Under the pieces are notes generated by a model. It was not told the origin of the DNA and ran no database searches. It was given only the letters and a program-made list of their open reading frames with translations. Of a stretch of 64,000 nucleotides of DNA, positions 1 to 64,000 are shown piece by piece; position 1 is the first letter of the stretch, and the number at the start of each line of letters is the position of its first letter. Origin of the DNA: Epiperipatus broadwayi. Taxonomy: Eukaryota; Animalia; Onychophora. The DNA is taken from the NCBI GenBank assembly GCA_028023455.1, contig JAQFVV010000003.1:19096001-19160000 (forward strand), written 5' to 3'. Made by a program: the position numbers and the translations under genes.

Positions 1-1189
1 TGGAGCTACAGTAAAGAAAAGAGAATTGCTCGCCTGCTTTTTATTATTTGTAATGGAAGGAGAACCTAAAAAATTGGATGTTAAGATTATACTGAAGTGT
101 CGCATGAGTTTTATTTAATAAATTAAATATTAATTAATACTGCTTTGTACATGGAGAAAATATTGAAAACATTAACCATTATATTCAAAATGAAACTGGA
201 AATTTATTTTGAATATATTCATTTATATAAATAGATGATTTTTTATATTTTTTCCAAACTTACTATATATGGCCCTATAGTAGAATAGATAAGAGTAGTG
301 TGTCAAATATATAGGAAATATCTATTTCATTTAAATTTTTAAAAAAAAACTTGTACAAACTTTTAACTTAATGCAAATAATTTAAAGAGTCAATTTTTAA
401 TAGAAGGAAGAGAAAAACAACTAAATAAAAACTGCGTAATCAGGAAAAATGAGTACTGTTTGAATAAAGTGAGTAGTACTGATATCCATTGGGATAATTA
501 GTAAAGGGGTCTTGGCAAAAAGAATAAGTTGAATAAAGAAATCATACAGAGAAACAGATTGAATTAATGAAACAAGCTCACATAATAATAATGATCATGA
601 TATTTCATGGAGTGAGAAAAGGATTGGAGGGTTGAAATAAGAGATGAATCTGTGATTAATCAAATCTCCAAATAAAGTAGAGCAAGTGATATATCTGAAT
701 TATGAGAGAAATATTCAGTATAAGTCTGTCATTTCTGAATATTTTATATATAGAAAAACTTTCAAAGGAAAATATAAACTTATTCTAAACATACCATCAT
801 CACAAATCTTCAGGTAAACATTATTCTAAAAACTTTTAATAAATAATTTAAAATTGCAAATATTTTAATATTATAAAAAGTTAATAATAGTTAACATTAT
901 TTAAAATAATCTAATTTAAATCAATTGTATTAATTTTAGAATAGTTACTAGTCTGCAACTATTTCTGATTCCTCCTGGTGATTATTTTAAAACAAATTAA
1001 TGTTATTGAGAGACAAAAAAAAGTGGGAGAAAGAGGGACTATATTTACTTTATTGATTTTATTTTGAAAAACTATTTTATAGAATAAATTGGGTTATTTT
1101 GATGGTTATTTTGTATAGAAAATATGTAGATTAGAGGAGAGATATCTTTTAAATAAATTTCTGTGTATTAAACCACTAAAAAGATGAAA

Positions 1190-1400
1190 GGTGGTTGCTG
1201 GAGAGTTGCATTAGATCCAAAGATTTATATGTAGTGTTCTCAAATCCAAGGCTTCTCACTGATGAAAGCCATAAACTAAAAACTAGTCTGGGATATTTAA
1301 TGATTAAACAGTAGATAGAGATTTTGATTGCACAAACCTAGTCTCCATGGATTACTATGGCTTGCACTGGGTGGCATTACTGTATGTTGAGAGTTGCTAC
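1190..1400 (+). mobile_element. Dispersed repeat family B copy (HHR-bearing, PLE/retrozyme-like)
   Basis: Aligns by eye along its length with 32745-32955 (gtggttgctggagagttgcattagatcc...ctgatga...actagtc...ggcattactgtatg..gagttgc). Its 3' part also matches 6030-6110 and 8025-8123. Confidence 0.75.
1254..1293 (+). ncRNA. Degenerate minimal type I hammerhead ribozyme (family B)
   Basis: TCTCA-CTGATGA-aagccataaacta-AAAAC-TA-GTC-TGGGA. Stem I (TCTCA/TGGGA) and CUGAUGA are intact, but GAAA is mutated to AAAA and stem II is decayed relative to the 32807 copy. Confidence 0.65.
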
Positions 1401-1839
1401 TATTTTAAATTTCTAAGTAATGGAAATATATAAATATAACTGTTGAGAATGGAGTCATAATGCCTGTATGTATATATATAAATAAAATAGCTTAAAATTA
1501 AGCAAATCAACAAGGTTTAAAGTAAATAAAATTAGGAATGTTATCTTATCGTAGTGTTAAAATAATTAATATATAAATTATTATATGAATGTAAACAATG
1601 TATACCATATACCTTGTATGTACGTTTAAAGGACAATGTGCAACATGAATTATTTCATCAACTTATATGTTAATTCATAGTATTTATTAAAATCTTAGGA
1701 AGAAGATACTTTAACTATTAGTGAAACTATTTCTAGTGTGTATAAAATTCAATTTTTAAAAAAATATCAAGCAAAATATCTATTAATTTTACTTCTTTAA
1801 ATATATGCTCACAGATAAATCGGAACCAGAAATATAATT

Positions 1840-2060
1840 GTTTGATTATGGAGGAGATAGTGTATTGTTTGAGAGGAACTAGAAGTTTATTAGATAAAAT
1901 AAATATTTCATTTGTGTAATTTCACATTTTAAAAAATATAAGTTAAGATTCAATTTTAGCATTGAAAAGCCAAAAGATGCATTAAGTTATTAATAATGTT
2001 AAAGACATTAATTATTGTCAAACATGAGGGGAAAAAAACCCCAAATCTTTTATCTGAAAC
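1840..2060 (+). pseudogene. Decayed Penelope-like RT fragment
   Basis: Frames give MEEIVYCLRGTRSLLDKIN and FNFSIEKPKD, resembling the PLE RT YVDDIxxCFxGT...FTxExE region. Many stops. Confidence 0.35.
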
Positions 2061-2644
2061 AAATATTTTAAGATATTGGGGTAATTAATTCATTTGATAA
2101 ATATGATTAAGATGCTTATTAACAATACCTGTGAGCAGGTGAGAAGGTTAATATGTATGTTATAAAAAACGTTTTTTAGATAACAAGAAATTGATAAATA
2201 AAAGGAAGAAAATAATATTAAGTAATTATTAGAGTTGTTGAACAATTATTATTACTAAATCAAGGAAGTGAATTTTACTTAAAAGTTATAAATAAAGCAG
2301 AATACTGTAACTAACTACAAGATTGTCACTTGATTCTAATATTGAATAGAAAGCAATAAGTTAGATAATTACTTTTTAGTAAACAATTGAGGTTGTTCCA
2401 AGACACTGCTAGTGAATGTAGTGTAATGGAGATAATAGCTTACATTTTGTTTATTGACAGTTCTTCAGAATTGTAAATAAATCTACATATAAAAAAACAT
2501 TTAAAATGTGCATACTGTATATATAATAATAATATTAATGGTGATTGCAAAACCTTTAGTCTATATATAAATAAAAACAATAGAGAAAATTCACTGTATA
2601 ATTTAAAAGCAAAGTCAAAAACTAAATCTTATATAACAACACAT

Positions 2645-2905
2645 AAATCAGTGTGGGAAGATATTTAGAAGTTTTGATTATTTATTTATTATTACAATAA
2701 TAATAATAGTATATATAATAATAAAGAGGGAGGAGAGAAGCAGTAGCAATAGCTGCCACTAACACGTGTAACTCAGTGGGAAGTAGTTACTTCCACTTTA
2801 CAATTACAGATATTTAGAAGTTTTGATTATTTATTAATTATTACAATAATAATAATAGTAGATATATAATAATAATGAGGGAGGAAAGAAGCAACAGCAC
2901 CACCA
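2645..2905. repeat. Imperfect tandem duplication (~120-150 bp units)
   Basis: cagtg.gggaag...gatatttagaagttttgattatttatt.attattacaataataataatagta.atataataata..gagggagga.agaagca occurs twice. Confidence 0.8.
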
Positions 2906-2939
2906 GTCAAAAATAGCATGGCCATTCCAACTTCAAAAA

Positions 2940-5850
2940 GAAAAGAAAGGAGAGGAAAAAAGTATGGAAATGAGTTTTGTGATGAATATACAAATCAACA
3001 GGTGAATCATAAATGTACGCACATATAGAACATGCTGGTCTATTTTTTTGTTCACTTGATATTTTAAGATCTTTTCTTTTAGTTTCCTCAGCAGAAAAAT
3101 TTTCTTTCTGAAATGCACTTTTTTTAGAATGTCTTTCAGATAATTCTTATAATGTAAATGGGATCTACTCCTACTAAATTCTTGCGCAAGTTCACCATAA
3201 AACAAACTTAAAAAGCTTTCCAATATTCATTAGTTTTACATATCCAATCCAACAGGGTGTGATTTTATAATAATGGATCCAATAGTATCATATACAGCAA
3301 GCTGAAGAACATAGTGATTGATTTTATGATCTGGCCATTTTTAAAATTTTATAGAGCATCTTTAAATGAAACTTTTCTAATGCCTTTACATTGCCTGAAA
3401 GAGTATCCAAATTTCATCTTCTTATAATAAATTAACTAAAATAACAGCTCTATACACAGCTAACTTAGTTATAGTAGTTATTTTCCTATGATAAAATACT
3501 CTATTTTAATTTATTAATAGCAGCAGCACATTGGAGCTAGATTGGATCTCAGTCCACTTTTCTACTTATAGAACAACTAAGGTATTTGAATTGATTACAT
3601 TCTCAAGTTGATAATTATCCAAGCTGAAAATAAATGAAGATTTTTCTTTGTCATTGGATGATAAAGAACTTTAGTTTTTTTTTTAACATTAATTAATAAA
3701 CAGATCTTTATAACTTGCATTCAAAACAATAAGAACATTCATCTTTTGAATTGGACAAAATAGTGCAATTATCAGCATACTGTAAATCCAGAAACCAAGA
3801 AGAAATTCGTTTTTTGACATTAATCGATTAAAATTAAAAATTCCACCATCAAACTCGTATTTTGCTCTCTGTTAATTAAGTCTAAACAATTCCAAATATC
3901 ATTGTCATAAAAATTAAAAACAATGTTGGAGCAAGTTCACATCCTTGTTTAACAGCAGTTTTCATTTCATATGCCTCAGATTTTTCATGCATGGTATGTA
4001 GAAGCTGTAAAATATGAATTAATTTTGGTGGATAATCAACTACTTTCAAAAAATGTCATAGATCTATTCTACTAATTGAATAAAATATCTTGGCTATAAG
4101 CAATATTGTTCTCAACACTTTTCTTGTATTTGCCTGGCAACAAAAATAATATCTAGTGCTGCTTGAGTCTCTAAACCCACATTTTAGAGTCTGGTAGCCA
4201 TTCATCTATAACTGGAAGCAATCTATTCTCCAAAATTCTTGAAAGTATTTTAACTGTAGTGGATAATAATAATATTTTATGATAATTACCAGAATCTTGT
4301 CTTAATCCCTTTGTTTTTAAAAATTGGAACAATGAAAGCATCTTTAAGACTGGATGGCACAACTTCATGGGTTCAGATATTCTTAAAAGATTGCAATATT
4401 TTTAAAGATAACATATCACCATTGTATTTTAAAACTTTTCAAGGTATTTCATCAGGATCTGAAGCCTTTCCATTTTTAAAATTACAATGAGCTGTTTTTA
4501 TAAAGCTGGATATCTATGTCCAAATCTTATTGAGTAGATAAAATGGATGTAACAACTAAAAATTGTTATCTCAATTTTTTCATTATTCAAAAGATGATCA
4601 AAATATTATTTCCACCTATTTAAAATATTATTATTATATCATAGAGTGCCTTGATTTAATGTAATTGTGATACTATTTCTCAGATCCATATATGTCTTTC
4701 AATTGCATTGAAAAAAGATGTAGAATGACTAAGATCAGAAAATATCTGTATCATCTTTGCAATTTCAATCTACCAATCTTTTTTAAGCCTTCTTGTCAGT
4801 CATTGAGCTGCCTTCAGATCTTTATATTTATTATTAAGTTCCACATCTAATTTATTATTTTGCCAAACAGAGAATGTCACATTTCTTTTTGATTAAATCA
4901 CTAATAATAAGATAACTATCAGAAAACCAGTGATGATTCTTTTTACTGAACCGGAGAATAGATTTACTTGAATTTATAATACATTTCCATAAGAGAATTC
5001 CCTGCTTCAGTAATATGACAGTCCTGAAGATCCAAATTAGCAATTTTTGTGTTTAATAGTTGTTGAAATTGAATATGTGTAATAGAGTTTTCTATGTGTA
5101 ATAGAGTTTTCTAAACAACAAACTTCAATTTTCTTGTGAATATGATTGGAATAATATCTATTTTTAAATGCAATTATTGTAATATTGACATGTACTAATC
5201 TATGATTTGTCTCACTGTCTGAACTTGTAAGTGCTCATGTAATATGAATTTTTCTTATATGCTGATTCCTAATTATAATATAATCTATTAAATGTCATTG
5301 TTTTGAGGATGGATGCATCCATTTTCCTTTGTGTTAGTTTTCCTACCTAAGCAAAGTGTTTATAATAATCAACCCATGTGTTGTGCATTAATTTAATAAC
5401 AAACCATTTGAATTTACAACCCTAATACCATTATTTTTAATAACTTTTGGCCAAAGTCTATGTGCATTAAAGTCTCCAAGAAGAAAAATTCAATCTTTTA
5501 ATGATATTGATGTAATAATACTATCCAACAAGGAGTAAAATCTTTTCTTATCTGAATCTAAGGTTGGTGCATAAGCATTATTAAAATGACTTCTAGTATC
5601 ATTATGCAAAGTGAGTTTTAAGATATTAGCTTTTCATTGATACAATGAGGAATTCCAACATTAGAAGATACTAAATTAGATTTTATAGCAAATGCAATAC
5701 CACTTTCACTGGCTGACTTGCCTTTCCAAAAACTTGTATCAATCCATCTATCAATCCGAAATCTTGACAGCTTAACAACAATTGGTCTTAGAAGAATTGG
5801 TATCATAAAGCTTGCATATTCCATATACCTATATTCAGGGGAAAATTAGA
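2940..5850 (-). mobile_element. Degenerate RTE-clade LINE (APE endonuclease + RT)
   Basis: Minus-strand motifs in order: IGIWNMQAL, FWKGKSASESGIAFAIKSNLV, NAYAPTLD, LLGDFNAH, NYHKILLLSTTVKILSRILENRLLPVIDEWLPDS, LQYADNCTIL (~3770). Broken by stops and frameshifts. Confidence 0.85.
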
Positions 5851-5980
5851 TTTATAATACTTATATTTAGTACTACTATTACCTCTTGCTTCAACACTAC
5901 TGTTCTTATTATTTTTATCGCTAAAGTGAATAATCAGATGATCATTATTTCTTATGCTTGCTCAAGCTGCTAAAATAGTC

Positions 5981-6107
5981 AAAACTCTCCATACAGTAGT
6001 GCCATCCAGTGCAAGCCAGAGTAATCAATGGATTTTATGCACAAGCTTTTTGACATCCATTCATTACTCTGACTTGCACTGAGTGGCACTACTGTATGAA
6101 GAGTTTT
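5981..6107. repeat. Hairpin (about 52-bp arms, 23-nt spacer) made from the 3' end of family B
   Basis: aaaactctccatacagtagtgccatccagtgcaagccagagtaatcaatgga ... tccattcattactctgacttgcactgagtggcactactgtatgaagagtttt. The right arm matches 32895-32950. Confidence 0.85.
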
Positions 6108-6929
6108 GCCTGTTTCGAAGTGTATAATCCACCAGGTGTGACAACCTAGCTAGACTATGTGAGGCAGGTTATTTTTAGACATTGTTTTGGCTATCCCACT
6201 TTCTTGGTAAATGGGTATTACTAAGTAGGGTTGTCTAAACATACATTCTATGCCAGCTGAAACTTGTATCTCACTTAAATCCAGTTCCAAACTGACTTAC
6301 TAGTGATTGTATGGCCTCAAGCAAAGATTGTAATTAAGGACTGCCAGCATACTATTATCATCTTTATTTTGGTTTTGTTTTTTTGTTAATTTTCAAGGGC
6401 TTGAGCTTAAAAAAAAAATGAAGAAAAACTAAATATTTGAATCAGAAATACTATGCTATGCTAGTAGTTAAATATCGGAAATGTTGTTGCACAAACACAA
6501 TGCCGTAGTCAGAAATGCCATGCTTGTAGTTAAATGTTGGAAATGTTGTTGCATAAACACATAATATCATTATTACAATTGATAGCATGAAAAACTTATA
6601 ACAACCAAGCCATAAGTGACTGAAGAAGGGGACCAAAAAGTCTATTGGAATCAGTACCTAACCTTTGATAAATCAGCATCCTATCCTACAAAACAGCAAT
6701 AGCTCTTGGTCTGGCAGTGTTTATTTCTTATTCACAGTTGACTTTTATATTTAAAGGCCATTCCACTATCTGCTACCTGTGGAGGCTATAGTTAGCCTGA
6801 TCACAGCATCTGACGTATGTTCAAGTACTGATAATATAGACACATATGCATATACACTTATATGTTATAATTTAAAAATCAATATAGTACCATCATTATT
6901 TTTAACTATTTATTGGTATACTGCTGGAT

Positions 6930-7429
6930 GAAGGTTTCTCCAAGTTTACAAAAAATTTTTTGCCTATCCATTTCGTATGGTCTTTTTCTAGTTCTTTTAT
7001 AGTCTCTTGAAGTTTAGTTTAAACTTCAACTGCCCATCTATTATCTCTTCTAGCAATATGACCACTCCAGTTCCATGTTAGTCTCTTCTTTTAATGACTT
7101 CAATGATATTTTTTGTTCTGATCCGAGTATTTCCTTTTTGATTCTTTATTATTTCTAACATATACTTTTTCATAATTTATGAAGTTTTAGAGAACTAGTA
7201 AAACATTTCTATTACGAATGTTGTTTTTCAAACATATGTTCATATTTTCTTTTGATAATATTAAATTATTTTTACCTCAAACACCATATCTAAATTTAAT
7301 TCCATGAATAATTTCATCTATTATATTTTCATTTATATTAATTTGATCAAAGTATTCATGATTATCAATCTTAAATTACTTTCTAAAAAATCTATTGAAC
7401 ATTACTTTAATTTTTTTAGTATTTATCTT
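6930..7429 (-). mobile_element. RTE-type LINE, 3' part (continues at 18154-19040)
   Basis: Minus strand reads KINTKKIKVMFNR...IRIRTKNIIEVIK...DNRWAVEVLN...RKRPYE, typical of an RTE C-terminus. The frame joins the 18154 segment across the LTR insertion. Confidence 0.75.
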
Positions 7430-7891
7430 TGAACTGTCTGACCATAATAGCGATGTGTGTGCGCATATATATTATAAAATTTATAGTTGTGTAAATAAAG
7501 TTAAAATACTTATTGAAACTATAATCGAACAGGAAGTGAATAAATACCCCCTACTAGCCTACACTAGAAAATTTACATATGAATAACATGTAATGGAATT
7601 ATTGTAACACTAATATCTACTAATATATTAAGGTTTATGTGAAATATTGAACTGATATATAAACTGAAGAAATCTACCCTTGTGTGTGAGATATTAGTGT
7701 GCTTGTGAAGAAGTTGTAATCATACCTACAGAAGATTAGTCTCTAAGAAAAAAAATGTATTTAATTTTATCTTTATATATATTTGTTTTGTTTCGAGTTA
7801 ATAAATCCCTGTGGTTAAGTTTAATGTAGTTTTGTTCTTATAAAAAAGTTTACCCAGCTGGTATTGTCAATAATACTCTGGATACATAGCA
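7430..7891 (+). repeat. 5' LTR
   Basis: Starts TG, ends CA, followed by a PBS-like motif. Homologous to 17645-18153. Confidence 0.75.
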
Positions 7892-8007
7892 AATTGACAC
7901 AGTCGGCAGTTCAAGAACCTGTAAAGTATACTGGCATAGTTTGACATTTAAAATAAAACCAGGGTAAAAATGAAAAATAATGGCACTTCATAATAATGCA
8001 ATTAAAG

Positions 8008-8123
8008 CAGGCAAAACTCACTATGAGTAGGTACTAGATGGGGATTTTGTGCACAAGCTTTCTGGCATCCATTGATTACTCTAGCTTGCTATGTGTGGCA
8101 ATACGTATAGTGAGTTTTACCTG
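8008..8123. repeat. 5'-truncated family B copy with a 17-bp inverted terminal arm
   Basis: caggcaaaactcactat / atagtgagttttacctg flank gagtaggtactagatggggattttgtgcacaagctttctggcatcc, which matches 32855-32900. Confidence 0.75.
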
Positions 8124-8765
8124 TTTTAATAACAGTTATAAGCAAGCATAAGAAATGGTGATCATGTAATAATGCAATTAGCGAATTTGATATTAACAAC
8201 CCAACAGGTTGGCAAATATACATGGCACAACATAATTGATAATAAAGTAAAAATAGCAATGTTAATCTGATTGCATGTAAAAGAAGTTCTGCAAGTGGCA
8301 AACCTACTTGATCTGAAATTGGTACTTATGTAGTATGCCTGCTGGAAGTTTGCCAGACATTTTATTTTAAATAATGCATTTTCAGGGGCTTCCAACATAT
8401 GATATAAACAATATGACTGAGTCTAAGTTATCGTATTCAATATTTCATTTTTATTTATTAAAATGATAAATAAAAGAAACCTTGAAAGTATAAAGGATTG
8501 TAATTAAAAAATTTTAACTGTAAATTCACTACACCAGTGAAACAGTCAGATTCAAGTCTTACTTTTACCTTTTCTATGGTCGTTCACCCACCATCTCTCT
8601 CCTACCTAAATTTAAACCCTAGATATTGGATTGGGTGTGTATAGCAGTATTAGAACAATACTTGTATGCGCCCAAACTAAGTAATCAATGTGTGGGTATA
8701 TATATATGAGCGTAGATTAAATGCGGCATGTGTATACACATACTTTAATATCGTATGTAAATGTT

Positions 8766-8887
8766 AAGTAAAAAAATAATGTGATTTAGAAATAATCTTT
8801 TAAAGCTATGTAGCATTTATTTAAAGCTCTAAGTAAAAAAAATAATATGATTTAGAAATAATCTTTTAAAGCTATGTAGCATTTATT
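8766..8887. repeat. Tandem duplication, ~65-bp period
   Basis: aagtaaaaaaataat.tgatttagaaataatcttttaaagctatgtagcatttattt occurs twice. Confidence 0.85.
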
Positions 8888-11632
8888 TTTAAATCAATTT
8901 TTCTGTATCATTATTTTAAAGTAATATTAAAATAATAAAGGTGGAAATTTCAAATTTATAAATTAAAAAAAAAAAAATCTTATTAGTTTATTTTAAATTG
9001 GCAAGATCATGTTAAAATTCTTATATTAAAGATAACTGAGGATTGGTGAGGAACAATAGAATGCATTAACAAATTCCTAGAAAACTTTAATGATTTAAAA
9101 TAATTAGTCAAAATAAATTAATTTTCAAACATATCTAATCTTGTAATTAGGTCAAACATATACTAAAAAAATAATGTGCATTAAGGCGGTAAGAAGTAAC
9201 TCAACAAAAAGAGAAATTTGTGGTATCCAAGTTTAATTTTAAACAAAGAAATATATTGCTAATGAAGTAATTCACCCGAGGGCATGACAACAGCCAGATA
9301 AGAAAACAATATAAAAGGACAAAATTGAATTAAGGATTATATTATAAATTTTTTTTAGGAGAAAGGAGATATAATTAAAATCTACGAGAGTTCTAAATCT
9401 TAAAATGGCAGAATAGAAGATGGCAAAGCGCTATTCTCCGGGGAATGGTCAATTAACCACCAAAGCCTTCATACGTGTCCTCTGGATAATGATAATATGG
9501 AGTGAAAATATGCCAGCATGGAAAGAAATATACTACTTGCTGAAAATTGCTGTTGCTATCAGAAATTTTATATGACCTAAATTTGAAGAAATACACTAAG
9601 AGAAAACTGCTGCTGTAAATCCATGATGAATAATGTGTGACTGATATGAACCCCATGTGCACAATCATCCCAAGTTTAAAAGCAGGTAACTTGTACCCAA
9701 GAATTCTAGAGTACTCTCAATCTTCGAAAAGCTATAGCTATTCATTAGTAATATTTTCCAATTAAAGTAATCTTAATATATTTTAACTTCTGTAAATATT
9801 TCTTTTTATTAATTAACTCACCTGATTCTTATTCTAATAATCTAGGTACATATTTTATATATATGTTTGGAATTTTTGATTTTCTATAATATGCCTAGAT
9901 AATTTCTTTCTGGGCGAGTCATATCCTCCTGAGTGTAACGTAAAGCTGCCGCCATATTTTATGGACGACTAAAGATAGGGACACTATTGTACTCTCTTTT
10001 CCCTTCATACTTGTTTTAGCTTGCCAACCCGGAGATTATCAAATTTTAAAATATACTGATAAATTACACAAAATACCTGATGCATATAAAACAATATCCA
10101 ATGTTTGAATGTATCTGTCTTAAATTACTTACCATATAATTATTCATGTATTTAAGGAAAATACGCATTTGTTATTTGTCTCACTCTTAATTATAAATGC
10201 GAGGATATACGGGTAATTAGGTTGGCGGACATATTAGTTAGAAACTATGAACATATCAACTGTTTATGCACCTTTGTAATCATACCCTTTTGTTCGTAAT
10301 TCAGTTTTTCTGTTCAGGTTAAGTCAAATATTGTTATTTTCATTAAGCAACATAGAATCAAAGGTTCAAACTATTTAAATCTGGGCATTGGGAGAGATTG
10401 AGTCATTATAATTTAAAGCTTAATTTAGAAGTAAGTTACTGTTCGGAGATGCAATGATTTTTTTTAGAGCTTTGTGATTTCTTCATTGATAAATAAAAGT
10501 ATTACCGTATTCTTTCTCATTTCCCATAAAGTGGACAAAATAAGATGTCCCCATGGGCATTTGACTTTCATCACACAGTCAGGTAGTATTCATGGCACTG
10601 TCTCGTACACCTGATGATGCTAATATGACAACCTTTGGATGGGCCACTGGCAGATGCCAACTCATCGTTCTGATTTTTCTCGAACATTGCTCAGCAGTTT
10701 TCAAGTACTGCAATATCATCAATCATTAGGTCTCTAATAGTATCACCTATTTATCTATTTTCTTTGGGTTACGATGCATTTTGATAATACGACTCCATCT
10801 TTTCACCGTCTAACGTTTTATTAACCACACTAATGCTCATTCTTAAACCTAACGCGCTTAAATCAATTAAATTGTTTATTTAAATTAGATATACCTTCTT
10901 TGTTTATTGTCTTTACTTCTAAGTCAATCTTGGTATGTCCACGACCACAGTTATCATTTTTCATTTAAAACCTTGCATCGAAAGCATTGAAACACAAATT
11001 CTCATTATAGGCATAAGATTATATTATATGCACTCATTATACCCAATTGTTCAAGGGAGTTGAGTAAGCATGTATCATAATAGTTAACCTATGTGTCAGT
11101 GTCATTATTAATGTTATCTGAATTGTACATATACCGATACCAATAACTGATTATTATATAATATGTGTATGTGTAATTCATTAAACTTTATCTGTTAATC
11201 ATACGTCTGCTGTGATAATGTCTATTTGTTCAACACACAGTAATATTATCTCACCTCGGTAACTGAAATGCTAGATATATAAATATTAATATCATAACCA
11301 TACATTACCCTTGATAATTGGCTAATCCAGAGCAAATTAATAATAGTCTTTTGTCTCTTCCTGATCCCCGTGCCTAGAATAAGAGTTTGCTGGTGTGGCA
11401 TCAGGTGCATTGTTGCATAGTGAGTGTTGTGAAACCGAATCATCAGATTCGAACTCTGTATTGCTGGTGGCTTTCCCTACCTGTAAGGTTACTCTTCGTT
11501 TCTGGTGTTTGGATTTTGCAGCATGCTAGCGAAGCATACAAATCTGACCATTACGCCAATTGTAAACTAATCTTGGTGCACTTGCAAATGATATTTTGGA
11601 GCCTTCTAACCATGTTCCTTTCTAAATATATA

Positions 11633-12407
11633 GGTGTTTAGAACATAATTTGTACACTATGCCCACATCGCATCTGCTCGCATATAAAATGTCTTATCGT
11701 GCTCATTATCACATACTTTTCGAGTGAGTACTATCTTGTAATTTTGAAAATATTCCACTGCATCTTGTTTTGTTGATAAAAGATTCCAAATTTTAATCCT
11801 ATTTTCAAAAATGGTAAAGAAATGTTAAAAAAATCACGAATAACTATAATTTTAGCCATTTATTATCTCTTCACCTCGTTCTCATGACATGTTAACATTT
11901 CTATGTTATGTTGTGAATGGAATTTATTAAAAAAATGTATTCAAATTTTTTTATGTTAACAAGCTATATATGTTCAAGAAACAAAAATGTGAACAATTTT
12001 CAGAGTCTAAGTATTTGTTTAAATTTTTTTTTTCTCGAACATGTATAGCTTGTTAACTTTAAAAAATATTAACAAATATATTGTAAAATGAATGTTAATT
12101 TTAAAAAATTCCCATACATTTTTTAATATTTCCATTCACAATATAATGTCCAAATGTTAACATGTGGTAAACTAACATGAAGTTTAACAGATAGCACATG
12201 GTGATTTTTTCAACCTTTCTTTTTTGCCTTGTCATTTTTGGAAATATGATTAAAATTTGGAATCTTTCATCAATACCAGATGCAGTGGAATATTTTCAAA
12301 ATTACAGATTAGTGCCCATTCGAAAAGTGTGTGATAGTGGGCATGATATGACACTTTATGTGTGGAGATGTAATGGCGGCATCGGATGCAAATATGTTCT
12401 AAGCACC
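11633..12407. mobile_element. Foldback/MITE-like element with long imperfect TIRs
   Basis: Termini ggtgtttagaacata / tatgttctaagcacc. Internal inverted blocks include gtaattttgaaaatattccactgcatct versus its exact reverse complement near 12279-12306, and aagattccaaattttaatc. No convincing TSD. Confidence 0.8.
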
Positions 12408-13039
12408 AAATTGTTTGGAAAGAAACTTGGATAGAAGACTCCAACGCATCATTTGTGAGTGCACTGATGTGCAGCTGATGTAGTGAATTTACATTTAAAA
12501 AAATTTATAATTACAACACTTTGGACTTTGATGTTTCTTTTATTTATCATCTTATTAAATAAAAATAAATAAATATTGAATACAATAACTTAGTCTCAAT
12601 CATATTGTTTATATCATGTGTTGAAAGCCCCTGAAAATGGATTATTTAAAATAAAACAGCTGGCAAGCTTATGGCGGCATACTACGTAAGTACCCTAAAA
12701 TCTCCCAAGGAAATACTGTATCATGATAGGCATGGCTCAGATTTAGAAACACAAGATAGATACACCAGAATATTCAAGATTATGATGTGGAACTAAGAAC
12801 TCTATCTACAGAATGCAATTTCGGTGCTGTGTTGGATAACATGTTCCTCAACCAACTACTATGGGAAATGAATGACAGTAAGCTCAGACAAGTTCTATAC
12901 TTGGTGAGTCTGGTTTAAAGTATAAATATGTAATAGGAAATATATAGCCCATAATGTACAGAAAATGCTGCAGAATTCCAATGCGAAGAAAACCCAATGA
13001 TTATAAACAAAGTGAAAATTGAGAGTTCAAATCACAGAA

Positions 13040-16000
13040 GCACTAATAATACCTGGGTGTGCTATTGGTGGGACGAGGAAGATCATTTGATGAAAAATTG
13101 CTAATATATGATAAAACATTGCCATGTTTATATAATAATAGGATGTCTGTCATAACAAAGAGAGAAAGAGTAAAATTAAGAGCAGATTATAAATCAAGGG
13201 GAACAACAGTAAAAAGTGAAACTGTCATTAAAAAGATGAACAATGTGGGTAATAACCATATTTTATTGAACGTTCATATCTTGTCCCTACTGTCACAAAA
13301 TGATTTGATCAATATTATTAGTAAGAGTAAAAAGAATATAATGCTAGAGAAAACTGAGGTAGTAGCAAGTGATTTGAATGGCAATATGATAGAAATACAT
13401 AGCATTGCAACTATACCTGTTAAAGTTAATTTGAAAGTCAAATTTTTACCTTTATCCATAGTGAAATGAAATCTTAGCTCTATCTTGGGTAGAAGTTGGT
13501 TCAACCTTTTAGGAATCTGGATCAACTTACTACTGCAATGATCAAGAAGTGATAGTTACACCTGATGATTCTGATTATGTAGTAGGGGCTGTTACATCAT
13601 ATCATTATGGAGGTGAACCCATTACTTACGTATCTAGAGCATTAACAACAGCATAAAAAAGTTTCATCAGTATGTTCATGGATGTGAGATCCATACAGAC
13701 CACTGACCTTTACTTGGTATTTTAGAAATTTGAAAAACACTGGAGCATGTTAGTCAAAGAATGATCCGATAGGTTAACATATAGGCAGCTTATAATTTCA
13801 AACTCATTTATAAACTGAGTCTTGAATTGGTCATTCAAGCACACTGTTAAGATTACCGGATACACATGTTTGAGTCTATGATCTTGAAGGTAAAGACTCT
13901 GTGATGTCTAATGTGGAAAATATTACTGTAATAGCAGAATGGATTAAAAATGTTTCCAGACATCAAATATTAAAGAAGCTGATTCCATTTGTATAATGTA
14001 ACGAGATCTTAGCCAATATTGGGTAGAAATTGGTTCAAACTTTTAGAGATTTGGAATAACATAACAAAAACCTTCGGGATCCAGAACAACATAATAAAAA
14101 GAGAGCAATTGGAGTCAGAGGTTAGAGAAAATGTGGGTAATAACCATATTTTATTGAACGTTCATATCTTGTCCCTACTGTCACAAAATGATTTGATCAA
14201 TATTATTAGTAAGAGTAAAAAGAATATAATGCTAGAGAAAACTGAGGTAGTAGCAAGTGATTTGAATGGCAATATGATAGAAATACATAGCATTGCAACT
14301 ATACCTGTTAAAGTTAATTTGAAAGTCAAATTTTTACCTTTATCCATAGTGAAATGAAATCTTAGCTCTATCTTGGGTAGAAGTTGGTTCAACCTTTTAG
14401 GAATCTGGATCAACTTACTACTGCAATGATCAAGAAGTGATAGTTACACCTGATGATTCTGATTATGTAGTAGGGGCTGTTACATCATATCATTATGAAG
14501 GTGAACCCATTACTTACGTATCTAGAGCATTAACAACAGCATAAAAAAGTTTCATCAGTATGTTCATGGATGTGAGATCCATACAGACCACTGACCTTTC
14601 CTTGGTATTTTAGAAATTTGAAAAACACTGGAGCATGTTAGTCAAAGAATGATCCGATAGGTTAACATATAGGCAGCTTATAATTTCAAACTCATTTATA
14701 AACTGAGTCTTGAATTGGTCATTCAAGCACACTGTTAAGATTACCGGATACACATGTTTGAGTCTATGATCTTGAAGGTAAAGACTCTGTGATGTCTAAT
14801 GTGGAAAATATTACTGTAATAGCAGAATGGATTAAAAATGTTTCCAGACATCAAATATTAAAGAAGCTGATTCCATTTGTATAATGTAACGAGATCTTAG
14901 CCAATATTGGGTAGAAATTGGTTCAAACTTTTAGAGATTTGGAATAACATAACAAAAACCTTCGGGATCCAGAACAACATAATAAAAAGAGAGCAATTGG
15001 AGTCAGAGGTTAGAGAAAAGTCTCTAGAGTCATTTAAGACAGGCCCATCAGAGTTAAACACATGGCCTGTTGACATTGTATTATTAAAAGATGCAGCTTG
15101 TAGTGTTTAGATCATGAAAGATTCCATTTGTATTAAAACCCAAAGTGGAGTGGAAAAAACGTTTTACGATTTTGATAAATGAGGTATTCTATCACCTTTG
15201 GATAAACGAGGTATTCAATCACCTGTGGGATGGTTATTATGAGTGTCACCAGTTGTGATAATATTGAAGCTAGGTGGGACCATTCAACTATGCGGAGATT
15301 ACCACATAACACTGAAAATAAATACATCAATAAAGGAGTTTAACCTATACTCGGTGTTTGTGAGATGTTAGCTTCATTGCAGAAGCAATTTATTTTGATA
15401 AAATAGATTTAAAGTTCACATTTTACTAAATTCCTGTGATGACTAAAACAACTGAAATTTTGACTATCAGCATGCAATTAGGATTAATGCCAATGTCAAA
15501 TAACAATAGCACCAAACATGTTTCGAGAAAAAATGGATAGCTTGTTGTTGGAATGGAAGGAGCGATTTCTTACTTTGACAACATCTTGATTATGGCTGAA
15601 ACAGAATGCAAATTGTCAACATGTATTTAAAATTTATGGCAAATAGAAAAAATTGTTTCAATTGACAAATGGTTTGAAGTGCATATGAAAAATCATTGAA
15701 ATTAAGTTTTTGGATCATGCTCAGACAAAGTGAAAGTTATTAAAAATGCACAAAACAAAAAAATATTAAAAATCTACAAGGATTTTTAGACTTACTAAAT
15801 TTTTTTTTTTGAGTTACCGGAAAGGAAAATGACATATTATGATCTTGTTATGCCAGTTATTAAGAAAAAGGATAGTGAACAGCAATAGAAGTGATATGAA
15901 GAGCATGGCTAAGCATTCAAGAAAGTTAAGGACTTATTAACCTTTAGTCAACTTCTCAACCATTATCGAAACAATCTAGCAATAATACTTACAACTGGTG

Positions 16001-17500
16001 CTTCTAATTATGAAGTAGGTGTTATATTGTTATGGAGGTGAACAGCTGATTGCTTAGTCATCTACAACATTAACAGCAGCAGAAAAGGAAGCTGTTGTAA
16101 AAAAAAAAAAAAAAACCATCAATGCATTTATGGATGTGAGTTTAAGATCCGCACAGACTTTAATTTCTGTTAAGTATTTTAGGAAGTCTGAAGAAGATTC
16201 TTGAGCATGCTAGTCAATGAATGATCCAATAGATTAACATATTGGCAGCATATGATTTCGAACTCATTATAAACTGGGTTAAGACATTAGTCATGCAGAT
16301 GCACTGTGAAGATTACCAGATATATGTGAATTCGATCCTAAGATCATGGAGAGAAACTCTATGGCATCTAAGGTGGTAAATAGTACTGTAATAGCAGAAT
16401 GGACTAAAAACGATTCCGGATATTAAATATTAAAGAAATGGATGACTTGAAAGTCGATGTAAATTCGTTGTTGAATTTATATGGAATGTACATGAAGATG
16501 TATTAATGTACAATGATTGTATCTTGATGACAGAATGTGTATTAATACCAACTGAGCACTGAAAACAAGTGTTAAGAATATTATATAAAGGACATTCGGG
16601 AGTTATGAGAGTGAAAGAGTTAATTCATTTGTATATGTGATGGCCTACTTTTAAGCTGTGAAATGGAACGTGCAGTTAAGCAGTATAGAGAATGTCAATC
16701 TACAGCTAAGTTTCCACTGAAAAAATTGGAACCTTGGCCTCAAGCCACTCAACTTTGGTAGAGACTACACATGGCCAATGCAGAACCATTAAATTGTTAT
16801 TGATTGTGAATAACACAAGCATGGAATATACCATTGAAGTTATGGATATTCTGAACCATAATCTCGGGTAATGGGGTCTGTTTTGTGTGTCTGCAATTAA
16901 AAGACTTTCTGGCTAATAAGGAAATATGTCAGGTATTAATATCTCTATATCACTGTCAATCAAATGGTTTGGCTGAAAGTGCAGTACAACAGTTAAAGCT
17001 AAATAAAATCAGTTATAAGGATATCAACAAAACATTAATGCCTGCCATGTTATACTAACATTTTATACCGTGCATATCTACAAGAAAAGTTGCCCGCTGA
17101 AATGTTAATGACATGAAAATGTGACAAGAAATAACTTATTTGCAAAAATTTTTAAATTTAAATACAGTCTAGATATGTTCTGAGAAAAAAGTGGTTCCCT
17201 GGGATTGTAATGAAAGTTTTATCAAAACAATTGACATAAATACAATCGTCAAATGGCAAGGCATTTAAATCTTTTAAGAATTTGGTAGAATTAGCTGTTA
17301 AAACCAGTTACTGATAGATCAAAATCTACATTAGCAGAAGAAATTACTCCAATAAAAAGAAATGAACATGCTGACATGGCATCAGAGGTACTAGATGAAG
17401 AAATACCTAATAATATGCAAACATATGAAATCGATTTATTGGGAAAGAGTAACCAGTCTGATAATCTAACAACTGCCTGAAATGGATTTGCTATCCTCAA
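13040..17500 (+). pseudogene. Gypsy gag-pol remnants (CCHC knuckles, protease, RT, RNase H, integrase)
   Basis: CYWWDEEDHLMKNC (knuckle), LPLSIVK..ILGRSWF (protease end), PDDSDYVVGAV..EPITYVSRALT (RNase H), GILSP..GGTIQLCGDY..KIDLK..SYFDNILI (RT), HSGVMRVK..C..C (integrase HHCC). Confidence 0.85.
13242..15017. repeat. Near-identical 888-bp tandem duplication
   Basis: Units are 13242-14129 and 14130-15017. Identical ORFs appear 888 bp apart in the ORF track (13274/14162). Only two substitutions were spotted by eye. Confidence 0.95.
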
Positions 17501-17644
17501 AGCAGTCTAATCAATGATACTAATAAGACAGTAAGAATAAAGACTGGTATCTTCACCTGGACCTATAAGAGACTTTCAAAGATCATTCAGATTATAGAAA
17601 ATATATTTGTGATTAAATGCTCTGTTTTCTAGAAAGAGGGGATT

Positions 17645-18153
17645 TGAGTATATTGTCTGATTATAATACCACTGTGTGTGCACATATATATGTAAAATTC
17701 ATAGTTGAGTAAATAAAATTAAAATATTTATTGTAACTATAGTCAAACAGGAAATAAATAAATTCTCCCTAATAGCACACATTCCAGAAATTTTTTTATA
17801 TACAAAACATGCAATGGAATTATTGTAAAACTAATATGTACTTATGTAATTTATATTTATGCAGAATATCAAACTGATATATAAACTGCAGAAATCTAAC
17901 CTCATATGTGATATATGTGAGTGAGCTTATGTCTAAATTTAACATGGAAAAGAAACACAAATACTGATAATCTATTAGTATGCATGTGAAGAAATTGTAA
18001 TCATATCTTAAGAAGACTTGGAGACAATAATGTAATTTCTAAGATTGTATATATATTTAGTTTTGTCTTTATATATATATTTGTTTCTGATAATAAAATT
18101 TATCGATGCTTGTCTTGCTGATATTGTCAATAATATCCCTGGGATACATAGCA
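17645..18153 (+). repeat. 3' LTR
   Basis: Preceded by a polypurine tract, ends gatacatagca, and is homologous to 7430-7891. Confidence 0.75.
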
Positions 18154-19040
18154 GTCTTTAATTCTACTTCTTTATTTTCATCTAATAATTCTTGCAACAT
18201 TTCCTGAAGCTCTAAATCTAGATGTCGTAAATAATCTTCATCTAAATTACTGTAAAAATTTTGGAGATATGGAAACATCCTGTCATACATCTTGTTAATA
18301 TTAATCTTAGTGATCCCACACTAAATATTATTTAGAATATAACAATGTTCTGGTATTGATATCCAAAGGTTTAATTACTGAAAATACAGAATCAAATGTC
18401 TTTTCAATTTACAAATCCAAAGTATTTAGCAGTTGATATTCATTAGCCCTTTTTATAACTTCTCTTAATACTTGAAACTTTTTTTTTGGTTAGAATCCAA
18501 AGTTTGCTGTAGATGAGATATTTTGATTAAGATTTTATATTAAACTTGTAGAAAACTGATAAGTCTGTAATTTCTAATATTTTCTTTTATTAAATAACAA
18601 TATTATTTCTGCATTCTTCCAATCATCTGGTATCTTTTTATCACTAGATATTTATTATATAATTTAGCTATTAATTTTTCAATTTTTTTCATCTGCTTTT
18701 TAAAAATATCTATAATTCCATTTTTTCATGTTTTTCTTTTCTTTATAGATTTACTTGCATATCTCATTTCATTTAAAATGTTTGTCAAGTCAGAAAATAT
18801 AGTTAGTATAGTGATTATTTGGTTTTCTTGTTCTTGATTACCATATAATTATTCCACAAATTTTATAATATCCTCTTTTTTTAAATAATAGCTTCATATT
18901 GTGGAAATACCACCCCTCCCCCTGATGCTTTCTTCCATAATCTTCATTGTCAATTTACTTATATATATATTGTCATTATTAACCTTTTTTGTACCATTTT
19001 ATAGACCTCTCAATATTCAATTCTTAATGGATCATTTTTA
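18154..19040 (-). mobile_element. RTE-type LINE RT segment (5' partner of 6930-7429)
   Basis: Minus strand gives a decayed GVRQGxSISPKxF region, then DYLRHLDLELQEMLQELLDENKEVELK, which continues as KINTKKIKVMFN at 7429. Confidence 0.75.
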
Positions 19041-22014
19041 TAATTAAAAAAAAGAATTTCAAGTTGTATTCACAAATGTATAGATTATATAATTAAAATA
19101 TATATGAAATCCTGCTTGGCTCTATTAGTATTGTAATAAAAATAAGTTATTCAGGTTTATTAAACCTCAATATAATAAAAGAAAGTAAAACAATTTTTTT
19201 ATGTTAAAATATTTTTTTTTTTGTTTTATATCAAATCTCTCTTTTGTTAATGTGTTTAATTTCAAATATGTAAGAAGATTAACTTGTTTATATATATATA
19301 TTTTTAATGGTAATGAAAATAAAAGATAAAAAATTTAATGTGTATGTGTATTATGTTATCGGATTTGGATCTGCTCAAATCATGGATCACTTGGATGTAA
19401 ATTGGGTTAATTTTATTTATCTCTCTTCTCATACAGCAGATTCTGAATGCATGGACAAACTATAGCAGGCTATAAGATAAATGAAATCATTTCTGTAGCA
19501 AGTTACTTTTTAACTGCTGGTAATAATCTCTAGTGACAGAAAAAATAATTTTCAAATATCAGAGATGAAAAAGATTTCGTTAAAGTTTTTATGATGGAAG
19601 AGTAGATCAATCCTTTATCTACTGTTGCTGCAGTCCTGACCAAAAAATGTGAGCCTGCTTTTAAAAAAAAAAAATGCTTAAGCCTTCCTAAGATGAGATT
19701 TGTTTTCATAACCTACAAAAGTAGGAAAGAGAGAGAGAAGGACAGATTACTTTTAGAATAAATAGTCTCATATTCATTGTTATCTGTGATGATTAGATCT
19801 ATAGATCAATGTCTTATTATCCATATATGTGAATAATGTTCAAGTAGAAGAAATATAAACTTATAAAGGAACCTAGGCAATGGAAAGCCCTTTTATGATA
19901 ACATCTATCAGAGACAGTATACCATAGATGTCGATTTGTGAACTCTTGACAAGGACCACATATTGAATATTGGATTGTGAATTATTTGCTAAATGACAAG
20001 AATTATATGTGCACACGTAAAAACAGGAAAGGATAGAGACAAGAGTATGTACATTTCAGATTATTTTGGGTAATTGAGTTCTATAAAATGGTAAGATTTT
20101 ATTTTATTTTTTGCTTTTTCTTTATATCTTCAAAAGTAATCTTTCGATGAATATTTTTAACTCTCTCACACAGATTTGAGAATAAGAATTTCTTTTTAAT
20201 TTTATTTGAAAATATTGGGGGGGGGGGGGTATTTTAAATGTTACCTGGTGGATTAAAAATTCAAAGAATGAAATATGTTAGTAAAATTCATCCATTGTCT
20301 AATCAAGAAAATGCAGATTTATTGATTGGCATCTATAGTTATATTTTTTGGTTTGATTCTTTTTAAATTATTAATTCCATAGAAATAATGTATAAGGCAT
20401 GTTTTTTTTCTTTATTCTTTGCAGCATTCTAAAATAAATATATTTCAATCTGAGAAATAAATGTAGGATTTGTGTAGTTTTGTAAATGTAAATTAAGTAT
20501 ATATGGTGATATCAGATCTTAAAAAAGGGGGATTTGATTTATTGGGTAATAATGTTTATTATGGTTGGTTGCCATTAATATACAAATTCTTTATCATCAT
20601 GTTACCCATAGGCTAAACACCAGAGAAATTATATTGTGAAATTTAATTAATTTATCAATTAAAAGTATATATACAGACAACATGAAGTGATAAAGCTTAT
20701 GTATGTATCACTTTCCTTTATATTTGGTTGTCCATCTGACATGATCATCATCATCACTGTATAAAAACTTAATCAAATGGGTATCTAATAGATAGTTGAT
20801 TTAAGAATAAATGATCACACTTCTCAGTCAGTTGTCTGTTACATTTGGCTGCCCAAATGTGAGGATCATATAATGTACTGCGGTCTGTTACAATTTATAT
20901 AGACTCATTGTTGAATGAGTGTTGTAGATTTTTTAATAAGTAAATTTCATTCTTTTTTGTTTTGTATGCTTTTATTAATTGGCAATCACTATCAATATAC
21001 AGTCTTAATACCAGTACCTCCGCCTTTTCTTTCATTTAATTACAGTAAGCAAGATCTTTTCTCCTTTTCCTCATTTTTTAAAGGCACAAACACTTTTCAT
21101 GGCTTAGGCAGAGCAGTAAATAATTTTCTCATTCACATGTTTCTATATGTTTATGTGTTTTACAAAATCAGTATCATTTGGTTGCTTTAATATATATATT
21201 TGGTTGTGGATTTGAAGGTTTTTATTGTTTTCTAAAAGATTAAGAGCTATAAAATGTGATATTTAGCTGATCATTTAATAATCTAATTCATATTTCAACA
21301 ATTTTTAAATGAAAGTAGCATTTTTTTGTTCTTGATATTAATTTTTTATTTATTAAAAAATATTTCCTTATTAATTATGTAACAACAAGGCCTAAGGTCA
21401 GTAAAAAAAGGAAAAACATTTCAAGGAAAATGAATAGGAAGTTATTTAATATATTTTTTTTCCAAGGCTTTGCTTAAAAAATATTTATTTTAAAACTGAC
21501 AGAGGGGGGGGGGGATTCACATCTGGTTAATCAGGAAGTTATCAAAAATGAATTTACAACTGAAGTCCTTCCATTTCCCGATTCCACCCTTTTTATGTTA
21601 TTGATATTTTAAAAAATTACTACTTTAGTCATAAGGAAGAACTGCATTGAGAGGTATGTTTATGTTAGTACATGCATGTGTATTTATAGTATCACCTATG
21701 TGACTGTATGCACGTAAAATGCTTTAGTAGATTTTTATTTGTTGATATCCATTTGCATATGCTCTATCTAGTGTTTATGTATTAGACTTCTAGATGAGTC
21801 AAAATAAGGATTAGGTGTACTGGCAGCTATAGATAAAAATGCAAAATATAGTATAATTTTGTTTAAATAAGAAATAAGTATGTGTGAGCAAAGTAAGTAA
21901 AATACTTTTTAAATAATAAATTCAGATGAATGAATTACCATTGTACCAAAAGACCTGTTATTGATAAACTGTATATATATACTACTCATATATAATATTT
22001 ATATAAAATAGAAA

Positions 22015-22223
22015 CTATTGTATAATATACATTTCTATATAAATATGGATATGCATGGAAACATAAAAAGGCCTTATGGTACAAGAATAGCATATGCATT
22101 GGCCATTTTTACAATCTAGTCTCAAATCCAGACAATAAACTTTAATCAGGCTCATGATGAGATAAACTTGTTCACATTCAGTGCCATTACAGTTTACAGA
22201 AGTAATTTTGAAATGCAATAACT
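22015..22223 (-). pseudogene. Candidate CS-alpha/beta (scorpion K+-channel-toxin-like) mature-peptide exon, possibly pseudogenised
   Basis: After a tttttataag acceptor the frame reads LLHFKITSVNCNGTECEQVYLIMSLIKVYCLDLRLDCKNGQCICYSC. The C-terminal CxNGxCxCYxC resembles alpha-KTx. The third Cys position is TAT, one change from TGT. Confidence 0.45.
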
Positions 22224-23904
22224 CTTATAAAAAAGATGCATGCTATATTAATATTTATTATTGAAAATAAATCATTATTCAATAAATATGCTTCTGTGCA
22301 TGTTAAGTGTGCATGCTGAGAATGCTCTTGATATTTAATTTCCACAATGTTATGCATGTGAATAAAAACAAGATGAAATTTTATTTTAATAAAACTGCTT
22401 TATTCTATTTAGGTACAGTATACTAATCCTGTTATCTGTTACTTATAAAACATGAGCCAAATGAAAACTAAGAGTTTCAAATATTCTGGTCTCAAAAAGA
22501 AAATTAAATTTAAAACATATAGCATCTCAGATGTATATAAGGTGACACATTAGAAATCACACCTCACACCCTAAAGCATTGTATAAGATGCTTTGACGAG
22601 CAATTTTTTTTGCATGCATTTGATTTTGTCAAAATATAATGTGAAGCAAAACAAGTAGATACTTATTGGTTTTGGGTTTTTTTTTGGAACCTGACATATG
22701 ACCTAGTAAAAATTTCACCTATCAGTTTTGAAGTTTTTGAGCCTTATGTTGAAGTGAATTCATCTGCTATAAGCAAAACTAATATTGTATTTAATTCCAA
22801 AATTATTGCTAGATATTTAATTCTTCATGCAAAAATAAAGAAAAAAAGTTAAATAGTTCTTAAATAGTTCACTGCAAATTCAAAGGCTTCCCCAAGAAAA
22901 CTTTACTTACCAAGCTTTTCAATTAATAGATAATGTTTGTTGTTCTATCCTTCATTTTTCTCTAGTTAAGAATAGCTTGACATCCTTTTTTTTTTTTTAA
23001 TATCAATATTAGAGGGCATAGAAGGCAGATGCATTGCCATTAATCCTAAAATATGAATTACAAACCAAAGTCATAGCATGAACAATTTCTATCTTCCAAG
23101 CAGAAACTAAAGAGACATTCTAAGTTTTACTAATAACATTATATTTATTAAGTATCTTTTGTATATGCATGCAGAAAATATAAATCAGTTTAATAACTTT
23201 AATATTTCAACACAAAGATTGTTACAACAGTTAAGATTTTAAATCAAAAATATTTGCTTTTGACCATTTGTCAAAAACAAAACACCAGTAGATAAAAGAT
23301 TTATCATAAACTGACATTGAATAGAATTTGTAAAGACTTGCATGGGAAAATGAAATTTAGAATTATTCATGCTACAAAAATGAAAACTTGTTATAATTAA
23401 TGGGTAGGAAAAATGATACTTTGAGCTATGGTGTAGGTGAAAATTTTTGAGTTCTAATATTTGATCAAATTAAACTGAATTTAGAAAGTTCAAATGACAC
23501 GTCAAATTGTCATATTTTATAATTTAATTTATTAAATATAATTATTTGATTAATTACTTGTTTGTCATGGTGTTCGATTATCACCCAAATGTCTATTAAT
23601 CAAATTAACTTTGTCTTTACTCCAAGGGATGTTCATGTGACATTAAATTTGATATAAGCCATATTTTTTCCCTAATTTCAAACAAAGATGCTTATATTTA
23701 GCTAATATCTAGAGTTTATAACATGTACATTTTAAAATAGTTATAAACTTTATTAAGTAAATAAAACAAGTTGGCTTTGTTCAAAACCTTGAGATGTTAA
23801 AACTTTCAATTCATTATCTTAGGTTTCAAAACAAGAGAAAACTGGTCTTTAAGTAAATAAAGTATGAAACAATTCCTTCAATATTAATTGAAAGTGAAAA
23901 ACTG

Positions 23905-26900
23905 ATTGTGATGCACTGTGACGTCTCCTTATATACGGAGTCAGGAATCTCTCAGCAACTATGTCCAGAGAAACCTGTTAGCCACTTTGATTTCCCTTTC
24001 CATTCTCCACCCCAAGTTTTCCCATATTGCTTTCTATCCTGCTCCATCCTATTTCCCCAACATAATCTTTGTCAACTCCATGGCCTTTTTAGATAAAAAA
24101 CCCTTATCTTTTCCCAAATTCAGTATAATAACCAATAAACCTCTTTCTGTATAATCGTTTGTTCATATTTATTCTTCCACAACTTCATTATTTGTACCCT
24201 TTCTGCTTACAGGCATTTACATTCAATTAGTATATGCCTAATATTTTCTATGCCTTTCTTACACAACTTGCAGACTAAATCTCCCATATTTTTCCATTTA
24301 TGTGTATATTCCCTTGTTGCTAAAGATCCCGTTCGAGCCTTAAACAGTAAACTACTTTGCTTGCAATCAAATTAACTCACACCCAATATTCTGTTTATTT
24401 CTATAAATATTTAAACTCTTTACTATCCATACTAGCTTTCCAACTCCCTATTCTTTATTAATGCATCTATTCTTCTATCTCATTCCTTAATACTCAACAA
24501 TTCTGTTAACACAATCATCCCACCTTTTGTATAAGCATACTGACAAATTCTTTATCTAAATCTTCTGCATATCGCATTACCTTTCACACCCATCTTGATG
24601 CCTGCCCTTTATTCATAACCCAATTAAATACTATTTTGGCTATTCTTTTATTATCCATAAACTGCAATCTACCAAACATTTTCATTTTGCTTTTTGCATC
24701 TCATATAAACTTGACCATTCCATTTTTCCTTGAATTGCCTCCTTTGCCATCCACACTTCTGAATCTAATGCATGTCTTCCTACTTCTCTTTGTACTTTTT
24801 CTAAGTAATCTAATACCCTATTACTAACACATAATGCATCATTACCATGTGTTAACCCTGCTATTGTTATTCCCTTCCATACAATTCTAGCTACATCATA
24901 TTTATTATACAAGAACACTGTTAATTTCTTTATCAATCCCTTTCTTTTCTTTGTTTCATTTATCAGTTTTTTTTTCCATTCATCCAAGCAATTTCTCTGA
25001 TTACTTAAGACGATTCCCAAATAGTTATATCTATTCACCACACTTAACTTTATATCCCCCAGTAAAAATTCTTTGTCTTCTCTTTCCCCAATATTAATCA
25101 TCATTACTTTTGATTTTTCTTCACTAAATTTAATCCCCATCTCTTTACCCACCTTTGTGCATGTCCTCAGCATAACTTCCATATCTTCCCTTCTTTCTGC
25201 ACACAAAAAAACATCATCCGCAAATAAAAGACCCGACAATGTATATACTCCCTTGCCACCTATTAATGGTATCTCTACCCCTCTTCCTAGTCTTTCTATT
25301 GCTCTCTCCATTTCTCTCAAATACAACAAAAACAAAATAGGTGACAGAGGACATCCTTGCCTTAGTCCCACCCCATTTTTAACTTTAACTGATTCTATAT
25401 TCCCTAATTGATACATATAGTAATTATTTTCATATAATTTCTTAATAATATCCACTAAAGCTCCATCCATTCCCAAATTTACTAAACTTACCCATAATCT
25501 ATTTCTATTTACTCTATCATACACCTTCTCTATATCTATAAAAACCATATATAACTGTCTACCTGTATTCCTACTCATATCCATAAGTTGTGTAACTACA
25601 AATAAACTATCTCCTATACGCCTATCTGATCGAAAACCTCCTTGCATTTCTCCCACTATATTATTTTCTTCCATCCATTTTGCAACCCTTCCAGCCACTA
25701 TATATGAGAAAACTTTATATAGCACTGACGTTACCGCTATCGGTCTATAATTGTTTAACTTTCTATGATCCTTACCCTTCCCTTTAAATAATAGCCTTAC
25801 TCTTGTATTACTCCAACTACCTGGAAAATCTCTCTTCTGTGCCATCTTATTAAAACATGATAATAGTTTTAATTTTGCCTTCTGCCCTAAATTCATTACC
25901 ATCTCTGCTGCCCATCCATCCAAACCTCTTGCCTTTCCACTTTTCAATTTCTTACTTGCCTTATTCAGTTCATTTTCTGTAAATCGTATATTCCCATTAC
26001 TATATGCTCTCATGGTTGCTATGACTCTGTCCTTCACATCTAACATCTTTTCTATATCCATTACATACTTGTTTAAGACTATCTCTAATTCTTCTCTAGA
26101 ACTACACTCTATTCCCTCATCATCTAGTAATACTAATTCTCTCTCCCCTACATTCCTTCTTTTAATGTATTTCCAAAATTTTTTACTCTCATCTCTTTTA
26201 CTTTTATTAATATCTTCTAACAGTTTACTATTCAATTTCATTCTTTCTCCATAATTATTTATTTTAGCCAACTTCTTTTTTCTAAGTACTTTTCCCATTT
26301 AGTATTAACATCTTTTTCACTTTCTTTGTTTTTAATTCTCTGCATGCTTTTTTCCTCTCTTTTACACTTTTACTAACTCTCACTTTTCTATTATTTTTAT
26401 TCTGAATATTCTTACCTAAAACCCTATTTGCCACTTTTTCTATTTCACCACATCAGTCCTTATATTTATCCCCAACCAACTCTTCCATGGTTTCTTCAAC
26501 TTTTATTTTATACTCTTCTAACTTATTCTTATCATTCATTCTCCATCCACACCTTTCACTATCCTTTCTACTTTTATTGCTATTTTTCATCACATTACTA
26601 ACCATTTCTGTTATAAAGAAGTTATAATCACTATTACATACTCTCTCTTCATTATCCATCATCTTAATTTTCCATACTTTATTCATTCCCTCTCTATTGT
26701 GTGGAATATATTATTTCTAGACCATGTGTATTGTCCCTCATAAATATTTGATAAATTTCCAATGGTCAAATTCACTCTCTGACAAAAACTTCAAAAGCTG
26801 TCCATTCTTATTACTTATATCATCAATTTCTTCAATATGCCCATTCATTTCCCCTATAATCATTATTCTCTTCCCCCTTTCTGTGAAACTGTATATCCTT

Positions 26901-27400
26901 AACTAAACATTCATATATGCTAATTCCACTCCATTATAGTTTGACTATCTCCGGTGGCTATATACACTAGCCACGATCCATTCTTGTCTTCCTAACTGTA
27001 TCTCAAATCACAAATGTTCTTGATATTTAACTGTATTTAAATATTTTTTTGACATAACACCTATATCATCGCCCCTTTTTTCTTTTTTATTTATACCCTG
27101 CCATACCAAGACTTTCAGAATGGGTTCTTCTTTTCTTAGATGTGTTTCCACTACTGCTAATACCTCAAGCTCTTCATTTTTCATTGCTTTGTTTAATTCC
27201 CACCACTTTTCTGGTCTCCTATCAACTTGCATATCTAAATACCCAATTTTAATAATTTCTTCTTTCCTAACTACTCTTTTATAAATTCTTGACTCTTTCT
27301 TCTCCATTACATTTATAAATAACTTGCTTACCATTAATTTTTCAGACCCATTCCCTCTTCACATCTACATTTATATCTAAATCAGCTACCCCCTAATTAT
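23905..27400 (-). mobile_element. Non-LTR retrotransposon (APE-RT-CCHC), near full-length ORF2
   Basis: APE fragments (LAVVETHL, a GDxNxH-like IIIGEMNGHI, NSDYN), the long RT ORF, and C-terminal LLFKARTGSL and CKLCKKGIENIRHILIEC. Confidence 0.9.
24682..26298 (-). CDS. LINE reverse transcriptase (538-codon open segment of ORF2)
   Basis: GKARGLDG, NYRPIAVTSVLYKVF, MQGGFRSDRR, FIDIEKVYD, GLRQGCPLSPILF, LLFADD, YNYLGI. Confidence 0.92.
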   Translation of the reverse strand: MGKVLRKKKLAKINNYGERMKLNSKLLEDINKSKRDESKKFWKYIKRRNVGERELVLLDDEGIECSSREELEIVLNKYVMDIEKMLDVKDRVIATMRAYSNGNIRFTENELNKASKKLKSGKARGLDGWAAEMVMNLGQKAKLKLLSCFNKMAQKRDFPGSWSNTRVRLLFKGKGKDHRKLNNYRPIAVTSVLYKVFSYIVAGRVAKWMEENNIVGEMQGGFRSDRRIGDSLFVVTQLMDMSRNTGRQLYMVFIDIEKVYDRVNRNRLWVSLVNLGMDGALVDIIKKLYENNYYMYQLGNIESVKVKNGVGLRQGCPLSPILFLLYLREMERAIERLGRGVEIPLIGGKGVYTLSGLLFADDVFLCAERREDMEVMLRTCTKVGKEMGIKFSEEKSKVMMINIGEREDKEFLLGDIKLSVVNRYNYLGIVLSNQRNCLDEWKKKLINETKKRKGLIKKLTVFLYNKYDVARIVWKGITIAGLTHGNDALCVSNRVLDYLEKVQREVGRHALDSEVWMAKEAIQGKMEWSSLYEMQKAK

Positions 27401-28144
27401 TACTTATATTCTATCCATTGTTCTTCTCTGATTGCAGTAATTATCTAGACATTGCTGTCTAGAGTCATTTGATTAAATCAATGCTTATATTATTTACTAT
27501 AAAAATATTTAAGAAAGAAAAGTAGTAGTGAGATTTGACAGTCTCCATTATACAATAAAGAATGTGCTATTGATCTATAAAATTGAAAAGATTCTGAAGA
27601 ATTTCTAGAAACAGTATCGATTTGAAGCTGCTAATATTAATTACGGGTAATATAGAGAAATATCTATAACAAAACTAAATAGTTGTGAGAATAATTTTAA
27701 TTTTTTTTCCCATTATATCGTATTTGTGAGATGTGTAATACACATTTGGAATATAAACAATTTTTGTATTGTTGTTTACAATATAAAGTAAGAGAAATAA
27801 ATTATACTGTGTGTGTGTTCACACAAATTATACATGCATTTTAAAAATGATTAAATTAATTATATATTTGTTTATTATTTGTATTCCAACCTTATGAATA
27901 ATCAGTATTCTCAGTTTGCATAAGGAGTGGTAAGGTTATTGCACTCTTCAAGGTCGATAAAAATAAACTTTTGACTGTTGATTTTTAAATGTTGGCATTT
28001 ATATTCATGTATAATTTTGTGTATATATAAATATATGTTTTGATAGAAACTAATTTGTGCATTTCAGTAATCAATAATGATGGTTACCCCATCCCTCTTG
28101 GAAAACTAAAAAGTATATGTAAATATATGTGCATGCATACAGGC

Positions 28145-28220
28145 TATAAGATCGTGTAGTCTAATGATAGTGCATGCATCTGTCTTGACTGATCTGAGTT
28201 TGAATCTGGGCTGGGTAAAC
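28145..28220 (+). mobile_element. Possible tRNA-derived SINE head
   Basis: A-box-like tagtctaatgatag and B-box-like gagtttgaatct at tRNA-like spacing. Too degenerate to be a tRNA gene. Confidence 0.35.
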
Positions 28221-30869
28221 TTGAAAGCTTTTTCAAAGGATTTTTTTTTTCAGCTAGCTTGTACATAACAATCCAACTAATAATTCAATGTTGGTGGGAA
28301 ATGGCTTTCAAACTTTTGTTTGCTAAAAAGCAAAATAAGACAGAAAAATGCTCAAATCCTCAACTACTTGACAATTACATTATTTACTGTTTCTGTGTAT
28401 AAGGAGGTGGGGGACTAATGGACAGATATTTGCCCTGCGTTAAGTTATTAAAAATAAATAATTGAATGGTTTTATTGCTTGGACTTCATAAGAAGTTTAA
28501 GCCCTGAAATTGATAGATCTGGGTGCAACATGGGCCTTAAGCTCCAGTGTCTGCCACTTGATTATATCAAACCATGCAAGGCAATGTGCTAACTTTATCT
28601 CACATATAGGTTGGCATTTTGAATGCAATTCTTGCTGAAGAGACTGCTTAATGCATTGTGAAACTATAATTCAACTTTTTATGATGTGTTGCTAATTTTG
28701 TCACCTTTATTTATTTAACCTCAATAAATTTATTATGGAATCATGTAAGCCTATTTATTATCTTGATGGAGTAAGTCAGAATGACTGCAATTCATTAATT
28801 CCATGAAAAATATGTGTTCGAAAGTTATATTAAATGATTGCAATTAAGAAATGTTATGTCATACTAAAGTAGCAACATGACAACAGTACCTCTTTTTTAA
28901 GATTTTTTTTTATAATGTGGAATCAATTCTGAATTCTACCACTCAACACTGGATCAATTATTTAGGTCATTGCATTTATGTTGACATTTAAAAATTTGAA
29001 TCGATTCTGCTTTCATATTTTATTGACAATTTATGGCAACATATTATTTAAAATTGTTAAAATTGACAAGGACTTCATAATCACATTGAAAATAAATTAT
29101 GGAAAGATCCTTATATGTTATCTCTTTCAGTTTTGGAGATTGTCTTATATTGTAATAATTTTTTTTTTTTTTAAATCACTGCTTATTAACATTCAAATAA
29201 TCAGGTTGTTTTTGGCTTAGCATCTTTCCAACTAAGAATAATTAAATATTTATTTTCCAATTAATATTGATTTTTTAAAAGCTAGAGGTTGATTGTAGGT
29301 CATTTGTGTTAAAAAAAAATAAAATCAATTTTGTCTGATCTGAAACCCAGTTTGACAATTTAATATAATAAAAAGCAAATTATGTGATTCTGTATGTATA
29401 GGTATGTACAGTTAATTATAATTGCTGAATAAAAAGTTCTGCACCATTATGTAAATGATTTATTTAAACTAAGATTATCAAGAAAGCTCACAGATTCATA
29501 AAGTTTGCTATTATTGAAGAGTTGATTAAAAACTACAATCTATTTTATTTATATTTCATGAGAATCCTGATTCCATTAAAAATTCATGGAGTTTCATTAA
29601 TTTTTTTATATTAATTTCTACTTACTAAACTAGTTACATTTGTGCTCTGTCTCATGTAAGAACGGTATTAAAATTATTAGGAAAAAAAATTGATGTGGTA
29701 CTTTATTTATGTGCAGTAGAGCCATGATTTCCGTTATATGATATCCAAAAGAAAAATATAAATGAACAAACAAAAAAAAAATTGACAAATTTTACAATAT
29801 CCTATAGCCATTTTTACCTCTTGAATTGCCATATAGGATTATATATATTGAGACAGTTATGCATCCCATGGCATATAACAAGTGTGTGTAATGTATATAT
29901 TATACTACAAATCGTCACTGTTTGCAAAATTCCGAATATTACTTATATTATGGTGACTAGTATAAGAGCATCACTAAGTATATAGCCTAGCACTAGATTG
30001 AGAAGATTTTCCACAATTGTGGTTTTAATTTATTTACGTATTATGGTCACATAATAAATTTTAAGGTGTAATCTTATGCGGACTCTACTAATTATATTTT
30101 ATGTTCTTACCAGAGGACACAGTAAAGACAAAGGCTCTTATGTATGGCTTTAAATATTTATTATACTCATTTTCAATATTAACTGCATTCCCAATTTCCT
30201 TTTATAGCACTCCAAATTGACTCAATCTAATTTTAAGGCAAAATACCAGCATAAATTTAACCCACTCATTATCATTTTAATACAGTCTGATAATTTAATG
30301 TCATACCTTTTTTCTGAGGGAACATATGCTTTATAAATCCTACAAATAACAACACTCCAAGTTTGTTCTGGAGACCCTATTCAAATAAGTAAATTTAAGG
30401 CGACTTACTAATAAGAATGGGCAGTATTGTGTACCACTCAAACCCTCTACATTACATGTTAAATAATTTTATTCTATCCTTAATTGATGGGTAAATTTTT
30501 ATTATTTACTTATAATCATCGAGCATACCTTTACATACTTTTGATTCTGGCTTGTTTCCAATGTTTGCTTATGGGTGGAATTCTTAACTGATCTTTACCT
30601 CCACCTCTGTTTTGTCTTTCATGATCAAGCAATTAATATTTTGAGACCCTAAACTGCATAAACATTGAATATAATAAAAATGAATTAAAATTATACATAA
30701 TTTTAATGAATAAACTAAGTAAGATAACATCATACCCTCTTTTGTAATTTAATCAAAATAAAATGATTAATCCCTATTAAAAATCCCATACTCTATTGAA
30801 ACTTTAATATACAACTGACCCAGTTAATGGAGTCTTGCTATTATGCTAATAGAATAAAAGTTCTTCTTA

Positions 30870-31560
30870 GCAACAGTTCATATTTACCCTGGTCTTCAGC
30901 TGTTTAAACTTTCACCAAGAGGGTACTATCCATATACGGATCTTAGTCCATAATTGCTGGTATGAATTCTCTGGTTTCTGAACATATCCTTAACTAGCTA
31001 GGCGGTTTCATCAGTTTTGTAGTTGGAAATCATTGGTGTGGCTGGGAGATGGTTTTCCTCAAGAGGGAAGTCCTTGATGTTCTCTAGCTGGAGAATATTT
31101 TCATAGTGATATATACATTTTTAAAGAAAAGTTCTGAATTATTTTTAAAAAAAAAACTACGCAATTTTTGTTTTTCAGCAAACACGATTCATACTCGGCA
31201 ATTTATTTTTAACTACATTTGGTCACTTACAATTTCTGTCCTTTTATTCTTGCTGCATTTTTAATTAACTAAAAAGTTATTGATCAATTACCACAATAAA
31301 TAGACTAGCAATATTTTTAATTACAAATACTTTTTGTATATTGAGTTTCAACAATAGAATTAATTGCAAATCTCTAAATTTTTCCTCCAACCCACGTTTT
31401 TCCAAGAAATACAAAAAAAAAGCTTTTAAGGAAAAACTTATATCTCAAGATCTAATTAATTTAAATAAATTAAAAGACAAATCTACTGAAAAAAATCATG
31501 ATTTCTTCGAGATAAAAAAAACTTTAAACTGATTTAAAAGATAATATATTATTTTAAAAT
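30870..31560. repeat. Dispersed repeat, paralogue of 62150-62720
   Basis: Shared colinear blocks: ctagct.g..gg.ttcat, attttcatag, tttcaacaataga, ccaacccac.ttttc.caaga, aagctttta. Confidence 0.65.
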
Positions 31561-32744
31561 ATTTTTGTATCTTAAGTTTTAATTAATTCAAATCCACTGA
31601 AGAAATCCTGATTTTTTTTCGACATAAAAAAAACCTTCAAACTGATTTAAGAGAATATATTATTTTAAAATATTTTTATAACTGCGGACAATTTTATTAA
31701 ATAAAATATAAATATATATGAGAAGGCAGAAAATACCATCTCATTATAAAAAGTTGAAAGGAAAAATAGAAATAAAAAGTCAAAAATTTTGTCAATAGTT
31801 TCTAATTTAGATTGGAATAACAGTTAAGAAATAAATAATTTTGAATTAAAAAATTTTTATGTTATAAATTACACATTTAGAAAGGTCTAATTAATATTTT
31901 ATTGATTCTGATTTTCAAATTAAACATGTTACAATAGATATAGTGGTAAATATAAAATTCCACTATTTTGATTAGATTAAATTCTTTTTTAATTAAACCA
32001 TGTTTCATATTTAGATAAAGGTCCTACAGGGTTGTTTTTGTAAGGATTAAGTTAAATTGAAAAAGGTCATTAACTTTTTTCAATCAAGATGGGGAAAACT
32101 TATTTTCCAGCCTGACTATAAAAAAGCGGAAAAAAGATTAGGGGAGTTATTAAAGTTTTATAGATTGTGTTAGCAGAATTATTAAGAAGTTATAACTGAA
32201 GGCAAGACATTGTATCATGCTGCTGCTACTAATGTAACAATGGTAGAGTTTGGATTTACATGGAAGCAAGCCCAGCTTTTCTGTGTTCTCATAGCCTGTA
32301 TATATGTGTGTATTAGACAGCATAGAGACCAAAGGGAGCTCACTGCAAGGCAACAGTTGCCTGGATTATGCTTTTCCTGATGATGATAAGCCATTCCACT
32401 GGTTAGAAGGGACCAGCTTTCTCAGAAAGTCCATCAGCTTGCTGATGAATTAATTTATATGGATACTATTTTATCTATATGCAGAGGGGCACAGATAGGG
32501 TTACTGCTTTACAATTATTTTCTAGTATGGGATGTTGATCATGTGATGTTTAGTGGTTTAACACCAATCCTGCCTAATAGGATAATGGTGGCTATGGTTG
32601 TTTAAGAGCCAAAGACACCATAATGTATGGATGCTGAATTGAGTTCAGACCCATATGACTGTATAAGCTATTGAGTTTAGATTGTAAATATTTTTGTGTT
32701 TTCAATTTCATTCTCATATTTTTGTAGTAAAGTAGAGTTAAAAA

Positions 32745-32955
32745 GTGGCTGCTGGAGGGTTGCATTAGATCCTAAGATCTAAGTGCAGTGCTCTCAGATC
32801 CAAGGCTCCTCACTGATGATGGCCACAAGCCAGAAACTAGTCGGGATATTGGATGAGTAGGCACTAGATAGGGATTTTATGCACAAGCCTTCTGGCATCT
32901 ATTGATTACTCTAGTTAGCACAGGGTGGCACTACTGTATGGAGAGTTGCCTTTGT
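32745..32955 (+). mobile_element. Dispersed repeat family B copy (HHR-bearing)
   Basis: Homologous to 1190-1400 and contains the best-preserved family B hammerhead. Confidence 0.8.
32807..32846 (+). ncRNA. Minimal type I hammerhead ribozyme (family B)
   Basis: tcctca-CTGATGA-TGGC-cacaa-GCCA-GAAAC-TA-GTC-ggga. The core, stem II and the palindromic CUAG stem III are intact, with a GUC cleavage triplet. Stem I lacks one U relative to the 1254 copy. Confidence 0.75.
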
Positions 32956-33889
32956 TTGTAAAGTACAGCTGGTGAGTTATTTTAAACAATTTCCTCAGTG
33001 AAAATGACAGTTGTAATTTTTTAAATTACAAAAAAAAATTTTTTCAGTATATGACTTTATTTAATAAAAAGTGAGATGCATTTGCAGTATATTAAAAAAA
33101 AGTTAACAAAATGTTTCTAGATTGGAAAACAAAAGATTTGCTGGAATATTTTTTTAAAGAGACGTTTATAATTAGTCAAGAGTAACCGGTTAAAAAAAAA
33201 GTAAGAAATCTTCTATGAAGGACTGTCAAAAAATTATCTTTTTTTTTTTCATCATTAGATAATGAATTAATGATATCGATTCATTCTATTATTTTTATGT
33301 ATACACACATCATACATGTGCATTTAGGTAAAAAGTATTTTTTATTAAGTATTATTTTGACAAATTAAAAGATCATATGATATCAATGTTACTTTGTGTA
33401 CACATGTCCATGGATGCACACATATGTGAAAATAGTCATTACTTATGCATCATTGAAATTTGACGACTTATTTTTTATTATTATTATATGACTTCCCATA
33501 TGTTATGGCACATCTGTCTGATCATATAGATGAGTGTCAGATAGACATATATATGTTAAAATTAATCATACTTTTTAATTGTTATATGACAATTCAGATA
33601 TGTTCCATAAATTATTATATTGCATACCTGTATGCTTATATATGTGTGTTTTATGTAAACTACTGAAACCTATTGTAAATTATAATGTAATGGTGGATTT
33701 CTTTTTGGTATTAATCAAAATCAGAAGGCTTAATTTATATGTATAGCCATATTCTGCAGATCTTCATTTTTATTGATATTAATAAATTGATATTTCATTG
33801 TTAAAGATATTCCAGTGAATTTATTCAATCCTAAATAGTTTTAGAATATTATAGGTTGTATTATATCTCTTTTTCACAGTAACAGTTAT

Positions 33890-35050
33890 AGAGCTCCATG
33901 CACTACATTTTATTTAGTTTAGTATTTATTAGAAATTAAGTTTATAATTGGCCAGTGCATTAATGGTAACTAAGTGTCCAGAGGATTGATGATGATCACT
34001 ATGTTTTACTATCACAGCATTATTTTTTTAATTATGATATTCTTATGGATTAGCACTTAAGTCTGCATCCAAATTATTATTTAAATAATTGGTACTAGTA
34101 TCATTGACAGTACAGGGAGCTGTTGCTACACAAAAACAGTTAAATATAATGTTATCGGGCCATTATCTTTTAATAACAAACTTACCTTTTTTAATAACTA
34201 AATAGTAAAAAATAGTAAATGTCTTTTTTCTTAATTAAGATAAATAATCCAACAAGTATAAGCATTAATTTGAAAAAAAAAATTTATTTACAAAAACTAA
34301 CAATCACCATCTACTTCTTAATTAAGATAAATACCTAATCCAACAAGTATAAACATTAATTTGAAGAAATTTTTTTATTTACAAAAACTAACAATCGTTG
34401 TTTACTTGCCAGCTTTTTTTAAAATATAATTTACCAATTTAGGCATTTCTGTTAGAATTTTTTTTTTTTTTTAACATATTATTTAGAATACAACAAAAAA
34501 CAATATCAGTAGTAAGGCTGTTTGCTTCTTTTATCGCAAGTCACTTTAGGCATTTCTGGTAGTATACGCATTAATTTGAAATTTTTTTATAGATGAAAAT
34601 TAAAACAATATTAGTAGTAAGGCTGTTTGCTTCTCCGATCATTTGGAGAGTAAGAACTGTTCGCATTATCCAAGTGTGAATTGCAAGAAATTAGCATATC
34701 ACACTACAGCCTCGTAAACTGTATATTTAACTGTTTGTGAATAGCAACAGCGCCCTGTACCGTCGATGATACTAGTATCAAATAATTTGCCCCAAGCTGG
34801 CAAGAGCTAAAAGCCTGGTCTATAATAGACCCATTTCAAGTTAGTCACAAGATTGATTGTTGGTTTTTTTTTGTTGTTGTTGATCATTCATGATGATGAA
34901 TGATTATTACTTTTGGGTAGTGCTGGTGAACTTATAGTTAAGATCTGTGCTGATCTCTCATGCTCATTATATTTATAAATTGAAATTTAGAATAGTCCAT
35001 TAACTGGGGATGATGATGAGTGCAATCACCCCAGGTTCACCCGTTTTACT
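33890..35050. repeat. Dispersed repeat (paralogue of 45745-46210) interrupted by a MITE; lies upstream of a PLE ORF
   Basis: 33890-34090 plus 34788-35050 are colinear with the uninterrupted 45745-46210. Confidence 0.75.
34091..34779. mobile_element. Non-autonomous DNA transposon (MITE), ~58-bp TIRs, 8-bp TSD AAATAATT
   Basis: ggtactagtatcattgacagtacagggagctgttgc... versus ...gcaacagcgccctgtaccgtcgatgatactagtatc. AAATAATT at 34083-34090 and 34780-34787. An empty site is visible in the paralogue near 45932. Internal ~90-105-bp tandem subrepeats. Confidence 0.88.
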
Positions 35051-35779
35051 CCGTCCCTTTACTATATTAATAAATATTATCAGCTTATGTTGAAAGCACA
35101 TACGGTTTATTATTCTTTTCAAATTTGATGTGCAGTATATTGCATAATAAAATATTTTCTGAGCATAGTGGTAAAAGTTTTATAAAATTTTAATTCAAAA
35201 GTTGATACCGATTAACAAAAAAATTAGAAAAATCCTAATATATTGATACTAAGATCACTATCATGGTTCTATAGAGAAAAAGTTATTAATAAAAAGGATT
35301 ATCACCCAAAGTTCATTTAATGGTGACAAAAATCAGACATATCACTATTTACTTTATTTTAAAAATAAAAATATAGCAGTTAGTTTGGCTAATTTGGTTG
35401 AGTTATGAACTTGAGGAAATTTTGATTATTGTATTGACTAGTTTAGCTTTAGGCTTTTAATGTTTACATTTTGATGAGATTCTTTGCATTTAAGGAAAAG
35501 TTGATATAGTATAAAGGTTTTTGTTTTATATATATTTCTATTTATTTATATATGTTTGTTTTGTTGCACGAGTGTTATGTTTGTAATATTTATTTGTTAT
35601 AATGTTGTGGTATTCAAGAAAATTATAATAAAAAAAAAAAATTTTAAAAAATAAAATTAAAGAAAATAAAATTGTGTATGTTTTGGTGTGTGTGTGTGTG
35701 GAGGGGGGGGGTTGTTTGTTTGTTAATTTAAATGCATATATGGCTTTGTGGGGTTTAGTTTTTAATAATTTTTTATTGA

Positions 35780-36560
35780 ATGATATTAGGAGGATTAAAA
35801 ACTTACCTAGGTTAAGTGATAGGATAAAATCTTTAAGATGCCAGATTTATTTTCTTAAAAAATGTAGGGAATTTAATGTTTTTCCTAGGAGTTGTATTAT
35901 TAATTTTAAGAAGAATAGAAAATTGTGTAAGAATCAGAATTTAGTTTTGAATTTACAAATGTATATTTTGATTAGTTTTTTGAAAGAAAAAATTATTAAG
36001 TTTTTTAAATTTATTTAGGAATATAAAAGGAATATATATTATTTAGATAAGAGGCAAGATTTTAATTATTCAATTTTAAATTTTTTCATAAGGTAATTTA
36101 GAATAAATAGATCAAATTTCTATTGTAAGAAGTAAGTTTATTGTAACAGTGTTAGGGTAGTTGAGAATAATGTTTCTATTAATAAAGTTGTTAATCTTCC
36201 TGATATTAAGTTAAATGATAGAGAATTAGAAATTCTTGGTAAAGATCCTAATTTTATTCCTTTTCATTAAAAAAATATAGTTTTTGATACAATTTCATCT
36301 ATTGAATCTAGTAATTTGAGTGATGAGCAAAAAGTTGACATTCAATTGGTTTTAAATAAAACTTGGAAAGAAAAATTTATTGTTAATCCTGCTGAGGTTA
36401 GACATCTTAAGAATAGATTGATTGTTAATGGTGTGATCATTTCTTGTGAAGACAAAGCTGGCCTGTTGGTCATTATGAAAGGAAATGAGTTTAGGGAGAA
36501 AATAGATAAATAATTAAATAATGGTAAATATATGTTTTTGGAAAAAGTTCCTGATAATGA
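35780..36560 (+). pseudogene. Degenerate Penelope-like element ORF, N-terminal part
   Basis: RIKSLRCQIYFLKKCREFNVFP, VVNLPDIKLNDRELEILGKDPNFIP and IISCEDKAGLLVIMKGNEFREKIDK match the PLE VxNLS..L..GxNF and ADKG..V....Y..K motifs. Confidence 0.7.
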
Positions 36561-39479
36561 GAAAACATTCTTTCAATAAAATATATATTAATGTGTCAAC
36601 TCAATTTATTATTGATAACTATCATTTTTAAAAATATTTTTTATACTATAATTTTGATTTATATATGTGTGCATTGAAGAGTACTGTATGCTTGCAGTTC
36701 AGTAAACAGTACATATCCGATTCTAATCAATGTCTAATAAAACATGAGCTATCATAATGTGAGGGAGGTTGGAAAAAATATATAGCATAGTTTGTTGCCC
36801 CACTAGGAATGGAGAAAATGAATAATAACCCAGATTTCATAAATGATTATCAACAAGAATAATTTGATGAATATATGCTTAAATATATGATTTTATAATT
36901 CAAAATTCTTTTCACATATATATATAATTTTAATACCACAAGTAATTATATATGTTTAAGAAGTCATAGTTAATATTTATTATAATGACTAGATACAATT
37001 ACAGTTTTTTATTTTAATTAAATACCTTAGTAATATGTTTAAATATGAAATATACTGTGTTTTAGCTGATTTAGTCAGAAGAAAATGTTTGCTTTGTAAT
37101 TTATTACCTACGAAAAATTAAAACAATTTTAATTCAGAGTAAACCGTCAATTACATTTTCCCCCCCACAATAAAACATTTTTTTAAGAGCATAAGTAAAA
37201 TTCTAGGCATAAAAAAAATTAAAAATAAGTATATTAGCAATGAAAATGTATATATATTTTTTAGAAAATTATAAGATTATTTTGTATATATTTTAATATG
37301 TTATTCATAATTAGAATTTAAGAAAATTTAATTAATGGAACATTTTCAGTAATGAGATTACTGTTATTATACAGTAATAGTGTTTGTATGTTATTCCAAA
37401 TTAAAAAAAAAAAAAAATGAATGGGGAAAAATGCTGCATCAGGATTATTATTTATTTGTTACTGATATATCATAATAAAATGGAGATTGGGAAAAATATG
37501 TATTTCTTGATGTAATTTTAGGATCAAAAAAGCAAGCAAAAAAATGATATGTATGAAATAGTGGATTAAAAGTTAACTGCAATTAATAATTTGTGATGTA
37601 TTAAATTATGTTTTTTGGGCATTTAAATAATTAATTGAATGTATTTATTAGGCATTAGTCTTTTATATATATTTGTAAAACCAAAATCTAGAATAATTTT
37701 ATTTTACAAATCTGGTTAAAACACCTGTAGAGGTCCCTACTATCGCATTTTATATGCATATTATCGAGGTTATAGCCTCAGTAAATATTACTTACATAAT
37801 CAATGTGCGTTTAATAAATTTATAATTACAAATCTATAAAAAGCAGATTGAAGAAATTGAAATGATTTAAGAGATCATGATTAGTCATACAAAACTGTCA
37901 TTATACTACTAATAAATAGTTTTGAGTCTAGTTTGTAAAAACAAGTGTTTATCTGTGTAACACAAGTAATCTGTATTACAATGAAGTGTTTTAATTGATC
38001 AATATAATTAACATCATTAGTTTGACTAACTAATAAAATGTATATTAAACAATCCTTTGGAAAAATGCTGTTTTTAAGCAAAGAAAATATAAAATATACT
38101 CAGTCGGAAATAAAAACAAAACAGGTGAATATTTAAAATACTACATTTAATGCTTAAATTTTAATCTGTTATTTAAGTGTATTGCAAAATATGGCATTAA
38201 GCTTTATATTTAATTAAAATGAACTGGTATATGTTTAAAATTTTTACATCTTAATATGAGTTTGGAAAGAAAATGGAAAAAAAAAAAGAAGTATGTTTAT
38301 TTATATGGAATGTTAGTATAGAAAATGAAAGATGATTAACCAGAACAATGGATAAATATTTAAATAATTTAACTTTTAACTTATAGATAAAGGAATCATA
38401 ACATTATTTAAAGGTATATGTTTAACTAATGTTTTGAGTCATTGAAATTTTTTTAATTATTTTTAAACTGTTCAAAAATAAAACCTATGGTTAAATAAAG
38501 CATTAATGAATCTAATGATTTGAGTCGGTGAAATTTTTAAAATTATTTTTAAACTGATAAAAAATGAAACTGTGTCACTTTTGAGATAAAAGGGGTATAT
38601 AAAATGTCATCATTTACAGATATAAGAAAAATTTTAATATGAATTTGATCAAAGGTAAAAAAAAATATTTAAAGGACTTAATGTTTTAGTTTCAATGAAA
38701 GAATTAATTATAAATGAAGAATAACCATACTATTTGGCTGTTTGTTATTGATTATTTAGACCGTTTGTTTTGAACTTGTAAAGACTTGATTTGAAAATCG
38801 AGAATTGTAATATTTTACATTCTTTTTTGCTTTTATATTGTTGATTGTGCATTTGTAAAAGAATTCTACAAGCTTAATTTTACATATGCTGTGTAAGAAT
38901 CTTAACAAATGCTTATATGTGATATTTACGTCTCTCATACACTGTTTATCAGACTGTACATTCATATTTCTTATCTAAAATGGGGTGGGGGTGTCACCCA
39001 CCTCTTATTTCAAAGAACAATTTTTTATTAAATACACAAATGACATTCATTCATTTGTATTGGGTTAGAAATTATTACATTTTTTAAAAATTTATTAACT
39101 ATGAAATATATCTTTAGTTTTTATAAACTTGCATAATGATTTTATTGTTTTCTCTTATCACACATTGCTTACAGTCTTAAAAAGAATATTTGAAGTATAA
39201 AATTTATTGAAAAATACAGTGTTCATAAATTATATCTATTTAATTTAACATGAATAAATAAATATATAACTGGTCGTGTGCCTATTAGTGAGGATTGAGA
39301 AGGCATCATCCCGCTCCCCTCTTTCCCCCTTTACTTATAATAATATATATATATAGAAGAAAAATGTAATAATGAAAATAATTTTTAGAAATCTAGGATT
39401 AAATGTTACTATAATTAGATTAGAATGAGCAATTTTGCAATTTCATGGAATATATACATATTGAAAAAAATTAAGAGAA

Positions 39480-39760
39480 TGAAATAATGTTGCTAAAAAA
39501 GTTGACAATAGATGAATAACTTTTAAATTACACATAGCTCAATGTATATATAAACTAAGAGAGTAAATCACTCTCCCCCAAGCTATGACTTAAAAGCACT
39601 CAAAATGTTGAACAGACAATCAACAATAGATGGATAACTAATATTTTAGATTAAATGCAAAAAAAATGTAAGAGATCTAGAAAGAAACCATATGAGATAG
39701 ATGGATAAGGAAGTTTACTCAAGCTGCTGTGGAGTGCAAATGATTGATAAGCATGATCAT
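39480..39760 (+). mobile_element. RTE-type LINE 3' fragment
   Basis: aatagatggataactaatattttagat...aagagatctagaaagaaacca..agatagatgg resembles the NRWxxxILDW..KRxRGRPxxRW tail. Confidence 0.5.
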
Positions 39761-40864
39761 AAATGTATAAAAAACATAAATCTGATAATTGTAAAAGATG
39801 TCAAAAGGAATTAAGTTCATTATATAATCAGAGTTATTTTATGTTTATTGCTGTAATATTAAGTATTAATGTGAATTTAAATCCATATATTTCTCTACCA
39901 TTGTAATACAATAATTAAATAAAAAATCTGATTAGTGATATAATATTTGTGAAAAACTCATCCTATTGTAATAAATATTGTAAAAGAATTGGAACGTATA
40001 AGAAAATATGTTAATTAAAGCTGCGATTTGTAATTAAGTATGTATTAGCAAATCAGCTGTTGTTGTTTTTTTTTTTTTTTTTGAGAATTTCTTAAATCTC
40101 CTGTTAATATTTATTATATTTAGTATTCTACATGCAAATGTGAAGTGTGTGTATTACAAGGGAACTGCGATATTCGCTACATTTATTCCAAACCCCCCTT
40201 ATATCGTGGATAATAGCTCATGTCTTATTGATAAACTTTGATTTGAATAGAATACGTATTGTTTCTTAATTTACAAGTGTATAGAACTTTTCAACATATA
40301 CACATATGTACAAACACAAACATTGTGTAATATGCATATATAAATTAAGACTACAATATAAACAAAATTTTAAAAATATATATGTAGTTATTAATAATAA
40401 ATTGAAGGGACACATTTTCATATATTCAGTTGTATGTTCACTCATTTATTCATTGAAAAACTAAAAAAAACTTACTGCACCATAATTTTATTTTTTAAAT
40501 AATATGAATAGCAAATTGTCTGATTTTCATTGCAATTAAATATGGTCTGAGCGATATTTTTTGTTTTCAATAACTTCTTGATATCAAGAAATTATAATCT
40601 CTCTTTAAATCAGTATAACTGCACATCAAATTCAGAAAGAATAATAAAGGAGGAAAAAAATGTGTGTGCTTTCAATGTAAACCAATTGTACTGCACTCCG
40701 AGATGGAAAAACATTTATTGGTATATTGTAAAATTTATTTACAAATTTTATTCTTTTTTAAACATAATCACATACAGCACTGCTTATTTACATTTATGTT
40801 TGTATGTATATATATATTGAATAGTGTGTACTTGGAGTGTATATTGATACAGGTTAGTTCACAG

Positions 40865-40967
40865 TTTCATCGAATATGAAAGTACATTAATAATTATTAG
40901 TTGCTTAAATCATCAGTTTCATTGAATATGAGAATACATTAATAATTATTAGTTGCTTAAATCATCA
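40865..40967. repeat. ~52-bp tandem duplication
   Basis: tttcat.gaatatga.a.tacattaataattattagttgcttaaatcatca occurs twice. Confidence 0.85.
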
Positions 40968-43900
40968 TTTATACTTTTGATCACTCATGATGTATATATG
41001 ATGGAAAATGTAATTGATATCTCTTTGAGCTATGATAGAATTTAAATGTCTAGACCTTTATACCTGTATCATCTAATATATATTTGTTAAGCATTTATAG
41101 ATAGTTAGATTAAGCAATCATATAAAGGTTTTTACATTATGCATATAGTTTATGGTATTATTTTTTTTTTTTTGTCAATAATACCAATGACTAATGTTAT
41201 CCTATATTAGCTGTTTTACTTATCATTTACCTGCAAGCAGCTACAGCTTACAGGTGGGAAAATTCACAGTATTAAATGATAATGAATTAGATTAATAATT
41301 GAAGTTGATATTTTAATATATTTATTTTAGAAAAAGGTTTGTGTGCCATTAGCAAGCTTTAAAATGTGAATTTATAAATATGGTTTTTAATAATTAGATT
41401 GAATTTTTAAGCATCTTTTCATTGGTAATCTCTTCTGTAGCTAGCAACATGAAATCAATTTTTTATAAGACAGAGTTGAATAGTTTATTTTTTAAAACTG
41501 GATAGTGTCAGGTATTAAAAGCTTGAAGAGAAATAAAAATAATAAAGATAGTGCTAATTTTGTAATAAACTAAGATTTAATGCTTCAACGGAGATAAAGT
41601 TAAACAACAATATCTAAATTATTAATCTTTCTGTTAGATTTGTCTGGGCATCACTAACCAGTAGTGCAGAAGTTTAACAATCAACTCTTTGTTGTGATTT
41701 AAAGTACCTGTAGTATTTTGGATTATTGAGTCCTAGTAAAAAAAACAATATAATAGAGATAGCTTCTTATGTAACCATGACATTTTTTTCACATATGTTC
41801 TGGTAAAGGATATGAATTAAACAATAGTGCCATCCTTATTTATTATTTATAAAATATTTTCCATATCTGCATTTACAGGATGTAGATCAAGTGATTATTG
41901 TATTGTAACTGTTAATGTTATTTGATTACCGTTGTTCACTTCGTTTGTATATCAATTTTTTTTTTTTTAATCTGTAATAATGATTTCCTTCATAGTGCAT
42001 TTATAGCAATAATTGTGCTCTTTCTGAATTGACTGTAGAAATCAATCATATAAACAAGTAAAATCTCCAGAAATGTTATTGAAAAATGAAATCATACAAG
42101 ACAAAAATGAAATTAAAATGGACAATTAATAAAATGTTTATATTTTTTTTTAACTTGGATGGTCAATAAATTATCTATTCCTGTCTTTTGCTTCAAACTA
42201 TAAAAGTGGCATTGAATTGTATTTGCAGCATATTCATATTTATTTAAAGAAGTTTTGCACTGAAAACATAATAATAGATTATATCCTGAAGTCAGACATT
42301 TTTTTCATGATAAGGTACATCAGTTTTTTTTGTTTTTTTTACATGGATTGTATCTGCTTATATAAGATATTAGTAGAGCCTGAAAATCTTTTAAAGACAT
42401 TTAATGTGCTTTTTTTTAAATGTCTTTGGCTATAATTAATAGAGCACAAAAGAAATACTACAAAATTCTTGTTATTTAATGAATAAATATTAGTTCATTT
42501 TCTCTAAATATAAGCTGGCTTCTTTTAAGTGAAAAGTAATTTTTAATACTGGAGTAAGATATTTTTTATAGATGTATTTAATAATTCCATCCCACTACAC
42601 TTTCTTGGTACGAATACATGATGTAGTCAAATGATAATATAGCCTCATATATGTGAGAAACTGAATGAATTACATTAATGGAGCAGCTTTGCCCATCTTT
42701 CACAATTATCTATTTTATCACATAATTATATCTGGGCAAATGTTTAGAACAGGAACTTATATATAGTCTTAAATTAAGATTTAGCATTCAAATTTTTGAT
42801 ATTATGAAAAAAAAATTGATTAACTTTGAAATAATCTGAGAAAAGTAATTTACTCTAATACCTTTAAATAAATATGAAATAAAATTTACAAATTCAACAG
42901 AGTGAATATGGAAAATATGCTTTTGCAATAATAAATTAACACTATTGGTTATTTAAATATTAGATAGCTGGATCAAAGTGACTTTTTAAATGATCATGTA
43001 AGCAAGTTTTCAAGAATGATTTATCATATGCTTGATTCAATGATTTAGTATTCTGCAATCTGAACAAAATATTAGATAAAAATTATAAAATTGGAATTCA
43101 TATATTTCGCTTATGCCCTCACCACAAGTCAGCTTTTAGTCAGGCATTGTATCGTACTTTATCATTGCTCTGAATTATTTGTTAAAATATTCCCAAAGCA
43201 TAAAAGTTAATGACAATGGCAATTCTTTTTGGTAAAATGAAAAAAAAAGGTCATGTGCTAAACACATTTACATACAATTTGAATGTATGCTTATTTTGCA
43301 TGCATATGTTTAATGAAAAGCTGTTTTATTTTTTTCTTAATTTAGTTGAGTGCATGTCGAGCACCATAACTAATCATAGTTTTCATGTTTCATATTATTG
43401 CAGCAATGAAACATGATTTATGATTATAGTGCTTGACACCAAAAGTGCATTCAGCTAAATTAAGAAAAAAAAAAAAACTTTTGTAAAATATACACACATA
43501 TGTGGGCAAAAGAATTACATATACAAGCAAAGGGAAAAATTAATATTACACGTAAATATATAGTATGTGAATATTCTCTTTCGATTTATTATTATTCTGT
43601 CTTTCATTTGTGTTATGTGTATAATTTTTAAATTAAATTTTATCATTGGTGTATATATTTATATTAAAAATGTATACCATATTGTAACCAGTTGGGTTAC
43701 ATAACACACTAATATAGTGTATGTGAATATATATATATGTAAAATAAAGGAAAAGTAGAAATAAACACAGAATAAATTTTTGTAGATATTTTTCTATATT
43801 TTCTAAAATAAAATAATAATAAGTAATGGGTTAAATAACTCTGGGCTTAAAATAAAATGTTATTGTGAAATAAGTATTTTAAAAATGTCTGATAAATAAT

Positions 43901-45744
43901 ATTTGTAATTCTGATTTTGAAATTAAAAAAAAAATGCATAATTTATTTTTTAAAATCTTTTAATTAATACTTGTATAAAATATCTTTTTTAATTAATGCT
44001 TATTTGCATTTCTACTACCTAGTTAAAAATCTTTGTATATTAAAAATTCTAAAGGATTATCACACTTTTGGTCAAATTCCAAAGATTAAAGTAAAAACAT
44101 GAATATCACACTTTGACAGAAATTTCCAGCTTGTTTTCAAAAGGATTAAAGTTAATTGAAAACAGTCACTATGTTGTTATCACCTCAGACGATTTTATAA
44201 AACGACTGATAAAAAATATCAGTCATTCTGGATAATGATTTTTGAAGAGAGCAGCCTTGATAGTTTTTTGTAAGAAGGGTCAGCTGAAATGTTGGTTACA
44301 ATATTTTGTTGCAGCTTGTTGAAGTTTGCAGCAGTTGGTTTCAGCTGACTGTAGAGTTGGCAGTCTACCTACCATGAACTGATATAGCTGAAGGCAGGAC
44401 ATTAGATTCCGGAACTGCTATTGTTTTCCTTTGCAGGAGTTTGAATTTACATGGAGAAAATGACCCACTTCTTTGTGCTGAAATTCATAGCCTTAAATGT
44501 GGAGAGGACAGTTGCTTGTCTGAAATCCATCAAATTAAGACGGTTGCTTGCCTAGAATAATCCTAGATGGAAAGAGATCAGCTACAGACCAACATTTTAC
44601 ATGGCTATTTTTCCTGATGATCAATCGCTAAAACCAAACTCCCCAAGAAAAATCTTCCAGCTTGCCCAGAGAATCCCAGCCGGCTGAAGAACTAATTACA
44701 TGGATGCTGCGTCAGCAGAGAAACACGGATAAACGTATATACAGCTGGTAGTTAGTAGCGTTATATATGATAACAAAGTTTTAAATAATTTCCTTAGTAA
44801 AATGACATTTTTATAACTGATAGAAATATATAAAACGATATTAGTTTAAAATCGTTTATTAAAGAAGAAAAAACTGTTTAAAGTTATATTTATAATTTAG
44901 AGAGAAAAAAAGTATGGATAAGAAAAAGATTTCCAAAAATCTTTTTGACTAGGAAAAGAAAGACATTTTAAATCAATTAACTGTCAAAAATTTGGCAATT
45001 CTTATTTTAAAGTAAAAGACTAATTCATCAAAGAGAAGTAAATTGCGACAATAATCTTTAATAATTTTATTGTGATAAATACAAATGTTATGTAGATAAA
45101 TTAATGTTTCGCACGTCTGTGCAAATTATATATACGTGTTTCAGTAAACTTAGTATGTAAAATGTATTTCATTTAACTGAAACTTTAATCATTTATTGTA
45201 TTTTTATATAATTTTAGATTTTGATAATTATTTTATAACAAGTCAAATATGTTCAGAAAATTCACGCACATGCACATATGTGTGCATATATATGTCAGTT
45301 GTATTGTAAATAACAGGGTGTGTCAGATAGACACTTATATGTAAAATTTTGATCATTTTTTAAAAATTAAATGTCAATTCAAACATGTTTATTTTGTATC
45401 AAGCCACATGCTTGTGTGCTGAATGGGTTTTAAATAAACCTAATGTATTAATCATGTAAATCAATATAAAAATTTTAGTGTGTATATAATTATGTATACT
45501 TTTCAAAATCAGAACCCTTATAAGACCTTAATTCATTTTTTTATTGTTATTAATAAACTTATTTAATTGTTAAAAATTGTTTCCATCATCTCTTGGTCAC
45601 ATACAGTAATAGAGCTCATGTTCTCTGAGCTAGATTCGTGCACGGGATGAATATATAAATGGCGGTGTGTATTTAGTGCTTTTGGGCATTCAGGGATGAT
45701 CAATCATCATCATCCTGATTGGCACATAAGATTATATTCTTTAA

Positions 45745-46210
45745 AGCCCATGCACTATCTTTTATTTTAGTTTAGCCTTATTAGGAGTTAAGTTTATGGT
45801 TGGCCAGTACATGTGGCCAGAGCCTAGATGATGATCAGTATGTTTTAAATGTCCCAGCATTATTGTTTTGATTTCTGATTATTGTGTATTTTAATGGATG
45901 AGCACTAAACTGGTGCATCCAAGTTATGTTTAAATAATTGGCAAAGGCTCAATAGTTAGCCTGGTCTACAGAAGACCCATTTTCAATCCAGTCCAGATTC
46001 ACTGTTGATTTACTGTATTGATTTATTGTACTGATTTGTTTATTTCCATCAATGATGATAATGGATGGTTATTTTTTCGAGTATTTACTTGTACTTATTT
46101 TTTAAATTATAGTGCTGGTGGATTTATAGTTGCTCTGCTGATCTCTCAGAGATTTTGTATTTACTTGGTGTGATGATGATTTTTCGTCACTCCAGGTTCA
46201 GTCCATTTTC
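45745..46210. repeat. Uninterrupted paralogue of 33890-35050
   Basis: catgcactat.ttttatttagtttag...gcatccaa.ttat..ttaaataattgg...gcctggtcta...tagtgctggtg...ccaggttca. Confidence 0.75.
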
Positions 46211-47268
46211 CTTCTTTTTCCCATTACCCCCATCCCCTTACAATGTAGAGTATTATTCGTGTTTTCTAGCATTTCTGTGAAGGCTTGTAACCAAATGCTA
46301 TAGATTTAATAGGGATTATTATAAATGATTTTATATTAATTTTTTTGTATATCAGATACCATAATACACATTAGCTTTTGAGTTTTGTTTTTTTTTTTTT
46401 TTCAATTTTTGAATGTTTTTTTTTTATTTTATGTGATTTAGCTAAAAAAATATTAAATCCTGCAAATGAAATTGATGGTACACTGAAAAGTCTATATAAA
46501 ACAGATATCATGGTCAAACTTGATAATTTAGATTGACTTTCATTGTTGCACTTTAGATTATATTGTAAAAAAAATTTTAAAAAAAAAAAGTGCAGCAAAA
46601 GCAGATATTTATTATTGTAATTAAACAAATTATAATTTTAAAACTAGTACTCCATGGCAAAATTTTAATAATATATATAAAGTTTTATTTATTTTTTATT
46701 AAACTGTTACTAAGATTGACTGAGAATTCATAGAAATCTGTTGTGTTACTTTTTTTTATCTAACTTTCAAGTTCTCCTTAAAGAAATGACATTTGATTCT
46801 TTACATTTTACTTAGTATGTTATTAAACAGTAGGATTTTTTTTCTTTTGCTAGAACAGCTTGTTTGTATTTAGATATTTTTTTCCCCCATTGAGAAAAAA
46901 TGAGAGAAAAAATAGGTGAACAAATTTGTTAAACCATTTAAAATAGAAAAGTTAAGCAGATCCACAATAACCTAGGTGATGGTTGTGACATCAGAGCTTG
47001 ATGGATTTTTGTTATAATTATCCACCTAAAGATAAAAAAAATAAATTTCAAGCCATTTTAGTAAACTGCAATATTACTATTAATAATCCATGGCTGTCAG
47101 AAAATGGCATTACCAAGCTATTTAAAAAAGAGTCTGAACACATTTTAAATAGTTATATTACACCATAAAGAAGAATTTGAACTCAGATTTTCATGCACCC
47201 TCCATCTATTCACACTATCTCATATAACTGACACACATGACCACACATGTAGAAAAGATAAATAATCA

Positions 47269-47310
47269 CCAATATACATATTTCGTGTTAAACCAGCATT
47301 CATCATTTGG
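47269..47310 (-). ncRNA. Degenerate hammerhead A1
   Basis: Minus strand CCAA-ATGATGA-atgctggtttaacac-GAAA-T-ATGT-A-TA-TTGG. C3 is mutated and stem II is mismatched. Confidence 0.7.
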
Positions 47311-47745
47311 TCCAGAATATCATCTCCCACACACATATATATAAACAGTGCTCAGTTTATATTAAGATAGCAAATATTCATACTTTAATGGACAGGCTTC
47401 AATCTACTCCAGCCTCCAACTTTTCAGCCATCCATGTCATTGAAAATTTGATTATGAAAACCCAAACCCCATGCTGATGCCAATATTATTGCCATGCCCA
47501 TGTTGACCAAGTCACTCTGATCCCTCATGTATAGGACCTTATCCATTTAAATACATAGAAGAGGGCTGGGCAGGATACAAGCTTGATGTGTAAATATTTG
47601 AAAACCAGGCACTCTTCACAAACCTGGAGCTTAACTATAAGTATAGGAAATTTGAACTCAGATTTTCAAGCACCCTCCATCAATCCACACTATCTCATAC
47701 AACTGATACACATGACCACACACATGTACAAAAGATAAATAATCA

Positions 47746-47787
47746 CCAATATACGTATTTTGTGCTAAACCAGCACTCATCAATTGA
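47746..47787 (-). ncRNA. Degenerate hammerhead A2
   Basis: Minus strand TCAA-TTGATGA-GTGCT-ggttt-AGCAC-AAAA-T-ACGT-A-TA-TTGG. Stem II is perfect, but C3 and G12 are mutated. Confidence 0.75.
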
Positions 47788-47833
47788 TCCAGATTATCAT
47801 CTCCCACATATGTGTGGGAGATGATAATCTGGA

Positions 47834-47869
47834 CCAACTGATGAGTATAGCATGAAATACATATATTGG
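47834..47869 (+). ncRNA. Hammerhead A3, core intact, stem II shortened
   Basis: CCAA-CTGATGA-gtatagcat-GAAA-T-ACAT-A-TA-TTGG. Predicted AUA cleavage after 47865. Confidence 0.75.
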
Positions 47870-49147
47870 TGATTATTTATCTTTTCTACATGTGTGTGGT
47901 CATGTGTACCAGTTGTATGAGATAGTGTGGATAGATGGAGGGTGCTTGAAAATCTGAGTTCAAATTCTCTGTACTTCCAGTTTAACTCCAGGTTTGTGAA
48001 GAGTGCCTGATTTTCAAATATTTACACATAAAGCTTCTATCCTGCTTATCCCTCTTCTATGTATTTGAATGGATAATGTCCTATACATCAGAGGTCAGAA
48101 TGACTTGAGTCAACATGGGCATGGCAATAATATTGGCATTAACATGGGATTTGGATTTTTATCAGATTTTCAATGATATGGATAGCTGAAAAGTTGGAGG
48201 TTGGAGTAGATTGTAACCTGCCCATTAAAGTATGAAGATTTGCTATCTTAATATAAACTGAGCACTGATTATATATGTGTGTGGGAGATGATAATCTGGA
48301 CCAACTGATGAGTGCTGGTGATTATTTATCTTTTTTACACGTGTGTGGTCATGTATATCAGTTGTATGAGATAGTGTGGATAGATGGAGGGTGTTTGAAA
48401 ATCTGAGTTCAAATTTCCTAGGTTTGTGAAGAATGCCTGGTTTTCAAATATTTATGATAAAAAAGAGAAAAAAATTGCTGCTATAAATAGATTTAGGAAT
48501 TGTGAATTTTGGAAGACTAGTCCCTCTTTTCTACTTTCATATAGCCAGGGTTATTAATCTTACAATAAGATCATAAACTTGTATTCTGATGTGCAGGATT
48601 TATCAATGGTATTAATATTACTTTTGAAAATATATATGATAGATACAGTATCTTGCCATGTTTTACTGTTTTTTTTGATAGCAGTAATCTAATTCACATC
48701 ATTCTGCTTCTGAGTCATATGTTTAAGTATGAGAACTTAATGTTCTGTGTTATTGTGAAACACTTAATAGTGCTGGTGTCTGGCTCTTAATTATTCCTGC
48801 TTACATGGGTGGCTCAAAGGGAAAGGGATATGAATTATTGATATAAAAATAATTGAATGATTCATTGTGTGGATGTTTATAAACAGTTCAAACATTTGTA
48901 GACATTGTGCTCGAAAATCCACAACTCTACCCCTACACTAAACCATGCAGAGAAATTACTGTCATCAAATGCTGATTTATTGAAACTAGAGGAAGAATAA
49001 TGTTACTTTCCTATGATATTTAATGATTGTTATTGCATGTTTACTATTTATGTTATTGCTTTTTTTATTTAATATTTGTTTTTGTGTATGTGTAAATTTG
49101 AATTACAAACTCAATATATATATATTTAATTTGTTATTTCTTTTCAG

Positions 49148-49174
49148 ATTTGATGAATCTTATAAGAGAGAGAG
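49148..49174 (+). other. 5' UTR portion of the coding exon, after a splice acceptor
   Basis: ttgttatttcttttcAG ends at 49147. In-frame stops (tga tga, taa) lie between the acceptor and the ATG at 49175, so the upstream intron is in the 5' UTR. Confidence 0.6.
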
Positions 49175-50953
49175 ATGGAAGAGCATCCTCATGAAAATAT
49201 TTCATTACTTCATTTTCTTAATTTGCTGAAAAATTCTAGAGATAAAACAGGAATCAGCATTTCCGATTTGGAAAAACACTTAAACAATACGCCAGATACT
49301 ATTAAAAGAGATATTGAAAATTATGGATGCATTCATAATTTTTTGTTAACACATAATGACATTTTTACAATTGTTAAAGATAAAGTTGTCTTAGCTTCAG
49401 ATTTGAATGTAAATTCATCATCTGGAAACACTGAAGGTTCATCACTATTGGTCAATCTTTTGATCAAAGAGTTGACCCAAAATAATAGTTTGACACTTTT
49501 TAATATCTTAAATTTAAAAAATGAACTTCCATTGGCAGAAAAGGAAAAATTGGGTAAGGGGGTAAAAGATTTATTGAAGTTTTTTGAAGAAAATTATTTA
49601 CTTTTTAGAGTATCAAGAAATAAACAGGTTTATTTACGTTCAACTTGTGAACAAAAACTTTTGGAAAAAATAATAAAAAATTTTTCATGTCATAAAATGT
49701 TATTGGAAGAATTGATTAAATATTTACAGCAATATTTCACTGAAGTTGAAAAAGAGCAAATAGGTTTATTAAGTGGTAATATAAGAAATTTTATAACAGA
49801 TAATTATAATGTTTTTTATTTAGATAAAGATAAAGTTTATTTAAGAAATGTATTAACCAAAAATGAAACATTCTCTACAGATTTAAAAACATCAGTTTCA
49901 AATTCTAAGTATTACGGCCATGGGAAAATTATAGAGCTATGGAAAAATTTTGGCCTAATTTTAAGAAAAGAAGATTTTGTATATTTTGATACTAATGCCA
50001 TTAAACAAAATGATGATTTTAATCTTGGCAATGTTTTTGAGATTGGAGATGAAGTTCATTATGAAGCTATCAGCTGTTCTTACTTTATTAGAGATGGAAA
50101 TGAGAAGTGCTATAATGCTAAATTTCAAGCCATTTCTATATCATCTTACATCTCAAAAAGCCCTTTAAACTGTCATGATGAAATAGAGAATATTGATTTA
50201 AAAAATATAGAAATATCACCCAGAAATAGTATTCACTCTTTTCATTCAATTGAGTCAAGAAAACCAATCACAATTAACAATTTTTCTGGTAATGTATTAA
50301 TTTTAAGTCATTTATATGGTATTATTCAAACTGGCAATTCCTTTTGTGATAATATTTTATTTTCCTCCAACATCTGTTTTTACAACCAGGAAAAAATCTA
50401 TAATCTTTTTAACGTTCTCAAAGATAATGATGTTGTTCACTTTGATGCTATCTGTACAACCCATGAAAAATCATTTAAATGGCAAGCAATAATTGTTTGG
50501 ATTGGTGAAAAACCCCAACACAATAATTCTAAACTATCATTTAGTCTTGAATCTCCCAAATTTTTAAGAAGGATTTCAAGCCCTAAAGTGACTAATGATA
50601 GTCTAATAGATTTATTTGATTCAAGCTATGAAATGACTAAATCCCAATATCCATATTTTGATTTGAGCAGTCATGTTTCTTTACAAGAATCTCATAGTGG
50701 TTATTGCTCTCTTTCTCATCACAGTGCTGCAGAAGATTTATTAGGTATTTCCTATCCCAATACATCTGATCCTTCTCTTAAATCTTTTTATTATAATGGT
50801 TCAGATGATTATCTTGAAAGTTTTTCAAAATCTGCATTAAAAAATTGCCCGTCATCAAATCTTGATTCTGAAAATTATAATGACTTTTTTATAGATGCTG
50901 AGTGTCAAACTTTGTCAACAGGAGATATTTTAAGTTTTAAATTTTTTCACTAA
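49175..50953 (+). CDS. Egalitarian-related protein: 3 winged-helix repeats + 2 cold-shock/OB-like folds + Ser-rich linker + LC8-binding-like tail
   Basis: Uninterrupted 592-aa ORF. Repeats end HNFLLTHNDIFTIVKDKVVL / KFFEENYLLFRVSRNKQVYL / RNFITDNYNVFYLDKDKVYL. Two OB-like units (GKIIELWKNFGLI..VYF..GDEVHYEA; GNVLILSHLYGII..ILF..NDVVHFDA..KWQAIIVWIGEKP). C-terminal IDAECQTLSTGDI. Confidence 0.85.
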   Translation: MEEHPHENISLLHFLNLLKNSRDKTGISISDLEKHLNNTPDTIKRDIENYGCIHNFLLTHNDIFTIVKDKVVLASDLNVNSSSGNTEGSSLLVNLLIKELTQNNSLTLFNILNLKNELPLAEKEKLGKGVKDLLKFFEENYLLFRVSRNKQVYLRSTCEQKLLEKIIKNFSCHKMLLEELIKYLQQYFTEVEKEQIGLLSGNIRNFITDNYNVFYLDKDKVYLRNVLTKNETFSTDLKTSVSNSKYYGHGKIIELWKNFGLILRKEDFVYFDTNAIKQNDDFNLGNVFEIGDEVHYEAISCSYFIRDGNEKCYNAKFQAISISSYISKSPLNCHDEIENIDLKNIEISPRNSIHSFHSIESRKPITINNFSGNVLILSHLYGIIQTGNSFCDNILFSSNICFYNQEKIYNLFNVLKDNDVVHFDAICTTHEKSFKWQAIIVWIGEKPQHNNSKLSFSLESPKFLRRISSPKVTNDSLIDLFDSSYEMTKSQYPYFDLSSHVSLQESHSGYCSLSHHSAAEDLLGISYPNTSDPSLKSFYYNGSDDYLESFSKSALKNCPSSNLDSENYNDFFIDAECQTLSTGDILSFKFFH

Positions 50954-51018
50954 ATATTTATATTTTTGGAAAGATTATCGTAAATTTTAAAAAAAAGTCA
51001 TTGTACAATATAGTTTTT

Positions 51019-51024
51019 AATAAA
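51019..51024 (+). promoter_or_regulatory. Candidate polyadenylation signal AATAAA
   Basis: First AATAAA, ~65 nt after the stop codon. AATAAA is common in AT-rich DNA. Confidence 0.4.
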
Positions 51025-51178
51025 AATTATTTTAAGAAAGATTTTTATTGTCATGTTTTTTTTTTCTGAATCCTGAAAAAAAAAAAAACCCCAGTGATAC
51101 AATATTTTATATAAAGGAAATAGATTCAAATAACTTCATATAACTATTGTCTAAAAACTTCTTACATGTATCAGTTTT

Positions 51179-52289
51179 TGTTATATTTTGTAGAAAATAT
51201 ATTAGACTTTAGTAATTCGAGAGCTATAAGTTATAAAGCTAAGTTTTATTTCAGAGAAAAAACAGTAATGAAATGTAAATACATATCTAGTTTAAAAAGC
51301 AATAAAAAGATGTGAATGTAAAGAGATATGTAAGTTTTAAAAAGTAATGAAAAAATAAATTCTGTAAAAATAAAGCAAACTTTATTTTAATAATTTAAGT
51401 TTAAGTCTAATTCAATGAAGAAAGATTGGTTTGCAGATAAATTAGACTTAAACAGATAAAGATTGTAAGTTAAAAGCATTCTATAAAAGATTGCCAAAAG
51501 ATAATGCAAGTGATTATTTTCAAGGCCGGATGTGGATTTAAAATACCAAGAAAACTTGTTAAAATCAAACTATTTTAGTAGAAAACAAATTGAATATTTT
51601 TTGAAGCTAATTGCTGTGGAATGCAAACGGACATAATTAGAAGCCGGATCCTTATCAGCATTGTAAAGATGCATTAGTAAAATGGGTTTATAATTACATT
51701 GGAATGATATGAATTTTTTTAAATGATAGCAAACAAGGAGAAAACAGTATAAATAGTACGCGCAAAAAAAGAATAGCGTCATCAGCTTTTCTCCACTCAT
51801 TGCATGCTGTTGTGTTACTGTCATAAGGACCTTTGAGAAAAGTTGAGGGGAGAAGTGGCTCTAGGTTTTTCTGCAATGATGGAAGTGTCCCAGAATCCAT
51901 GTCTCTGAAGGTGAAAGATAGTCGGCTAGGGAAAATGTTTATAGACCTTACCAGTCATTTATTATTTGTGTTTGCCTAAGAAAGTCCAATTAGGATTTTG
52001 TTGTAAGTACTGTGAGTATAAACTTTTAGTATTCACTTAGGTCTACCACTATTTTAATGGCAGTATTTGTTTGGTGCTGATTATAGCATAGAAGATTTAG
52101 AACTTTAAATCGAGGACTAATTGTTAAGGTGTATATAAATTAACTATGGATCGTTATTTAGTAAAATCTTAATTGATGTTTATATATATATAATATGTAA
52201 ATAAATGTATTCTTATTTAAGAACGTTTGGGGTAATTAATAAATTTATGATAATCATTGGTAGTCAGCCTCATAGCTGAATATACAACA
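51179..52289 (+). repeat. 5' LTR (~1.1 kb)
   Basis: Colinear with 55159-56174 plus 58081-58188. Ends gctgaatatacaaca. Confidence 0.9.
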
Positions 52290-53063
52290 AAGCTGGCACA
52301 ATCTGACAGTCGCATTTAAATCAGGTGCAAAAGTAGAGATTTGTTATAATAGTGTTTATATATTAGTGTCTCATGTAAATAGGTTTGTTTTAGGATAGTT
52401 TAGTATAAACTAGGATTTTGTTCTTGTGAATAGGATTTTGTTCTTGTGAATATATTTAATAAAAAATGTCATTGGGACAGTGAGCAATAGTCGAATTTGT
52501 AGGGGGTGCTGGTGAATGGCTGTTTTATGCTACTCAGAAATTTTTTTCTTACTAAATGTTATTGTGAATGAGAAGAAAAAATAGCTACATTGTTATATCT
52601 ATCAGGCAGAGGGGTAATTGTGATAAATAAATATTACGAGTTACCTATAAAGGATACAGTAGCATATGAGGATATTGTAAAAAAGTTGACTGATCATTTT
52701 AGCCCCAGTCAATTGAAGTACATAGCCCAGTTGTCTCTAAGAAACAAAGACAAGCAAAGGGTGAATCTATAAAAGATTACAGTTTAATTTTAAGGCAATT
52801 AACAAAAGATTGCTTATACAGGAACTATGTAGAAGAAATATTGTTCGATCAGTTCTTATGGGTCTGCTTGATGAAAGTCTGAGAAAAAAATCTGTGTGAT
52901 ACAGATTTGAACTTTGAATCAGCTATCAAGAAGGGAGTAATTTATGAGCTAATATTAGCACAAGTAGCCTGTTTTAAAAATAAAACTGATAACGAGGATA
53001 TAGATGTGGAAAACAGATCATAAAGAAGCAGATACACAGTAAATGGATCAAAGAAATTGATTA

Positions 53064-54138
53064 CACCTGGGTCTCTTTTTACGCGGACTTATTTAACACG
53101 ATTTTGAAGTTATGCGATTCATGATTCACCGGAAGTCGAACTCCGATAATGCGCTATTACTTTAAATAATAAATTTCGCGCACTTACATTATATTGAAAG
53201 TAATAGCACATTATTGGAATTCGACTTTCATCTTAGTAATTTTAATATTTTCAGTGCTTTATAATAGTAAGATTTTATGCAATAATGAAATTAAAATCAA
53301 GATTTTCACATTTTATGTATACACACATTAAATTTTACAAGATTATAATGTAAATTTGTTCAAACATTGTGCGTGCTAATTTTGCATTTTAAATCACATT
53401 CTGTTTTTGCTTTTTAAAAAAGAACGTAATCAATTATTAATCATTTAGTGTCCACAAGTTTATTTTTAAAAGGTCAGTAATAGCAGTGGGCACAATTAAA
53501 TTTGACAATTAAAAATTAAAATCTGATTTTTAATTGTAATTAACAATTTAAAAATTACTTACGGCGATTTGAAATTAATGTGATGTGAAATTTGATTTTT
53601 AAATGGAATTGAAAATTAAAGACAAAAATAAGAATTTAATTTTTAGTTATTAGTTTCATAAACAATAAAATCATCGTCTCAAAGGTTAATTACTAATTAC
53701 GTTGTCACCAGAAAACCATTGACACAACATGAGTGAAGTTGACGCTAGTTGTATTTCCTCAGTTTGCAAACAAACATGTTTATTGGCAAATAGCGATAAT
53801 AATTAAACCGTGTATAAAAAAATATAAATTACTGTACTGTAAATTATGCATAAAAATATATTATTTTGAATAAAATTAAATATTATAGTTAAAAAAAGTT
53901 TGTATTGTATCAATTTTTTTCAAATTTGAAATTTTTTATTAGTCATTTTATTTCCTGATTTTTTTTTTTGCATGAATTTTAAAGTAATTTTACGTTGGTG
54001 CTTTGCTTTTACGCAAATTTTGAAAAATCACAGACCGCATCCCTCCTTTTTCAATGTAAGTTCCGTCTATTTTTGCGCGATTTCGTTTGCGCGTGTTTTC
54101 TGAGGAACCTATCTATCGCTTAAAACGAGACCCAGGTG
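53064..54138. mobile_element. Tc1/mariner-pogo-type MITE with TA TSD inserted in gag
   Basis: TA|CACCTGGGTCTC ... GAGACCCAGGTG|TA. Removing it rejoins the gag region in front of the zinc knuckles. Confidence 0.9.
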
Positions 54139-55158
54139 TATTTGTTTCTACTACAGTAAAAAAGGGCACATAAAAAGCCAGTGCAAGTTTCTGGGGCAAA
54201 AGTGCCATAACTGTAATGCAAAAGGACACTTAAAAAAAAGATGTATATGGCAAAAGCCAGTCGTCAGTGATATAATAATATAAATTCAAATGAAAGTGTA
54301 ACAGCTGATATGGTGAGTATAAATATGAGAACAAGTCTGAGTAATAAATTTATGTTAAAATTAGAAATGTGCAATAGAAACATCGAAATGGATATTGATA
54401 GCGGATCGAGAATTTCATTGTGCTCAAAGAAATTATGGAAAGTGATTAAGAGAAAATGCACTGAGGCTCCAATTAGATAAATATAAGAGCTGTTGATGTC
54501 AGTGGCAACAAATTCCGTATGATGGGCTATGCTATAAAGCATTAAAAATAGGATATTAAAATTGTCTTTATACATAAGAAAAATTCCACTAATAGGGCGG
54601 AACTGGTTTCACAAGTTAAACAAATATAAATGTTAATGCTGTGAATAATGTGGCAAGCAGACTAATATGAAAAGCACTGCCTATGAATGGTAAAGCTAAG
54701 GAAAAGAGAAACATAGTAAGCAAAGAAAAAATGGTTATTGAGAGTTTCAGAATCATAGCACCAGTATATGATAGAGTTCAAGTAGAACTTTGTTCAAAGG
54801 GGCAGCAGTAAAGAATCTCAAATTAAGCAGAAATGATTAATGGTGACTATGATGGCATAAAAAGATGCCACACAAACTATGTTAGAGGGTGAGGTAGACC
54901 TGTCACCATTGAATATAGCATGTGGAATGAAAAATCTGAAAAGAAAATGAGAAACCCTAAGACAATCATGAAATAAAAATGATAATGTTGTGGTGGGAAA
55001 ATTATTGAAAAATAAAGCCTGAAAAAATGTTTCAGAACAGAAAGTTGCAATAGTAGAAAAAGAATCACCCAAGCCTATTCATAAAAAATGTAAACCAGAT
55101 ATACTTGGTGATTATGTGTAGCAAGTTTAATAGGATTTTTCTCTGAAGTGGAGGGAGA

Positions 55159-58100
55159 TGCTATATTTTGTAGAAAATATATTAGTCTTTGGTAACTCGA
55201 GAGCTCTAAGGTATAAAGATAAGTTTTTTTCCTGCAGAGAAAAATTAATGAAATGTAAATACATATCTAATTTAAAAAGCAATAAAAAGATCACTAATAA
55301 TTAATGGGAACATAAATATAAATAGATATGTAAGTTTTAAAAAGTAATGAAAAAATAAATTCTGTAAAAATAAAGAAACTATTTTGATAATTTAAGTTTA
55401 AGTCTTATTCAAGAAAGAAAGATTGGTTTGCAGATAAATTAGTCTTAAACAGATAAAGATCGTAAGTTAAAAGCATTCTATAAAAGTTTGCCAAAAGATA
55501 ATGCAAATGATTATTTTCAAGGCCGGATATAACTCTTGAATTTAAAATACCAAGAAAACTTGTTAAAATCAAACTATTTTAGTAGAAAACAAATTGAATA
55601 ATTTTTTAAGCTAATTACTGTGGAATGTGAACGGACATAATTAGAAGCCAGATCCTTATTGGCATTGTAAAGATGCATTAGTAAAATGGATTTACAGTTA
55701 CATTGAAATGATAGAAATTTTTTAAATGATAGCAAGCAAGGAGAAAACTAAATAGAGTGCACAAAAAAGAGCGTCGTCACCTTTTCTCCAAGCATCGCAT
55801 GCTGTTGTGTTTCTGTTATAAGAACCTATCGGAAGAAGTTGCCCTGGACTTTTCTAACAACGATGGAAGTATCCCAGAGCCCATGCCTCTGAAAGTGAAA
55901 GATAGCTGGCTATTCAAAATGTTTATAGACCTCACTGGTCTTTTATTATTTGTGTTCGCCTGTGAACGCCCAATTAGGATTGTGTTTTAAGTACTATGAG
56001 CATAAACTTAGTATTCACTTAGGTCTACTACTATTGTAGTGGCAGTATTTGTTTGTTTGGTGGTGATTATAGCATTTAAGATTTAGTACTTTAAATCAAG
56101 CACTAATTGTTAATGTGTACATAAAGTAACTATAGGTCGTTATTTAGTAAAATCTTAATGGATGTATATATATAGTACTGCTAATGAACAGCACTATATG
56201 TAAAATTGTTGTTCACAATTATTAAAATAAAATCTTATATTTAAATAATGAAAAGATTTTGAAATTAAAATATCTCAATTGAAAAAAGTAATCTATAAAA
56301 AGTTAAAGTTTTCTTCATATAAACGTAGATCACCAAAGGGCAAATGTCATTTATTAGTATAAGTTTTACTAGTTTGAAATAATAATGATAAAAACAATTA
56401 GAAGGGGGATTAAACGGTCATTCATAAAGCTTTACAAATTAATTTAGGGGGGGTAACTTAGCAAAAATTAAAACTACTAAAGAAAAAAAAAGAGAAAACT
56501 AAAAATCTCTTCATTTATTTTAAGAATAAGTATGTATGAATAAAGATTGTTTTAAACATAAAGAAATAATAAAATGTCTGCATATTAAAAAAATAAAATA
56601 CGAAAGTTAAATATTAAAATAAAGGAAAGCTCATCATTAAATTTTAAAACGCAAAGATTGCTTAATAGATAAGCTGCATAAGAATGGGATTAGCAATGGC
56701 TACTAATTAATTAAAATCCATAAATAACGACTAATTAAAATTCATTTTATCAAAAATTTGATCAACAAAAGCAGTGGACTGATTTTGAACAATGGAAATA
56801 ACTAGTGGGTTTAAAAAATTAATTAAAAGAACAACAATGTCACATAAATAGGGCCGAAAATTTTATCAGTCAGTCATTCACATATCTAGAGTCAATAACC
56901 TATTAGACATTTTTCAATGAATACAATGTGCTGAGCATGCGGCCAGATTCCAGCCTCAGTCCGACAGTACATCAGCAGTCTGCCTGCTAGAAGCAATGCC
57001 CATCTAATAATTTGAAGCCTCCAAGAATGTCTAACTGCCGGAAATAGAAGTTGCCCGGAACCGCAATCGTCAGAACCTTATCAGAAGCCTAAAATCCAAC
57101 AATTGGTAAATCATACATGAAGCAGCAAAGAACAAGAAGCCATGTTTAAAATCCTATAAGTAACAACATTTTCTTATGCCCATTCCTAATTTTTTTATAT
57201 TAATCTATAAGTAGCCATTGCAATCTTTGAATATCTCCAGAGTCAACTAAAATGAACTCTATTGCCAGCATATAATGAACTATAATTTGTGCGGGTTCAT
57301 GTATTTCCTAATGTAAGAAATAAATAGTTACAGAGCTTCAATTCATGAAATAATTAGCTATAATTCCAAGTTTGTGTGCATGCCATCTATATAGTGTTTA
57401 TATTATTGTATGTTATATAAAGAGTATATATAGCTAGCATATATAAAACAATTGTTTATTTAAGTAAAATTTTTATAAAATTTGTTAACAAAGTATAGTA
57501 AATGTTTTAGTTAAAATAAAGTATTTGTTTATCAGTTACTGTCAGTCAATTTTTTAATTATACCATTTAGAACAATTTAGCAGAGAACTTATACAAGCAG
57601 TTTATTAAATTATATTTCCGCTGAGCTAGTTTGGGATTTATCAGGCGTTGAATTAGTAGCTGTCATCCAGGGTATGTTAGTTACTTCTTGTAATTAACTG
57701 GTGCCTGAAGTTTACTTCAAAACAAATAAAGTACTTTGAATGACAGGTTTTGTATTCAGCAGTTGATAAGTTCTGTAACCTGGAAATATGACTGTAGGTT
57801 ATATCTTGTGTAATCTGTCTGGCTACAGGTACCCTCTGGGTTTTATACTTCTCTGCCTGAGGAATCGGGTGCTGTAATATTTAAATTGCAGCTGGAGTAG
57901 ATCGAGTTTATAATAAATAATTTTATAATATTGTCATTTTCTATAAAGAGAAGTCAACAATTTGTTTATAATGTTTTCATATTTTGTTTTTATTAAAGAG
58001 TAAGTTTTATTTTGTATTTTTTATTATAAAGTAAAAATTAATTTATATATTTTTTATTCTATCTTCTCCCACCCGGTTCAATATATAATATGTAAATAAA

Positions 58101-58188
58101 TGTATTTATTCTTATTTAGTAATGTTTGGGGTAATTAATACATTTATGATAATTGTTGGTAGTCAGCCTCATAGCTGAATATATAACA
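55159..58188 (+). repeat. 3' LTR interrupted by a ~1.9-kb insertion
   Basis: Homology to the 5' LTR stops in the (TA)n tract at ~56174 and resumes at ~58081. Confidence 0.85.
56175..58080. mobile_element. Unclassified ~1.9-kb insertion in a (TA)n tract
   Basis: Absent from the 5' LTR. Contains GC-richer LTR-like blocks (56930-57140, 57620-57910). No ORF. Confidence 0.7.
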
Positions 58189-59422
58189 GTTTTATATACA
58201 ATCATTTAAAGTAGTTCTCTTCAGCTGACTACAGTTCAACTTTTTGTTGATTTTCTTCATAAATCATCTTGGATTTATTCCCATATATGTTGAATCAGGA
58301 TGCACTTATTGATTTTCTATTATTTTTTGTCAAAGGGAAGGTTTTTTTTTTAATTTTACATAATTATTTTCCTCTAATATTAGTTTCTGAATTATATTTT
58401 AGGTATTTTTTTTAAAAAATAATAATTTGCGTTAAAAATATATAATTACATACATTGAAGAATTATAATTAACAAAATTATAAAAGAATAATATATGTAA
58501 GTTGTTGCAACAGTAATGTTTATAGGTTGTTTTTTAAAAACTTTTATTTAGCAAACAGATTTTTTTTTAAAGATATCTAATAAACTTTATGAAGGAGTCT
58601 GTAGATTCCAATCAGGAAGTAGACTCACTAATGGTTTTTATTAAGTCCTTCAATTCCACCACTATTGTATAGATTTGACCGTCATTGTGTATTTTGTTTT
58701 TTCCCAACTACATAACAATGAGTGATACTGAATCTGTTTTAATGAGACTTGTAGCATCTGGGAAGATCAAATTCACTGTTTTTACTGCTGGATCTGGAAA
58801 AAGAAATTGGTTCAGGGAATTTTGATTTTGTGATCTTCCATAAATGTTGAAACAATATCTTGAGTTAGTGGTAAACCTTACTTATTCAAAAATTTTTATT
58901 CATTTTCTGGAAGGTAATTTTATTTTCTGATATCTGATGAAAGAATATGTAAAAGGACTGAAATTACTATTGGGAGGTAGATGTTAATGCCAATATTTTT
59001 ATGACAATATTTAATTGTGTGTTGAAAAGATTTAAAAATTATTGATAATTTCTATAGAGGATTTTTATTTCTTAGTATAAAGTAATTTTTTTTTTTTACA
59101 AGTTAAAAGTCTTAAAAACACATTTTATTTTTCTTTATTTATGCAAGGCATTATATTGAATCTGTTCTAAATATAAAACAGGGTGATTTAAAATATGACA
59201 TATTTTACCCCATTAACTGTTTAATAAAATTTACTACTAGACAATAAGATTCAAATGAAATATTTTATAATTTTTATGAATAAAAAAATTTTTTAAGTAG
59301 TTATTTTCAGTTTACAAGATCACAAAATAATATATATAGATCCCATTTCTAATCATCCATTGTCCAGTATTTATGCTTATAACACAATTTTTTTTTATTA
59401 TAAGGGTAATTATAACGTAATA

Positions 59423-60429
59423 GGGCTTGGCCACTTGATGGCATTGTTGGCAGTCAAAAACAATACAATGTACGGTTTACGGGGCCGTGTGATTTTTAAA
59501 TCGCTGTTTTTTTTTTTTTTGTTTATTTATTGATTGCTATAACTTTTTTTTTCATGCCTTTTTAATTTTGTATTTAGTAAACGACAACCTTTTTTTTTAT
59601 TTTTAAATCGCTGTTTTTCGACAAATTATCATCATTCCTCCTTTTTAGTTATTAATTGATTGATTGCTAGAACTTTTTTTGCGATGTCTATTTAGCGATG
59701 TCTTTCGCTTAATTATTGCTTTCTACATAACAAAACAACTGGTTAGGGTTAGTGTTCTGTTGTTTGTAATGCTAAAATAAAAAATATCGTAACCGTAGTC
59801 GGACAAAAAAAAACTCAAACTTTTTTAAACAACAACAAACACATATAAATGTCTTCTTTACTTATTAAACATGTTTATAATATGTGCTTTCTTTGAAATT
59901 TACAAAAAATCATGTATATTTTTATTGGACAGCAGAAATACTCAGCTTCTGTTTTCGGCAACTGCGGAAAAAGTTACGCGAACGCCATTTTGTGAACTAC
60001 GTGGTATTTCACGTGAAAACGAGATTTCGCACGCGAACTCGGCCGAATTCTTTTTGACGTACCCTCGGCAAGCTTTTACACATTACACCTTCTCTAAATA
60101 AGGGTGTGGCCATTTGGAAAATTACTATAAAGTCCGGTTTTTTAAATTCATTACAAATACAAAGATTGTGTAACATATATTGTAAAAATTTGACTAATCA
60201 AACTACACACACATATATATCGAACTGTACACGAAAGATAAGTGTGTGGATTCATAGTAACTGTCGCAAAGCAGAAATAGGCCATATTATTTCTGCGTTA
60301 CGTCATCATCAACGGCCTTCTAATGGCTAAGACAAACATTAGATGTTTTCTATAGCCGTAATGAAGGCCTTGTAAATGGCATTTGTTAGGTGTTTTGGCG
60401 AGTCAGAATGCCATCAAGTGGCCAATCCC
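59423..60429. mobile_element. Non-autonomous DNA transposon, 23-bp TIRs
   Basis: gggcttggccacttgatggcatt ... aatgccatcaagtggccaatccc (1 mismatch). CpG-rich interior. No clean TSD. Confidence 0.8.
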
Positions 60430-62149
60430 GGTTAGGTTATAAGTACCATTATAAGTGTTCTGTTTATAAAACTATTCAGTTTTAATAGACATCAAGGTAT
60501 TTAGATGCCTTGTTATCTTCTGCATCTTTTCCATTGATTTTTTTTCTATTGCAGTTTATGCCTACAATTTTTAAGAATGTCAAATAGTTTTATCTAATTA
60601 GTATTTATCCAAACTATAAATTGTTCTAGTAGAGTTCAGTAATAGTTCATCTTTAGACACTGCAGAATTTATGGCAGTGGAACTTGAAACAGTAAATAGT
60701 TGTTCAGTTTGAATATCAGTACTTTAGCTAATTGGTACATAATTTTGAGTCTTTTATTTTCAAAGGTTTATTGAAATTGGCATCAGCCTTTTATTTTTTT
60801 CGTAATATTTCTAAAAATGTACCATTTACTAACAGTTGATTTATCATTCAAATTGTTTTATTTCAACATATGGTTGATTCCAGGATATTTATGTAATTCC
60901 AATGTACTGTGATAATTTATTTTTTATAAATCATGAAATTCAATCTTTTTTTAAATAGATGTTTGAGAAAATACTAATGCGTCCAGAACAATTTTTTCTG
61001 GTGGTGTTCTTTATTTTTTCACAATAGCAACAAAGTTATCCGATTTATTATGAAGATACTATTTTTTGATCTTTCTCTTGTATATATCTATACTATGTGA
61101 TGGTACAAAACAGTTTAGAGCCGCAAAACTACCAAAATTACACAGACTATTGTAGTCAGTACAAGGGCGCCACGAGGCTGATAGCCTAGCATGATCAAAA
61201 AGATTATTCTATAATCAGAGTGTTATTTATTTATGTAACACGCCCACAATTTTTTATAGCGTAATCTTTCGTGGACTCTAATAAATCTGGTAAATTCTCT
61301 CTCCAGGGGATGCATTTGTTGCCAATACTATAGTTATATACTAAAATAACAACACGCAAGTACTAATATATAATAATCTTTATTATACTTTTCTTTTTTT
61401 TATTTATCTTTCCAATCTCCTCTAACTACAATCTAAACTGACTTGATCTATGATGAAATAAAATACTTTCCAATTAACACAATCACTTACTAATTGTGTA
61501 ACAATACTCCTATTCTAACATTATAATAATCTTTCCTGAGGAAATACGCCCACCACTAACCAATTGACAAAGATCCAACTATTGTTGGTGACGCGTCCAA
61601 TTAGGGTTGACAGTCCAGGAGTATTATATAATAGAGAGCTGTATATAGCTTAACTCAAAACGTATCCATTTCTAATGTTAAATAATTTAATCTTGACCAC
61701 TAAATGACGGCTAAGTGTCTTGTGTTTCTTATGACTGGAATTTAAACTGACTAATCTTTTTATCTCTCCACGATCGAGCAGTTCACATTTGTGAAAACAA
61801 AATCTACGTATGTATGAGTATAACAAAGATAAAATAATAAAATAAAAATATATAAAAAAAAATGAAATCAATATAAACCTACTCCCCCAAAATTATGTCA
61901 AAAACTAACGAATCTACAGTAGCTAATATAAATAAATCAACTGATTGAGTCTATAATTGTATTTCACTAATATTATGATAGTAATGTTCACTTTATAAAC
62001 TGTTAATAATTACCCCCTTATTAATCTGATGTTAATCTGGATTAAATTGATGTCAACCATCCATTTCCCAAAATACTGGGCTGTTATCAGTCTGTCAAAT
62101 TTAACCAGAAGAATACAATCCATGGTTTGACATTTTTCAGTAAATTCTT

Positions 62150-62720
62150 GCATGAATCCCTAAGTCCTCTTTTTTTTTAAACCCTTGGCTAGCTGGTTGG
62201 CTTCATACTTTTCCGAAGATGGAAATTCCTCTGCATACTTCAGGTGCAGCTCAGGAGACACTTTCCCCCAGAGAGAAATCCTTAATTCTCTCGAGCCAGT
62301 GAACATTTTCATAGCAACTTACAGCAGTAACTTTAAATAAAAAGTTTTAATAATTAATCTTGAATAAAAGAAGATTCCGTAATTTATACTATTTTCAATT
62401 CTCTCTGCACCTTTAATTAATTTTATTTTCTGAAAAGGATTCACACCTTTTTGGTTACTTAAATGTCTTTTTTTCTTTTGGAATTTTTAATTTTAAAAAG
62501 CTCTTGATTAATTAACAAAATTTACAAGGGATAGACTCTTATAATATTTTTAATTAAAAATCAATATTTATCTTGGATTTCAACAATAGAGTTTAATTGT
62601 GACCTTTTCTAATTTTATCCAACCCACCTTTTTCCCAAGAATTTTAACAAAATAAGCTTTTACTAAAAAAAAACCTTATAATTCAAGATAACTTTAACTT
62701 GAATTATAATCATCTTAAAT
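62150..62720. repeat. Dispersed repeat, paralogue of 30870-31560
   Basis: Same colinear blocks as 30990-31500. Confidence 0.65.
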
Positions 62721-62829
62721 AATTTTTTAAAAATAATACATTAAATAATTTTATAAAATTCTACTTATAAAGTAATGAAATAGCTACGAAATTAAATGTA
62801 TACAAAAGTCATGTCTATAATGCTTTTTA

Positions 62830-63190
62830 ATTCTGTGAAGCCATGTTATGCGATAACCATACCTAACAAGTACTTTTGCTGTAGTGGATAATAATGATAT
62901 TTCACAATAATTACTGCCATCTTACTTTTTATTTTTAAAAATTTCAAATATCTCATCAGGATTTGCAGCCTTTTCATTTTTAAGATTACAAAGAACTCTT
63001 TGATTGCAGTAAGCTGCAAGTCTAAATGAGTAGATAAAATATATTTAAAATCATCATTTCAATTCTTGTAACATTCAAAAAATGATCAAAATATTCTTTT
63101 CACCTGCTTAAAATATTGTCTTTATATAAGAGCATCATTGTTGTATTTAATAGGATTGTGATACTGTTTGTCAGATCCATATAGTGCATA
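62830..63190 (-). mobile_element. RTE LINE fragment related to 4380-4720
   Basis: tcatcaggatttgcagccttttcatttttaagattac versus tcatcaggatctgaagcctttccatttttaaaattac, and gtgatactgtttgtcagatccata versus gtgatactatttctcagatccata. Confidence 0.7.
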
Positions 63191-63744
63191 AAAAAAAAGA
63201 TCTAATAAAAGTATTATCTGTGTAATAAATGAAACTTGGAATTAATTTTATAAAATTTATTATATCCATTACTAATTAAATATTAATTTGCAGCTAGCAT
63301 ATACTATAATCATCTCTAATAGCATATGTGTAACTTATGACAATATTTATTTCTATAATTAATATTGGTATAATAAATTTAAAAGATTATCAAGTAATTT
63401 TATTATATAACATATAATGTTAAATTTGGTCTCAAATTTTTTTTCAGGTTCTAATCATGCTTAATATTTCCTATTAGAAGTATAAATCATTGTCTGTTTG
63501 CTCTAAAAATGAGATGTTAGAATAAAAAATTGATCATCATAGTCAAGCTATTACTGATTATAATCAAGAGTTTAAACTTTTTATCATAGTCATCTGCCTA
63601 ATTAATTTAACCTGTACTTAAGCCAAAGAATTCAACATGCAATAGTATATGTAAGGTTTGTAAGCAAGCATTGCTAGTAATTTTCTTAGTTTAAGTAAAA
63701 GATGAAATACATAGGCTTATATATACCTGTGTCTATATATGTAA

Positions 63745-64000
63745 TAGACAGGGTATGAGCACAGACTTTCACATGACCCACCACTCTCCACACTATCTCA
63801 TAATACTGATACACCTGAACACACATATATTGAAAAGATAAATAATCACCAATATACGTATTTCATGCTAAACCAGCAATCATCAGTTGGTCCAGATTAC
63901 CATCTCTACACATATATGCTACAAGTGCTCAGATTTGCTATCTTAATATATATCTGAGCACTTGTAGCATATATGTGTAGAGATGGTAATCTGGACCAAC
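63745..64000. mobile_element. Second family A locus with terminal inverted repeat (runs off the window)
   Basis: Homologous to 47200-47330. Perfect 49-bp arms at 63886-63934 and 63952-64000 around a 17-nt spacer. Confidence 0.85.
63849..63890 (-). ncRNA. Hammerhead A5, most intact copy
   Basis: Minus strand CCAA-CTGATGA-TTGCT-ggttt-AGCAT-GAAA-T-ACGT-A-TA-TTGG. Full core, stems I and III. The only defect is a U-U at the base of stem II. Confidence 0.85.

Follow-up and report, generated by a model that had tools for sequence, protein, structure and literature searches.

Does a long open reading frame in the onychophoran Epiperipatus broadwayi encode a further version of Egalitarian (Egl), the best understood adaptor choosing mRNAs for dynein transport, or a protein that retains only parts of Egl? 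The frame lies in a window of 64,000 nucleotides, the whole stretch of DNA that was analyzed. An original prediction had described its product as an Egl-like, domain-swapped paralogue with three N-terminal repeats, two central OB-like units in place of the exonuclease domain and a terminal dynein light chain motif, which may link a different class of RNA to BicD and dynein and possibly belongs to a lineage-specific, retroposed family.

Gene structure and expression

The elements of the gene are as follows.

49175-50953, forward strand: coding sequence, 592 aa plus stop, in an open frame of 595 codons behind the TAA at 49163-49165
49132-49147, forward strand: polypyrimidine tract and AG splice acceptor of the coding exon (ttatttcttttcag), located with transcript-like contigs
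51019-51024, forward strand: candidate AATAAA polyadenylation signal; contig cover fades at about 50976-51027, which is suggestive only

The intact reading frame occupies a single coding exon, and the in-frame TAA shuts the frame 5' of the ATG. From the composition (28% GC), random codons would be stops at a rate of about 8%, and the chance of 592 open codons was estimated at about 1e-22; the longest other open reading frame between positions 40 and 60 kb in the window has 103 aa. Transcript-like contigs from two runs begin to match at about 49146, at the ttttcag acceptor, with 161 unmatched upstream letters in a run with 0 mismatches and 126 in a run from a related species. The runs amount to about 100 Mb against a genome of 5.6 Gb, and their contigs here are restricted to the gene; the RNA origin of the runs is a guess ('RNA?'). 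The gene is not intronless, as it has a spliced 5' UTR intron; the 5' UTR exon preceding the coding exon was not located. The single coding exon noted in the prediction is confirmed. An A13 run is found at 51077-51089, 125 nt past the stop and about 55 nt past the AATAAA. The long frame, the spliced 5' UTR, the gene-confined contigs and an orthologous contig of the related species, open over 1612 nt with no frameshift at 4% divergence and with pN/pS of about 0.43 over codons 4-172, together led us to judge the locus to be a real, expressed and functional animal gene.

Winged-helix modules of the N-terminal half

An AlphaFold2 model of the 592-aa protein, built on a 58-sequence alignment, contains helix/hairpin modules at aa 5-79, 91-154 and 157-223 and two five-stranded beta-barrels at aa 245-324 and 366-443, all mostly at pLDDT >85 and with domain cores at pLDDT >90, followed by disorder over residues 451-592. 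This agrees closely with the repeats (7-73, 88-155, 158-225) and OB units (245-325, 368-447) delimited in the original prediction.

49187-49411, forward strand: winged-helix module 1 (aa 5-79), ED2-type Egl domain; Pfam WH_Egal E=4.5e-10, 40.3 bits
49445-49636, forward strand: winged-helix module 2 (aa 91-154), nearest ED3; WH_Egal 15.4 bits, hhalign ED3 94.2%
49643-49843, forward strand: winged-helix module 3 (aa 157-223), nearest ED3; WH_Egal 13.8 bits, ED3 HMM 22.6 bits

Against the Pfam WH_Egal cut-off of 27 bits, module 1 scores above and modules 2 and 3 below. Structure superposition aligned model residues 88-156 with Egl 7-79, the ED1 domain (Z 10.2, rmsd 1.6 A, 68 residues), and residues 154-226 with Egl 92-167 (Z 11.0, rmsd 2.6 A, 72 residues). 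The repeats are thus Egl-type winged helices, as had been proposed, both by the profile score of the first and by superposition on Egl ED1/ED2 at Z 10-11.

The modules were typed with ED HMMs built without the protein itself. Module 1 of this protein alone scored 22 bits with ED3, 16 with ED2 and 13 with ED1, which is ambiguous; the clear ED2 call comes from a paralogue and from the three-sequence profile, since hhalign with module 1 of the three paralogues gave ED2 at 98.3% (score 72.5) versus 48.6 for ED3 and 33.4 for ED1. The loop length of module 1, counted from alignments, also follows the ED2 pattern and not that of ED1. Altogether the modules type as ED2, ED3 and ED3, with ED1 the weakest profile for every one of them, and the N-terminal half is made up of three Egl-type (LOTUS-like) winged helices, all ED2 or ED3 in type. 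No ED1-type, BicD-binding module was recognizable among the three in these profile comparisons. In Egl, ED1 binds BicD CC3, and ED1 and ED2 read the RNA minor groove (PMC13186709). A diverged ED1 may still have some residual function here, but the predicted link to BicD found no support in the ED2/ED3/ED3 arrangement.

Central OB folds

The two central units were also as predicted, their models matching CSD and S1 structures at Z of about 9.

49907-50146, forward strand: OB fold 1 (aa 245-324), CSD/S1-like five-stranded barrel, from a separate domain model
50270-50503, forward strand: OB fold 2 (aa 366-443), CSD/S1-like barrel, the most conserved domain of the family

OB folds filled all 50 top rows of the structural comparison, and the top matches spanned the whole domain. 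For OB1 these included the S1 domain of archaeal exosome Rrp4 (Z 9.2, rmsd 2.3 A over 75 residues), the Lin28A CSD (Z 8.8) and Unr CSD1 (Z 8.1); for OB2, the S1-like domain of DBC1 (Z 9.7), the Lin28B CSD (Z 9.3, rmsd 2.0 A over 71 residues) and CspA (Z 9.1), with superpositions at Z 9.0-9.7 and 2.0-2.1 A over 64-71 residues. The same five-stranded barrel is found in the Unr/CSDE1 and Lin28 CSDs and in the S1 domains of Rrp4 and DBC1 at Z 8-9.7, values near the zone that the tool rates as 'middling'. The best Foldseek matches were the tandem CSDs of Drosophila Unr, an arrangement that OB1-OB2 resembles.

At the sequence level, in contrast, Unr/CSDE1, Lin28 and S1 domains gave no significant profile match to OB1 or OB2: the Pfam CSD, S1 and S1-like profiles had none at E<=5, and the family profile reached the UNR/CSDE1 CSDs in the PDB at E of about 0.05-0.3. 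Some relatives of the protein do match CSD, S1-like or DUF7930 in Pfam. A CSD-like HMM scored the protein at 77 bits, a value inflated by the inclusion of the protein in the HMM. OB2 was the best-matching stretch for most of the 103 relatives described below, with blastp identities of 30-44%, or 32-44% for three named relatives, and retains the near-invariant residues G372, G382, F396, L411, F423, A425 and W436. Aromatic residues occur at the expected OB strands 2 and 3. Of the canonical KWFN and RNP1 motifs only part remains, with FGLI/YGII found on strand 2 and VYF/ILF on strand 3. We infer only from the fold and these aromatics that the OB folds would bind RNA.

C-terminal tail and light chain element

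The Ser-rich tail and its terminal motif, both noted in the prediction, were located within the disordered region, with IDAECQTLSTGDI at aa 573-585.

50525-50884, forward strand: disordered Ser-rich linker (aa 451-570), pLDDT 31-47, aligning poorly among paralogues
50885-50950, forward strand: conserved C-terminal element (aa 571-592), a CQT-anchored site with an STGDILSF-K-FF extension, aligning to Egl 960-979

The C-terminal FIDAECQTLSTGDILSFKFF aligned to residues 960-979 of Drosophila Egl, the dynein-light-chain (Dlc) site, with 14 of 20 residues identical and with C577 and S581 as the counterparts of Egl S965 and S969. The Egl site (LVDAESQTLSTGDVVITKIF) and the Egl N-terminus are both present in PDB chain 9rvy_D. 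A phmmer search of the PDB with the whole protein gave no match, whereas the last 37 aa had Egl 960-979 as their sole match and the family profile reached Egl at E=2.9e-43, the C-terminal element being matched separately. The egl2pt mutant carries S965K and S969R, and the role of Dlc is Egl dimerization (bioRxiv 10.1101/550277). The Egl features named in the prediction, its N-terminus and a C-terminal AESQT site near S965, were verified against 9rvy_D and the egl2pt paper.

Conservation of the motif was likewise confirmed: across 62 family sequences its Q and T never vary, and it always sits 15-44 residues before the C-terminus. Where the textbook anchor reads TQT, this one reads CQT; C occupies the first position in 34 of the 62. 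C577-Q578-T579 fall within a disordered stretch (pLDDT <50), which fits the xQT anchor of LC8 clients, and the genome contains an intact canonical LC8 gene (89 aa). A complex prediction with two copies of this LC8 and two of aa 553-592 (score 0.02, mark 0.34) weighs neither way on binding. The element is a homologue of the Dlc site of Egl and, from its sequence, a predicted LC8 site.

Family membership and paralogy

A profile search of 1.84 billion proteins identified 103 relatives (E<=1e-10 for 40), in which winged helices are followed by a CSD-like domain and then by the QT motif. Uncharacterized relatives occur in ticks, a scorpion, a horseshoe crab, a centipede, a priapulid and spiralians. 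A word-based search with the 592-aa protein had no match; this method needs shared 5-mers, and the HMM search does find relatives. The same search with the 58-sequence alignment was blank and uninformative, probably using only the first 500 of 2373 gap-rich columns.

The family is already known and barely studied. In the planarian Schmidtea mediterranea, egal-1 (dd_8302; paralogues egal-2 and egal-3) was published in Development in 2025, the family controlling regeneration polarity; Egal-1 has three Egl-like modules at its N-terminus, a central region of 67-71 aa that is not an exonuclease, is conserved in spiralians and has a fold that the paper leaves unnamed, and a C-terminal dynein-light-chain motif (PMC12579938). 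Compared with this published description, the onychophoran protein has the same design: three Egl-like modules, a central domain of about 70 aa that is not an exonuclease, and the C-terminal motif. The gene is an additional member of this Egalitarian-like (Egal) family and a paralogue of the dynein RNA adaptor Egl.

In a profile census, the spiralian relatives Lingula XP_013412851 and Schistocephalus A0A0X3PHY1 share their central domain with OB2. Spiralian Egal proteins have ED1-ED2-ED3 and one OB fold, whereas the onychophoran protein has ED2-ED3-ED3 and two, at about 20% identity; ED1 is strong in planarian and other spiralian Egal proteins (90-127 bits) and not in the subfamily studied here. 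The closest architectures are those of Rhipicephalus KAL1470773, Haemaphysalis KAH9360970, Centruroides XP_023224473, Tachypleus XP_076313560, Strigamia T1J227 and Priapulus XP_014669431, with 1-3 non-ED1 winged helices, 2-5 CSD-like barrels and, in most, a QT-STG C-terminus. Their domain numbers differ from those of the onychophoran protein, identities are 20-30%, and none has been studied. The family is thus widespread in protostomes, and the predicted lineage specificity applies only to a local tandem triplication.

A canonical egl lies on the same contig, at C3:12,049,620, 7 Mb from the gene. Its exon matches Drosophila Egl at E=1.2e-77, encodes three WH_Egal domains, all strong, as well as the first part of a DEDD exonuclease (AVDCEG), and also matches Egl 525-614 and EXD1. 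Canonical egl has very long introns, and its C-terminal exon was not found within 40 kb downstream of the first. Since canonical egl sits elsewhere on the contig, the gene under study is a paralogue; the two kinds of gene coexist in one genome and are not mutual replacements. Drosophila Egl (9RVY-9RWB; PMC13186709) likewise has three tandem Egl-domain winged helices and a disordered C-terminal region with the Dlc/LC8 element, but it is 1004 residues long, possesses ED1, and carries an exonuclease-homology domain and a tetrahelical XAD where the 592-residue protein has two CSD/S1 OB folds. No PF01612 match was obtained for the latter, and its model shows only barrels at 245-443 and then disorder. 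Canonical orthology was rejected for lack of ED1 and of the exonuclease/XAD and because of the separate egl locus, in line with the prediction of a domain-swapped paralogue.

The gene has two tandem paralogues, 651 and 538 aa long, with the same C-terminus, and acceptor-like sites stand just upstream of the ATG in all three copies. These sites and the spliced 5' UTR intron speak against a processed retrogene and leave the predicted retroposition unsupported; the three fast-diverging copies, only 28-30% identical to one another, arose by local DNA duplication.

Proposed function and alternatives

Considered as a whole, the gene is probably a functional Egal-family paralogue encoding an LC8-dimerized RNA regulator without Egl-type BicD docking. 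LC8 would clamp two copies of the protein via the CQT strand, as for Egl, and yield a dimeric, multivalent RNA-binding protein in which the ED2-type helix domain would read double-stranded RNA and the OB folds would hold single-stranded RNA. Because no ED1-type module is recognizable, docking on BicD in the Egl manner would be absent, and LC8-dependent regulation of mRNA localization or translation would therefore be more probable than the role of a classical Egl-BicD-dynein adaptor.

A true Egl-like adaptor, as in the original prediction, in which a diverged winged helix binds BicD and a different class of RNA recognized by the OB folds is carried along microtubules, appears unlikely. It would accord with the ED fold common to all three modules, including the 1.6-A fit on ED1, with the retained LC8 element, with the non-zero ED1 score of module 1 (13 bits; hhalign 87.6%) and with planarian Egal-1 working together with microtubules (PMC12579938). 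However, the ED2 and ED3 profiles outscore ED1 in every module, the loop of module 1 fits ED2, and the strong ED1 of spiralian Egal is absent from this subfamily. We give still less credence to a LIN-66/Unr-like regulator acting translationally or post-transcriptionally, in which the OB folds do the work, LC8 is only a dimerization hub and there is no transport. The Unr CSDs were the best Foldseek matches, and a nematode Lin-66-like winged-helix cluster (PF26288) ranked second in an Atlas feature search at 0.86, where values below 0.9 are leads only; 20% of its members are also WH_Egal, and a shape search aligned OB2 to it (rmsd 2.6 A over 86 residues). C. elegans LIN-66, a cytoplasmic RNA regulator, has a functional CSD, required for eIF3-linked translation and heterochronic control (PMC11184513; 10.64898/2026.07.07.737059), and, to judge from the Pfam names attached to that cluster, Egl-related winged helices. 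In LIN-66, however, the CSD precedes the helical region, the reverse of the order found here, and the likeness was drawn from the sub-0.9 Atlas leads.

That the frame is a decaying or non-functional duplicate, whether retrocopy or relaxed paralogue, surviving by chance is very improbable. The low identity of the tandem copies, the blank word-based search, the fairly high pN/pS and the A13 run after the stop would be compatible with decay, but 592 open codons in 28% GC DNA, an orthologue free of frameshifts, a spliced 5' UTR, and well-modeled cores with the family-invariant OB2 residues and T579 all retained argue against it.

It was not until 2026 that a structure of Egl bound to BicD and RNA was solved (PMC13186709). 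The present locus contributes the identification, from structural models, of the central region of the Egal-like family as a cold-shock/S1 OB fold, the coexistence of canonical egl and Egal-like genes in one genome, and a subfamily that keeps the LC8 element with no recognizable BicD-binding ED1. Taken together, these findings separate the two partner sites of Egl in evolution, which offers a natural test case for LC8 binding on its own. More speculatively, and with rather low confidence, the tandem trio could stand for a branch of the Egl superfamily not described before, one that kept LC8-driven dimerization and lost the BicD-docking ED1, and in which tandem cold-shock folds took the place of the exonuclease/XAD RNA clamp. 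The ancestral core of Egl-type proteins would then lie in LC8 dimerization and not in coupling to BicD, and these proteins, perhaps with nematode LIN-66 among them, would make up one superfamily of regulators in which winged helices and CSDs jointly read double- and single-stranded RNA. If so, the fast diversification of the tandem copies would be a hint of a function in the germline or in conflict.

Domain architecture of the window protein

The window gene (49175-50953, forward strand) runs from ATG to TAA over 592 codons in a region with a G+C content of ~28%, where about one in 12 random codons is a stop; the second-longest ORF in the surrounding 20 kb has just 103 codons. An in-frame TAA at 49163-49165, 10 nt 5' of the ATG, means that no residues could be added by an upstream coding exon. 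The AlphaFold2 model, obtained with a family alignment of 58 sequences as input, bore out the ORF, modules and barrels of the original prediction, with borders agreeing within a few residues:

aa 5-79, 91-154 and 157-223: three modules of four helices plus a hairpin (winged helices WH1-WH3), mostly at pLDDT 88-96
aa 245-324 and 366-443: two beta-barrels (OB1 and OB2)
aa 451-592: disordered remainder

WH1 matched the Pfam model WH_Egal (E=4.5e-10, 40.3 bits vs a cut-off of 27), WH2 and WH3 matched it weakly (15.4 and 13.8 bits), and structure comparison superposed all three on the domains of Drosophila Egalitarian (Egl) in solved Egl-BicD-RNA complexes. Model residues 154-226 aligned with Egl 92-167 (Z 11.0, 2.6 Å, 72 residues) and residues 88-156 with Egl 7-79 (Z 10.2, 1.6 Å, 68 residues).

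In a Foldseek search of the PDB with the whole model, the top matches were Drosophila Unr, through its tandem cold-shock domains (CSDs), and ribosomal protein S1, through its tandem S1 domains. Residues 240-450 were also modelled separately and compared, without Foldseek, against 48,161 chains. OB1 resembled both the S1 domain of archaeal exosome Rrp4 (Z 9.2, 2.3 Å, 75 residues) and the CSD of Lin28A (Z 8.8). OB2 resembled the S1-like domain of DBC1 (Z 9.0-9.7), the CSD of Lin28B (Z 9.3, 2.0 Å, 71 residues) and CspA (Z 9.1). All of the best 50 structure matches were OB folds spanning the whole unit. The family profile reached UNR/CSDE1 CSDs in the PDB at E ~0.05-0.3. Pfam CSD and S1 models matched neither barrel and, therefore, it is by fold and weak profile similarity that OB1 and OB2 are assigned as CSD/S1-type OB folds, standing, as had been proposed, in place of the exonuclease.

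The final 20 residues, FIDAECQTLSTGDILSFKFF, matched a single PDB sequence, Egl 960-979 (LVDAESQTLSTGDVVITKIF), and the family profile independently reached the same site, in agreement with the proposed C-terminal motif for dynein light chain (LC8, or Dlc); both ends of the protein are homologous to Egl. The Dlc-binding mutant egl2pt carries S965K and S969R in Egl (10.1101/550277), positions that align with C577 and S581 of the window protein. Amongst 62 related sequences, the Q and T of the anchor were invariant, preceded by C in 34 and by T in 16, and the element ran on as S-T-G-[DE]-I-[LIM]-A-T-x-[LI]-[YF], always at 15-44 residues from the C-terminus. LC8 usually binds an eight-residue strand, and the extended QT-STG element is much longer than this. 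The extension 3' of the anchor (window 50906-50950, aa 578-592) is conserved from fly Egl through all Egal-like proteins.

Paralogy, gene structure and transcription

A search of the entire assembly with WH_Egal revealed another locus at C3:12,049,620, 7 Mb upstream on the contig that carries the window (G000:C3). The further related genes on this contig, with their positions in other stretches of the assembly (L-numbers), were:

L011:5620-6969 (G000:C3:12049620-12050969): first coding exon of canonical egl, with ED1-ED3 and the start of the exonuclease domain
L005:1441-3396 (G000:C3:19160503-19162458; window-equivalent 64503-66458): tandem paralogue 1, 651 aa, three barrels (OB folds)
L003:1444-3060 (G000:C3:19200686-19202302; window-equivalent 104686-106302): tandem paralogue 2, 538 aa

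The upstream exon, of 449 codons, encodes three Egl domains, all with strong scores (72.8, 71.4 and 57.7 bits), followed by the exonuclease motif AVDCEG..., and matched Drosophila Egl across ED1-ED3 at E=1.2e-77, with a second match to Egl 525-614 and EXD1. By sequence, this locus is identified as canonical egl and the window gene as an Egl paralogue rather than an orthologue, as originally predicted. No later egl exon was found within 40 kb of the first. Three consecutive non-LTR retrotransposon ORFs (endonuclease, reverse-transcriptase-like; L011:653-2909) lie 2.7 kb upstream of that exon.

Parts of the stretch were present in ten small public runs, four of which were aligned to the window-gene locus. 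Their contigs mapped to the ORF and to its immediate surroundings, and also to a repeat past 51180. One run showed 0-2 differences per contig and thus comes from this species or one very close to it, and two others yielded contigs of 958-1612 nt, ~4% divergent, with the ORF free of frameshifts. The contigs of two runs lost their match at 49146, just past ttatttcttttcag, and continued upstream with 161 and 126 extra letters, which has the appearance of a non-coding 5' exon joined on by splicing. The sole label on these runs is 'RNA?'; an RNA origin is argued for by the splice-like break, by remnants of Illumina RNA adapters and by gene-restricted cover (100-Mb data sets, 5.6-Gb genome). Amongst the differences listed in codons 4-172 (30), 11 were synonymous and 19 non-synonymous, a rough pN/pS of ~0.43; the gene is under constraint yet fast-evolving.

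The tandem paralogues, 15 kb and 55 kb downstream of the window gene and outside the window, share 28-30% identity and the C-terminus with the window protein. Both have a pyrimidine-tract-AG site 1-33 nt 5' of the ATG, like the acceptor used by the window gene, as would be expected if a gene whose first exon is non-coding had been duplicated in tandem at the DNA level. The sites, together with the spliced-looking 5' exon, do not fit retroposition and leave the proposed retroposed origin unsupported. Loose ends of contigs from runs X3 and X10 at 50931 continue into the C-terminus of the 538-aa copy (SFSLYLND*), which suggests that this copy, or its orthologue, is also transcribed.

Other features of the locus included a short out-of-frame upstream ORF (49153-49194, ATG at 49153, 13 codons) within the portion of the coding exon that forms 5' UTR; this ORF overlaps the main ATG at 49175 and may damp translation of the window gene. 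An A13 run lies at 51077-51089, 125 nt 3' of the stop, and the dispersed repeat at 51180-51500 gave many short divergent contigs at high depth in all four aligned runs.

Relatives in other animals

A profile built from the three copies and searched against 1.84 billion representative proteins returned 103 relatives, 40 of them at E<=1e-10. All 103 were annotated with HMMs for ED1, ED2 and ED3 (built without the window protein) and a CSD-like HMM, revealing two main designs, both annotated as uncharacterised. The first consists of ED1-ED2-ED3, one CSD-like barrel and the QT element, with domain scores of 90-127 bits (e.g., Lingula XP_013412851, Neoechinorhynchus KAL7669405 and Schistocephalus A0A0X3PHY1, the last recorded as 'Egal-1 winged helix domain-containing protein'). 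The second, to which the window protein belongs, has 1-4 non-ED1 winged helices, 2-5 barrels and usually the QT element, and was found in ticks (Rhipicephalus, Haemaphysalis, Dermacentor), the scorpion Centruroides, the horseshoe crab Tachypleus, the centipede Strigamia and Priapulus. With relatives in these animals, Lingula and others, the suggestion of a lineage-specific family found no support. Additionally, five relatives (P0009, P0010, P0098, P0061 and P0003; 934-2119 aa) carry 7-14 Egl-type winged helices in tandem; one such protein is from amphioxus (Branchiostoma XP_019619473), so the range of the Egl domain extends to deuterostomes, where its architectures differ.

Proteins of this kind have already been published, as the description of planarian Egalitarian-like-1 by Reddien and colleagues (Development 2025; PMC12579938) indicates: three Egl-like N-terminal modules, a central non-exonuclease region, with 67-71 aa conserved in molluscs, annelids and brachiopods, and a C-terminal dynein-light-chain motif with 75% identity to fly. 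There are two paralogues, and knock-down of Egalitarian-like-1 causes ectopic notum at posterior wounds, as do microtubule poisons (PMC12579938). The main text of that paper makes no mention of any fold of the cold-shock, S1 or OB type. The window protein adds to this known, almost unstudied family; new here are the assignment of the fold, a multi-barrel subtype lacking ED1 and the coexistence of that subtype with canonical egl. A possible further relative is C. elegans LIN-66, whose function depends on its CSD (PMC11184513; 10.64898/2026.07.07.737059) and whose Atlas cluster holds Egl-related winged-helix families.

Proposed separation of the LC8 site from the BicD-binding module

Module 1 of the least diverged paralogue scored 61.6 bits with the ED2 HMM vs 22.5 with ED3 and 6.1 with ED1, and is thus clearly ED2-type. 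Hhalign of the three copies' modules paired WH1 with ED2 (98.3%), WH2 with ED3 (94.2%) and WH3 with ED3 (89.3%), ED1 being the best match for none. For the window protein alone, WH1 typing was ambiguous (ED3 22, ED2 16, ED1 13 bits); counted on alignments, its spacing from the conserved H to the FL motif is that of ED2, vs the longer ED1. ED1 is the part of Egl that contacts the coiled coil of BicD, and adjacent RNA minor grooves are read by the ED1 of one chain and the ED2 of the other (PMC13186709), for which reason RNA binding needs a dimer. A protein without ED1 would have no evident way of docking on BicD in the Egl manner, and the proposed BicD link is unsupported.

Since Dlc dimerises Egl (10.1101/550277), binding of the CQT strand by LC8 would likewise be expected to yield a window-protein dimer, with RNA bound by the ED2-type module and the OB folds and with Egl-style BicD docking absent. 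The protein is of interest mainly because it separates the LC8 site of Egl from the module that binds BicD. The genome has an intact canonical LC8 gene of 89 aa (L015:1489-1758). Separate from it, seven divergent Dynein_light (LC8-like) matches of 52-93 bits lie within 135 kb on one contig (G000:C12470:215306-349578; L016-L019, L022, L023 and L025), and this cluster may represent an LC8-like family that has expanded in the genome, as the Egal-like genes have.
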